Of a stretch of 41,098 nucleotides of DNA, positions 1 to 41,098 are shown piece by piece. Every line of letters starts with the position of its first letter. Position 1 is the first letter of the stretch. The stretch is from a virus. The stretch lies in UHGV virus genome UHGV-0386433; one strand, 5' to 3'. A program made the position numbers and the translations under genes. Under the pieces are notes generated by a model that was not told the origin of the DNA, searched no databases, and saw only the letters and a list, made by a program, of their open reading frames with translations.

Positions 1-344
1 ATGTAAAGGAAAAGGATAATGTAAAGGATAATATTAAAAAAACATTTATCCCACCTTCGGTGTCAGATGTATCTGATTATTGCGAATTGAATAGATATGG
101 TGTTGACCCAGAGAGTTTTGTTGATTTTTATGCATCGAAAGGATGGATGGTTGGAAAGAACAAGATGAAGGACTGGAAAGCCTCGGTAAGAACTTGGGCT
201 AGAAGCCAGCGGCAGGAATTGACCGCCAAAAGCAGCAAAAACCAGTTCCATAATTTCGACCAGAGGGACACAGACTATGATGCCTTGATGTTAAAACAGG
301 TAAAAGGCTGGGTAGGGGAGGAACCGCATGATGGAAATACATAA
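1..344 (+). CDS. Replisome organizer, C-terminal half (5' partial). Reading frame is open from window start; DnaD/phage-replisome-organizer C-terminal-like motif (KGWMVGKNKMKDWKASVRTWA). Continues in frame from 40783..41098 if the genome is circular.
   Basis: No stop from nt 3 to the TAA at 342-344. The C-terminal motif resembles DnaD-like or Phg_2220_C domains. An 18-nt tandem repeat at the window ends joins in frame with the N-terminal ORF at 40783. Confidence 0.5.
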   Translation, partial: VKEKDNVKDNIKKTFIPPSVSDVSDYCELNRYGVDPESFVDFYASKGWMVGKNKMKDWKASVRTWARSQRQELTAKSSKNQFHNFDQRDTDYDALMLKQVKGWVGEEPHDGNT

Positions 345-495
345 ACGGATACTTGATTATATCAAACTCTATATGTCCGAACATAACTATCCTCCTACTA
401 CAAGAGAAATAGGGGATGGGGTTGGGTATACGTCCAGCTCCACCGTATGGGGATATTTACGTGATATGAGGGAGATGTACTTGATTGCCAGATAA
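328..495 (+). CDS. Small standalone LexA N-terminal DNA-binding-domain-like protein (55 aa; MEIHKRILDYIKLYMSEHNYPPTTREIGDGVGYTSSSTVWGYLRDMREMYLIAR).
   Basis: Not in the ORF track (<60 aa). ATG at 328/331 overlaps the stop of the upstream gene. Matches the LexA winged-helix pattern (G.PPT.REI....G..S.S.V...L..L...G.I.R). No peptidase S24 domain follows. Confidence 0.5.
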   Translation: MMEIHKRILDYIKLYMSEHNYPPTTREIGDGVGYTSSSTVWGYLRDMREMYLIAR

Positions 496-676
496 TAAAA
501 TAAAAAATCAATACAGTGATAATTCGGAACGCCAAAGAATGGCAGCGATTAAGGACATGGAGAAATATCTATCACCCATGACTAAGGCATTTCTACGACC
601 GGCATATGATAGGACTGAAATATGTCCTGATTTTTCTAGGAGGCCAAGTAACCTAAACACGTATTTAGGAGATTAA
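485..676 (+). CDS. Hypothetical protein (TTG start; possibly shorter from ATG 540).
   Basis: ORF with protein-like composition, no clear RBS. Confidence 0.25.
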   Translation: MPDNKIKNQYSDNSERQRMAAIKDMEKYLSPMTKAFLRPAYDRTEICPDFSRRPSNLNTYLGD

Positions 677-716
677 TAATTTCCATAATCAATATATTTT
701 GGAAAGGATATGCAAT

Positions 717-1064
717 ATGAAAATGAAAGATTTGGCACTGTTATATGGTATGAGCGTTTCGGAACTGTGTGAACGTACTGGATATACCAGACAGGGACTT
801 AACCGGATTCTAAGGAGTGATAAAGTTGTATATCCAGAACGCTTCCGAAATGCTCTTTATCAACTGTTGGTTGTGTCAAACAATATTGAACTGAAAGAGG
901 TCGATACAGCTCATGAGAGGTCACAGGAACGATTTCAGATATTGGATAAATTGGCAGGGAGTAAGGGCGTGCAGTGGAAACCAAGCCAGGCTCCGTTTGA
1001 TGATTCGCCGGAAGGCATTTTAAAGCGGGTAGGCACGTATTTAGTGGAGGAGGCAGAGGGATGA
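717..1064 (+). CDS. Hypothetical HTH DNA-binding protein (MKMKDLALLYGMSVSELCERTGYTRQGLNRIL...).
   Basis: RBS GGAAAGGA 8 nt before ATG 717. N-terminal helix-turn-helix-like segment. Confidence 0.5.
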   Translation: MKMKDLALLYGMSVSELCERTGYTRQGLNRILRSDKVVYPERFRNALYQLLVVSNNIELKEVDTAHERSQERFQILDKLAGSKGVQWKPSQAPFDDSPEGILKRVGTYLVEEAEG

Positions 1065-1231
1065 ATCGAATAAGGTGTTTTTTAACTGGTGGTCATAGAT
1101 TCCATCCGGGTAAAACCGAAATAGACTGTGATGATGAAAGCAAAACCTGCAAAGTAACAGAAACCTGCTGCAAATGTGGAAAAAAGTTTTCGTTTACGGC
1201 GACATATAAGCAGTTTGGAATGCCAGATTAG
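1061..1231 (+). CDS. Small Cys-rich hypothetical protein (56 aa; CxxxC...CCKCGKK).
   Basis: ATG overlaps the upstream stop (ATGA). Multiple Cys residues suggest a zinc-ribbon-like fold. Confidence 0.4.
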   Translation: MNRIRCFLTGGHRFHPGKTEIDCDDESKTCKVTETCCKCGKKFSFTATYKQFGMPD

Positions 1232-1308
1232 TAACTTAAATCGTAATTTTAAAAACTAAGGAAGGAGCCGTTCCCCGGCCGGGAAAGTGTACACGGAACC
1301 TTTTGACA

Positions 1309-1911
1309 ATGAGAATTTTAGTAGCATGTGAGGAATCACAGGCAGTTACCGTAGAGCTGCGGAGATTGGGCCACGAAGCTTATAGCTGCGACATAGAGCC
1401 GTGTAGCGGCGGTCATCCAGAATGGCATTTACAGGTGGATGCCCTGGAACTGCTTAAGATACGTTGGGATATGATTATAGCATTTCCGCCATGCACCTAT
1501 CTGAGCAATGCCGGGGCAAAACATCTTTTTCGTGGCGGTGAGTTGAATCAAGAAAGATATGAAAAAGGGTTGGAAGCAAAAGCATTTTTCCTTAATTTCT
1601 ATAATGCGGACTGCCCTAAAATAGCAGTGGAAAATCCGGTATCCAGCAGAATTTACGAAATGCCGCCGCATACGCAAGAAATACAGCCCTGGCAGTTTGG
1701 ACATTCTGTACAGAAAAAAACACGGCTATGGCTGAAAGGGTTGCCGTTGCTTGAGCCAACAAACATTGTTGAGTATAAGTGTGGCTGTCATGAGGCAGGC
1801 ACATGGTTCATGAAGGGCGGTAAGGATAGGCAGAAAAACAGGGCTAAGACATTTCCCGGAATTGCCCGTGCAATGGCTGAACAATGGGCAGGAGTTGATA
1901 CACAAAATTAA
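1309..1911 (+). CDS. DNA (cytosine-5) methyltransferase-like protein, about 200 aa. It has PC and ENV-like motifs (FPPCTYLSNAGA, AVENPVSS) and the N-terminal pattern MRILVACEESQ, but no canonical SAM motif I is visible.
   Basis: Motifs resemble C5-MTase motifs IV (PCQ-like) and VI (ENV-like). The start is ambiguous (TTG 1303 or ATG 1309) and there is no good SD. Confidence 0.45.
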   Translation: MRILVACEESQAVTVELRRLGHEAYSCDIEPCSGGHPEWHLQVDALELLKIRWDMIIAFPPCTYLSNAGAKHLFRGGELNQERYEKGLEAKAFFLNFYNADCPKIAVENPVSSRIYEMPPHTQEIQPWQFGHSVQKKTRLWLKGLPLLEPTNIVEYKCGCHEAGTWFMKGGKDRQKNRAKTFPGIARAMAEQWAGVDTQN

Positions 1912-2002
1912 CGTTTAGGCATCTGGGGGACACATAGGAGACTGCAACCGGTAGGTCTGCTCCCCAGTGTAAGCCCTATTAACGTTTAGAGAGGTAAGTA
2001 AA

Positions 2003-2236
2003 ATGGAAAATGAGCAGAAAATGATAGGGTTTCATCATGGTGCATTAAGTGATAAATACGAAATTCAAGCTAATGAGCAAGGTTACACTTTGGGAGATGA
2101 CGCCGAACTGTTCGACAAGATAGGGTATGCCTATAATCTGCTTCGTATTCATGGATATTTGACAGACAGTCAGGCAGATATGGTGTGTAAGAAAATACAA
2201 AAGAATCTTGCAAAAACAGTTAGAAAGCTAAACTGA
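2003..2236 (+). CDS. Hypothetical protein.
   Basis: ORF with RBS (GAGAGG) upstream of ATG 2003. Confidence 0.5.
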   Translation: MENEQKMIGFHHGALSDKYEIQANEQGYTLGDDAELFDKIGYAYNLLRIHGYLTDSQADMVCKKIQKNLAKTVRKLN

Positions 2237-2268
2237 GATACACACTATTAGCGTTTAAAGGAGGGTGT

Positions 2269-2475
2269 ATGAAAAGAGAAAAGCTAGAAAAGCATTTAGG
2301 GAACATTGTGGAAATAACCTTGTTTGATGGAGATGTTATTAAAGGAGAACTACATAAAACAAGAGAAGAGCGGTTTAAAGATGACCCCAATTTGTGCGTG
2401 CCGAACAATTATTATTTTTTGATAAATCCACAATCATGTCTTTTTAAATGCTCTCATGTTAAAAAGTTAAATTAG
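2269..2475 (+). CDS. Hypothetical protein.
   Basis: ORF preceded by AAAGGAGGG. Confidence 0.5.
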   Translation: MKREKLEKHLGNIVEITLFDGDVIKGELHKTREERFKDDPNLCVPNNYYFLINPQSCLFKCSHVKKLN

Positions 2476-2508
2476 GATTTCTGGGAGAACCGAGGAAAGG
2501 AAAGAAAA

Positions 2509-2847
2509 ATGAAAACTTTAAGATTTCAGGGATATAGTGATGATACTTTTGGTGAATATGGGGTAACAAATCAGGACGTTGATAATTGCGGGAGCTGTAA
2601 GCCGATTCAGTGTTTGATTACAGCAGGGACGGCAAGCCTTCTTGTGGTAGGGCACTATACAGCAAGCCACATTAACGGAGGATGCTGGGTGATTGGATTT
2701 AGCATGGAATCAGAAGGAGATTCATTACCAGACTGGCCTATCAGGTTGGTTAATGGAGACTGTGAGTATTCGCCGGTATTAGAAATTGACGTTCCGGACC
2801 GTTTTAATTTGGAATGGTTCAGTGATTGTAGAAAAGTAGAAAATTAG
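2509..2847 (+). CDS. Hypothetical protein.
   Basis: ORF preceded by GGAAAGGAAAG. Confidence 0.5.
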   Translation: MKTLRFQGYSDDTFGEYGVTNQDVDNCGSCKPIQCLITAGTASLLVVGHYTASHINGGCWVIGFSMESEGDSLPDWPIRLVNGDCEYSPVLEIDVPDRFNLEWFSDCRKVEN

Positions 2848-2862
2848 CATTTGGAGGATGAA

Positions 2863-3015
2863 ATGGACGGACGGTTAAAAATGTTAGCGTGTTTTGGATG
2901 TCCCTACTATGATGAGTGTGAGGACGAATGGGAAGAAGGGCATAGTCACTGTGATGAGATGATGGAGAAAGCAAAAGATTTCGTTGAAAGAAAAGGCATT
3001 AATCTACAAAACTAA
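2863..3015 (+). CDS. Small Cys-rich hypothetical protein (50 aa; CFGCPYYDECEDEWEEGHSHCDE).
   Basis: Not in the track. RBS GGAGGATGAA precedes ATG 2863. Confidence 0.35.
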   Translation: MDGRLKMLACFGCPYYDECEDEWEEGHSHCDEMMEKAKDFVERKGINLQN

Positions 3016-3068
3016 CATTTGTGATAGTTGTAAGAGAACAGATAGAACATAGAGAGGAGCGTGTACAT

Positions 3069-3254
3069 ATGAAGGTAGGAGAGTATCTGAAGGAGCAGCG
3101 TGAACAGCAGGGCCTGTCCCATGCGAAGCTGGCAAAGGCCGCCGGAGTGTCTAAGCGCTCCCTTATCTATTGGGAGCAGGGCAGGGATATGAGCGTGGAG
3201 GTGGCTGATAAGGTGCTTAAGGTCCTGGGCGCAACGTATAAAATAGGTGCATGA
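3069..3254 (+). CDS. XRE-family helix-turn-helix transcriptional regulator.
   Basis: HTH_3-like sequence QQGLSHAKLAKAAGVSKRSLIYWEQG. RBS GAGGAG lies 10 nt upstream of ATG 3069. Confidence 0.65.
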   Translation: MKVGEYLKEQREQQGLSHAKLAKAAGVSKRSLIYWEQGRDMSVEVADKVLKVLGATYKIGA

Positions 3255-3327
3255 TTGTGCACCAAAACTGATATTTCCGACTAAAAAAATAAATAGAGGA
3301 ACAAATTATATGCACAGAATAAAAACT

Positions 3328-3363
3328 GAGCGGTGGACACCCGCCAAGATGACTCCACCGCTC
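3328..3363. repeat. Perfect 10-bp inverted repeat (GAGCGGTGGA ... TCCACCGCTC) with a 16-nt loop.
   Basis: Read directly from the sequence. Lies in the intergenic region upstream of the recombinase-like gene. No U-tract follows. Confidence 0.7.
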
Positions 3364-3371
3364 CCGTAAAT

Positions 3372-3403
3372 ACGTCTGAGTATATTATACCTTACTCAGA
3401 CGT
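3372..3403. repeat. Perfect 11-bp inverted repeat (ACGTCTGAGTA ... TACTCAGACGT) with a 10-nt loop.
   Basis: Read directly from the sequence. It immediately follows the first hairpin and sits 30 nt upstream of the RBS/ATG at 3435. Confidence 0.7.
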
Positions 3404-3434
3404 GAAAATCAATACGAATGAGGAGGATATAATT

Positions 3435-4220
3435 ATGAGTACACAGACAATAAAAGCCGAAATAATCAACAATGTACTGGTAGCAATGTCCTTGTATATT
3501 ATGGAGCAACAGACTCTTACCATACTGGAAAATGTAATGCAGCAAGAGCTGGTTAGAGTAAATATGGAAGAAATAACCACTCTTCCGGCAGAAAGAAAGG
3601 ATGATATAAGCCAGCGGAATCAGTACATAATACAGTTGTTCCTAGTAAAAAAACGTGATTTAGCGAGAGGGACCAAAGAAAACTATCTTAACGCCATACG
3701 AAGATTGCTGACAGAGATAAGCACAAAATCACTGGACCAGATGGACACCACAGATATTGATTGGTATTTATCGCGGTATGAAATTAGAAATGTGTCCAGT
3801 GGTGGTAAGAAAAACCAACCTAGCACTTATAATAACGAGCGCCGTTTTCTGTCAGCATTTTTTACATGGATGCGCCTTGAAAAACTTATTACAGATAATC
3901 CGGTTGAGTCAATACCAGCCAAGAAAGTCCCTCTTAAACCGATAGATTACTACAGCCCAGAAGAGTCTGCAAGGTTAAGAGATGCGTGCAAAAATATCCG
4001 TGAGAGGGCATTGCTGGAGGTTCTGCGTAGCACTGGGGCGAGAATCGGAGAGATTGCGGAAATAACCCTGGACCAGATAGACATGAGGACCGGAGATATA
4101 TGGATACAGGGAGAGAAAAGCGGAAGATATCGAACTATCTATCTTGATGATGATGCGCGGCATTATGCACAGTCTACCCCACGCACCCTTCGGTCGGTAA
4201 GGGAACGGGTTAATGTATAG
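3435..4220 (+). CDS. Tyrosine-recombinase-like protein, C-terminally truncated (262 aa). It has a SAM-like N-terminal domain and the Box I arginine (GARIGEIAEITLDQID ... GEKSGRYRTIYL) but ends before the H-x-x-R and catalytic Tyr motifs.
   Basis: Strong RBS GAGGAGG upstream of ATG 3435. The integrase Box I pattern is present. The ORF stops at 4220 and the downstream ORF (4235..) carries no HxLRH/Y motifs. Confidence 0.6.
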   Translation: MSTQTIKAEIINNVLVAMSLYIMEQQTLTILENVMQQELVRVNMEEITTLPAERKDDISQRNQYIIQLFLVKKRDLARGTKENYLNAIRRLLTEISTKSLDQMDTTDIDWYLSRYEIRNVSSGGKKNQPSTYNNERRFLSAFFTWMRLEKLITDNPVESIPAKKVPLKPIDYYSPEESARLRDACKNIRERALLEVLRSTGARIGEIAEITLDQIDMRTGDIWIQGEKSGRYRTIYLDDDARHYAQSTPRTLRSVRERVNV

Positions 4221-4234
4221 CAGGAAGGAGGATT

Positions 4235-4537
4235 ATGCGAACGAGAGACAAGAACTATAGTGATTATGGCATTACCGATGACGAAGCCAAACGCATAAAA
4301 GAATACTGCCAGACCGCCAGCATAGAGGATAAACTTACATTGTTCCAGTGTGCCATATCATCGGCTCCTGGCCTAGAAATAGAGATATACGAAAGCCTTG
4401 TGAAAAATATTGGGTATGATAGATTATGTAAAATGAGGAACATACCCATTAAGCGTGATGACTTCTATGGATACCAGCGGAAAGTGCTGGATGAATATAG
4501 GCGGTTAATGACATTGTTTGGGAGGTGGAAAGGATGA
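4235..4537 (+). CDS. Hypothetical protein.
   Basis: RBS AGGAAGGAGG precedes ATG 4235. Confidence 0.5.
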   Translation: MRTRDKNYSDYGITDDEAKRIKEYCQTASIEDKLTLFQCAISSAPGLEIEIYESLVKNIGYDRLCKMRNIPIKRDDFYGYQRKVLDEYRRLMTLFGRWKG

Positions 4538-4686
4538 TTGGTGCTGATAGCACTATACGGGTAACGGAATTTTTATATGCTTGGAGATTGGTTATAGAGG
4601 CCAGTAAAAAATTAACCGTTGAAGATATGGTAATGCTTGAAAAAATTGTGGAGGAAATGGAGGAATTAAAAAATGGAGTCAATTGA
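4534..4686 (+). CDS. Small hypothetical protein (50 aa).
   Basis: ATG overlaps the upstream stop (ATGA). Not in the track. Confidence 0.3.
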   Translation: MIGADSTIRVTEFLYAWRLVIEASKKLTVEDMVMLEKIVEEMEELKNGVN

Positions 4687-4981
4687 GAATCCAAAAGATA
4701 TAAAATTTTATAATATGGGTGGAGCTGATATTATTGTCATTGTATCACCAAATAATACTGAATCACCTTTTAATGTATTATTTAATCCAACATGGAACAA
4801 TTTTGAAGAAGGAGACAAAACATTAACGCTTGATGATATTTTTCAGCAAGTGAACAGGATATATAGAGAAGCAGTAATTTTAGTTATTGCTGAATACCCA
4901 CTAAGAGGTAATATATATCGCTATGGAAATTACGAAGGGGCAGGATGGATAGAGGTGGGAACTATGGACGGATACGCTTAA
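4673..4981 (+). CDS. Hypothetical protein in an AT-rich patch.
   Basis: ORF with RBS. Local GC is clearly lower than in flanking genes. Confidence 0.45.
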   Translation: MESIENPKDIKFYNMGGADIIVIVSPNNTESPFNVLFNPTWNNFEEGDKTLTLDDIFQQVNRIYREAVILVIAEYPLRGNIYRYGNYEGAGWIEVGTMDGYA

Positions 4982-5054
4982 ATGTGGGGACGATTTACAT
5001 TAACCACGCATGGTAAAATTAGTATAGGACTATTATAATGCATGGGGTAAAAAC

Positions 5055-5246
5055 ATGATTATTAATCTATTAAAAGAATGTTGTGAAAACTGTATTCACA
5101 TTGACGCAAAAGCAGAGAATATAGTTACATCATATAGAAACATGCGGGAATCTAATGTGGTAAAATCTACGACTGCAACTATTTGGTGTGCACACATGGA
5201 AGTATGCAAAGAATACCGTGAGGCAGAAAATAAAGATGAATCTTAG
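5055..5246 (+). CDS. Small Cys-containing hypothetical protein (63 aa).
   Basis: ORF lies 60 bp downstream of the 16-bp motif AAATGTGGGGACGATT. Confidence 0.4.
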   Translation: MIINLLKECCENCIHIDAKAENIVTSYRNMRESNVVKSTTATIWCAHMEVCKEYREAENKDES

Positions 5247-5487
5247 TTTAGTTATGAAAAAGCTTCAGCGCGCCATATTGCAGACCAGGCTTGTAATTAA
5301 GATATCTACCAGCCAATTTTACAGTGAGGAGCAGGGGCGCATGATAACCATATGGATATTAAGCACCCCTGTGCTACAGCAGGATAAGCACGGAGAGTGG
5401 AAAACAAGGGATTATGAAATACTGCGGAGTGCATCGGGGATTGAGATTGTGAAGTGCTTGCAGGAGATATGGGAGGCGATGAAGTGA
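5236..5487 (+). CDS. Hypothetical protein.
   Basis: ORF; the start choice is uncertain. Confidence 0.35.
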   Translation: MNLSLVMKKLQRAILQTRLVIKISTSQFYSEEQGRMITIWILSTPVLQQDKHGEWKTRDYEILRSASGIEIVKCLQEIWEAMK

Positions 5488-5699
5488 TGGAAAAAATAAA
5501 ATGGATTCCTATTAATGATAAATCTCCGAATGAAAATCAAAAAGTTTGGGTGACGTTAGAATATCATGGAGGGGATAGACGAATTGATAAATGTGTCTAT
5601 CGTGGTGGAAGCTTCATGAAAGATAAATATATTTCCTGTGATAACATTGTGGTTGCATGGATGCCAAGATTTGTGCCGGAACCATATAAAGAAGGGTAG
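5487..5699 (+). CDS. DUF551-like phage protein (KWIPINDKSPNENQKVWV...VVAWMPRFVPEPYK).
   Basis: Motifs W.P...P near the N-terminus and WMP.P.P near the C-terminus are typical of DUF551. ATG overlaps the upstream stop. Confidence 0.5.
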   Translation: MEKIKWIPINDKSPNENQKVWVTLEYHGGDRRIDKCVYRGGSFMKDKYISCDNIVVAWMPRFVPEPYKEG

Positions 5700-5710
5700 G
5701 ACGTGGTTAA

Positions 5711-6109
5711 GTGGAGCTTACACCAAAGCAGAAAGCGTTTGCGGATTATTACATAGAATGCGGGAATGCGGCAGAAGCTGCAAGAAAGGCTGGTTACAGC
5801 TTACGGACAGCAGACGCAATAGGGCGTGAAAACTTACGGAAGCCTACGGTTTCTGCATATATCTCTGAGCGACAGAAACAGATTGATGATTGCCGCATAG
5901 CTGATGCCGCTGAAATACTGCAATACCTTACGTCTGTAATGCGCGGAGAAGTAAAAGACCAATTCGGACTTGATGCTCCGCTGGCAGAGAGGACCAAAGC
6001 GGCGGTGGAACTGGCAAAGCGTAAAATAGATACAGACAAGAAGCAGGAGGGCGGCGGGATTACCATTGTCAACAACATACCAAGAACAGACAACAATAAA
6101 TCTGACTGA
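5711..6109 (+). CDS. terS: Terminase small subunit (P27/Terminase_2-like).
   Basis: N-terminal pattern LTPKQKAFADYYIECGNAAEAARKAGYS. Sits immediately upstream of the large subunit. Confidence 0.8.
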   Translation: MELTPKQKAFADYYIECGNAAEAARKAGYSLRTADAIGRENLRKPTVSAYISERQKQIDDCRIADAAEILQYLTSVMRGEVKDQFGLDAPLAERTKAAVELAKRKIDTDKKQEGGGITIVNNIPRTDNNKSD

Positions 6110-7325
6110 TGTAATCGCTCCTTCCTTCTATGGCGTTCATTGGGATATCCTGGACAACAATCATACATATTATGACCTTTACGGTGGGCGCGGTTCCACA
6201 AAGTCCTCTTTCATATCTGTTGAAATCATACTGGGAATGATGGATGACCCAGAGGCCAATGCGGTAGTGTTTCGTAAGTACGCCGTAACCATCGGAGAAT
6301 CAGTATTTGAACAGATACAGTGGGCCATAGACGCGCTAGGAGTAACAGATTTATGGGAATCCCGCACAAGCCCATATAGATTCGTTTATAAGCCAACGGG
6401 GCAAAAGATAATATTCCGTGGACTTGATAAGGCCAAGAAAACAAAGTCTATAAAGGCCAGTAAAGGATATTTTAAATACCTATGGTTCGAGGAACTGGAC
6501 GAATTTGCAGGACCGGAGGAAATACGAACTGTTGAACAGTCAGTATTGCGTGGCGGAAGCAAGTTTGTTGTATTTAAATCATTTAACCCTCCTATCAGTC
6601 AAAGCAACTGGGCTAATCAGTATGTAAATACGCCGGATGATAGCGCATGCAGGCATAAAAGCGATTACCGTTCTGTACCGGAAGAATGGTTAGGAGAAAT
6701 GTTTATTGAGCGCGCAGAACATCTTAAGACTACCAATGAGCGGGCATATAACCATGAGTATTTAGGATTACCTGTTGGGCTTGGTACAAATATATTTGAC
6801 ATGCTGGATATACGGACCATTACAGATGATGAAATCAAGGGATACCAAAGCGTTTACCAGGGACAGGACTGGGGATGGTTCCCGGACCCAAAAGCATTTA
6901 TCCGGGCTGCATACATACCGAACAAGGAAATGGTTGTGCTGCTTGATGAAATGGGAGGCTGCAAAATTCGTAACAGTAAGATGGCGGAGGATATACAGAC
7001 GGCTGGGTACGATGATTATACAATCTATTGCGGAGTGGATGAAGAAGAAAGCATTATAGACTTCCGTGACGCTGGTTTACCGGCCCGCAGAGCCATTGTA
7101 ACGCCAGGAAGCAGGAAATATACCTTTGAGTGGTTGCAGTGCCGTACAATCGTTATAGACCCGGCACGTACGCCACGGGCATACAAGGAAATCATAGAAT
7201 ATGAGCATGAGGTTGATAGCAATGGCGAAGTGATAGCAGATTATCCAGATGGGAACGACCACTGGATTGACGCTCTCCGTTATGCTACAAGCCCGTTGTC
7301 AATGAGAAGGGGGAACAGTGCATGA
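6066..7325 (+). CDS. terL: Terminase large subunit (PBSX/Terminase_3-like).
   Basis: Walker-A-like GGRGSTKS, ATPase and nuclease-region motifs. 419 aa between terS and portal. The start is uncertain (TTG 6066). Confidence 0.9.
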   Translation: MSTTYQEQTTINLTDVIAPSFYGVHWDILDNNHTYYDLYGGRGSTKSSFISVEIILGMMDDPEANAVVFRKYAVTIGESVFEQIQWAIDALGVTDLWESRTSPYRFVYKPTGQKIIFRGLDKAKKTKSIKASKGYFKYLWFEELDEFAGPEEIRTVEQSVLRGGSKFVVFKSFNPPISQSNWANQYVNTPDDSACRHKSDYRSVPEEWLGEMFIERAEHLKTTNERAYNHEYLGLPVGLGTNIFDMLDIRTITDDEIKGYQSVYQGQDWGWFPDPKAFIRAAYIPNKEMVVLLDEMGGCKIRNSKMAEDIQTAGYDDYTIYCGVDEEESIIDFRDAGLPARRAIVTPGSRKYTFEWLQCRTIVIDPARTPRAYKEIIEYEHEVDSNGEVIADYPDGNDHWIDALRYATSPLSMRRGNSA

Positions 7326-7543
7326 CAGAATATAGCAAAAAGCGAGTAGGACAATTTCTAAAAAAGTATGTTGATATTTCCCCTGGTCATTCATACACAG
7401 AGGAATGCGTTATACGGCAAGGAATAAATGAATTGATATCAAACTGCATCTATACACCTAAAGGATTGCAGAGACAGATATTAAAGGAACAATCGGTATT
7501 GTTACCTTTGAGCTATATTGATAATTGCGCAAGATATAGGTGA
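7322..7543 (+). CDS. Hypothetical protein.
   Basis: ORF overlaps the terL stop (ATGA). Confidence 0.4.
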   Translation: MTEYSKKRVGQFLKKYVDISPGHSYTEECVIRQGINELISNCIYTPKGLQRQILKEQSVLLPLSYIDNCARYR

Positions 7544-7547
7544 TTAA

Positions 7548-8981
7548 ATGGGACTAATAACATGGGCTAAAAAGGTGATAGGAATGATATTCAAGCGACA
7601 GGCAGAAGAAGATTTTAATGTTGAGTCAGTAGTATCCCCGGAGATGGAAAGCAAGATTGCAGAGTGCGCCAATATCTACCGGGGTACTCCCTATTGGGTG
7701 AATGCTGACGATAACGTTAAGACAATCAATTTTGCAAAGGCTATATGCTCCGAGACGGCCCGGCTTGCCACGTTGGCTATTGGGATACAGATTGATGGGA
7801 GTGCGCGGGCGACATGGCTCCAGGAGCAGATTGATAAGATATATTTCCAGATTAGACATTGGGTAGAATATGGTATGGCCTACGGTACAATTATACTAAA
7901 GCCAAACGGTAAAGGACTGGACATATTCACACCGCAAGATTTTATTATTACAGACTGCGACAACGAAGGTATATATGGGATTGTGTTTAAGGATAGCTAC
8001 AGCGAAAACAAGAAATATTACACCCGGTTTGAATATCATAGGTTTGTTGAGGTCAAAGATGGAGACAATAACTATTATCCCTATTACATATCCAATAAAG
8101 CCTATGTTTCAAGCTCGGCAAACAGCTTAGGCGACCCTATTCCATTAAACAGAACTAAATGGGCGGACCTTATGCCGGAAACCCCGCCCATTTTAAAATC
8201 AAATGACGGAAAACTGGATGGTCCCATGTTTGGCGTACTCCGTACTCCACAGGCTAACAATGTGGATATTTCATCACCTTTGGGATTGCCAATGTTCACA
8301 GAAGCAATCGAGGAATTAAAAGACCTTGATGTAGCATACAGCCGAAATGTTGGTGAAATATTTGACAGTGAGAAAATTATATTGGTGGACGACCAGCTGA
8401 TGTTTGGAAGCGGCACAAACATTAAGGGGCGTTATGCTGGTATGAGCAACGAAAAGCTTCCTCATTATGTAAAAAATGTATTTGGAAATGGAACGGAATA
8501 TTTCTATCGGGAGATTGTTCCATCATTGAATACTGATACCAGAATTACTGGAATAAATAACCTACTCTCGTTTGTGGGATTTAAGTGTGGATATTCTAAT
8601 GGGTATTTTGTGCTTGATGAAAAGACAGGTATGGTCACAGCAACACAGGTAGAAGCTGATGACCGGAGGACCATACAGCTAATCAAGGATGTGCGCGACA
8701 AACTGGAAAGTTGTCTTGATGGGGCAATATATGCACTTAATGTATATGCTGATTTGTACGTACTGGCACCGCCAGGAAACTATGAAATAACATATGATTT
8801 TGGGGACATTACATACAACCGAGAAGAGGACCGGGCAAGATGGTGGCTGTATGTTGTGCAAGGAAAGGTGCCGGCCTGGATGTATTTCCAGAAGTTTGAA
8901 GGGTTATCCGAAGAAGATGCGAAAGCTATGGTGCAGGAAGCGCAGCCGAAGGAGAGTCCGAGGATGTTTGGGGAGGAATAG
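7548..8981 (+). CDS. Portal protein (SPP1 Gp6-like).
   Basis: 477 aa, placed directly after the terminase genes, with a portal-like sequence. Confidence 0.85.
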   Translation: MGLITWAKKVIGMIFKRQAEEDFNVESVVSPEMESKIAECANIYRGTPYWVNADDNVKTINFAKAICSETARLATLAIGIQIDGSARATWLQEQIDKIYFQIRHWVEYGMAYGTIILKPNGKGLDIFTPQDFIITDCDNEGIYGIVFKDSYSENKKYYTRFEYHRFVEVKDGDNNYYPYYISNKAYVSSSANSLGDPIPLNRTKWADLMPETPPILKSNDGKLDGPMFGVLRTPQANNVDISSPLGLPMFTEAIEELKDLDVAYSRNVGEIFDSEKIILVDDQLMFGSGTNIKGRYAGMSNEKLPHYVKNVFGNGTEYFYREIVPSLNTDTRITGINNLLSFVGFKCGYSNGYFVLDEKTGMVTATQVEADDRRTIQLIKDVRDKLESCLDGAIYALNVYADLYVLAPPGNYEITYDFGDITYNREEDRARWWLYVVQGKVPAWMYFQKFEGLSEEDAKAMVQEAQPKESPRMFGEE

Positions 8982-8983
8982 AT

Positions 8984-9277
8984 ATGGAAACATTAAAATT
9001 AAAAATCGAGAAACAGCATATCGAAAACATTTCTCCGCAACTATATCTCGTAGCAGGAACACAAAACTACCTCGAATGTGATTTTCAATTCGATACATCA
9101 TGGGTTGGATATAACAAGGTAGCTGTGTTTGAACAGAAATACTATGTTCCGATATTTGGTAATCGATGTCGTGTCCCGGATGATGTGGCACGGTTAAAAA
9201 GATTCTCCGTAAGGATAGTTGGGGAAAAGAAGGATGTAAGAAATGTAACGGATTTCGCAGTAATAGACCAGAGGTGA
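8984..9277 (+). CDS. Hypothetical protein.
   Basis: ORF translationally coupled to the portal gene. Confidence 0.45.
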   Translation: METLKLKIEKQHIENISPQLYLVAGTQNYLECDFQFDTSWVGYNKVAVFEQKYYVPIFGNRCRVPDDVARLKRFSVRIVGEKKDVRNVTDFAVIDQR

Positions 9278-9283
9278 CAATAC

Positions 9284-11941
9284 ATGTATACTAATAATTT
9301 GGATGATGCGTTTTCAGCATTTGCATCAGGCGCAACAGAAGAATGGGTAAAAAGTGATAAATACATGGATTATCCAGAATATCACGATGAAGAGTATACC
9401 TATATCGAAGGACGTACAATTGGTGATATTACTGCGCAGGTATCAGTGCAGGGAGAAGCATACAGCCAGTATATATCTTTTATGATAGATAGATACTATG
9501 ATGGAATTGATTTGATTGGAATGTCTATATGGATACACTATGAATTAAAAGATGGAAGCGGCAGCGAAGATAGTCCAGTGAATGTAATGTATAACGATAG
9601 TGCTATCAGATTTGGGTGGGTTATACCAGAAAAGGCGACGCAACAGTCAGGAGACATTAAGATTGGTGTATGGGTGAATGGTACAGCGCCGAATACAAAA
9701 GCGTATATATTAAAGACAGAAGAAAAGATATATACAATACATCCGGGGTTAATTCCAGGGTCTGGTATTACACAGCCAGACCAGAATTGGTTTGAGAATT
9801 TTGTTGTCCAAATGGATAATAAGGTATCCACCGCCCAGGGTTACGCGGATGATGCCCAGGCCAGTAGAACGGACGCTGCCGGTTCCGCTACGGCTGCTGC
9901 CCAGTCAGCCACCGCATCGGCACAGGCGTTACAGGATAATAAGGCCTACGTGGGCTATAACAAGCGGGAGACCGACCTTAAGTACGCCAATGCCCTGGTC
10001 GGGTCCGCATCCGGTATGGGAGGGGTTACGGTGGGGGATGCATGGGAAGCGCCGATACCCGGCATGGATATATCCGGTAAGAGTGAGCAGTTTTCTACGA
10101 CCGGGGCGCAGTTGCTGGACTTGAGCGCAATAAATAAGAGCGCAGCCGGAGCCGTTGTCAACTATGCTGATGGAGGTTACAGCATATCTGGTATAGGAGC
10201 ATTGACTGCTTCTTTTACAGTGTCCTGCGACCTGGATATTAAAAAGATTCTAAAACCGGGAAATCTGATATTAAAAAGTGAACTAACAGTACCCAAACTG
10301 TATATACGCGTATGGAATGGAAGTACAGTGTTGATGGAATTTCAGGGGAACAGTACAAGGCAGATAACCCAAGAGATAATTGACAATGAAAATATACGTT
10401 TTGAATGCTTTTTATATTCAAACGCCGGAAATACCATCACGCCTGGAACTTATTATCCCATGCTGTACCAGGATGGTGACGGGACCTGGGAACCCTACAC
10501 CGGCGGCAAGCCATCCCCCAGCCCGGAGTATCCGCAGCCCATCAAGGGGACTGGAACGGTCAGTAGCGGGGCGCAGATTCTGGACTTAGTGGATAAAACA
10601 GTTAAGGTATATGGAATAACCATGACTCTCAAAGATGGTGTATCCAGCTTAAAAGGTACTGCAACAGGGAGCGCAACATTGTGGTATTTGGGCAGCTATT
10701 TGTCATCAGTTGTGTTATTTGTATTACCTCCGGGAACCTATACTGTCACGGATTGCCGGATATGGTGGTCGGATGGCACCACCAATGTAAGTAAACAAGG
10801 AACATTCACAATCGCAGAACCGTTTGAGGTCACAGGAATATCCACGGCTACTTATTCTACGGGGAGTGTAGTAGATGAGACATTGCGTCCCATGCTCAAC
10901 ACAGGAGCCGCACCAAAACCCTGGGAACCATATACAGGCGGCAAACCCAGCCCATCATCAGAGTATCCGCAACAGCTGGATGTGACGGTGACGGGTGCCA
11001 ATCTGGTTGATGCAAACAATTTAAAAACCATAAATATGTATGGGGTTACGATAAATAACAATGGTGATGGAAGTTTTACAGTTAAGGGTACCGCCACAGG
11101 ATACGTAACCAGTATTTATAACCTATCCTTATGTCCTGGAATGTATACAGTAAGCGGTGGAAAAAATAATACTCAGTTTTTTATACGTATCAGCAAAGAC
11201 GGTCAGACTTATTCTACTTATAAAAACTCTTTTGAGATAAAGGGTGATGAAGTTTGGATAAAGGCATATATCCAGGTGGATATAGGTATGACGGCAGATG
11301 ACACAATATGGCCCATGCTCAATGTTGGTGACACAGCCCTGCCCTGGCAGCCCTACCAGTCCTGCACCGCATCCATCACCCTGACAGAGCCGTTACGCGG
11401 TATCGGGGACCATAAGGATATGATAACCATGACTAAACGGATTGACAGGTGTGTAGAACTAGTCTTCGATGGGAGTGAGAATTGGGCGGCAATATCGACA
11501 TATGAAGGATTTTATTATGCAGGCATATTGCCATTTTCCGCTATGAGAAGGGCTGGCCTATGCAATCAATTTCCTGTGGATACAAAAGGAGACGCGATTG
11601 AATCTGTCAGAATTGGTAATGGTAATTCTGTATTGTTCTGCGTATATAGCCGTTTTTACGATGATGCAGCCGCAGACAAGGGCCTTTCCGCCTGGAAAGC
11701 CCATCTTGCCGTCCATCCACTCAAGGTAGTCACATATCTGGACACCTCGGTAGAGACAGACCTGGATGCAACCACTGTTGCTGCCCTGAACGCCCTTACC
11801 ACTTACACCGGCACCACCCATGTCACCGTAACCGCAGGAGGGCCGGAACCGGATGTGGGGATGGGGTACGCGCAGGATACAAACGTTGTGATTGCTGAGT
11901 TAAAAAAACTGATAGAAGGAATGCAAAATGCTAAGTCCTAA
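9284..11941 (+). CDS. Large BppU-like receptor-binding/tail-fibre-type protein (885 aa). It has a BppU_N-like N-terminus, an Ala-rich linker (AQASRTDAAGSATAAAQSATASAQALQ) and three ~140-aa C-terminal repeats (PMLxxG...PWEPYTGGKPSPSPEYPQ).
   Basis: Protein motifs seen directly. DNA-level repeats start near 10486, 10921 and 11341. GC-rich patch 9830-10130. The gene sits between the portal and MuF-like genes. Confidence 0.65.
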   Translation: MYTNNLDDAFSAFASGATEEWVKSDKYMDYPEYHDEEYTYIEGRTIGDITAQVSVQGEAYSQYISFMIDRYYDGIDLIGMSIWIHYELKDGSGSEDSPVNVMYNDSAIRFGWVIPEKATQQSGDIKIGVWVNGTAPNTKAYILKTEEKIYTIHPGLIPGSGITQPDQNWFENFVVQMDNKVSTAQGYADDAQASRTDAAGSATAAAQSATASAQALQDNKAYVGYNKRETDLKYANALVGSASGMGGVTVGDAWEAPIPGMDISGKSEQFSTTGAQLLDLSAINKSAAGAVVNYADGGYSISGIGALTASFTVSCDLDIKKILKPGNLILKSELTVPKLYIRVWNGSTVLMEFQGNSTRQITQEIIDNENIRFECFLYSNAGNTITPGTYYPMLYQDGDGTWEPYTGGKPSPSPEYPQPIKGTGTVSSGAQILDLVDKTVKVYGITMTLKDGVSSLKGTATGSATLWYLGSYLSSVVLFVLPPGTYTVTDCRIWWSDGTTNVSKQGTFTIAEPFEVTGISTATYSTGSVVDETLRPMLNTGAAPKPWEPYTGGKPSPSSEYPQQLDVTVTGANLVDANNLKTINMYGVTINNNGDGSFTVKGTATGYVTSIYNLSLCPGMYTVSGGKNNTQFFIRISKDGQTYSTYKNSFEIKGDEVWIKAYIQVDIGMTADDTIWPMLNVGDTALPWQPYQSCTASITLTEPLRGIGDHKDMITMTKRIDRCVELVFDGSENWAAISTYEGFYYAGILPFSAMRRAGLCNQFPVDTKGDAIESVRIGNGNSVLFCVYSRFYDDAAADKGLSAWKAHLAVHPLKVVTYLDTSVETDLDATTVAALNALTTYTGTTHVTVTAGGPEPDVGMGYAQDTNVVIAELKKLIEGMQNAKS

Positions 11942-13145
11942 TTATCTACAGCATATAGCAGATGGAAGTGAAGAAATATCCTCGCAGTTACATACATACA
12001 TTATCCAACAGGTAGTTGACCGCATGATGATACGTATGGGTCGCGGTGAAGATTACCTGCTAACCTCCTCTGACCGATGGCGCATACAGATATTACAGGA
12101 TGCAGGATATCTGCTGGAGGATATAACGGCAGAGTTATCCAAAATCACTAAGCGACAGGAAAAAGAAATCAAGGCCGCAATGGAAGAAGCGGGAGTCAAG
12201 GCCCTGGAATACGACCATAAAATATATGAAGCTGCTGGTTTATCTCCAATTCCTCTTACTCAATCTCCGCAGCTTATCCGACTGATGGAACGAAACATGG
12301 ATGCAACAATGGGAGAGTGGGAAAACTATACCAGAACGACCGCAGAAGCCGCACAAAGGCTTTTTATAAACGAATGTGATAATGCATACCACCTTGTATC
12401 CTCTGGGGCTGTATCTTACACACAGGCCGTCAAAGAGGCAGTTAATAATGTGGTATCGGGCGGAGTAATAGTACAATATCCTTCGGGCCACAAAGATACC
12501 ATAGAAACTGCCACAGCGCGCGCAGTACGCACCGGAGTAGCCCAGGCCACGGGAGATATCTCTATTAAGCGTATGGAAGAAATGGACTGGGATATCATAC
12601 TGGTGTCGGCGCACATCGGGGCCAGAACCGGGGATGGAGGTCAGAATCCAGGAAATCATTTATGGTGGCAAGGGCAGTTTTACAGCAGGACTGGAAAGGA
12701 TAAGCACTTTCCTCCGTTTTCCCAGACTGGATACGGAACAGGTGAAGGGTTATGTGGATGGAACTGCCGCCATTCCTTCGGAAGCGGTGATGGGGTAAAC
12801 AATCCATACAAAGACATCCAAACCGCAGACAATTACAAGGTTGAGCAGCTGGAGAAGCGGCAGCGAACGCTTGAACGGCGCATCAGAAAGACCAAACGCG
12901 AGGTCATGGGGATGCAGGAGGCCGTGGATAAATGCAAGGACGAATCAGTTAAATTTGAAATGCAGTTAGACCTTGACCGCAAGTCGTATCTGTTACAGCG
13001 GCAGAATAAGGCATATAACGAATTTTGTAAAGAAAACGACTTACGCACCCAGCAAGAACGGTTACAGATTGCCAGATGGAACCGGGAGCAGGCGGCAAAG
13101 GCTAGGGGAGCAGCGCGGCGGTATCAGAATGTGAAAGGGAATTAA
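11928..13145 (+). CDS. Head morphogenesis protein (SPP1 gp7/Phage_Mu_F-like) with a coiled-coil C-terminus.
   Basis: Mu F-like motifs (PPF...GYGTGEGLCGWNCRHSFG). Confidence 0.8.
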   Translation: MLSPNYLQHIADGSEEISSQLHTYIIQQVVDRMMIRMGRGEDYLLTSSDRWRIQILQDAGYLLEDITAELSKITKRQEKEIKAAMEEAGVKALEYDHKIYEAAGLSPIPLTQSPQLIRLMERNMDATMGEWENYTRTTAEAAQRLFINECDNAYHLVSSGAVSYTQAVKEAVNNVVSGGVIVQYPSGHKDTIETATARAVRTGVAQATGDISIKRMEEMDWDIILVSAHIGARTGDGGQNPGNHLWWQGQFYSRTGKDKHFPPFSQTGYGTGEGLCGWNCRHSFGSGDGVNNPYKDIQTADNYKVEQLEKRQRTLERRIRKTKREVMGMQEAVDKCKDESVKFEMQLDLDRKSYLLQRQNKAYNEFCKENDLRTQQERLQIARWNREQAAKARGAARRYQNVKGN

Positions 13146-13331
13146 ATGAACGAAATTAATTTTAATGACGTTCCCAAGGATGAAACATGGGAAATTCCGA
13201 AAGAAGTAATAAATTACTATATGCGGAGTAATTATAGAGAAAAGGAAATACCTTTGAATATTTCTATCTGTAAAGAAATATTTGATATTTTAAAAATGGA
13301 GAATAGAAATGAGCAGATGGAAACCATATAA
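13146..13331 (+). CDS. Hypothetical protein (AT-rich).
   Basis: ORF at the start of the cargo island. Confidence 0.4.
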   Translation: MNEINFNDVPKDETWEIPKEVINYYMRSNYREKEIPLNISICKEIFDILKMENRNEQMETI

Positions 13332-13689
13332 TCCAAATCCTAAAAATGCCCGCGTAGGTGACTGTCCCATCCGGGCTATAACCAAAGCCCTAGATAGCGA
13401 CTGGGAAACGGTATTTGCCGGAGTGACTGTATGTGCGTGTGCTCTATCTGATATGCCATCAGCCAATCATGTGTGGGGTGCATACCTACGTCAAAATGGG
13501 TTTAAACGGCACATAGTGGATGACCACGGACAAGATGTATACACGGTCGAGGACTTTTGCCAAGATAATCCTATGGGAACATACATTTTAGCAATTACGG
13601 GGCATGTGGTGTGCGTGCAGGATGGTTATTACTGGGACACATGGGATAGTGGGCAGGAGATACCAATATACTACTGGGAAAGGCGATAA
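13309..13689 (+). CDS. Peptidase C39-like/papain-fold cysteine peptidase domain protein (126 aa).
   Basis: N-terminal VGDCPIRAIT (Cys motif) with C-terminal GHVVCVQDG...DTWDSG (His, Asp), in the Cys-His-Asp order of C39-like domains. Confidence 0.45.
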   Translation: MSRWKPYNPNPKNARVGDCPIRAITKALDSDWETVFAGVTVCACALSDMPSANHVWGAYLRQNGFKRHIVDDHGQDVYTVEDFCQDNPMGTYILAITGHVVCVQDGYYWDTWDSGQEIPIYYWERR

Positions 13690-13690
13690 C

Positions 13691-13996
13691 ATGGACTTGA
13701 TGGAGTTTGTAAAAACGGTTTTAGCAATATTTGGAGCAATATCTGTTTTGGGTGGAGGATTTGCAGTAATCCATAAATGGATATCTCCTGCCATTAAAAT
13801 GAATAAAAGAGTAGAGATATTAGAGGAGCACGATAAGCGGGACTACGATGTAATGAAGAAGTATGCTGAAAGAGACTCACTTATCCTTGAAGTGTTATTA
13901 ACTATGCTTGACAGCCAAATTGCGGGGCCTGGAAGCAACCTTGAACAGTTAAAAAAAACGAGAGAAAAACTTATTTTGTATCTTGCGCAGAAATAA
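13691..13996 (+). CDS. Membrane protein (N-terminal TM helix, coiled C-terminus).
   Basis: Hydrophobic segment VLAIFGAISVLGGGFAVI. ATG follows the upstream TAA. Confidence 0.45.
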   Translation: MDLMEFVKTVLAIFGAISVLGGGFAVIHKWISPAIKMNKRVEILEEHDKRDYDVMKKYAERDSLILEVLLTMLDSQIAGPGSNLEQLKKTREKLILYLAQK

Positions 13997-14004
13997 TAAG
14001 AGGT

Positions 14005-14211
14005 GTGTTTTTGAAAGTATATGACTTTACGGTGCCGGAGTTAAACTATTTCCGTACATACTGCAATTTCACAAATGATGAGCGGCAGCTATTTGAATTA
14101 CGTTCACAGAACATGCCGCTGGAACAATGTGCAGAAAAAATGAATGTCAGCGTGTCCACGGCAAAAAGATTGAGCCGAAAAGTCAACAATAAAATAATTA
14201 GAGTATGCTGA
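14005..14211 (+). CDS. Small sigma-70 region-4-like/ArpU-like HTH regulator (68 aa).
   Basis: C-terminal FTNDERQLFELRSQNMPLEQCAEKMNVSVSTAKRLSRKVNNKI resembles sigma region 4.2. Starts at GTG 14005 or TTG 14011 after AAGAGG. Confidence 0.5.
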   Translation: MFLKVYDFTVPELNYFRTYCNFTNDERQLFELRSQNMPLEQCAEKMNVSVSTAKRLSRKVNNKIIRVC

Positions 14212-14237
14212 TACTTGCATGATACTTTTATAAGTCT

Positions 14238-14275
14238 TTGACGACCTGTCAAGGGCTTATTTTTTATGGGATAAT
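14238..14275 (+). promoter_or_regulatory. Candidate promoter: extended -10 TGgGATAAT (14267-14275) and upstream TTGACG (14238-14243).
   Basis: Sequence match only. Lies in the 92-bp gap upstream of the PQ-rich gene. Confidence 0.3.
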
Positions 14276-14303
14276 TAGAATATAAAAGAACGGAGGGGAT
14301 ATA

Positions 14304-14774
14304 ATGCCGCAACCATTTATCAATCCAAACTATCTTAATGCATATCCAAACGCATACCCGTATCAACCGCAGATGCAACCGCCTATGGACCGATTGCAGC
14401 AGCTACAGGCACCATACCAGATGCCACAGCAGACACAAATACCGCAGGTCCCACAGACCAACCAGGGAATATTGTGGGTGCAGGGAGAAGCCGGAGCTAA
14501 GTCATATTTAGTAGCGCCCAGCACATCCATATTGCTGATGGACAGTGAGAATGAGTATTTTTATATTAAGACAACCGATGCGGCAGGTATGCCAACGCTT
14601 CGTACTTTTGAATATAAAGAGATTGTCAATGGTCAGAAAAAAGAATCTGTACCGGCTGAGAATCTGGATGAAAAATATGTTACTAGAAACGAGTATCTGG
14701 ATTTGAAAACAAAATACGATGAGTTATATGTACTCTTAGAATCCAGCACGGCACCAAGCGGAAAGGGGAAGTAA
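14304..14774 (+). CDS. Hypothetical protein with a Pro/Gln-rich low-complexity N-terminus.
   Basis: RBS GGAGGGG precedes ATG 14304. Confidence 0.55.
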   Translation: MPQPFINPNYLNAYPNAYPYQPQMQPPMDRLQQLQAPYQMPQQTQIPQVPQTNQGILWVQGEAGAKSYLVAPSTSILLMDSENEYFYIKTTDAAGMPTLRTFEYKEIVNGQKKESVPAENLDEKYVTRNEYLDLKTKYDELYVLLESSTAPSGKGK

Positions 14775-14777
14775 TAT

Positions 14778-15035
14778 ATGAATCCATTATTTAACATGTT
14801 AGGTGGAATGGGTGGAGGTAGCCCAATGGGTGGAATGATGCCGGGGATGGGTGGAGGAAATAACCCCATGCAGATGATACAGAAATTCATGGAATTTAAA
14901 AACAATTTCAAAGGCAATCCACAGGAAGAAGTACAGAAGATGCTACAGTCAGGGCAGATTACGCAGGACCAGCTTAATCAAGCCCAGCAGATGGCCCAGC
15001 AGTTTCAGCAGATGCTTGGAGGCATGAAAAAATAG
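14778..15035 (+). CDS. Hypothetical Gly/Met/Gln-rich low-complexity protein (85 aa).
   Basis: MLGGMGGGSPMGGMMPGMGGG ... QAQQMAQQFQQM. Confidence 0.5.
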   Translation: MNPLFNMLGGMGGGSPMGGMMPGMGGGNNPMQMIQKFMEFKNNFKGNPQEEVQKMLQSGQITQDQLNQAQQMAQQFQQMLGGMKK

Positions 15036-15088
15036 TACATAAATCAATGCGCATGATTTTGTAAATAAATTTAAAGGAGTAAATATTT

Positions 15089-15796
15089 ATGGAAAGTGGT
15101 TACTCTTTAGCGGACATTGCAGCCGCTACAGGAAACGGAAATAACAGAAATGGTGATGGTATGTGGGGCGATTGGATTTGGATTATCGTTCTCTTCCTGT
15201 TTGCCGGCGGCTGGGGCAATGGCAACGGCTGGGGTAATAACGGGTCAGGAGGTGCCGGATTGCAGGGATTAGCAACACGCGCAGACATTAACGAGGGGTT
15301 TGCCCTCAATGGAATCGAAAATGGTATAAGGGGGATTCAGCAGGGCATTTGTGATAGCACGTATGCGCTGAACAACACCATTACCAGCGGATTCAACGGT
15401 GTTGACCGCAGCTTATGCCAGATGGGATATCAGCTCCAGGATTGCTGCTGCCAGACACAGCGCGCAATTGATGGCGTAAACTACAACCTGGCTACACAGT
15501 CCTGTGATACCAGGAACACAATCCAGAATGCCACAAGGGATTTACTGGATAACAACAACAGCAATACCAGGGCTATCCTTGACTTCTTAACTCAGGATAA
15601 GATTTCCAGCCTTCAGGCAGAAAATCAGACCCTTCGGTTCCAGGCAAGCCAGACTGCCCAGAATGGCTTTATTGACGCAGTCGGTAACACCATCGTTGCA
15701 CAGCTTCGTCAGCCGCAGCCTGTACCGGCCTATACGGTTCCGGCTCCATATCCTTATGCGTCCGGTTGCGGCTGTAACGGCGGTTGTGGCTGTTAA
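15089..15796 (+). CDS. Hypothetical Gly/Asn-rich membrane protein (235 aa) with one TM helix (WIWIIVLFLFAGG) and a Cys-rich tail (GCGCNGGCGC).
   Basis: RBS AAAGGAG. Composition read from the sequence. Confidence 0.55.
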   Translation: MESGYSLADIAAATGNGNNRNGDGMWGDWIWIIVLFLFAGGWGNGNGWGNNGSGGAGLQGLATRADINEGFALNGIENGIRGIQQGICDSTYALNNTITSGFNGVDRSLCQMGYQLQDCCCQTQRAIDGVNYNLATQSCDTRNTIQNATRDLLDNNNSNTRAILDFLTQDKISSLQAENQTLRFQASQTAQNGFIDAVGNTIVAQLRQPQPVPAYTVPAPYPYASGCGCNGGCGC

Positions 15797-16029
15797 TGCG
15801 AAATGAACAGTTTTATGATAATTTAGCCATATATGCTACTGCACTGCAAATGATAGACCTATTACTATTGATGGGTGATGTTACTAACTCAGATATATTA
15901 GAGGCACTACAGCAACAGAATAAGGAATATATGGAAAAGATTATCGCTCAGAATGACAAGATACTTTTATTGCTGGAAAATTCACATGAATGTTCTTGTC
16001 AAAGTAAAACTTCCACCAAAAAGGTGTGA
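15796..16029 (+). CDS. Hypothetical protein (77 aa).
   Basis: ATG overlaps the upstream stop (TAATG). Confidence 0.4.
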   Translation: MRNEQFYDNLAIYATALQMIDLLLLMGDVTNSDILEALQQQNKEYMEKIIAQNDKILLLLENSHECSCQSKTSTKKV

Positions 16030-16037
16030 TTCTTAAA

Positions 16038-16066
16038 GGGGTGGAGAAATCCACCTCTTTTTATTT
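16038..16066 (+). terminator. Rho-independent terminator: GGGGTGGA-gaaa-TCCACCTC followed by TTTTTATTT.
   Basis: 8-bp stem with one G-U pair, a 4-nt loop and a U-tract. Directly followed by RBS AAGGAGG and ATG 16081. Confidence 0.7.
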
Positions 16067-16080
16067 AAGGAGGACTTAAT

Positions 16081-16518
16081 ATGTTTTGTAGAAGAACAGA
16101 ATACGTGAATTACAATATGAGAATGCAGTTACTTAAAACTGTAGAGGTTGCAGTTGATGGCGGGGAAATCGTTCTTGTTGTCCCAAGAGCAATCTTTTCT
16201 AATTATGAAAACGTATTATTGTGTATTACCCAGAGTATCCCATATAGTGCAGACAATGAATCAGTATACATCCAGGCTGGTTACTCAGTTGGGGGAAGCT
16301 CGCCAGAACGTTATCAGATTCGTGATACTAATGGGAATACGGTATACTCCTACCAGTTAAGGCCGCGAAAATTATATAGACTGATTGCAAATCAGAATGA
16401 AGAAGGTTTTGTAATCAATCCATGTAATCTTGAGCATAACGGTACGATACTGGCAAGGGTAGCCCCAACAACGCCGCCAGCAAATTCAGGAGATGCGGGA
16501 AAGGAAGGTAATGCATAA
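16081..16518 (+). CDS. Hypothetical protein (145 aa).
   Basis: Strong RBS AAGGAGG. Confidence 0.55.
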   Translation: MFCRRTEYVNYNMRMQLLKTVEVAVDGGEIVLVVPRAIFSNYENVLLCITQSIPYSADNESVYIQAGYSVGGSSPERYQIRDTNGNTVYSYQLRPRKLYRLIANQNEEGFVINPCNLEHNGTILARVAPTTPPANSGDAGKEGNA

Positions 16519-17060
16519 TGCGTGATATGGAAAGGTTATTAGAAAAAATCTGCGAAGAGCTTGACAAGATTGCAGAAAAAGGGCTGAATACCGGGAATCT
16601 GGAAACTGCCTATAAACTTATCGATATGTATAAGGACCTCAAAAATACTGAGTATTGGGAGGTAAAGGAAGCTTATTACATGGAGGATATGGGAATATTG
16701 GGTGGATATAGTGAATCCCGTAGACGTGATAGCAGGGGAAGGTATAGCCGCGCTGATGGTCGTATGTCGCCGGACTACGATATGGATAGTTCATACCGTG
16801 GTACGCGCGGAAAACATTATGTAAGGGGCCACTACAGCCGTGCAAATGGTCCCGATGCATATGATGATTACATGAATCAGAAACAGTCTTACCGCTCCGG
16901 TGGAAAAGATGAAGAGTGCAAACGGCGTATGCTGTCTGCATTAGAGGAACATATGGACATGTTGACCGAAGAATTAGGAGATTTAGCAAAAGATGCTGAT
17001 TGTCGCGAAGAACGGGAAACGATGAAGCGGTATATTGAAAAGCTTCGCAATGTGATGTAA
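16518..17060 (+). CDS. Hypothetical protein (180 aa) with an Arg/Tyr/Asp/Ser-rich central region.
   Basis: ATG overlaps the upstream stop. Confidence 0.5.
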   Translation: MRDMERLLEKICEELDKIAEKGLNTGNLETAYKLIDMYKDLKNTEYWEVKEAYYMEDMGILGGYSESRRRDSRGRYSRADGRMSPDYDMDSSYRGTRGKHYVRGHYSRANGPDAYDDYMNQKQSYRSGGKDEECKRRMLSALEEHMDMLTEELGDLAKDADCREERETMKRYIEKLRNVM

Positions 17061-17066
17061 TGCATT

Positions 17067-17092
17067 GGCGGCGGGGAAAACCTGCCGCCTTT
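17067..17092 (+). terminator. Candidate weak terminator: hairpin GGCGGCGGG-gaaaa-CCTGCCGCC followed by TTT.
   Basis: 9-bp stem with one mismatch and a short U-run. Confidence 0.35.
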
Positions 17093-17165
17093 GTAAAATG
17101 TGGGGACGATTGTTTTTTATAAATACTGTAAAATAGGAGTAGGAATAGACAGAAAGGGTGAAAAC

Positions 17166-17351
17166 ATGGTAAAAGACGGTTGGGTATATTGCCCCATATG
17201 TAACAACAAAACTCGCACAAAAATACGACCAGATACGGTAGCGAAAAACCTTCCAGTATTTTGTCCTGTATGCAAGAATACATCCTTGATGAATATTGCA
17301 AAAGGAATAGCAAGTGATGTGGAAAAAGGCAGTTTATTGCCTGCCACATAA
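17166..17351 (+). CDS. Cysteine-rich KTR zinc-ribbon protein (61 aa; CPICNNKTRTKI...CPVCKN).
   Basis: CxxC-KTR...CPxCK pattern typical of the Cys_rich_KTR family. The ORF lies 56 bp downstream of the second AAATGTGGGGACGATT copy. Confidence 0.55.
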   Translation: MVKDGWVYCPICNNKTRTKIRPDTVAKNLPVFCPVCKNTSLMNIAKGIASDVEKGSLLPAT

Positions 17352-17620
17352 TAATTAGAGCCAGTCGCCAGTCGCAGAGCCATGCAGATTACAGAAATGT
17401 AGTTTGTGTGGCTTTTACTTATATTTGACCTCCCTCCTATAGCACATGTCCTTAACAGAAACAGGTCCTATCGCCTAACGCAAACGGCCTGGAGGTTGAA
17501 AAGCGGATGCAATTTCCGGCATGTGCGTTTTAGGACACGCCAAGTCCTACAAAATGGCAAACCGTTGGTGGACGGTTACACACCTATAAATAACCTAATA
17601 ACGGAAAAGGAGAATCATCA

Positions 17621-18238
17621 ATGAAAACCGAAGAATTAAAAGCACAGGGATTGACAGAGGAACAGATATCTTTTGTCATGGCTGAAAATGGGAAAGACCT
17701 TAAAAAGTTGCAGAAGGAAAATGACAATCTGACTACTGACCGGGATACCTGGAAAGAAAAAGCAGAAGCAGCCGAAACAACACTGAAAGGCTTTGAAGGG
17801 GTTGACCTGGAGACAATGCAGAAAGAACTGTCTGACTGGAAACAGAAAGCTACAGAAGCCGAAAAGAGCGCCCAGGCACAGCTTTATGAACGTGATTTTG
17901 CAGATGCGCTTAAAACAGAATTTGAGGGTATTAAGTTTTCCAGCGAGGCGGCTAAACGTGCAATCATGGCAGAAGTAAAAGAGGCCGGATTAAAGCTGAA
18001 GGACGGTAAAATCTTGGGGCTGAATGACCTTATAGGCCAGATGAAAGAAAAGGATGCTTCGGCATTTGTTGATGATGCGCAGCAGCAAATACAGCAGAAC
18101 ATGGCAAGGTTTACTGCTCCTAAAAAATCGGGTAGTTCTGGCACCATGAATAAAGATGAGATTATGGCTATCAAGGACCGAAGTGAACGGCGCGCCGCAA
18201 TAGCTCAAAACATGCATTTATTTGAAGGAGAAAAATAA
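17621..18238 (+). CDS. Scaffolding protein.
   Basis: Acidic, highly alpha-helical/coiled-coil 205-aa protein immediately upstream of the major capsid gene. RBS AAAAGGAG. Confidence 0.7.
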   Translation: MKTEELKAQGLTEEQISFVMAENGKDLKKLQKENDNLTTDRDTWKEKAEAAETTLKGFEGVDLETMQKELSDWKQKATEAEKSAQAQLYERDFADALKTEFEGIKFSSEAAKRAIMAEVKEAGLKLKDGKILGLNDLIGQMKEKDASAFVDDAQQQIQQNMARFTAPKKSGSSGTMNKDEIMAIKDRSERRAAIAQNMHLFEGEK

Positions 18239-19107
18239 TGGCAGCAGAAGTAAATTTGATAAAAAAATCCGACTTGGCAAGAGTGCGCGAAGTTGAATTT
18301 ACTAATATGTTTGGTTACTCCATTAAAAAATTAATGGAAGCCCTGGGGGTAACAAGAAAGATTGCGAAACAGGCGGGTACTGTCCTTAAGTCTTATAAGG
18401 CAACCGGAACATTGGAAAGCGGAGAAGTACCAGAAGGAGACACCATCCCGCTATCGAAGTACAAGACAGAACCTGTCACATACAAAGAAATCACACTGCA
18501 CAAATGGAGGAAAGCAACATCTGCAGAGGCCATTATAGACCGAGGATATGACCAGGCAGTGGATATGACCACAGATGAAATGCTAAGAGATGTTCAGAAA
18601 GGAATCAGAAAAGATTTCTTTGATTTTTTGGCAACAGGCACAGGGACAGCAACCGGTGCTAGTTTTCAGGCAACACTTGCCCAGGCATGGGGGCAATTAC
18701 AGGTACTTTTTGAAGATGATGAAATCCAAGCTGTTTATTTTCTTAATCCATTGGATGTAGCCGATTATCTTGCATCTGCAAACATTACTTTGCAGACCGC
18801 ATTTGGTATGACATACGTAGAAAACTTCCTGGGTCTTGGGACTGTGATTTTTAACAGTTCTGTTCCGAAAGGGAAGATATACGCAACGGCGGCTGACAAC
18901 ATTGTATTGTATTATATCCCAGTAAATGGTGCTGATTTAAACGAAGCATTTTCGTTCACTTCTGACGAAACTGGATATATTGGAATTCATGAAGAGGCGG
19001 ATTATACCAATATGACTGCATCAGATACAGTTGTGTCTGGAATTGAACTTTTTGCAGAGCGAATTGACGGAATCGTGGTTGGAAGTATCGGCGCGGGGGG
19101 AGCGTAG
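18238..19107 (+). CDS. Major capsid protein.
   Basis: 289 aa, coupled to the scaffold gene (ATG overlaps TAA), in the expected position. Confidence 0.75.
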   Translation: MAAEVNLIKKSDLARVREVEFTNMFGYSIKKLMEALGVTRKIAKQAGTVLKSYKATGTLESGEVPEGDTIPLSKYKTEPVTYKEITLHKWRKATSAEAIIDRGYDQAVDMTTDEMLRDVQKGIRKDFFDFLATGTGTATGASFQATLAQAWGQLQVLFEDDEIQAVYFLNPLDVADYLASANITLQTAFGMTYVENFLGLGTVIFNSSVPKGKIYATAADNIVLYYIPVNGADLNEAFSFTSDETGYIGIHEEADYTNMTASDTVVSGIELFAERIDGIVVGSIGAGGA

Positions 19108-19190
19108 CCGCCAGCACTTTATCCCTGGATACTGACGGCGAAGAACTGACAGGGAGCAAGAAAACACAAAGTAAGTAAGGAGAAACCGGA

Positions 19191-19688
19191 ATGGCATATG
19201 CAGATTATGAGTTTTACAAAACAAAATACTACGGTAATGTCATACCGGATTCCCAATCATTTGATAAACAAGCAGAACGGGCAAGCGACTTTCTTGACAT
19301 TATAACATTTGACAGATTGGTTGACGGCCTCCCAGACAATGAACGAGCGCAGACCAAAATTAAGAAAGCCGTATGCGTCTTAGCTGATAAGCTGTATGGT
19401 TTGGAACTGGCAGAGAAACAGGCGCTATCTGCCGCCACTGGAAGCATAACCAGCGGGACCGGCGGCGCAACCGCAGGCGTTATCACGTCAAAGTCATCCG
19501 GTTCCGAATCAATCAGCTATGCATCCCCTTCTGAAATAGCCAATGGAGCTAAAGCCTGGAGTAATATATACTCGGTGGTGGGGGATGAACAGGAAACAAA
19601 TAAGCTCCTGTATAATACTGCAAAAGTGTATCTGATGGGAGTAAGAGATAATAGTGGCGTTCCATTACTGTACGCCGGAATGGGGTAA
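19191..19688 (+). CDS. Putative head-tail connector/adaptor protein.
   Basis: Position after the capsid gene. RBS AAGGAG. Confidence 0.4.
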   Translation: MAYADYEFYKTKYYGNVIPDSQSFDKQAERASDFLDIITFDRLVDGLPDNERAQTKIKKAVCVLADKLYGLELAEKQALSAATGSITSGTGGATAGVITSKSSGSESISYASPSEIANGAKAWSNIYSVVGDEQETNKLLYNTAKVYLMGVRDNSGVPLLYAGMG

Positions 19689-19690
19689 AT

Positions 19691-19954
19691 ATGGACATTA
19701 CAACGTTGGGAACATGTGTGGCTATTGTGGCCCTGAGCTATGTGGTCGGCCTTGGATGCAAGGCAGCAAAGAAGATACCGGACGAATGGATTCCGGTCAT
19801 TATGGCTGTTGTGGGTGGCGTTCTGGGCGCGCTTGGTATGGGAACAATCCCAGACTTCCCAGCATCGGATTATATCACAGCTGTGGCAGTCGGTGCTGTG
19901 TCTGGCCTGGCGGCTACAGGAGTTAACCAGATGTATAAACAGATGAATAAATAA
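19691..19954 (+). CDS. Holin-like small membrane protein (87 aa, three predicted TM helices, Lys-rich C-terminus).
   Basis: Hydrophobic segments LGTCVAIVALSYVVGLGC, IPVIMAVVGGVLGALGMG and YITAVAVGAVSGLAATGV, then NQMYKQMNK. Confidence 0.45.
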   Translation: MDITTLGTCVAIVALSYVVGLGCKAAKKIPDEWIPVIMAVVGGVLGALGMGTIPDFPASDYITAVAVGAVSGLAATGVNQMYKQMNK

Positions 19955-19969
19955 CGGAGGGGATACCTT

Positions 19970-20437
19970 ATGTACAATGCCACGGTGACAGTTTTTAATT
20001 ACTACGAATCATCCACAACTGGCGTTGGTATTTGGTATCCCCATGTATTATCAGGCGTTGACCTTAATACCGACAAAGGCGCAATTCTAAAAAAGTATGG
20101 GCCAGAGAGCACGGATAATGCAGAGTTACATATAGTCTACGAGTTACAAGATGGTAAACAGATAATCCGTGATGCTGATGGCAAAGTATTACCCTGGCTT
20201 CCTCCGAAGGAGTGGAGGAAACAGGTAAATGATTTATTGGACGATACCATCACCTTTGATTTTTTGGACGATTGTTTTTTCTGGGAAGGAGTATGGAACA
20301 ACGGTCCAGTAAACGATGAAGATTATCGTGACGGGTTTTATGCTTATATGAATAATCAGTATGACTTTGTATATTTGGTATCTTCTGTTGGTGGTCCATA
20401 CTCTGTAATTCCTCACTTTGAAATATTAGGTAAGTAG
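19970..20437 (+). CDS. Hypothetical head-tail joining-region protein.
   Basis: ORF with RBS GGAGGGG. Confidence 0.45.
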   Translation: MYNATVTVFNYYESSTTGVGIWYPHVLSGVDLNTDKGAILKKYGPESTDNAELHIVYELQDGKQIIRDADGKVLPWLPPKEWRKQVNDLLDDTITFDFLDDCFFWEGVWNNGPVNDEDYRDGFYAYMNNQYDFVYLVSSVGGPYSVIPHFEILGK

Positions 20438-20438
20438 T

Positions 20439-20930
20439 ATGGCAAGTAAAATAACACATTTTAAAGGATTCTCCGTTGTTGATGGTGATATCAAAATCAA
20501 ACTTGATTTGACCCGGTTTAATAAACAATTCCAGCACGCGCAGTATCAACTTGACGGAAATGTCATGAATAGTATGGTCACTTTTATGCCGATGGTCACA
20601 GGCAATTTTGTGGATGTTACCAGAGCAGCTAGCGCTGCAGTACAAGGGAGTGGAAAAGCATATGCCGCCTATGGCCCTGCTGGTCGTTTCTTATACAAGG
20701 GTAAAACTATGGTCAGTACTGTTACTGGTAGTACCTGGGCTACAAAGGGGACTAAAAAGGTATTAGTAAGCCAATATGGAGGAAAAACAAAAGCAAAAGA
20801 GGATTTGAAATATACAAAAACAGCGCATCCAAAAGCACAGGCTATATGGTTTGATGCAGCCAAAAAAGCAGATGGTAAATCATGGATAAAGCAAGCTAAG
20901 AAAACGGCTGGAGGTGGAATGCGTGGATGA
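20439..20930 (+). CDS. Putative minor capsid/head-tail joining protein.
   Basis: Position in the module. Lys-rich C-terminus. Confidence 0.35.
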   Translation: MASKITHFKGFSVVDGDIKIKLDLTRFNKQFQHAQYQLDGNVMNSMVTFMPMVTGNFVDVTRAASAAVQGSGKAYAAYGPAGRFLYKGKTMVSTVTGSTWATKGTKKVLVSQYGGKTKAKEDLKYTKTAHPKAQAIWFDAAKKADGKSWIKQAKKTAGGGMRG

Positions 20931-21429
20931 TGAACGTAAACCAATAGGCAAAGACGCAAGCGGATATGATGTATTAACGACTGCTGTAAAGGCTTTGCTT
21001 AATCAATTCCCAGGCTTGTACGAAAATGAAACCGTCAAGTTTGAAGAATTGGGTGAGGATAGTGGAATTGCATTTTCAGCAGATAACGGAGCTTTGATAT
21101 TTTCAGAAACCGAGGATGTGCTTGGTGGAGTACACCAGACCTGTCAATATCCCTTCTATATTATATACCGCACATCCTCTACAAGAGAACGCCAAAAAAT
21201 GAGCATACAGGAATTTCTTGATACATTCGGAAAATGGTTATGCCGGGAACCGATTGTGATTGATGGGGAAGAGCAACGATTATCAAAATACCCCGCATTA
21301 TCCCAGGGAAGGAAGATAACCAAAGTTACCCGTGATAACTCATATGGGCTGGAACCGCAGGAAAATGGTGTGCAGGACTGGATACTTCCGGTATCAATAG
21401 AATATAAATACGATTTTGAAAGATGGTAG
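20914..21429 (+). CDS. Hypothetical head-tail joining-region protein.
   Basis: GTG start after GGCTGGAGG. Overlaps the upstream gene. Confidence 0.4.
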   Translation: MECVDDERKPIGKDASGYDVLTTAVKALLNQFPGLYENETVKFEELGEDSGIAFSADNGALIFSETEDVLGGVHQTCQYPFYIIYRTSSTRERQKMSIQEFLDTFGKWLCREPIVIDGEEQRLSKYPALSQGRKITKVTRDNSYGLEPQENGVQDWILPVSIEYKYDFERW

Positions 21430-21447
21430 AGCCAGACGCTAAGACGC

Positions 21448-21478
21448 AGAGCCTTATGTGAGGCTCTATTTTTGTTTG
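21448..21478 (+). terminator. Rho-independent terminator: AGAGCCT-tatgtg-AGGCTCT followed by ATTTTTGTTTG.
   Basis: Perfect 7-bp stem, 6-nt loop and U-tract. Lies between the neck genes and the major tail gene. Confidence 0.6.
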
Positions 21479-21493
21479 AAAGGAGAAAAAACA

Positions 21494-22030
21494 GTGGCAA
21501 CGTGGACTTATGCCGATGGAGAGGCAAAAAGAAAAGACTTTATGGTCTTTTGGATAACCGATGGAAGCACCACAAATATTGCAAAAGATAAGCTTGAAAT
21601 TATTGGAAAGGGCGTAGAGGATATGCCCATATCCATGAATCCTGAGACAGAAGAAAGCCAGGATGTACTTGGTAATAACAATTATGACATTACAGGATAT
21701 GCAGAAAGTATGACGGTTGACCCAACCAATGTATCGGGCGAAAGTAAATACGCTCAGAAAATAGATACACTTATGGAGGAAAGGGCAACCCTGTCAGATT
21801 TGCGCTTGAAATATCTCTGTGTAAAGCGATACAAAACCGACACTACAGGAAAGATGCGCGCATGGGTGCAGGAGGGTGTTGTTGAATTGGGAGACTTTGC
21901 AGGCGGACTGAAAGGCGTTTCCGCAGCGCATACAGTGCATTATGTAGGAGATAGGACTCTTGGCGCTGTAGACCCCTCGACAATGGCTTTTACCGCAGAT
22001 GAATCAAGCCCTGCGTCGTTATCTGAATAA
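21494..22030 (+). CDS. Major tail protein (putative).
   Basis: 178 aa, upstream of the chaperone pair and tape measure. RBS AAAGGAG 8 nt before GTG 21494. Confidence 0.55.
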   Translation: MATWTYADGEAKRKDFMVFWITDGSTTNIAKDKLEIIGKGVEDMPISMNPETEESQDVLGNNNYDITGYAESMTVDPTNVSGESKYAQKIDTLMEERATLSDLRLKYLCVKRYKTDTTGKMRAWVQEGVVELGDFAGGLKGVSAAHTVHYVGDRTLGAVDPSTMAFTADESSPASLSE

Positions 22031-22042
22031 GGAGATTAAAAC

Positions 22043-22513
22043 ATGCCTAATATTCCAATAAATATTGAAAGTCCTGTTAAATATTATGATTTCACGGACC
22101 AGCATGGTGATGTGCTGGCAACACTGAAATTTGTTCCTACAGACCTGGATATTTTTAATCGACAACAAGCCACATATAAGGCTTTTGAAGATATGTGGCT
22201 TGAATTAAAAGGTATACAGGATAGAAAAGATGAAGAAAAAATGTCCTTGGATATCATAGATAAATACGCAAAACTACTCGAGGAAAAGTTTGATTATCTG
22301 TTTAACGCAGACACTTCTGGTTTTTTCAAAATTGCCAGTCCATTTACCCCTATGGAAGATGGAACCCCCTGGGCGCTGGTAATCTTGGAGAATGTTAAGA
22401 AAATCATTGAGCAGGAAACCGGAAAGAATCTTAAGGAAATGGAGAGCAAGGCCGGAAAATACACACAGCAGTATAATTCTGGTCATGGAAAATATCCGTT
22501 TCCGGTGAAATGA
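22043..22513 (+). CDS. Tail assembly chaperone (gpG-like).
   Basis: Position immediately upstream of the TMP. Overlapping partner ORF in the -1 frame. Confidence 0.6.
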   Translation: MPNIPINIESPVKYYDFTDQHGDVLATLKFVPTDLDIFNRQQATYKAFEDMWLELKGIQDRKDEEKMSLDIIDKYAKLLEEKFDYLFNADTSGFFKIASPFTPMEDGTPWALVILENVKKIIEQETGKNLKEMESKAGKYTQQYNSGHGKYPFPVK

Positions 22514-23067
22514 GTGCGGCATGGAACCTGCCCTTATTCCTTTGTGTAGATGGGATAAACTATGAAATCCGTGAGGATTTCCGAGCCATATTGGATATCT
22601 TGTCAGCGTTTTCTGATGATGAATTATCCGATGAGGAAAAAACTCAGTCAATGATTGAAATCCTTTACTGGCCTGTTATCCCACCTCCACAGAACTTGAT
22701 AGAAGCTGCTGAAAAAGCATTGTGGTTTATTGATTGTGGAGTTGCTCATGAGGATACACCATCACCACGTGTAATTGATTGGGAACAGGACGCAGGAATT
22801 ATATTTCCGGCTATTAATAGGATTGCAGGGTTTGAGACACGCGGATTCCAAATAATACATTGGTGGACTTTTTACGGATGGTTCATGGAAATTGGGGATG
22901 GATTATTTTCTCAGGTCCTTTCTATCCGTCAGAAACTGTCAAAAGGGAAGCGCTTAGAAAAGTGGGAGCAGGAGTTTTTGCAGAACAATAAAAAGTTATG
23001 TGAACTTGAAAAATCCACTGACAAATCTAAAGAAGAATTTTATTATTTTGCAGAGTTGCTAAAGTGA
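22510..23067 (+). CDS. Tail assembly chaperone (Gp15/gpT-like).
   Basis: The -1 frame ORF is open from 22477. Its start overlaps the upstream stop. Phage Gp15-like sequence. Confidence 0.6.
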   Translation: MSAAWNLPLFLCVDGINYEIREDFRAILDILSAFSDDELSDEEKTQSMIEILYWPVIPPPQNLIEAAEKALWFIDCGVAHEDTPSPRVIDWEQDAGIIFPAINRIAGFETRGFQIIHWWTFYGWFMEIGDGLFSQVLSIRQKLSKGKRLEKWEQEFLQNNKKLCELEKSTDKSKEEFYYFAELLK

Positions 23068-23068
23068 G

Positions 23069-25522
23069 GTGATATTTTTGCAACCTGATGGAACTGTATT
23101 AATAGATACTAAAATCAATACGGATGGTGCAAAAACAGGCAGCGAAGATATCAAAAGGACACTATCTGGCACAATGGATTATATAAAATTGCTACCTCAG
23201 GCCTTTAAGGATATTCCGGGCATTATGAAACATACATTTTCATCTGCTTCTAAATCCATACAAAGTCTTTCTCCAAGTGTACGAAATTTACAAGACGAAG
23301 TGGACCGGTATAAGGACGCATTGTATTATGCAGAAAAGGCTGGTTATGGACTTGGAGATGCGCCATATGACAAGGCATTAGCAGGATTGCAGAGGGCCAA
23401 AAAGGCAATGCAGGATTATAAGAAAAAGTTGCTCGGTGTTGATAATGAGCAACAGAAAGCAAGCAAAAGCGGAAGTAAGCTCAATAAATCTTTAAAAGGT
23501 ACTGAGAAAGCATCCCGCGGTGCACGAATGGGGTTGGGCCGAATGCTTGCAACATCTATCTTATTTAGCACTGTATTCCGCTCCATTTCCGCAGTAACAA
23601 GCGGATTAAAAGAAGGTATGGATAATCTGGCCCAGTATTCGGATGATACCAATAAGGCGTTATCCATGCTGATGTCCGGTATGACTCAGCTTAAAAACTC
23701 TTTCGCCACAGCCTTTTCCCCGTTGGTTGAGTATGCAGCTCCGGCCCTGACGCAGTTTATCAATTTACTATCCCAGGCCGTCACCTGGACGGCGCAACTG
23801 CTGGCGGCATTAACTGGCAAGGATACATTTGTTAAAGCGGTTAAGGTCCAGCAGGATTATGCGGACAGTCTGGACAAGACAAAAGATGAAACAAAAGATG
23901 CAGCCAAAGAAACAGAAAAGGCTATAGCACCGTTTGATAAGCTGATACAGATAACAACCGGAAAGAAAAAGAAGGAAGATAAAAACGAACTTAAGCCAGA
24001 GGATATGTTTACCACGGAGGAAGTATCCAATGATATTAAGTTACAGGCAGAGGCTATAAAGGATACACTTGGTAAACTGTTCGACCCGCTTAAGGAATCA
24101 TGGCTTGAAAATGGTCCGCAGGTAATGAGTTCATTGCAAAATACATTTTCTGCCATAAAACAGCTTGCAAGTGATGTGGGAGCATCATTTATGCAAGTAT
24201 GGAATGTAGAGGGATACGGGAAACGAATTACAGATGATTTGCTGATTACATTTGCTAACCTTTCAGATACGGTGGGGAATTTGGTCAGGAATTTTGACAC
24301 TGCCTGGAAATCAGGAGATATCGGAACAAACATAATGAGGCACCTGGGAGATATCATACTGGAGATTACTGGGTTTTTCCGGGAGGCTTCGGAAAGCTTG
24401 AAGGAGTGGTCAGCAGATTTGGATTTTACTCCATTACTGGAAAGCTTTGACCGCGTGTTAGTAGCCATACGTCCAATCGTTTCTGATGTTGGTGATTTAC
24501 TATTGTGGTTCCTCAATAGTATATTACTTCCAATTGCAAAATGGGGAGCCGAACAGGCACTTCCAACAGTATTCGATTTAATATCTGCAGCTTTAAAAAC
24601 GATACATAGTGTTATCGATGCACTTAAACCTCTTGGTGTGTGGTTATGGGAAAGCTTTTTACAACCATTAGGAAAGTGGACTGGAAAGATTATCATATCT
24701 GCATTAGAGAAAATTGTGGAATGGCTTACCAAATTTTCTGATTGGATTGATAAGCATCAAACGGAAGTAGAGAATATAACTTTGTCGGTACTGGCTTTCT
24801 TTGCTGCGTGGAAAGTAACCGAATTTGTAAGTGGGATTGCACAATTAATAAGCAAATTTGGTGGATTTATTCAAATATCTGAAACTGTCATTGGTGTACT
24901 TAGTCGTCTGGATTTAAAGTTTGGAGCAATAGTTTTAGTCGTAGGCTCTATAATTTATTTGGCATCACAAGTTGCCAAAGCATGGGATAAAATGACTCCT
25001 GAGGAAAAATTGGCAACTAAAATCATTGCAGTTGCTGGGGCTATTGCTTTGGTTGTTGCAGCAGTTGCAGCTGGACTTCATGATTTTTCCACAATGGCAA
25101 TAGCGGGAAGTATTGCTGCAATAGCAGGAATTTCTATAGCTGGAATAGCATCAGGAGCAAATAGTAGAGGAACGTCTTATTCGAGATATTCAAGCTCAGG
25201 AAGATATCCAATGTCTGCTTATGCGGCAGTTCCATATAGAATGCCAATGCTTGCAACCGGTACAGTAGTACCACCGCGAGCCGGAATGTTTGCTGCTATC
25301 TTGGGAGATAACACAAAGGAGCCGGAAATAGTATCCCCATTATCAACCATGAAGCAAGCACTTAAGGAAGCTTTGGCAGAAAGCAATATGTCAAGCGGAA
25401 ACCAGATTGCTAAAGCGGAGCTAATACTTGATGGCACAAAATTTGGTCAGCTTGTAGTCAAGTTTGGTAACAATGAAAAGAACCGTGTGGGCGTAAGAAT
25501 GGTCACGGAGGGCAGCGTATAA
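23069..25522 (+). CDS. Tail tape measure protein (817 aa).
   Basis: Size, coiled-coil-rich sequence and C-terminal hydrophobic segments. GTG start after AAAGTGAGG. Confidence 0.85.
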   Translation: MIFLQPDGTVLIDTKINTDGAKTGSEDIKRTLSGTMDYIKLLPQAFKDIPGIMKHTFSSASKSIQSLSPSVRNLQDEVDRYKDALYYAEKAGYGLGDAPYDKALAGLQRAKKAMQDYKKKLLGVDNEQQKASKSGSKLNKSLKGTEKASRGARMGLGRMLATSILFSTVFRSISAVTSGLKEGMDNLAQYSDDTNKALSMLMSGMTQLKNSFATAFSPLVEYAAPALTQFINLLSQAVTWTAQLLAALTGKDTFVKAVKVQQDYADSLDKTKDETKDAAKETEKAIAPFDKLIQITTGKKKKEDKNELKPEDMFTTEEVSNDIKLQAEAIKDTLGKLFDPLKESWLENGPQVMSSLQNTFSAIKQLASDVGASFMQVWNVEGYGKRITDDLLITFANLSDTVGNLVRNFDTAWKSGDIGTNIMRHLGDIILEITGFFREASESLKEWSADLDFTPLLESFDRVLVAIRPIVSDVGDLLLWFLNSILLPIAKWGAEQALPTVFDLISAALKTIHSVIDALKPLGVWLWESFLQPLGKWTGKIIISALEKIVEWLTKFSDWIDKHQTEVENITLSVLAFFAAWKVTEFVSGIAQLISKFGGFIQISETVIGVLSRLDLKFGAIVLVVGSIIYLASQVAKAWDKMTPEEKLATKIIAVAGAIALVVAAVAAGLHDFSTMAIAGSIAAIAGISIAGIASGANSRGTSYSRYSSSGRYPMSAYAAVPYRMPMLATGTVVPPRAGMFAAILGDNTKEPEIVSPLSTMKQALKEALAESNMSSGNQIAKAELILDGTKFGQLVVKFGNNEKNRVGVRMVTEGSV

Positions 25523-25932
25523 TGGCACAGAATGGGAACGGAGTATTTACCATAGACGGAGTTAATCTCCGCCTATGGGTAAAATCCTTAAAACGGAATT
25601 TTTCAGTCACAGATAGTGAAAATTCTGGACGTTTGCAGTCTTACCGGATGCACCGTGATATCATTGGTACATTTTACAATTATACGCTTGATATTGATGC
25701 GGAAAGAAGTAATCCGGCTGACTATGATACGTTTTACGAAATCATATCTGCTCCGGTTGAGTCTCACTATATGGTATTTCCCTACGGACAGGAAACCAAA
25801 GAGTTTGAATCATACATAACAAGCGGGGATGATGAAATAAAAATCAGCAAGAATGGAAAAGAAGGGCAGCGTAACCATTGGACCGGGTTATCTATTACCT
25901 TTACCGCTATGGAGCCGCAGAGGAGGCCGTGA
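25522..25932 (+). CDS. Distal-tail-protein-like small tail protein.
   Basis: Position directly after the TMP, with ATG overlapping the TMP stop. Confidence 0.4.
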   Translation: MAQNGNGVFTIDGVNLRLWVKSLKRNFSVTDSENSGRLQSYRMHRDIIGTFYNYTLDIDAERSNPADYDTFYEIISAPVESHYMVFPYGQETKEFESYITSGDDEIKISKNGKEGQRNHWTGLSITFTAMEPQRRP

Positions 25933-25933
25933 T

Positions 25934-27727
25934 GTGTTTTTAAAGCAATCCATATTATCTGACGCAGAACAGAACACTGAGGGATTAAAGATTGTTTATG
26001 ACGATTTGGCCCCTTATGCCAAAGAAAATAGTACAGCATCCATTACAAGACCTGGATTAAGACCGAGATTAGGGCTTCATCCAGGCCCTGGTTTACATCC
26101 GCGTGGGACGATAACAGAGCAAGAATTCCCGGAATTAAAGCGGGATGATATTTCTTATCCCGGATACGCTCTATGCTTTCCACGGTTTTCTTTATTAAAT
26201 GGAAAGTATATTAATTTTCCAGATAATCCGCTTCCTTACGGATACATAAGCCCGGAAGTATCAAATGAGCAAGGATTGTTTGGGTATATTAAGCAGAGCC
26301 AGGGGCTTAAACCTCAAATGGGTTTGCATCCAGGAATGTTTTTATACCCGAAATCAACAACTGAAACGTTGATTGAATCCCCCATGTTAACAGTGACATT
26401 TAATCAGAAATTTACTAGTGTAGGGTTGCTTTTTACTTTTAATATGATGTCGGGCGATTATTGCACCAGAATGAGAATTAAGTGGTACTCGGATAATAGC
26501 CTATTGTCAGATATGGAGTTTTACCCGGATTCAGTGCGATATTTTTGTAATAATTATGTGAGAGGATATAATAAGCTGGAAATCACATTTTTACAGACAT
26601 CAAAACCCATCAGGCCGGTATTTGTCACCAGAATAGATTATGGAATATACAGAGACTTTCTGGACAACGAATTGCTGGAAAGAAACTGTTTGCAAGAAAT
26701 CAATGCCATATCAGAAAGCATAAGTATCAACACTTTGAATTTTACGGTCAGAACAACATCTAATATACCGTTTGATTTGCAAAAAAAGCAGAAGCTTACA
26801 CTGTATTTTAATGGAGAGTTGATAGGGAATTTTTATCTAAAAAACGGCGCAAGAAAAAACAAAACAGATTACCATATGGACGCGCATGATGCAGTGGGTG
26901 TATTGGATGGTAATGAGTTCGCTGGAGGAATATATACAGGCCAGCCGGTTTCTGAAGTATTAGAAAAAATATTTGAGAATGAAGATTTTAATTATTTATT
27001 GGATGAATCATTTTCAGATATTCCGCTTTATGGATACATACCGTATACCACAAAGAGAAACGCATTAGTATACATATGCTTTGCTATTGGAGCTATTGCA
27101 GATACAAGCAATTATGATGGAATTGTTATATATCCACAGGAGAATGCTTTGAGTGGTGAATTCTTGCCGGATGAAGTGTTTTCCGGTGTTACATTAGAGC
27201 ATTCTGATATTGTTACTGGAATCAGGCTGACAGTACATACTTATAAAAAATCTAATGAAGCGCAAGAATTATATAATGATACTTTAAATGGAACAGCAGA
27301 GATTATTTTTAGCGAGCCTTATCACAGTCTGGACATAGCTGGTGGAATCATTGGTCAGCACGGGGATAACTATGCCTATATAACTGGAACTGGTGGAAAT
27401 GTAACACTGACTGGTAAGAGATACAACCATCTCACCACATCAATCCTTAAAGAAAATCCAGATATTGTATTTAATAAAAACATCCGTGAAGTAACAGACG
27501 CAACATTGGTTTATAGTGGTAATGCGCAGCAAGTGCTTGACCGCGTATATGCATATTATCAGCGAGCAGAAAATGTGGTGGGGGATGTTCTTATTGGAAC
27601 AAAAAAATTAGGACAGAAAGTCAAGATTGATACAGATTACGATGGATACCGCACAGGCATTATTGAGAGCTACAATTATAGCTTTTCTCCCAACGAAATT
27701 AAGGCAGAGGTAAAAATACATGAGTAA
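25934..27727 (+). CDS. Tail-associated (Tal/baseplate hub-like) protein.
   Basis: About 598 aa after a Dit-like gene. RBS AGGAGG 7 nt before GTG 25934. Confidence 0.5.
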   Translation: MFLKQSILSDAEQNTEGLKIVYDDLAPYAKENSTASITRPGLRPRLGLHPGPGLHPRGTITEQEFPELKRDDISYPGYALCFPRFSLLNGKYINFPDNPLPYGYISPEVSNEQGLFGYIKQSQGLKPQMGLHPGMFLYPKSTTETLIESPMLTVTFNQKFTSVGLLFTFNMMSGDYCTRMRIKWYSDNSLLSDMEFYPDSVRYFCNNYVRGYNKLEITFLQTSKPIRPVFVTRIDYGIYRDFLDNELLERNCLQEINAISESISINTLNFTVRTTSNIPFDLQKKQKLTLYFNGELIGNFYLKNGARKNKTDYHMDAHDAVGVLDGNEFAGGIYTGQPVSEVLEKIFENEDFNYLLDESFSDIPLYGYIPYTTKRNALVYICFAIGAIADTSNYDGIVIYPQENALSGEFLPDEVFSGVTLEHSDIVTGIRLTVHTYKKSNEAQELYNDTLNGTAEIIFSEPYHSLDIAGGIIGQHGDNYAYITGTGGNVTLTGKRYNHLTTSILKENPDIVFNKNIREVTDATLVYSGNAQQVLDRVYAYYQRAENVVGDVLIGTKKLGQKVKIDTDYDGYRTGIIESYNYSFSPNEIKAEVKIHE

Positions 27728-28157
27728 GTATTTAGAATCCCTTATTTTTGACCGTACGCAGTCAGACATAATAGAATTAACCGACAAGGCTTACATTGAT
27801 TACAAAGACCTAAACCGTGTCGAACAGGCAATCAAATGGGTATCTTATGTCCTTAATCAGTACGGATATAGAAATACGATTGTATCTAAGACATGGAAAC
27901 CGCAGGACCATAGGACGGATTACGAAATGGACCGTCTGAAAAAAAATATAGTTGCAATAAGGAATGCATACTATACAGACAGCAACACCCCGCTAACCCC
28001 TGATAAGATAACATACACATCAGTTTATCAGGCCAACGCCATAGAAAGAATCATTTATGATTTGGGGAATCTGATTGTAAAATCCTGTCCAGGTCCAAAC
28101 CATCTTGCATTCACACTTGGAAGGAAAACATTAGGAAACAGGAGTATAAGCCTATGA
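27720..28157 (+). CDS. Hypothetical tail/baseplate protein.
   Basis: Coupled ORF in the tail module. Confidence 0.45.
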   Translation: MSKYLESLIFDRTQSDIIELTDKAYIDYKDLNRVEQAIKWVSYVLNQYGYRNTIVSKTWKPQDHRTDYEMDRLKKNIVAIRNAYYTDSNTPLTPDKITYTSVYQANAIERIIYDLGNLIVKSCPGPNHLAFTLGRKTLGNRSISL

Positions 28158-28621
28158 GTTTGAAAACTGATTATAAAAATGATAAATTTTCTGGAATGCG
28201 TAAATACAAAATTGAAACTGATTCTGAAACCGGACTATCTACATTGGATGATAAAACCGAATATGTGGAGGTAGGGGACATATTCTCTGCTGATGATATC
28301 AATAATACAAATAAGGCCATTAACAAGATAGAAGGAACAGTTAATGATATGATTGGGGCAATCAGGCTCGATTTCCCTAAAACTGGGTGGAGCACCCAGG
28401 CACCATATAAACAGACTGTAAACAATGCGGGTATAAATGATACGGATGTCCCAGTGCCAATGTTCGAGTATCCTGTCATTAATTCGGAACAGCAACAGAA
28501 AGACGTGGACAGAAGCGTGGGGTATATCACCGACATAACAACGAATAATGGATCAGTGACCATTACATGTAATTATAGGAAACCAACAGCAGATTTCATA
28601 CTTGTATTGAAAGGAATATGA
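28154..28621 (+). CDS. Hypothetical tail/baseplate protein.
   Basis: Coupled ORF in the tail module. Confidence 0.45.
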   Translation: MSLKTDYKNDKFSGMRKYKIETDSETGLSTLDDKTEYVEVGDIFSADDINNTNKAINKIEGTVNDMIGAIRLDFPKTGWSTQAPYKQTVNNAGINDTDVPVPMFEYPVINSEQQQKDVDRSVGYITDITTNNGSVTITCNYRKPTADFILVLKGI

Positions 28622-29040
28622 CAATGAGAATCGGATTACCGTTTAAAGGAAGTGGGGTTGATGTGACCGGCCTAACCGCTACATCACCAAGAGTCAGAAA
28701 AGGAAAAACATTTTATGGAGCTGGGACTGATAATGAACAGTCTGGGACAATGCAAAATGTTGAAGCGGTTAATAAAAAGATGGATATAAATGAAACATAT
28801 AATATCATACCTGGATACCGTAATGGAAATGATATTTTTCACCAAAGCCTTGAAACATTTTATGGTACATTTGTTGACCCTGGTCCAGGTACACAAGTAG
28901 TTGAAACCAAGGGAAAATATGCGATGTATGATGTTATTGTATTGGAAGTAAGCGGTCTACGCCCGGATGTAATAAAATATGGTGTAGTTGTCGGCGAAGG
29001 AGAAGGGGCGGTAACTGGTACATGGCAGGGTTTTGTTTAG
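28618..29040 (+). CDS. Hypothetical tail/baseplate protein.
   Basis: Coupled ORF in the tail module. Confidence 0.45.
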   Translation: MTMRIGLPFKGSGVDVTGLTATSPRVRKGKTFYGAGTDNEQSGTMQNVEAVNKKMDINETYNIIPGYRNGNDIFHQSLETFYGTFVDPGPGTQVVETKGKYAMYDVIVLEVSGLRPDVIKYGVVVGEGEGAVTGTWQGFV

Positions 29041-29057
29041 TGAAATGGGTGGTGCAT

Positions 29058-29960
29058 ATGGCAAAATTGGCGTTACATAAATTTGGTAGTCAAGCGAATC
29101 TGGATGACTTAACAGCAATGCCAGAGGATGTATTGGAAGGTAATATATTCCTTGGAAAAGGGAGCGAAGAGAAACAGACTGGAACACTTCCAGACAAAAA
29201 ATCCCCAACAATTATATTGCCAGCAAATGGAGAAATAAACCTGGAGCCTGGATACTATTCTGGTGGGAAAGTTACTCAGAACATTGAAACCTTTAATGCG
29301 CAGACAATCGGTCCTGGAGCAAAACAAATCACTGTTAAGATAGCTGGAAAATATGGAAACGGCAATATCACCGTTAAACCAGTTAAAAATCTGACCCCTT
29401 CTGTCATTAAAAAAGGAGAATACGTTGCAGGAGTGGGACCTGGGCTGTGGGAAGGATATGTAAACGAGGACCCATATACCCCTTATCTGTTCGGAACATT
29501 TTATGGTTCCCAGGGTATTACATATTTCCGTTATACGACATATAGGCAAGGCACGGGTACAGTAAAGCTTGCAAGGGACCACATAGAAGCAAGCGCAGGG
29601 TCAGGGCAAACAGTAGCATTTGTGTTTGACCTACCTATCAATCTTACAAATGTAAAATCAGTTACAGTACAAATGTCAGGAACCGGAAAAGTTTGTAAGG
29701 TCATGGTGTGCCGGAATAGAGTGGAAAACTATATTGAGGAAGCATATCAGTCCGGTTCAAGCGTGCAATATAGATATAATCCGAATCTAGGTGACATATT
29801 ACTTGATGGGTCAATTGGAAGAAGTAGCTCTTCCGGCGCTGAATGGGAGCAAGAAAAAACATTTACCTTAAGCGGAATAACTGGCAATGCCTACCTGTAT
29901 ATTGGAGCTTCTGGGGCTGCGTTTGACTACAATTTATATTTGGCTAGATTTAATCTGTAA
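29058..29960 (+). CDS. Hypothetical tail fibre/baseplate protein (300 aa).
   Basis: ATG 29058 preceded by GGGTGGTG. Confidence 0.45.
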   Translation: MAKLALHKFGSQANLDDLTAMPEDVLEGNIFLGKGSEEKQTGTLPDKKSPTIILPANGEINLEPGYYSGGKVTQNIETFNAQTIGPGAKQITVKIAGKYGNGNITVKPVKNLTPSVIKKGEYVAGVGPGLWEGYVNEDPYTPYLFGTFYGSQGITYFRYTTYRQGTGTVKLARDHIEASAGSGQTVAFVFDLPINLTNVKSVTVQMSGTGKVCKVMVCRNRVENYIEEAYQSGSSVQYRYNPNLGDILLDGSIGRSSSSGAEWEQEKTFTLSGITGNAYLYIGASGAAFDYNLYLARFNL

Positions 29961-29969
29961 GGAGGTTAC

Positions 29970-30485
29970 ATGAATAACATAGAAAATATCCAAGAATATA
30001 TACCTACTGTGTATGTTAATGACTCTGAGCCGGATTTGGATGAGACAAACTTAAACAAAACAGAACAGGCAATAAAACGGGTAACTGATGCAGCCAATAA
30101 AGCAATTGATGCATTAAAGCAACTGGACCGGGAGAAGTTAGCGTTATCTGCTATATCTAACGTATTATCTGATGCTACAGATAAGGTTCCATCATTGGCT
30201 TTAGCTAATACAATGCAGCTCGCGATTAATGACTTAAATAGCAATTTAAGCCAAAAGGCCAATAGTAGTGATTTGACAAATGTATCCAACGTTGCGGCGG
30301 CGGCTAATGGAAAAGTGGAACTAAGTGGTGGCCCAATTAAAATCATTGCCTACTCAGGTGATGGTAAATGGGCATTTCAGCAACAATATAATGACGGAAA
30401 AATATTATCACTCAGTATTAATGATACTCAAATTGCTTATGATTACTATGACGGTAAAACCTGGACTAATAAATGGACCAAGTGA
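29970..30485 (+). CDS. Tail-fibre-like protein (171 aa).
   Basis: RBS AAGGAGG. Sits upstream of the XkdW/XkdX-like genes. Confidence 0.45.
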   Translation: MNNIENIQEYIPTVYVNDSEPDLDETNLNKTEQAIKRVTDAANKAIDALKQLDREKLALSAISNVLSDATDKVPSLALANTMQLAINDLNSNLSQKANSSDLTNVSNVAAAANGKVELSGGPIKIIAYSGDGKWAFQQQYNDGKILSLSINDTQIAYDYYDGKTWTNKWTK

Positions 30486-30658
30486 TTATTTGTTCCATGA
30501 GGGTTTCCACGTACCATTCTCACGGTAGAAAAACTGCATTGTGCCATCCGTGGTTCCAACATTAAGAGCATAGCCAAATTCTCTATTCTCTCCGGTTAGC
30601 CACTGGATTATAACATTATTACCGTCAATTCCAATTGCAAATCCGGTGACATTGACCA
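30485..30658 (-). CDS. Possible small convergent ORF (57 aa; MVNVTGFAIGIDGNNVIIQWLTGENREFGYALNVGTTDGTMQFFYRENGTWKPSWNK).
   Basis: Lies in a 270-bp + strand gap. No clear SD. Confidence 0.2.
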
Positions 30659-30757
30659 TAACAATTGAGTTTTTTAAATTGTTAAAATCATCAGTGTTGG
30701 TTTTATCTGATAAATTGCTATTTTGCTATATAAAAACATACCCATGAAAGGAGTAAA

Positions 30758-31171
30758 ATGAACCAATTAAAACTATTAAACAACACAAAATACGACTTAA
30801 TTACAAACGGGGTGGAAGAATCAGGCGATTACCTAACCCTGTCGTTTCTTCCCGTCCTAGATAGTTTTGAAACGGTAGAATCCGAATTTAATCCGACAAA
30901 TACAGAAAAAATTTACATACTTGGTTTGGACGGTCAGCCGATGGAAGTAAAAACCGGATTTACTCAGCTGGTTGAGATGCGCAAGAAAATGGATTATGTC
31001 ATTTCAGCTGAAACAGTAAATACCGGAACCGAGGAAGAGCCGAATTATGAAACCAATGAAGTGAAGGATAGCATTATGGTTGTTAAACTTCGTAGGCCAG
31101 ATATCCGGGACACAGTACAGACCTTGCAAGATACAGTGGATGCAATGATTTTAAGTCAACTGGAGGTGTAA
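30758..31171 (+). CDS. Hypothetical protein in the XkdW-equivalent position. No TM segment.
   Basis: RBS AAAGGAG. Placed between the fibre gene and the XkdX-like gene. Confidence 0.45.
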   Translation: MNQLKLLNNTKYDLITNGVEESGDYLTLSFLPVLDSFETVESEFNPTNTEKIYILGLDGQPMEVKTGFTQLVEMRKKMDYVISAETVNTGTEEEPNYETNEVKDSIMVVKLRRPDIRDTVQTLQDTVDAMILSQLEV

Positions 31172-31172
31172 T

Positions 31173-31298
31173 ATGTATACAACGTTAAAAAGGTTATATA
31201 ACAATGGAAAAGGGCCATTAACCGTTGATGAGCTTAACCGGGCTGTATTACTTGGATGGATTACAGAGCAGCAGAAAAACAGTATAATTGGAGGATGA
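31173..31298 (+). CDS. XkdX-family small phage protein (41 aa; LKRLYNNGKGPLTVDELNRAVLLGWITEQQ).
   Basis: Matches the XkdX pattern (W..Y..G.YT.E.V...V..G.IT.E). Not in the track. Confidence 0.5.
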   Translation: MYTTLKRLYNNGKGPLTVDELNRAVLLGWITEQQKNSIIGG

Positions 31299-31300
31299 TT

Positions 31301-32041
31301 ATGAGAGATATCACATTGTGTCATCCACGCTTACAGCTTTTAGCAGGTCAGTTAGTGGATGAATGTAATAAACAGGGATTAAAAATTAAGATAGGCGAAA
31401 CATTGCGAACTGTGGCAGAACAGGATGCGTTATATGCTCAGGGCAGGACTAAACCGGGGAACATTGTAACTAATGCTCCAGGCAGTAGCTACAGCTCATA
31501 TCATCAGTGGGGTACTGCCTTTGATATCTTCCGCAATGACGGAGCTGGAGCTTATAATGAAATTGGTGGATTTTTTAACCGTGTAGGTGCTATCGGTGTA
31601 TCTTTGGGACTTGAATGGGGTGGAAATTGGAAGTCTCCTGTGGACAAGCCACATTTCCAATTGCCGGATTGGGGAAGTAGCACATCTGGAATCAAGAAAC
31701 TATATCGCACCCCGGATGAATTTATGAAAACCTGGGTGACAGAGGGACGCACTGGCTGGATTAAGGATAATAACGGCTGGTGGTACCGCAGACCAGATGG
31801 AACTTACCCGGCTAATAAGTGGTGTGTCATAAATCACCATTGGTATCTGTTTAACAAAGACGGATATGCTTGCACCAGCTGGCACCGCTGGAATGGAAGT
31901 GCATGTGACCCGGATGATGGTTCGGGGGATTGGTATTACTTTGACCCTACACCAGACGGTCCATTGGAGGGGGCGTGCTGGCATAGCCAGGACAATGGGG
32001 CATTGGATGTCTGGTACATAGAGGATTCTAATTCAATATAA
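31301..32041 (+). CDS. Endolysin with an N-terminal M15-family (VanY/CwlK-like) zinc peptidase domain and C-terminal CW_binding_1-type repeats.
   Basis: Motif SSYHQWGTAFD (H-x6-D) plus upstream LYAQGRTKPGNIVTNAPG. C-terminal W...NG.WYY repeats. RBS GGAGGA precedes ATG 31301. Confidence 0.75.
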   Translation: MRDITLCHPRLQLLAGQLVDECNKQGLKIKIGETLRTVAEQDALYAQGRTKPGNIVTNAPGSSYSSYHQWGTAFDIFRNDGAGAYNEIGGFFNRVGAIGVSLGLEWGGNWKSPVDKPHFQLPDWGSSTSGIKKLYRTPDEFMKTWVTEGRTGWIKDNNGWWYRRPDGTYPANKWCVINHHWYLFNKDGYACTSWHRWNGSACDPDDGSGDWYYFDPTPDGPLEGACWHSQDNGALDVWYIEDSNSI

Positions 32042-32094
32042 AAGCGCCAGAACTTGACTCTGACGCTTATATAAATAAAGTACCATCTTCGGAA

Positions 32095-32120
32095 ATATGC
32101 AACACGAAATGCAACACGGA
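32095..32120. repeat. Pair of ATGCAACACG direct repeats (ATATGCAACACGAAATGCAACACGGA). Candidate integrase arm-type/attP sites.
   Basis: Exact 10-mers at 32097-32106 and 32109-32118. Confidence 0.5.
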
Positions 32121-32183
32121 GCCTACAAACCGCATAAAACCGTTGTATTTTACGGGTCCGATTCCCGTCAGCAGCTTTTCCAT

Positions 32184-32240
32184 AAAACCTTGTAGATACG
32201 GGAAAAACAACGTATTTACAAGGTTTTTTCATGTTTTTAA
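32184..32240. terminator. Long hairpin (17-bp stem AAAACCTTGTAGATACG / CGTATTTACAAGGTTTT with one G-U pair, 10-nt loop) followed by TTCATGTTTTT. Candidate bidirectional terminator between the endolysin and int genes.
   Basis: Read directly from the sequence. Confidence 0.55.
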
Positions 32241-32290
32241 ACATCACTTCCTCTGCCTATCACGGAGGAATATATTATATTTTTTATGAT

Positions 32291-32312
32291 ATATGCAACA
32301 CGATGCAACACG
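32291..32312. repeat. Second pair of contiguous ATGCAACACG repeats (ATATGCAACACGATGCAACACG), 18 bp downstream of the int stop.
   Basis: Exact 10-mers at 32293-32302 and 32303-32312. Confidence 0.5.
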
Positions 32313-32329
32313 AAAAATATGTTGTTTTA

Positions 32330-33400
32330 TTACATGCTGTTCAATTTTTCAAAGTGCTTATTAATTTTTTTGTTTTGCCGGACGGTTTCTGAGTCAATTG
32401 CATTTCTGTATACGGTTTTCATAATATTGTCGCTGGCCCATCCTCCCCGCTGCAAAATATATTGGTCCGGTATCCCTATAGCGTGCATAATGGATGCAGC
32501 ATAATGCCGGAGGTCGTGAAAGCGGAAATGGGGTATGTCAATCTTTTTGAGTACTCGCCCGAATCGGTGTGTGATGTAATCCGGGTTCATATCAACCAGC
32601 TTTCCTTTTTTTTCAGATATCCGGTCAATTACAAATGCTGGCATTTCTACATCCCTTGTACTGTCATCTGTCTTTGGCTGTTTGATATACCATTGATTGT
32701 CTGGCCCCTTGACCATATTATCTCTTACATGGATAATTTTTCCATCCACGTCCTTATCGGTTAGAGCGCTTATCTCCCCTCTCCTAAGTGGACCAAACGC
32801 AGCCAATAATACAGCTATCTCCAAATCAGTGCCTTTAATAGCATCCAGCAACTTTTTAATATCATTGTCATTGGGGCAATATAAGTTAGGACGTTTTTTT
32901 TGAGGCAGTTTAACGTTTAAAGTTAATTCGGGTGCAAACATTTCCAGCGTTGGAGATAACAGACCATAGGCATTTCTTACCGTCTTTGGAGATAGTTTTT
33001 TTGCAGCTAAATTACTTACCCATATTTGCACAGATGGACTTGTCAGTTCTGAAAGCTTTTTTTGGCCAAATGCGCCGCCGAAATACTGTCTTTGCAGACC
33101 AGTGTACCCTCTAAGAGTAGAAGGGCTTAAAACACCGCTCTTGGCGTTTAAATAGCGTTCAATAGCATCATTAACTGTAATATCTTCTTCGTCCTCTTCT
33201 GGTACGTTGTATTGTTCTATGGGCTTGTCCTTCATATCTAATTTCCATCTAGCTGCCATTTCTTGTGCGATTTTGCGTGATGGGGCAACAAAACTTTTGT
33301 AATGCCGTTTACCTTTCTCATCCGTATATAAGTATAATTGTACACGGATATTTTTGGATGGTAGTTCGCCTATTTTCTTTTTCGGGGCTTTCTTTGTCAT
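32330..33400 (-). CDS. int: Tyrosine integrase (phage integrase family), complete.
   Basis: Box I GPLRRGEI, Box II HDLRHYAAS and catalytic Tyr in TVYRNAI. True start is ATG 33400, after AAGGAGGAAAGG. The track's TTG at 33418 lies inside the RBS. Confidence 0.9.
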   Translation of the reverse strand: MTKKAPKKKIGELPSKNIRVQLYLYTDEKGKRHYKSFVAPSRKIAQEMAARWKLDMKDKPIEQYNVPEEDEEDITVNDAIERYLNAKSGVLSPSTLRGYTGLQRQYFGGAFGQKKLSELTSPSVQIWVSNLAAKKLSPKTVRNAYGLLSPTLEMFAPELTLNVKLPQKKRPNLYCPNDNDIKKLLDAIKGTDLEIAVLLAAFGPLRRGEISALTDKDVDGKIIHVRDNMVKGPDNQWYIKQPKTDDSTRDVEMPAFVIDRISEKKGKLVDMNPDYITHRFGRVLKKIDIPHFRFHDLRHYAASIMHAIGIPDQYILQRGGWASDNIMKTVYRNAIDSETVRQNKKINKHFEKLNSM

Positions 33401-33531
33401 TTTCCTTTCCTCCTTCAATTAATTTTCCTAAAAATAGGTATAAAAAATACAGCTCCGCAAATATCTTGCAAAGCCGCCCCGAAGATGGTACAATATAGGT
33501 GCGAATTATAGTGCATATCTTCGGGTATGTA

Positions 33532-33571
33532 GGCCGGTTCCTGTTGACGCAGGGGCCGGTTTTATTTTATT
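33532..33571 (+). terminator. + strand rho-independent terminator: CCGGTTCCTG-ttgacg-CAGGGGCCGG followed by TTTTATTTTATTT.
   Basis: 10-bp stem with two G-U pairs and a U-tract. The tract overlaps the 3' end of the - strand gene 33567..34502. Confidence 0.45.
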
Positions 33572-34502
33572 TGACTACGAAATATATTTTGTCTTGTGTC
33601 CAAAAACTAGTTTCAAATTCAACCTCTATATTTTGAGAGTCTTTTGGAACTTCAAAATATATTTTTCCTTTTAAATATTTTTCGGGAGAAACTGTTGCAA
33701 TAATATCCATTTGGTCATCCGCTGTAACAACTGATTGCGAACATTTGGTATCATCAGCATAGCATGTAAATGAAGTACTTCCTATTGATAAATCTGTATC
33801 TCCAGTGTTTTGTATTGATAAATCAATATAAATAAATTTGTTCCCTGATGCAGGTTCGATAAACATATTATCTGATGAATAGTCTCCGCTGTCTAAATAT
33901 GAAATATTAACTTTTTCTGATTCAAACAAATCTCCTACATTGAAGGTATTTATATCTTCTTCATGAGCGAGTGTTTCAGTTGGTGCATTAATAGTATTTT
34001 GATATATAATATCATTATTTTTTTGGGGAGTTGTTTTGTTTTTTGCAAGTAATGTAGAAAACACCGCAAAAAATATCAAAAAAAGTATAATAAATAAAAA
34101 TACTACTATGCAACCTTGGGTTTGACTTTTTTTACAATTTGGACATATAGTAGCTTTTATTGGTATTTCCGTTTTACAGAATTTACATAACTTTGAATTC
34201 AAATGAGTATCAGCGTTTTTTACTGTTTCCACTTTTCGAAATAATACATTTGGATTATTTTCTTCTATCAAATTAATTGCTCTTAGTACAGCATCATTTG
34301 ACTTATATCTAAAATCGAATAAGATTTTTTCATCCGTTTTTTTTATAAATGTAACATTTCCAACACTGGTTTTGTTTGCAAAGAAATATGTAATTTCATT
34401 TATGTCGTCATATTCTAAATCTAATCTTTTTCCAGACCAACTAAATAATGTTGATTTATTTTTTCCTACATACCATTCTTTTGTAGTTCCTTTAATACTC
34501 AA
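33567..34502 (-). CDS. Membrane-anchored zinc-ribbon protein with a DUF4352-like extracytoplasmic domain (311 aa). Candidate superinfection-exclusion/moron protein.
   Basis: CKFCKTEIPIKATICPNCKK zinc ribbon, TM helix CIVVFLFIILFLIFFAVFSTLL and a beta-rich C-terminal domain. AT-rich. Located between the int and repressor genes. Confidence 0.6.
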   Translation of the reverse strand: MSIKGTTKEWYVGKNKSTLFSWSGKRLDLEYDDINEITYFFANKTSVGNVTFIKKTDEKILFDFRYKSNDAVLRAINLIEENNPNVLFRKVETVKNADTHLNSKLCKFCKTEIPIKATICPNCKKSQTQGCIVVFLFIILFLIFFAVFSTLLAKNKTTPQKNNDIIYQNTINAPTETLAHEEDINTFNVGDLFESEKVNISYLDSGDYSSDNMFIEPASGNKFIYIDLSIQNTGDTDLSIGSTSFTCYADDTKCSQSVVTADDQMDIIATVSPEKYLKGKIYFEVPKDSQNIEVEFETSFWTQDKIYFVVK

Positions 34503-34505
34503 AAA

Positions 34506-34940
34506 TTAGTTTCTCCTTCCGATTATTTTAAAATCAAAAAGTTTTTCCCTATATCCCGTTAATCCAGCAAGTTGTTTTTTACTCATTCCTGGATTTTCCA
34601 ATATAGTTTTGTCCGGTATTAAAAGTTCAGCAGTAAAAATGTTTGCTTCTTGTTCGGGCTTAGCCTTACTAAAAAAGGTTCCTCCAAAAAACATACATTC
34701 AGTACCTTTGTGTAGCACCCCATGACCTACTTCATGGGCTAAGACAATATCACTGTATTTGGTATCGGTAATGCGTGAGTTGATGCATATACACGGTACT
34801 CCTTCGTATTCTATGTAGTAACCCGAGTATTGACCCAGGTCATGCTTTTGTACAATAAAACCTAAATAGTCCGCAATTTCCATAGGATTTCTGGTTCCGT
34901 ATTTTTCAACCAGATTCAAAACAGTATCTTTAATCTCCAA
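34506..34940 (-). CDS. ImmA/IrrE-family metallopeptidase (HEXXH: LAHEVGHGVLH).
   Basis: Zinc-metalloprotease motif. Directly downstream of the XRE repressor gene. Confidence 0.75.
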   Translation of the reverse strand: MEIKDTVLNLVEKYGTRNPMEIADYLGFIVQKHDLGQYSGYYIEYEGVPCICINSRITDTKYSDIVLAHEVGHGVLHKGTECMFFGGTFFSKAKPEQEANIFTAELLIPDKTILENPGMSKKQLAGLTGYREKLFDFKIIGRRN

Positions 34941-34943
34941 TCG

Positions 34944-35363
34944 CTACTCTCCAAAGCCTTCCTGCTTTTTCTTAATCTTAGCCGCCCTACAAAGTGATAA
35001 CAGTGAGTCTCTTAATAATTTATCCTCATCCTCATCCCCTGAGTAATCCTCGCCGTTAAATCTTAGGACAACCGTCTCGTTGTTCCTTATGCGCTTCATA
35101 ATTTCGTCAACATCATTAATAACATTAAGCTCTTCGTTATTAGAAAGAGTGGGCTTCTTTGCTTCTGGGGATTCCTCCTTCCCATAAAATACAGAAAGCG
35201 GAACTCCAAAATAATCGGCTATTTTCTGTAGTTTGTTTGCTTTAAAATTCCACTTTCCTTGTTTCCAACCTGTAAATGAGGCGGTTGAAATACCTGTCGC
35301 CTTTGCAACTTGGTAAGTAGTTACTCCATATTGCTTTAGAAGCGATTCAAATATTTCATACAT
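34944..35363 (-). CDS. XRE-family HTH repressor (cI/ImmR-like).
   Basis: N-terminal HTH (YQVAKATGISTASFTGWKQG). Divergent from the cro-like gene. Confidence 0.8.
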   Translation of the reverse strand: MYEIFESLLKQYGVTTYQVAKATGISTASFTGWKQGKWNFKANKLQKIADYFGVPLSVFYGKEESPEAKKPTLSNNEELNVINDVDEIMKRIRNNETVVLRFNGEDYSGDEDEDKLLRDSLLSLCRAAKIKKKQEGFGE

Positions 35364-35388
35364 TAGCTAGCTCCTTTCTTGAAAATAA

Positions 35389-35431
35389 CTATGAAAACTA
35401 AAACTAATGCTTGACAAGCTATGAAAACTAA
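35389..35431. promoter_or_regulatory. Operator-like direct repeats CTATGAAAACTAA (35389-35401 and 35419-35431). An inverted copy TTAGTTTTC lies at 35481-35489.
   Basis: Read directly. The second copy lies within the spacer of the rightward promoter. Confidence 0.5.
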
Positions 35432-35439
35432 GATATACT
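35411..35439 (+). promoter_or_regulatory. Rightward early promoter: TTGACA-17 bp-TATACT.
   Basis: Near-consensus sigma-A hexamers at 35411-35416 and 35434-35439. Confidence 0.6.
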
Positions 35440-35513
35440 ATAAATGTCTTAGGAAACATAGTTAAAGCAAAAGATGTTGCTTAGTTTTCTTATTTAGTTT
35501 AGCTGGTAACTTG

Positions 35514-35542
35514 ATTATATAAGAAAACATAGCTAATGTCAA
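35514..35542 (-). promoter_or_regulatory. Leftward promoter on the - strand: TTGACA-17 bp-TATAAT (forward TGTCAA 35537-35542, ATTATA 35514-35519). Faces the rightward promoter.
   Basis: Perfect consensus hexamers on the complementary strand. Confidence 0.5.
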
Positions 35543-35568
35543 TATCCATTTTTGAAAGGAGGATATTT

Positions 35569-35775
35569 TTGTACGAAAAATATGTGATTGCCAGGGATGA
35601 AGCTGGAATTACCGATTACAGAGTAGCAAAGGATACTGGAATATCAACGGCTTCTTTAAGTAATTGGAAAAAGAATTTTGAAACTGATGGGAAAAGCGGA
35701 TATAAACCAAAAGCAGATAAACTTAAGGTTTTGGCAGAATATTTTCACAAGCCCATTGAGTATTTCTTAGAGTAG
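35569..35775 (+). CDS. Cro-like XRE-family HTH protein (68 aa).
   Basis: TTG start 6 nt after AAAGGAGG. The track's ATG 35536 has no RBS. HTH TDYRVAKDTGISTASLSNWKKN. Confidence 0.6.
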   Translation: MYEKYVIARDEAGITDYRVAKDTGISTASLSNWKKNFETDGKSGYKPKADKLKVLAEYFHKPIEYFLE

Positions 35776-35783
35776 GAGGTTTA

Positions 35784-36524
35784 ATGGAAGAGATTATAAA
35801 AATCAATTACGATGCTGAACATCCGACCGTATCGGCAAGAGAGTTGCATGAGGGATTAGAGATTGGCACACGGTTTAATGATTGGTTTCAGAGGATGGTA
35901 GAGTATGGATTTTTAGAAGGAAAAGACTTTTACTCAAAAAAGAGTAAAACCTCAGAAATCGGCGGAAGACCATCAATAGACTATGAAATCACTGTAGACA
36001 TGGCAAAGCAGATTTGTATGATACAGCGTACCGAAAAGGGCAGACAGTACCGCCAGTATTTCCTTGACTTAGAGAAAGCATGGAATACACCGGAACAGGT
36101 AATGGCTAGGGCTTTGAAAATGGCTGGAAAGACCATTGACAAACTAAAGTCACAAAACACTGTACTCCTGGAGGACGTTCAGCGTATGAAACCGAAAGAA
36201 ATATTTGCTGATGCTGTGGCAACTAGTCATACATCAATTCTTATTGGTGACTTGGCGAAGCTGATTAAACAAAACGGCATAGACATCGGACAGAAAAGAT
36301 TATTTTCTTGGTTGAGGGATAATGGCTATCTGATTAAACGGAATGGTTCTGAATGGAATATGCCAACACAACGAAGTATGGAGGCAGGATTATTTGAGGT
36401 AAAGGAAAGTACAGTGAATAATCCTGATGGCTCCGTAAGAATAAACAAGACTACCAAAGTTACTGGAAAAGGGCAGCAGTATTTTATCAACAAGTTTTTA
36501 AGGAGGGAAAATGGAAGAAATTAG
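35784..36524 (+). CDS. Antirepressor (AntA/AntB N-terminal domain plus KilA-C/ANT C-terminal domain).
   Basis: KilAC-like segment ILIGDLAKLIKQNGIDIGQKRLFSWLRDNGYLIKRNGSEWNMPTQRSMEAGLF. Confidence 0.8.
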   Translation: MEEIIKINYDAEHPTVSARELHEGLEIGTRFNDWFQRMVEYGFLEGKDFYSKKSKTSEIGGRPSIDYEITVDMAKQICMIQRTEKGRQYRQYFLDLEKAWNTPEQVMARALKMAGKTIDKLKSQNTVLLEDVQRMKPKEIFADAVATSHTSILIGDLAKLIKQNGIDIGQKRLFSWLRDNGYLIKRNGSEWNMPTQRSMEAGLFEVKESTVNNPDGSVRINKTTKVTGKGQQYFINKFLRRENGRN

Positions 36525-36879
36525 TAAAGTATTACAAAGTAATCCGGCACTATTAGACCTTTTTTCGACAGCTGTAATCTGTGATGAAGAGCAAATAAAA
36601 GCAGCAACAATTGTATTAAATAAGTTGAAAAGAAAAAATGATGTAGAACACATGAAAAATAGAGAAATCCTTCGCAAGCAGCTGGAACTACTTGCAAAGG
36701 AATCCAAAAGATGTATGCCGACTGAATTGGCTGATTTATCCAATTCTGCTGCTGAGATTTACGAAAAATTATCTAATCCTCATCCATTCGGCATCGCGAT
36801 TTTCCTGGGAGTATTGATAAATTTTTCTTTCGGTTTCTTTAAAAAGTTTATAAATCTCTTGCGGGGTCATGGAAGATAA
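36511..36879 (+). CDS. Hypothetical protein. The C-terminal hydrophobic segment may be read-through.
   Basis: ATG overlaps the end of the antirepressor gene. The C-terminal 110 nt overlap a convergent - strand ORF that has an RBS. Confidence 0.45.
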   Translation: MEEISKVLQSNPALLDLFSTAVICDEEQIKAATIVLNKLKRKNDVEHMKNREILRKQLELLAKESKRCMPTELADLSNSAAEIYEKLSNPHPFGIAIFLGVLINFSFGFFKKFINLLRGHGR

Positions 36880-36957
36880 ATCTTTGCTTTGTATGTATGC
36901 AAAAGAAACCGCTTCATATTCATTAGCAGGAAACGCTTTTAAATGAACATCTGACAT
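36769..36957 (-). CDS. Possible small protein (62 aa).
   Basis: RBS AAAGGGGA lies 5 nt before ATG 36957 on the - strand. Confidence 0.3.
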   Translation of the reverse strand: MSDVHLKAFPANEYEAVSFAYIQSKDLSSMTPQEIYKLFKETERKIYQYSQENRDAEWMRIR

Positions 36958-37341
36958 ATTTATCCCCTTTCTTATGTACTCGGCGCGGCAACGCCTGTAA
37001 ATACAGTATAGGACAGGGGGAGAAAAAAGACAAGCATTGGATTTTCGCAGGAATTTGCGAAAAAGGAGGAAAGACTATTTTATTAGGAACTCAATTTTAT
37101 AATGATTGCATTTCGCTTAGTGATAAATCGTTTGATGAACTTGTACATATGCAATCAGAGAAATATCCGTGGCTGGATTTCTTAATGAAGGAAGTCGCAG
37201 AAGCAAGGAAACAAAATAAAGGTGGGGCCACCTGTCTCGAACACAGATAACCCCGGTATCACACATTAATCAGACTAATGCGGATACAGGAATATTTTAC
37301 CATTTTCTCCTGTATTACGCAAGCACAGGAGGAAAATATTT

Positions 37342-37608
37342 ATGAACATTGAAAACCAGAAGGACAAGCCAACATGGGAAGGGCTGGAGCAGTATTTTGC
37401 TGTAGAGGTAATCGAGCAGAGTAAGAGGAATGCAAAGCATTGGTTTATAGCGTTCCTGGTAACGCTGGCGGCGCTGATTGGCACCAATGCTGCATGGCTT
37501 TATACCGCGGGTACATATGACTATGTTTCCCAGGATGGCACTGGACTGAACAACATTAATACAGGAACACAAGGAGACTTAGAGAATGGGACAGCGAGCC
37601 AGGATTAA
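37342..37608 (+). CDS. Small membrane protein (one TM helix).
   Basis: RBS AGGAGGAAAA. Hydrophobic segment WFIAFLVTLAALIGTNAAWLY. Confidence 0.5.
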   Translation: MNIENQKDKPTWEGLEQYFAVEVIEQSKRNAKHWFIAFLVTLAALIGTNAAWLYTAGTYDYVSQDGTGLNNINTGTQGDLENGTASQD

Positions 37609-37659
37609 AAAGAACGGCAAGAGCCGGGGAATCAAGAGGAAGAGAAGGAGATAGCGAAA

Positions 37660-37776
37660 ATGATACAGTTATTTTTGCTTGGTGCAGTTGTTGGCGGAGT
37701 AGTCGGAGCCATCAGTATTATATCTGCATTGATATATTTTTCTGATAAGCAGAAGGGGGATAAGGATGAAATCTAA
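37660..37776 (+). CDS. Small TM peptide (38 aa; MIQLFLLGAVVGGVVGAISIISALIYF...).
   Basis: RBS GAAGGAG 9 nt upstream. Not in the track. Confidence 0.3.
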   Translation: MIQLFLLGAVVGGVVGAISIISALIYFSDKQKGDKDEI

Positions 37777-37993
37777 GAAGCCGTCAGAATGGCAAAAGGA
37801 CAGCATCCGGCTACTGATAGAAGAAGCCAAAATAAGAAATAACTTTGATGATAATGAGCTGGCCTTGTATTTGGGTTTTTGTACAAGCTCGTTTAGAGAG
37901 CGTAAAGCCAACCCTCAAAAACTGACAATAGAAAAATTGCAGATACTTCTGCAATTGACCGGGAAGGAGATGAAATTTGTTGAAACAGCTTGA
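37766..37993 (+). CDS. Hypothetical protein.
   Basis: RBS GGGGGATAAGG. Confidence 0.45.
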   Translation: MKSKKPSEWQKDSIRLLIEEAKIRNNFDDNELALYLGFCTSSFRERKANPQKLTIEKLQILLQLTGKEMKFVETA

Positions 37994-38116
37994 ATACATA
38001 CCTGTTGGTAAAACCCACTTAAGCCCGCGGCAGAAAGACCGGATGATTATTCGAGGCTTAACCGCTGCTGTGATGGTCTTAAGCGGATTGTTGGTGATAT
38101 GTCTGGCGGTGATATT

Positions 38117-38296
38117 ATGAGCCGCCGCCGGAATGGCACCAACCGGGCCGGAGCAATGGTGAATGCAAGCCGGTACACGGGATATGGTAAGCCAATAAAA
38201 AAGGCCGTCAGCCTGGCAGGGCTAAACGACCGAATACAAAAAATAACTCAGTCTGATTATATCAGAGATTATGGAGGTTTGCAAGATGGAAGATAA
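38117..38296 (+). CDS. Hypothetical basic protein.
   Basis: ORF; the start is uncertain (ATG 38099/38117). Confidence 0.35.
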   Translation: MSRRRNGTNRAGAMVNASRYTGYGKPIKKAVSLAGLNDRIQKITQSDYIRDYGGLQDGR

Positions 38297-38459
38297 GTAT
38301 AAGATACTATATCACTATCTTTGGACACGTTTTAGAAAAGAGACTGCACAAAAGGCCATAGATGCAGCTAGTACTGAGGTAAAGGAGCATTATGACCAAA
38401 TATTAGAGGATATGGCTATGATAGAGGCAGAAGTTATTTTGGAGGAGTATTGTGAATAA
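38286..38459 (+). CDS. Hypothetical protein (57 aa).
   Basis: RBS GGAGG 8 nt before ATG 38286. Confidence 0.4.
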   Translation: MEDKYKILYHYLWTRFRKETAQKAIDAASTEVKEHYDQILEDMAMIEAEVILEEYCE

Positions 38460-38601
38460 CAGTCAATGTGATTCTTGCGGATGTTTTCTTGACCCGGAAC
38501 GTTGGAAAGAATGTGATAAATGCAGGGAGAAGGACAGAGAACGTCATAAACAGCATTATAAGGAGATTATAAAACATGAATCTGGAACACAAGACGATTG
38601 A
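38452..38601 (+). CDS. Small zinc-ribbon-like protein (49 aa; CDSCGC...CDKC).
   Basis: RBS GGAGGAG before GTG 38452. Not in the track. Confidence 0.35.
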   Translation: MNNSQCDSCGCFLDPERWKECDKCREKDRERHKQHYKEIIKHESGTQDD

Positions 38602-38740
38602 CGGTACTGCAATGGTATCTTATCTCCGGGATAGACAGTCACACTTAAGCATTGGAAGTGCTGCAAGAAAGGAACTTGAAATGGCTGTCATCTATATAGT
38701 TGGAACGCTCATGAAGGAGGGCAAAGATGGAGAATCTTGA
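38576..38740 (+). CDS. Small hypothetical protein (54 aa).
   Basis: RBS AAGGAG before ATG 38576. Not in the track. Confidence 0.35.
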   Translation: MNLEHKTIDGTAMVSYLRDRQSHLSIGSAARKELEMAVIYIVGTLMKEGKDGES

Positions 38741-39389
38741 CTTATACGAAAAGGTCCGTTCTGTCCCCGATAGTGCAAAGAAAACCATTAAGGGAGGCCG
38801 TACAAGCGGTATGACCGATATTAACCCCATGTGGCGCATAAAAGTCCTTACTGAGCAGTTCGGGCCATGTGGGATAGGATGGTACTACATCCCAACGCGG
38901 AAGTGGCTGGAAACATCAGGAAATGAGATAGCGGCTTTTGTGGATATCGAATTATACATAAAGGTTGATGGAGAGTGGTCCAAACCGATCCCAGGTAACG
39001 GTGGGAGCATGTTTGCATCAAAGGAAAAGTCTGGAATATATGTATCTGATGAATGTTACAAGATGGCAACCACAGATGCTATATCGGTAGCGTGTAAGCA
39101 GCTTGGAATTGGCGCGGATGTTTATTGGGATTCAGACCGGACTAAATATAACAAGCAGAATAATCCAGATTTGATTAATGAATCTGATATCAATGAAATA
39201 TTCCTGGAACTGAAACGGACAGGAATAGGGATTAAAAATGTGCTATCAAAGTATGGACTGACTGATATCCATGATATGACCAGTTCTCAGGCGAATGAAA
39301 CAATCAAAAAGCTGAAAAAGAATCCAGATAAAGAGTCAGCAACCCAGCCTCCAAATGATATGCAGGATAGTGGACTTCCCTGGAATTAA
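38727..39389 (+). CDS. Rad52-like single-strand annealing protein (Sak-type).
   Basis: Motif MWRIKVLTEQFGPCGIGW resembles the Rad52 core (FGFNGWS). RBS AAGGAGGG. Confidence 0.55.
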   Translation: MENLDLYEKVRSVPDSAKKTIKGGRTSGMTDINPMWRIKVLTEQFGPCGIGWYYIPTRKWLETSGNEIAAFVDIELYIKVDGEWSKPIPGNGGSMFASKEKSGIYVSDECYKMATTDAISVACKQLGIGADVYWDSDRTKYNKQNNPDLINESDINEIFLELKRTGIGIKNVLSKYGLTDIHDMTSSQANETIKKLKKNPDKESATQPPNDMQDSGLPWN

Positions 39390-39401
39390 AGAGGTGATTA
39401 T

Positions 39402-40028
39402 ATGCATGAGTCAGCGGAAATAACAGCATACAAGCTGGTTCCAGAGGGAACATATTTACAGATATTCATACCCAGAAAAAATCTCATGGAACCAATTATT
39501 GAGAAGCACATGAATAGCTGCAGCGTTTGGCTTGACGATGGTAGACACATCAGTTCAGACCAGCGCCGAAAGATTTACGCCACGGTCAACGACATATCAG
39601 CCTATTCCGGTAACGTGCCGGAGGTAGAGAAAGAATGGCTTAAGTATTTGCATATCAACCGGACCGGATGCGGATATTTTTCTCTGTCTGATTGCTCCAT
39701 GGATACTGCTAGGGAGTTTATCAATACCATGCTGGATTATGCGCTGGAACAGGGGATACCATTATTAGATTTTGCCCTTAACCGTACCGATGATATAGGT
39801 CATTACCTATATGCATGTTTAAAGCTTCGGAAATGCGCCATATGCGGCAGGGATGGAGAGATACACCATGTAGACACAATTGGTATGGGCAATGACCGCA
39901 GAAAGGTTGATGATTCGGATTACCGGAAAATATGCCTATGCCGTAAGCACCATACAGAAGCACATAGTATTGGTATGACAGAGTTTGAGGACAGATATAA
40001 GGTGTACGGAATCAAGTTTGATAACTGA
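39402..40028 (+). CDS. DUF968/HNH-like nuclease domain protein.
   Basis: C-terminal CAICGRDGEIHHVD...CLCRKHHTEAH. Confidence 0.55.
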   Translation: MHESAEITAYKLVPEGTYLQIFIPRKNLMEPIIEKHMNSCSVWLDDGRHISSDQRRKIYATVNDISAYSGNVPEVEKEWLKYLHINRTGCGYFSLSDCSMDTAREFINTMLDYALEQGIPLLDFALNRTDDIGHYLYACLKLRKCAICGRDGEIHHVDTIGMGNDRRKVDDSDYRKICLCRKHHTEAHSIGMTEFEDRYKVYGIKFDN

Positions 40029-40060
40029 TATATTGAGAAGAAAAGGATGGAAAAAAACAT

Positions 40061-40246
40061 ATGGCAACTATTTTAGATGCATTTGCAAAAGAGGATAGAG
40101 TGGAAGTGACTTTTTCGGATTTTTATAGAATCATGCGAGAGAGCACAAAATCAGAACTAGTGATGAATGCAATAAACTGTAACGTGCCTCATCGATACAT
40201 ACGAGAGATGGTCACTGGTAAGTCTGAGGCCCCAGGACAGTCTTAA
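40061..40246 (+). CDS. Hypothetical protein.
   Basis: ORF with RBS GAAAAGGATGGA. Confidence 0.4.
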   Translation: MATILDAFAKEDRVEVTFSDFYRIMRESTKSELVMNAINCNVPHRYIREMVTGKSEAPGQS

Positions 40247-40402
40247 AGTTAATACTGATATTTTGGTATCTATTCCCCTTGCGGGATGATACATACAACG
40301 GAAATGAGTACTGGTCAGAATGCTGGTATGTCATGATATACTTTCTGACCCTGGGCCGGGACCTATCAGACCTCCTTTACCCGGCCCGAAAGGAGGGATT
40401 AT

Positions 40403-40786
40403 TTGAAGAATAAAAGAACTGTTAGCGAAGAAGTTCAGGCAAGGGTATATAATGCGCTCCTTGTAGGAAAAGAGAACGCATTGAACCGGGATGAAATGGT
40501 GTCAAAGACAGGAGAAGAAGATAGAGATATACGAACTGCGATTGAAATGTTAAGACACGATAAGGTAATCCTTACACTTCCAAAAGGAAAAGGTTACTAT
40601 ATTCCCCTTGATGATGCACAGGGGAGGCAAGAAGCCTATAGATGGATTGAAAGCCAGGATAACCGGATAGAGAGTATTAAAGCGGCAGAACGTGGCGCAG
40701 AACTCTTTGTAGGACGAAATAAAAATAATAAAAAGAAAGATACCGGATTTCCTGGACAACTGAGTATGTTTGGTGCTGGAGTATGA
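40403..40786 (+). CDS. Hypothetical protein.
   Basis: RBS AAAGGAGGG before TTG 40403. Confidence 0.45.
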   Translation: MKNKRTVSEEVQARVYNALLVGKENALNRDEMVSKTGEEDRDIRTAIEMLRHDKVILTLPKGKGYYIPLDDAQGRQEAYRWIESQDNRIESIKAAERGAELFVGRNKNNKKKDTGFPGQLSMFGAGV

Positions 40787-41098
40787 GGGATAGTGTTGTA
40801 TTTTATCGCAGCTTTTGGGAAGCCATTAAACAATTGCCTGAAAAAGAAAGATTGGAATCCATAACAGCAATTTTGGAATATGGACTTGATGAAATAGAAC
40901 CTAAATCAGCAGGCGTTGCATCAGCAATGTTTTTAATGGCAAAACCACAAATTGATGCAAATAATAGAAGATATCAAAATGGAACCAAAGGTGGAAGACC
41001 ATCAACCAAGGAAGAACCTATTAATAACCAAGATTTAACCTATGAAAAACCAAACAATAACCAAGAAATAACCAAAGGAAAACCTAAGGAAAAGGATA
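40783..41098 (+). CDS. Replisome organizer, N-terminal domain (3' partial; FYRSFWEAIKQLPEKERLESITAILEYGL...PQID).
   Basis: phage_rep_org_N-like motif. The ORF runs off the window end, in frame with the ORF at the window start. Confidence 0.55.
   Translation, partial: MRDSVVFYRSFWEAIKQLPEKERLESITAILEYGLDEIEPKSAGVASAMFLMAKPQIDANNRRYQNGTKGGRPSTKEEPINNQDLTYEKPNNNQEITKGKPKEKD

What the first reader, a model, noticed from the sequence alone, without database searches (positions are those of the whole stretch)
328..495. Standalone LexA DNA-binding-domain protein lacking the autopeptidase domain
The 55-aa ORF matches the LexA N-terminal winged helix (YPPTTREIGDGVGYTSSSTVWGYLRDMREMYLIAR) but stops where the S24 peptidase domain would begin. 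A cleavage-immune LexA DBD made by a phage could occupy host SOS boxes, or the phage's own operators, independently of RecA. This would be a compact way to tune SOS-linked induction. The gene overlaps the replisome-organizer stop, so it is early-expressed.
Basis: partly seen in the sequence, partly recalled or inferred. Interest (0 to 1): 0.55.

Follow-up and report, generated by a model that had tools for sequence, protein, structure and literature searches.

The report
Deletion-truncated phage LexA-like DNA-binding gene
The 55-residue gene really is related to the DNA-binding part of the bacterial SOS repressor LexA, but it is a recently damaged copy (a 79-base deletion removed part of the DNA-binding domain) of an 84-residue phage gene, and phage proteins of that kind are already known.

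Summary
The ORF at 328..495 (+) is real and significantly LexA-like: Pfam LexA_DNA_bind, 38 bits against a cutoff of 23.7. It does not end where the S24 peptidase domain would begin. It ends after helix 3, inside the winged-helix domain (profile positions 9-50 of 65). Its closest relatives (75-94% identical) are 83-86 aa and cover the whole domain. A DNA alignment shows a 79-nt out-of-frame deletion at a GGAG microhomology. The deletion removes the wing, including the family's near-invariant G51, P60 and R61. The old C-terminus (GDVLDCQIIK*) is still readable in another frame.

The deletion allele belongs to one clonal, temperate, probably Lachnospiraceae phage seen in many gut assemblies, so the intact gene is dispensable there. 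The phage has no SOS box and carries a separate XRE/ImmA/Ant lysogeny switch.

Standalone LexA-DBD proteins are common (4,649 cluster representatives) and one is characterised: GIL01 gp6 activates a late promoter.

Verdict: the homology is confirmed, the functional reading is not supported for this copy, and the kind is already known. The copy is most likely a crippled remnant. An unannotated, conserved 63-aa gene (485..676) overlaps its 3' end, and the deletion spared that gene's ribosome-binding site and start codon.

The parts
328..495 (+). 55-aa ORF: a truncated allele of an 84-aa phage LexA-DBD-type winged-HTH gene. Residues 1-49 are homologous (helices 1-3). Residues 50-55 (MYLIAR) are frameshifted.
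315..321 (+). Shine-Dalgarno (GGGGAGG) 6 nt before the ATG at 328. The start lies inside the end of the upstream gene, an arrangement that allows translational coupling.
   Evidence: read directly from the sequence
471..474 (+). Deletion junction. GGAG microhomology at which 79 nt (about codons 50-76 of the intact gene, including the wing) were lost.
   Evidence: DNA alignment A1 of the window and short alleles against full-length alleles
471..503 (+). Remnant of the original C-terminus, GDVLDCQIIK*, now out of frame (frame 3). Its first residues are supplied by the GGAG junction.
   Evidence: P0002 residues 74-84 map to 468-500
485..676 (+). Overlapping downstream small gene (63 aa, TTG start, frame 2), not called by the gene callers on most of the related contigs. 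It travels with the LexA-DBD gene as a mosaic cassette. Its RBS is the GGAG at the deletion junction.
   Evidence: codon-position differences 12/10/33; 26 synonymous against 17 non-synonymous codons versus the Dorea locus; family of 60-88 aa hypothetical proteins
40786..41098 (+). 5' part of the upstream DUF6291 putative replication-initiator gene. It continues in frame at window position 1.
1..344 (+). 3' part of the upstream DUF6291 / phrog_15768 gene. Its last 17 nt overlap the LexA-DBD ORF.

Best explanation
The ORF is a recently truncated allele of a small (about 84 aa) phage gene encoding a standalone winged helix-turn-helix of the LexA_DNA_bind family.

In intact relatives the protein is a complete LexA-type DBD (three helices plus a beta-hairpin wing) with a short tail. 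It is encoded immediately after, and overlapping, the phage's replication-initiator gene. By analogy with the one characterised example (GIL01 gp6), it most likely binds a phage-specific site as an early-made transcription factor. It is unlikely to mimic LexA on host SOS boxes.

In the window's phage lineage, a 79-nt deletion between two GGAG tetranucleotides removed the wing and shifted the frame. What remains is helices 1-3 plus six unrelated residues. The deletion kept the Shine-Dalgarno, the TTG start and the nearby upstream stop codon of the overlapping downstream gene. That probably explains why this particular lesion was tolerated. The remnant is probably still translated but has lost or severely weakened specific DNA binding, and the gene is dispensable for this phage.

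Shown: the homology, the deletion and its polarity, the loss of the wing, the clonal spread, and the absence of SOS boxes. Inferred: loss of function, the gp6-like role of the intact family, and the timing of expression.
For: Homology. Pfam PF01726: 38 bits for the window ORF, 48 bits for intact P0002 with full 9-65/65 coverage. The AF2 model of P0002 superposes on LexA DBDs 3jso/1jhh/1lea at about 1 A over 65 residues.

Deletion. Nearest relatives are 83-86 aa. Alignment A1 shows a 79-nt gap flanked by GGAG in otherwise 98% identical genes. The old C-terminus is readable in frame 3. More distant relatives, including the Dorea locus, all have the wing, so the event was a deletion here and not an insertion elsewhere.

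Loss of key residues. Across 34 family members, G51 is invariant and P60 and R61 are near-invariant, and all three lie in the deleted stretch. The model of the 55-aa protein has three helices and no strands. LexA's fixed-spacer operator recognition is attributed to contacts made by the wing (PMC8565304 citing Zhang et al. 2010).

Dispensability. The short allele is indexed in 45 blocks of the assembly collection. The 8 loci fetched, from 8 different samples, are about 100% identical to the window over the roughly 2.6 kb compared. The window is a circularly closed 41-kb genome.

Precedent. GIL01 gp6 is a truncated LexA homologue in the early operon that activates late promoter P3 through its own palindrome. 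gp6 and P0002 are 32% identical over 57 aa, E=5e-8.

No SOS boxes. A separate lysogeny switch is present.
Against: Loss of function is inferred, not measured. AF2 still predicts a confident three-helix bundle (pLDDT 83) that superposes on the LexA helices. The recognition helix is intact, and by chance the frameshifted tail recreates the 'LI' of strand beta-1.

The allele is at least as frequent in public assemblies as the intact one (45 blocks against 12 contigs). That would also fit a neutral or even advantageous change. Because all carriers are clonal, there is no evolutionary signal (dN/dS or further decay) to show whether the remnant is under selection or decaying.

No operator for the intact family was identified, so the gp6-like role is an analogy only. 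gp6's essential K38 is a serine in this family.
Confidence: 0.75

Rival explanations
1. The protein is a functional, cleavage-immune LexA DBD that occupies host SOS boxes (or LexA-type boxes on the phage) independently of RecA, and so tunes SOS-linked induction.
For: There is real LexA-DBD homology and no S24 domain. The recognition helix (TSSSTVWGYL) is closer to Firmicute LexA fragments (SSSTVHGHL in P0028/P0031) than to gp6 (SHKTAHRYL). The phage has no such boxes of its own, so any LexA-box binding would have to be on the host chromosome.
Against: This copy lacks the wing and its conserved G/P/R residues. It has no dimerisation domain. There are no SOS boxes in the phage, and near-boxes are depleted. 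The characterised analogue gp6 evolved its own site and activates transcription. SOS coupling in this phage is already provided by XRE/ImmA/Ant.
Confidence: 0.07
2. The wing-less 55-aa product keeps or has gained a function. It could be a weak helix-turn-helix binder, a decoy that interferes with full-length homologues from co-resident prophages, or a partner of the replication initiator. On this view the deletion is adaptive and not degenerative.
For: A strong RBS and a start that overlaps the upstream gene are retained. The three-helix model is confident. The allele is widespread. Its prevalence is at least equal to that of the intact allele.
Against: All carriers are one clone, so prevalence may only reflect the success of that phage or of its host. 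The deletion is out of frame and leaves the old C-terminus as untranslated debris, which is typical of a random lesion. The family's conserved wing residues are lost.
Confidence: 0.13
3. The intact family is not a transcription factor. It is an accessory DNA-binding subunit for replication initiation (origin recognition together with the DUF6291 / Lin1244_N initiator), and the window copy is a defective version of that.
For: Family members always sit directly after, and overlap, a replication-initiator gene, even when that gene belongs to a different family (DUF6291 here; Lin1244_N in L021-L024). DnaD N-terminal winged helices appear among the weaker fold matches.
Against: The sequence and fold matches to LexA are far stronger than those to DnaD. 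gp6 also lies in a replication operon, after the DNA polymerase gene, yet is a transcriptional activator. The phage replicates well enough to be widespread without the intact protein.
Confidence: 0.15

Closest known systems
GIL01 gp6 (Bacillus thuringiensis tectivirus; Fornelos et al. 2018, PMC6182141)
   Same: A phage-encoded, truncated LexA homologue made only of the LexA-type winged HTH, with no S24 domain. It is encoded in the early/replication operon. It is 32% identical to intact P0002 over 57 aa (E=5e-8). It is followed by a small gene, gp7 in GIL01 and the 63-aa ORF here.
   Different: gp6 is 66 aa and has an intact wing. The window copy lacks the wing, and the intact family has an extra tail of about 20 aa. 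gp6's essential K38 is Ser in this family. The phage type (tectivirus against a tailed temperate phage) and the host differ. GIL01 uses host LexA as its repressor and carries LexA boxes, whereas this phage has its own XRE repressor and no boxes. gp7 and the 63-aa ORF show no apparent similarity (by eye).
Bacterial LexA (TIGR00498; PDB 3jso, 1jhh, 1lea)
   Same: The N-terminal winged-HTH fold and sequence family (PF01726). The P0002 model superposes at about 1 A over 65 residues.
   Different: There is no linker cleavage site and no S24 Ser-Lys peptidase/dimerisation domain. The lexA equivalog scores are 30 bits (window ORF) and 42.5 bits (P0002) against a cutoff of 110.95. The window copy additionally lacks the wing.
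Standalone 'LexA repressor DNA-binding domain-containing' / 'LexA family' small proteins of phages and prophages (PHROG 3502 and 362; BFVD entries such as Mycobacterium phage Wildcat Q19Y47, 77 aa; NCBI 'LexA family protein', 84 aa, Thermicanus)
   Same: The same single-domain architecture and size class. Of the 150 best profile hits, 89 are 63-110 aa. The names and folds match.
   Different: Most of these are uncharacterised, so only the architecture is shared. The window copy is a truncated member.

Membership tests
Pfam PF01726 LexA_DNA_bind (LexA-type winged HTH) | Score above the curated gathering threshold | tested here: met
   Window ORF 38 bits and P0002 48.1 bits, against a cutoff of 23.7
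Pfam PF01726 LexA_DNA_bind (LexA-type winged HTH) | Complete domain: three helices plus the two-strand wing (profile to position 65) | tested here: not met
   The window ORF matches only positions 9-50 of 65, and its model has no strands. Intact relatives match 9-65 of 65.
LexA repressor proper (TIGR00498 equivalog) | C-terminal S24 peptidase/dimerisation domain with a Ser-Lys dyad and an Ala-Gly cleavage site | tested here: not met
   The protein ends at residue 55 (84 in intact alleles). The match covers only model positions 8-52 of 203 (8-68 for P0002), scoring 30 and 42.5 bits against a cutoff of 110.95.
LexA repressor proper (TIGR00498 equivalog) | Binds SOS boxes (GAAC-N4-GTTC in Firmicutes) | not testable with these tools
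   Binding cannot be measured here. No such box exists in the window, and one-mismatch sites number 2 against 10.7 expected.
gp6-like phage truncated LexA homologues (late-gene activators) | DBD-only architecture with the wing, and homology to gp6 | tested here: inconclusive
   The intact family meets it (32% identity, E=5e-8, full wing). The window copy fails on the wing.
gp6-like phage truncated LexA homologues (late-gene activators) | Encoded in the early/replication operon | tested here: met
   It lies directly after, and overlaps, the DUF6291 initiator-like gene, on the same strand as the replication/recombination genes. Timing is inferred from position only.
gp6-like phage truncated LexA homologues (late-gene activators) | A specific palindromic operator at a late promoter, and the recognition-helix Lys38 | tested here: not met
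   No palindrome shared by family-carrying phages was found outside coding homology. Position 38 is Ser. Activation itself cannot be tested here.

The most novel reading that the evidence does not exclude
The wing-less 55-aa product is not debris but a selected micro-protein. One possibility is a three-helix decoy that poisons full-length LexA-DBD regulators of competing or co-resident prophages, or titrates a protein partner. Another is that the 79-nt deletion is an adaptive regulatory change that retunes translation of the overlapping, conserved 63-aa gene. Either would help explain why the deletion clone is seen in more assemblies than the intact allele.
Probability: 0.1. Interest if true: 0.45.

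Novelty: new member of a known kind. Interest (0 to 1): 0.15.

Why it matters
It matters little as a discovery. Phage-encoded LexA DNA-binding domains without the peptidase domain are abundant, already annotated as such, and one (GIL01 gp6) is mechanistically characterised.

The result is useful in three ways. First, it corrects the annotation: this copy is a deletion-truncated allele and should not be taken as a minimal natural LexA DBD. Second, it shows that the intact gene is dispensable in a widespread gut phage. Third, it reveals a conserved small gene, missed on most related contigs, that overlaps the 3' end of the ORF.

The intact 84-aa subfamily of Lachnospiraceae phages would be a reasonable but ordinary target for testing whether gp6-type late activation extends to tailed phages.

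Tried and rejected
1. SOS (Cheo) box searches found nothing: CGAAC-N4-GTTCG with up to 1 mismatch, and GAAC-N4-GTTC exact. The relaxed search gave fewer sites than chance.

2. I searched for an operator as short palindromes shared among family-carrying loci (window, L001, L002, L006, L015, L021). The only one shared by four loci (TCTGAT-N3-ATCAGA, window 38252) lies inside a homologous coding sequence. Inverted repeats in 1..7600 gave no convincing candidate.

3. The deletion-junction 30-mer and an intact-allele 29-mer were absent from IMG/VR, and the junction was absent from the JGI metagenomes. The carriers come from ENA and Logan gut assemblies. I could therefore not collect diverged deletion alleles to test for selection or decay.

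4. Diversity among short-allele contigs is essentially nil, so there is no dN/dS signal.

5. The genome-contig scan gave a single locus, an uncultured Dorea MAG. The host assignment therefore stays tentative.

6. The idea that the downstream 63-aa gene is obligately paired with the LexA-DBD gene, as gp7 is with gp6, was rejected. Homologues occur without it, and there is no apparent similarity to gp7 (by eye).

7. Promoter and terminator scans around the gene were at or below the chance level for promoters. The one + strand terminator-like hairpin at 610-629 lies inside the conserved small ORF.

8. Rfam found nothing near the locus.

9. The Zhang et al. 2010 LexA-DNA structure paper is not held. 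The role of the wing is therefore cited second-hand and from general knowledge.

Full report
**1. What is there.** A GGGGAGG Shine-Dalgarno lies 6 nt upstream. The start overlaps the end of the upstream gene by 17 nt.

The window behaves as a circularly permuted complete phage genome. The ORF that starts at 40786 runs off the right end and continues in frame at position 1, ending at 344. That upstream protein carries DUF6291 (72 bits) and phrog_15768. Weak DNA matches to it are annotated DUF4373 or 'replication initiation protein' in other phages.

**2. Is it LexA-like?** Yes.
- Pfam PF01726 (LexA_DNA_bind) matches at E=1.4e-9, 38 bits, cutoff 23.7.
- The NCBIfam lexA equivalog matches through its N-terminus only, at 30 bits against a cutoff of 110.95.
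- The only PDB sequence hits are LexA chains, and they are marginal: 8s7g at E=0.013 and 1lea at E=0.24.
- The match covers only profile positions 9-50 of 65. The ORF therefore stops at the end of helix 3, before the beta-hairpin wing, and not at the DBD/peptidase boundary.

**3. Why it stops there.** The identical 54-aa protein (P0001) is on many contigs, but every other close homologue (75-94% identical) is 83-86 aa. Intact P0002 (84 aa) covers the whole Pfam domain (9-65 of 65, 48 bits).

Frame 3 of the window reads GDVLDCQIIK*, the exact C-terminus of P0002. tblastn places P0002 residues 1-53 at 328-486 and residues 74-84 at 468-500, in a different frame.

I aligned the DNA of the window and two other short alleles against three full-length alleles. 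It shows a single 79-nt gap in otherwise near-identical sequence, with 3 differences in 165 nt. A GGAG lies at each end (...GATATGAG|GGAGGTTGG...AGGAAA|GGAGATGTAC...). Since 79 = 26x3+1, the frame shifts. The six terminal residues MYLIAR are the old tail read out of frame.

More distant relatives all have the wing: a 34-sequence alignment, and a locus in an uncultured Dorea MAG. So the event was a deletion in the window's lineage. The deleted stretch contains the invariant G51 and the near-invariant P60 and R61 (motif GLI.Y.DECPRTIT).

**4. Structure.**
- An AF2 model of P0002 (pLDDT 78) has helices 3-19, 25-32 and 37-49 followed by a beta region. Its best PDB matches are LexA DNA-binding domains (3jso, 1jhh, 3k2z, 1lea), at 0.9-1.4 A over about 65 residues and TM 0.70-0.75.
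- The model of the window protein (pLDDT 83) has the same three helices and nothing else. It still superposes on the LexA helices, but without a significant E-value.
- In LexA, the fixed-spacer recognition of the operator is attributed to contacts made by the wing (PMC8565304 citing Zhang et al. 2010).
- From general knowledge, not tested here: the wing also contacts the DNA backbone and contributes to the hydrophobic core. Isolated LexA N-terminal fragments bind much more weakly than the dimer.
- A wing-less monomeric remnant is therefore expected to be a poor specific DNA binder. This is an inference.

**5. Population and context.** The short allele is indexed in 45 blocks of the assembly collection. 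The eight loci retrieved, from eight different samples, are about 100% identical to the window over the roughly 2.6 kb compared. This is one clonal phage seen many times, not an assembly artefact.

Carriers of the intact allele are a different, mosaic set of phages. They share the gene (98%) and about 200 nt downstream (85-89%), but only 70% of the upstream gene and none of the downstream genes. The deletion is therefore recent. It is not lethal, so the intact protein is dispensable for this phage. Because the carriers are clonal, nothing can be said about selection on the remnant.

The phage is temperate and has a complete, separate switch:
- integrase (32330..33418, minus strand);
- ImmA/IrrE-type M78 protease (34506..34940, minus strand);
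- XRE repressor (34944..35363, minus strand);
- AntA+KilAC antirepressor (35784..36524, plus strand).

It contains no Firmicute SOS box, and one-mismatch boxes are fewer than chance (2 against 10.7 +/- 3.3). The host is probably a Lachnospiraceae. The only genome hit is a Dorea MAG. The neighbouring small gene has homologues in Enterocloster. The methyltransferase gene resembles those of Clostridium scindens and Enterocloster phages.

**6. What the intact family probably does.** Family members of 83-102 aa always lie immediately after, and overlapping, a replication-initiator-type gene. This holds even when that gene is of a different family: DUF6291 here, Lin1244_N in the P0016 loci.

The closest characterised protein is GIL01 gp6. 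It is a 66-aa 'truncated homologue of LexA' consisting of the winged HTH. It is encoded in the early replication operon. It binds its own palindrome overlapping the -35 of late promoter P3 and activates late transcription, and K38 in its recognition helix is essential (PMC6182141). gp6 and P0002 are 32% identical over 57 residues (E=5e-8). The family has Ser at the K38 position, and its helix 3 (SSSTVWGYL) is closer to Firmicute LexA (SSSTVHGHL).

I found no candidate operator. The gp6-like role is therefore the best-supported analogy but is not shown. A role as a replication accessory remains possible.

**7. Known or new.** Standalone LexA-DBD proteins are very common. A profile of the intact family finds 4,649 cluster representatives at E<=1e-3. 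Of the best 150, 89 are 63-110 aa, with a median of 97 aa. BFVD lists many 65-90 aa phage proteins named 'LexA repressor DNA-binding domain-containing protein'. NCBI names an 84-aa example 'LexA family protein'. PHROGs 3502 and 362 cover them. The window copy is a damaged member of an uncharacterised subfamily.

**8. By-product.** The conserved 200 nt downstream is a real gene that the gene callers did not call in the window's lineage or on most of the related contigs. ORF 485..676 (frame 2, TTG start, 63 aa) is present next to every allele. In the Dorea locus it has an ATG start. There it differs at codon positions 1/2/3 by 12/10/33 substitutions, with 26 synonymous and 17 non-synonymous codon changes. 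It belongs to a family of 60-88 aa hypothetical proteins that also occurs without a LexA-DBD neighbour.

Its Shine-Dalgarno is the GGAG at the deletion junction. The deletion preserved that RBS, the TTG start and an upstream-ORF stop only 8 nt past the start. This probably explains why this lesion survived (inference).

**9. Verdict.** Interest is low.

Noticed in passing
window 485..676 (+): A conserved 63-aa gene (TTG start) that the gene callers did not call on the window-lineage contigs or on most related ones. It overlaps the 3' end of the LexA-DBD ORF. It shows a clear coding signature against a Dorea locus (codon-position differences 12/10/33). It belongs to a family of 60-88 aa hypothetical proteins, including one in Enterocloster citroniae, with no Pfam, PHROG or NCBIfam match.
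   Followed up: partly
window 35784..36524 (+): An AntA + ANT/KilAC two-domain antirepressor with the same architecture as Listeria phage AriS, whose KilAC domain inhibits the host SOS response (PMC9043618). It is a better candidate for SOS tuning in this phage than the LexA-DBD remnant.
   Followed up: partly
window 34506..35363 (-): An ImmA/IrrE-type M78 metalloprotease (34506..34940) next to an XRE-type repressor (34944..35363). This points to a protease-mediated, ImmR/ImmA-style induction switch and not a LexA/CI-type self-cleaving repressor.
   Followed up: partly
window 17441..17597 (+): Two adjacent Rfam matches above their gathering scores: RAGATH-21 sRNA (17441-17527, 82.5 bits) and the GP20-b cis-regulatory motif (17533-17597, 40.1 bits). 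They lie just upstream of the ORF at 17621..18238 in the structural module.
   Followed up: no
window 3333..4220 (+): A second tyrosine-recombinase-like gene (295 aa) sits ahead of the packaging genes, apart from the lysogeny integrase at 32330..33418. Pfam matches only positions 6-80 of 172 of the catalytic domain. Homologues of 261-348 aa sit in a similar position in related phages, and the gene is split in two in L017-L019. It may be a degenerate or regulatory recombinase-fold protein.
   Followed up: no
whole window: GAAC-N4-GTTC with up to 1 mismatch occurs twice (11456, 20296), against 10.7 +/- 3.3 in dinucleotide-preserving shuffles. This is an apparent depletion of LexA-box-like sequences. 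The cause is unknown; it could be restriction-site or composition avoidance.
   Followed up: no
window 1 / 41098 junction: The DUF6291 gene is split by the window ends and reads through in frame with no terminal repeat. The window is therefore a circularly permuted complete genome of about 41.1 kb.
   Followed up: yes
family members P0022 and P0025 (alignment A4): Other family members also look damaged at the wing. P0022 has an internal deletion after CPRTI, and P0025 is frameshifted after GLINYID. This hints that the gene is repeatedly lost or broken, but both are single-contig clusters (one a short contig) and could be sequencing errors.
   Followed up: no

Follow-up and report, generated by a model that had tools for sequence, protein, structure and literature searches.

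A portable cassette of late genes between the MuF-like and scaffold genes of a gut phage

Morons are independently acquired accessory units in the late operons of phages. Among lysis proteins, T4 holin T and the Rz-type i-spanins are single-pass membrane proteins with a large, Cys-containing C-terminal domain. The C39 domains of the PCAT/AMS bacteriocin exporters (LahT150, 6mpz; PCAT1, 7s5j; ComA, 5xe8) also belong to the closest known systems. DUF7841 (PF25223) is an uncharacterised family, and a literature search for it found no paper mentioning the name. Furthermore, the PBSX/SPbeta proteins XhlA and XepA/YomS are small, accompany holin and endolysin genes and have an unclear role; XepA and YomS show that additional proteins without enzymatic function can be part of lytic cassettes (PMC6834076).

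The locus described here belongs to the virus genome UHGV-0386433, of which the whole analysed stretch of 41,098 nucleotides is called the window. It shares with morons the presence or absence between collinear relatives, the terminator-like hairpins at its borders and the insertion between late genes. However, it is much larger (five to nine genes), is internally organised with overlapping gene ends and passes as a whole from one phage lineage to unrelated ones; its own promoter is only a candidate. XhlA, XepA and YomS have no homologs among the cassette proteins, and the window copy neither contains an XhlA-type gene nor adjoins the lysis genes.

The original prediction placed an island of cargo genes at 13146–17351, between a MuF-like gene (11928–13145) and a scaffold gene (17621–18238). 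Both flanks are right according to profile searches (Phage_min_cap2, E 5e-76, and PF06810, E 1.7e-27, respectively), and the block does not differ in GC content from the flanks. All ten listed ORFs exist with the compositions given for them, whereas an eleventh (g7b) had been missed and the Cys_rich_KTR gene does not belong to the island. Taken as a whole, the observation held for block, flanks and ORFs but not for island limits, promoter and hairpin ranking, and the interpretation held for inserted cargo and a C39-like fold but not for a secreted-peptide or a sporulation function.

The insertion becomes visible among relatives with the same head module. Of 66 sampled contigs that encode a MuF homolog followed by more than 6 kb of sequence, 52 contain the cassette and have 4.2–7.8 kb between MuF and scaffold genes, and 12 have an empty site of only 180–1270 bp; the remaining two show internal deletions. 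One empty site reads MuF, Cys_rich_KTR, RAGATH-21, tRNA, scaffold. Blautia phage Montmirail, whose MuF protein is 56% identical, likewise lacks the cassette and has MuF, a 40-aa ORF and scaffold in direct succession. The insertion is real, and what was inserted is a portable group of late phage genes. Its reading as inserted cargo and not capsid machinery is borne out by its presence and absence within one head-module lineage and by the occurrence of the same genes elsewhere in other phages; in addition, profile searches (Pfam, PHROGs, NCBIfam) matched none of its genes to a head-assembly or any other head or tail family. These comparisons establish the interval from 13146 to about 17099 as an accessory cassette of the phage late operon that moves horizontally and demonstrate that it is not needed for head building. 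We are highly confident that it is a mobile and dispensable late cassette.

The downstream limit is set at about 17099 because the Cys_rich_KTR gene and two structured RNAs belong to the resident spacer. The Cys_rich_KTR gene (g10, 17166–17351, plus strand like all numbered genes, RNAs and cassette hairpins; best start 17166) was correctly annotated (PF14205, E 1.2e-18). It lies outside the island, since empty-site relatives retain it between MuF and scaffold; in six cassette-less relatives (L204, L214, L215, L239, L240, L255) it is the sole gene there. RAGATH-21 (17441–17527; Rfam 82.5 bits, cut-off 70.3) and GP20-b (17533–17597; 40.1 bits, cut-off 36.2) keep their place in relatives whether or not these carry the cassette. 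Together (17441–17597) they constitute the scaffold gene's resident leader and delimit the insertion site on its downstream side. GP20-b is a predicted cis-regulatory RNA upstream of GP20 genes (PMC10690425). Folding also gives a hairpin at 17376–17415.

The core of the cassette consists of five genes in fixed order, g5-g6-g7-g8-g9; of the 173 loci that contain a g7 homolog, about 90% have it. Order and strand of g5, g6, g8 and g9 (in 155, 149, 156 and 156 loci, respectively) are constant, and two pairs with overlapping ends, g5/g6 and g8/g9, enclose the g7 gene. None of the core proteins matches Pfam, NCBIfam, PADLOC or PDB sequences, and as far as sequence comparison reaches the cassette has no characterised relative.

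The hub is g7 (15089–15796; phrog_16490, E 2e-60), a Cys-rich membrane protein predicted from hydropathy to cross the membrane once. A conserved N-terminal tail is followed by the transmembrane segment, flanked by Gly/Trp/Asn-rich sequence, then by a Gln/Asn-rich helical region with the conserved motif CCCxTQRAIDGVNYN, a Pro-rich stretch and a C-terminal CGC; the family alignment contains invariant Cys residues. The membrane segment is short (about 14–17 hydrophobic residues), and the window copy falls below the strict 19-residue Kyte-Doolittle threshold. Both of its flanks are net acidic, so that charge favours neither orientation. In its predicted topology, with a short N-terminal tail, a single membrane segment and a C-terminal domain that spans about 180 aa and contains conserved cysteines as well as coiled-coil-like sequence, g7 recalls T4 holin T and the Rz-type i-spanins, but it has no sequence or profile similarity to them. 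This phage already has a canonical holin (Phage_holin_5_2), and a spanin would have nothing to span because most of the hosts have a single membrane. The family comprises at least 7,998 clusters at 90% and at least 1,743 at 50% identity; among the clusters found, no member has a Pfam domain or a domain fusion.

Upstream of g7, g5 (14304–14774; phrog_21718, E 4.5e-47) begins, according to the alignment, with a Pro/Gln/Tyr-rich region, continues with a conserved domain of about 60 aa and ends in a helix. It lies about 840 bp before g7, and its end overlaps the start of g6 across loci (median gap −4 nt). The g6 slot holds a small protein of one of two families; in the window (14778–15035; phrog_22984, E 9e-22) it belongs to "type 8", is rich in Gly, Met and Gln and carries NPLFxxLGG as its N-terminal motif. 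Downstream, g8 (16081–16518) is all-beta and belongs to "type A"; in close relatives of this phage its slot is taken by an unrelated "type B" protein, once suspected of resembling BclA or BxpB and without a relative among PDB sequences. The start of g9 (16518–17060; phrog_28802, E 3e-61) overlaps the end of g8 (median gap across loci −1 nt), and its alignment shows a helix, an Arg/Tyr/Ser/Asp-rich disordered region and a second helix. This "type 6" protein is homologous to "type 7" (hhalign 97.4%). DUF7841 fills the g9 slot in 33 loci and in crAss cr109_1 and has a similar Arg/Tyr/Asp-rich disordered region, but outside the low-complexity region no homology to g9 of the window is detectable.

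The "type I" version found here adds the mini-protein g4 and the peptidase g2 to the core. The latter (13309–13689) is a stand-alone papain-like cysteine peptidase of 126 aa. The earlier C39-like fold assignment was right; with Asn/Cys/His/Asp conserved as catalytic residues, g2 looks catalytically active, judging from fold and residues. It has no sequence match to Pfam Peptidase_C39 and, unlike the C39 domains of PCAT/AMS exporters, is free-standing with no transporter nearby. More than half of the cassettes lack g2, and where present it co-occurs almost exclusively with the g6 type that starts with NPLFxxLGG. The g7 N-terminal tail co-varies with g6 type and with the presence of g2, and g9 co-varies with them. 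Judging from its association with this g6 type, g2 may process or bind g6 inside the cell.

The mini-protein g4 (14005–14211; 68 aa) consists only of a sigma-70 region-4-like helix-turn-helix (Sigma70_r4_2, E 7e-5; phrog_1190, sigma factor, E 8e-7). It is the semi-conserved first cassette gene, with its family in 66 loci. Its Pfam score of 22.8 bits is below the cut-off of 25.7, but two other small HTH families occupy this slot in about 35 further loci and one of them passes the Sigma70_r4 cut-off (35.6 bits), so the sigma-like assignment can be maintained. The putative gene g1 (13146–13331; 61 aa), a small AT-rich ORF directly after the MuF stop codon, had no match in Pfam, PHROGs or NCBIfam and no tblastn match in 255 related loci, and other phages have unrelated small ORFs at its position; a PADLOC match to Cas12c (16.8 bits) was judged spurious. 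An N-terminal transmembrane helix (hydrophobic window at residues 3–30) followed by a coiled coil is found in g3 (13691–13996; 101 aa), a variable accessory gene which has homologs in close relatives only. In other lineages its slot holds an XhlA-type "hemolysin" with a coiled coil and a C-terminal TM segment (phrog_937, E 1e-14). The overlooked g7b (15784–16029; 81 aa) is an accessory gene of some lineages, with its position conserved in about ten or more further loci (among them L005, L007, L015–L019, L022 and L060) including a C. perfringens phage, and matches DAM-like-phage2 weakly (E 0.002).

Three hairpins punctuate the cassette. Between g4 and g5 a terminator-like hairpin with a following U run (14230–14260; −15.5 kcal/mol, z −3.95) overlaps the proposed promoter at 14238–14275, which matches only nine of 12 consensus positions; the region contains 11 promoter-like sites, fewer than the 18.6 expected from shuffled sequence. 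The hairpin claimed as internal terminator near 16038–16066, between the g7 unit and g8, was found again as a terminator-like structure (16037–16060; −17.5 kcal/mol), and its position is conserved (median best −17.4 kcal/mol in a gap of about 80 nt; 119 loci). At the 3′ end of the cassette a GC-rich hairpin does exist at 17067–17089. Its description as the weaker one (17067–17092) was wrong: with −25.2 kcal/mol (z −6.8) it is the strongest, though followed by a poor U tract. Across 123 loci, hairpins after g9 have a median of −20.3 kcal/mol.

The cassette is very common in gut phages, and most of its carriers are prophages of gut Clostridia. Within late operons it occupies at least three different places, in many cases directly behind the genes for holin and endolysin. 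Among the 173 loci, 27 have it between MuF and scaffold, 44 between major capsid or connector and head-closure genes (contigs of about 45–85 kb), 26 with an integrase immediately downstream and 76 in other contexts. Of 71 loci outside head modules, at least 34 have a Pfam-validated holin or endolysin gene no more than 6 kb upstream, and the XhlA-type hemolysin gene directly precedes the cassette in 53 loci. In the isolated phages Ceridwen and XP41-N3 as well as in Dulem virus 33 it follows the lysis genes; its carriers include a phage of Butyrivibrio. A partial version, a full-length g7 homolog with a DUF7841 partner, lies one gene (the lysis-regulator-like gp66) downstream of the holin in crAss cr109_1. 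Between portal and MuF the window has a second accessory insertion, the fibre-like gene pair orf97 and orf885 (8984–11941, plus strand). Montmirail has its portal gene next to MuF. In other phages the pair directly follows the cassette, with homologs of both genes about 2.3–2.7 kb downstream of g7 in 21–37 loci, and the one in L044 has a GDSL/SGNH domain and a tail-fibre PHROG match.

Several functions can be considered for such a cassette. Its products might be virion-associated and, either packaged or attached, serve as capsid cargo, as ejection proteins or as helpers of neck or head appendages, with the hydrophobic segment of g7 entering the membrane of the next host, the Arg-rich region of g9 contacting DNA and g2 acting as maturation protease. 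The constant co-orientation with late structural genes, the 71 of 173 loci in which true head or connector genes lie on both sides, the fibre-like pair often adjoining and the depositors' annotation of a crAss homolog as "outer capsid protein/viral fiber" fit this. We consider it rather unlikely, as cassette-less relatives include an isolated, infectious phage, the cassette often stands outside structural modules after lysis genes and next to integrase, it brings its own sigma-region-4-like regulator and terminator-like hairpins, and two unrelated proteins fill the g8 slot, which would be unusual for a fixed structural contact. Somewhat less probable still is a moron expressed from the prophage for lysogenic conversion or superinfection exclusion, in which g7 would block incoming phage DNA and g4 would regulate. 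The indel pattern is typical of morons, hairpins and a possible extended −10 promoter accompany the cassette, and the prophage carriers and adjoining integrases would suit it. However, the promoter match does not exceed chance, the cassette always runs in the direction of the late operon with gene ends overlapping as in late operons, PADLOC gave no match, and carriers include Ceridwen, XP41-N3 and the crAss-like phage, with no integrase annotated in the genome stretches examined.

The two functions that had been put forward for the island fare worse. A bacteriocin-like module, in which the C39-like peptidase cuts double-glycine leaders off exported Gly-rich precursors, is suggested by the fold and intact catalytic set of g2 and its association with the NPLFxxLGG type of g6. 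But neither the window nor the related loci examined contain an ABC exporter or other transporter, g2 carries no transporter fusion, and no signal peptide is predicted in any cassette protein. The putative g6 leader has about 10 residues instead of the usual 15–30 and is not invariant as a substrate motif, Gly-Gly being present in only 29 of 51 g2-carrying loci, and g2 is often missing; we regard this function as very improbable. Even more so is spore-coat-like cargo that would join or alter the spore coat of the host. In being rich in Cys, Tyr, Gly and Gln the proteins are reminiscent of the coat and exosporium, and most hosts are Clostridia. No cassette protein matches a spore family in Pfam or NCBIfam, g8 type B has no PDB sequence relative, and the Butyrivibrio phage and, for g7 and its DUF7841 partner, the crAss-like phage infect hosts which we take to be non-spore-formers, a distribution that largely refutes this idea. 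Host interaction in a general sense is possible.

Our best guess, held with low confidence, is a late, membrane-anchored complex acting at the cell envelope. That the products form a membrane-anchored multi-protein complex is probable; that its envelope role lies in lysis or release is a tentative proposal. Speaking for an envelope role are the proximity to lysis genes elsewhere, the operon anatomy with overlapping ends and conserved hairpins, the co-variation and the active-looking g2. Against it, in the window the holin is 2.6 kb downstream and the endolysin is 14 kb distant, cassettes that follow lysis genes elsewhere may just stand at the end of the late operon, a generic insertion place, and no cassette protein resembles a known holin, antiholin or spanin in sequence (Pfam, PHROGs). 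The many cassettes between structural genes, often near fibre-like genes, fit a virion role equally well, and the co-variation may come from shared descent and not from physical contact. In the envelope complex as we picture it, the cassette would be transcribed together with the late genes, g4 may modulate late transcription and the hairpins may set product ratios. The g7 protein would insert in the cytoplasmic membrane and recruit soluble low-complexity partners by its conserved N-terminal tail, while g2 would trim or bind a cassette protein, the best candidate being the N-terminal NPLFxxLGG of g6. The assembled complex would then act on the envelope late in infection as an accessory of lysis, release or exclusion, not as part of the capsid.

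The DNA in the window comes from a temperate tailed phage of gut Clostridia and corresponds to its late region. It encodes the large terminase (6066-7325), the portal protein (7548-8981), a MuF/Phage_min_cap2 protein (11928-13145; E 5e-76) and a scaffold protein (17621-18238; PF06810, E 1.7e-27), followed by the major capsid protein, tail genes, an endolysin (31256-32041) and, on the minus strand, an integrase. The holin (19691-19954; Phage_holin_5_2, E 2.7e-22) is embedded in the set of head-tail connector genes and precedes the endolysin by about 11 kb, an arrangement also present in relatives and in a lineage of 45-85 kb contigs. In the space between MuF and scaffold all ten ORFs listed in the original prediction were found with the compositions described there, and in addition an eleventh (g7b, 15784-16029), whose position is kept in several other loci. 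The GC content of this block does not distinguish it from its flanks. Close homologs exist for single genes: the Cys-rich membrane protein g7 has a 96 % identical homolog on an uncultured Dorea sp. contig, and the peptidase-like g2 a 94 % identical one in Clostridium clostridioforme 90A6.

That the block is an inserted cargo island was borne out by comparison within one head-module lineage. The Blautia phage Montmirail (portal 58 % and MuF 56 % identical to the window) has the uninterrupted order portal, MuF, a 40-aa ORF, scaffold and capsid. IMG/VR contigs were sampled via MuF as anchor (59-96 % identical), and 66 of them extend more than 6 kb 3' of MuF. The cassette is present in 52 of these (MuF-to-scaffold distance 4.2-7.8 kb), two show internal deletions, and 12 have an empty site with only 180-1270 bp between the two genes, so that the relatives without the block that had been sought do exist. 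Since MuF identity does not differ between empty and filled sites (about 73-76 %), repeated gain or loss rather than a single old split has to be assumed. The block is therefore not constantly present in phages with this head module, and other genomes carry it elsewhere. Two IMG/VR relatives (MuF 95-96 % identical) represent natural partial deletions lacking g6-g8; one (L181) retains g2, g4, g5, g9 and g10, the other (L191) g2, g4, g5 and g10, and both could be used as natural mutants.

The borders of the insert can be read from an empty site (L214) with the order MuF, Cys_rich_KTR gene, RAGATH-21 RNA, tRNA and scaffold. The Cys_rich_KTR gene g10 (67.1 bits to PF14205, above the Pfam cut-off of 25.5), which had been counted as the last gene of the island, is thus a resident of the spacer that is kept when the site is empty. 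As the structured RNAs RAGATH-21 and GP20-b are resident there too, the insert reaches from 13146 to about 17099. Hairpins followed by a U run are predicted at 14230-14260 (-15.5 kcal/mol) and 16037-16060 (-17.5 kcal/mol); further ones lie at 17067-17089 (-25.2 kcal/mol, with a poor U tract) and 17376-17415 (-23.8 kcal/mol). The proposed promoter at 14238-14275 matches the consensus at 9 of 12 positions. Such matches are rarer in the region than in shuffled sequence, and the match is therefore no evidence of a promoter.

The 270-nt gap 5' of the scaffold gene contains RAGATH-21 (17441-17527; Rfam, 82.5 bits) and GP20-b (17533-17597; Rfam, 40.1 bits) back to back, and relatives have both at the equivalent place. 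RAGATH-21 is retained at this spot in cassette-bearing and cassette-less relatives alike; GP20-b is replaced by a tRNA in some of them. GP20-b was earlier predicted as a cis-regulatory RNA 5' of GP20 genes (PMC10690425), whereas in the window it precedes a PF06810 scaffold gene. The tRNA genes directly 5' of the scaffold replace the structured RNAs in L008 (11773-11982) and stand beside them in L214 (9737-9810), L217 (9863-9936) and L255 (9512-9584). Further RAGATH-class RNAs occur in late operons of cassette-bearing phages, namely RAGATH-31 directly 5' of the cassette and just 3' of the endolysin in L033 (1247-1299), and RAGATH-18 5' of a tail gene in Butyrivibrio virus Ceridwen (L012, 1635-1707).

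A second insertion consists of orf97 and orf885 (97 and 885 aa; 8984-11941) between portal and MuF, two genes which adjoin in Montmirail. Orf885 possesses a repeated motif, EPYTGGKPSPSxEYPQ, and one homolog of the pair has a GDSL/SGNH esterase domain together with a match to a tail-fibre PHROG; the pair probably represents a host-binding fibre. Homologs are found directly 3' of the g5-g9 cassette in 21-37 other loci.

The extent of conservation became apparent from 173 loci with a g7 homolog (80 from IMG/VR, 80 from GTDB genomes, the rest from phage records and metagenome contigs), in which genes were called, also with a strand-weighted caller, and clustered; g2 was placed additionally by tblastn. 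The core consists of five genes in fixed order on a single strand. The slot of the Pro/Gln/Tyr-rich g5, about 840 bp 5' of g7, is filled by one family in 155 of 173 loci, and that of the Gly/Met/Gln-rich g6, about 300 to 355 bp 5' of g7, by two families in 149. On the other side, the all-beta protein g8 (about +840 to +860 bp; two families) and the helix/disordered/helix protein g9 (about +1100 to +1300 bp; three families) have their slots filled in 156 loci each. Overlapping reading frames are seen for g5/g6 (median gap -4 nt) and for g8/g9 (median -1 nt). The gap of about 80 nt between g7 and g8 nearly always contains a strong hairpin (median -17.4 kcal/mol), and another one lies 3' of g9 (median -20.3 kcal/mol). 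The insert is thus a widespread, uncharacterised five-gene cassette to which peptidase and sigma-region-4-like genes are optional additions, and the block has been shown to be a portable and dispensable unit in late-operon orientation with a conserved internal operon structure. Plasmids gave no match to it. Often g9 is followed, about 2.0 kb 3' of g7, by a small protein (about 127 aa) bearing the HExxH motif HELSHA (49 loci, e.g. L068 11991-12374); its gene is absent from the window. The protein matches phrog_1233 (unknown function) and nothing in Pfam; it could be a metallopeptidase that represents another optional part of the cassette.

The carriers are mainly Lachnospiraceae, Oscillospiraceae, Acutalibacteraceae, Ruminococcus and Clostridium, besides some Bacilli MAGs, and the genomic contexts vary. 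The cassette lies between MuF and scaffold in 27 of the 173 loci. In 44, on contigs of about 45-85 kb, it is located between capsid/connector and head-closure genes; 26 have an integrase directly 3', and 76 fall into other contexts. Of the latter two groups 71 loci could be tested, and at least 34 of them have a Pfam-validated holin or endolysin within 6 kb 5' of the cassette. Annotated examples with the cassette 3' of lysis genes are Dulem virus 33, bajarodcaudo virus 5, Clostridium phage XP41-N3 and Butyrivibrio virus Ceridwen. In the window the cassette is away from the lysis genes (holin at 19691, endolysin at 31256).

Two cassette types can be distinguished. Type I has g2, g6 of type 8, mostly g8 of type B, g9 of type 6 and a g7 with the N-tail YSLSDIAAxTG; its commonest full combination was found in 40 loci, with six more bearing g8 of type A. 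Type II lacks g2 and has g6 of type 3, g8 of type A, g9 of type 7 or DUF7841 and the g7 N-tail DFATGYALG (commonest combinations in 49 and 21 loci). The g9 proteins of type 6 are homologs of those of type 7 (hhalign 97.4 %). For g8, with type A in 91 loci and type B in 65, divergent homology was considered and rejected at an hhalign probability of 0.4 %, and the two are therefore treated as distinct proteins sharing one slot. The cassette of the window is of type I with a g8 of type A. Type B is found instead in the nearest relatives of the window (MuF 91-96 % identical; e.g. L002 9510-9950), which points to a recent swap inside the cassette. A resemblance of type B to the BclA/BxpB exosporium jelly-roll had been suspected and was dropped, as Pfam and PDB profile searches did not support it. 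A structure model of g8 reached a pLDDT of 66, and a fold search with it gave no usable match.

Directly 5' of g5 the window encodes g4, a mini-protein consisting only of a sigma-70 region-4-like domain. Its family occupies this slot in 66 loci, and two other small HTH families do so in about 35 more. The score of g4 against Sigma70_r4_2 (22.8 bits) is just under the Pfam cut-off of 25.7; a same-slot protein of another small HTH family reaches 35.6 bits against Sigma70_r4 (cut-off 24.1).

The C39-like peptidase together with Gly-rich proteins had led to the proposal of a secreted-peptide module. The model of g2 is indeed confidently papain-like (pLDDT 95), with AvrPphB, staphopain and Josephin-type enzymes close behind the top structural matches. 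Asn8, Cys19, His99 and Asp110 are each kept in 50 of 51 sequences, so that g2 shares the fold and the Gln(Asn)/Cys/His/Asp catalytic set with C39 peptidases. Searches against Pfam (Peptidase_C39, C39_2) and NCBIfam up to E 1 found no match. In contrast to C39 export systems, g2 is neither fused to nor beside an ABC exporter, and no transporter gene exists in the window or among the recurrent neighbours in the 173 loci. A C39 substrate would have a leader of 15-30 residues ending in an invariant Gly-Gly (or Gly-Ala/Ser); g6 of type 8 starts with NP[LF][FY]xx[LM]GG, about 10 residues, and Gly-Gly is found in just 29 of 51 g2-positive loci, with GN, NG or RG in the remainder. Given the missing transporter, the short and variable leader and the optional g2, the proposal of a secreted-peptide module is not supported, and a bacteriocin-type export system was rejected. 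Homologs of g2 occur alone in Bacillus Tsamsa-like phages, Geobacillus phage GBK2 and Lak megaphages.

The g7 family is large. At 90 % identity a search gave at least 7,998 clusters, in which neither a Pfam domain nor a name occurs. At 50 % identity at least 1,743 clusters were obtained by an exhaustive HMMER search; their members span 100-400 aa and have no fused domains. The family extends to the crAss-like phage cr109_1, whose gp64 (L006, 5644-6627), annotated by the depositors as 'outer capsid protein/viral fiber', contains two in-frame TAG codons. With TAG read as Gln it is a full-length g7 homolog with a Gly/Trp-rich membrane segment, a C-terminal CGC and a perfect CCCTTQRSIDGVN motif. 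One of the two TAG codons supplies exactly the conserved Gln of CCCxTQR, which is direct evidence of TAG being read as Gln in late genes of cr109_1; neighbouring genes have many more in-frame stops. The 5' neighbour gp65 belongs to DUF7841 (hhalign 99.5 %), a family that occupies the g9 slot in 33 Clostridia-phage loci. The gp64/gp65 pair is separated from the holin on its 5' side by a single lysis-regulator-like gene, gp66. No homology to g8 type A was detected for gp63, which stands at the g8 position.

Searches of all ten proteins against Pfam, NCBIfam and PADLOC gave nothing apart from the weak g4 match, g10 and two weak partial PADLOC matches, Cas12c to the 61-aa g1 (13146-13331; 16.8 bits) and DruE to g10 (9.3 bits). 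The former (E 3.7e-4), with 40 residues aligned to a profile of 968 positions, has the appearance of a composition artefact and was judged spurious; a known anti-phage defence system was rejected on these grounds. Profile searches of PDB sequences with g2, g7, both g8 types, g9 and DUF7841 found nothing significant, and Pfam and PHROGs gave no lysis-family match for g1-g9. The claim that none of the proteins is a capsid component held, as g1-g9 match only PHROGs of unknown function or nothing in Pfam, PHROGs and NCBIfam, and profile searches assigned the core proteins to no known head-assembly or decoration family. A sporulation-associated cargo found no support: Pfam and NCBIfam yielded no spore-family match, and carriers include a Butyrivibrio phage and, for g7, a crAss-like phage, whose hosts are presumably non-spore-formers. 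Literature searches on DUF7841, the cassette features and XhlA-linked modules in Lachnospiraceae yielded nothing about these genes. We found no known system that the cassette resembles.

How the cassette works can be outlined in conditional terms. It contains exactly one membrane protein, g7, which would act as membrane hub. The N-tail of g7 co-varies with g6 and g2, suggesting a contact on the cytoplasmic side, which is consistent with the lack of signal peptides on any g7 partner. The g2 protein could be active as a peptidase and process or bind another product of the cassette, with g6 as the best candidate. In five unrelated phage backgrounds the cassette is placed next to holin, endolysin and XhlA-type genes, and this recurrence speaks for a function at the envelope when infection ends. 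The XhlA-type assignment of the coiled-coil/TM protein 5' of the cassette is based on PHROG 'hemolysin' families, its Pfam XhlA match being not significant (E 0.33). We regard the envelope role as a tentative possibility, since the end of a late operon is a generic insertion site and 71 cassettes are located among structural genes. This latter location is what favours the main rival, a virion-associated accessory set, which we consider unlikely. Somewhat less likely again is an exclusion or conversion module expressed from the prophage. It agrees with the moron-like traits of the insert, an indel between collinear relatives with terminator-like borders; its own promoter, however, would be the consensus match that is no better than chance.

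A more far-reaching reading, which we judge improbable at present, takes the core for a late-stage machine that had gone unrecognised in phages of Clostridia and, in part, in crAss-like phages. In this reading low-complexity proteins would form a layer or condensate nucleated by g7. The Cys-rich anchor g7 would hold g5, g6 and the Arg/Tyr-rich g9 at the inner face of the membrane, and this layer would organise particle assembly, time lysis or drive release by a route unconnected with the known holin/endolysin/spanin scheme. In type I cassettes the dedicated C39-fold peptidase would serve as a maturation switch.

The hub family is found in prophages of dominant human-gut Clostridia (Lachnospiraceae, Oscillospiraceae, Ruminococcus, Clostridium) and in a crAss-like phage, yet the five core proteins lack characterised relatives, Pfam families and solved structures alike. 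Unrelated phages repeatedly gain the module whole and always in the late operon, so that it presumably confers a general advantage late in infection. The cassette is amenable to experiment, as phages with and without it share a common head module in nature and cultured hosts such as C. clostridioforme harbour close prophages. Once its role is worked out, a large share of the dark matter of the gut virome would be annotated, and a so far unseen step of lysis, release or particle function might come to light.
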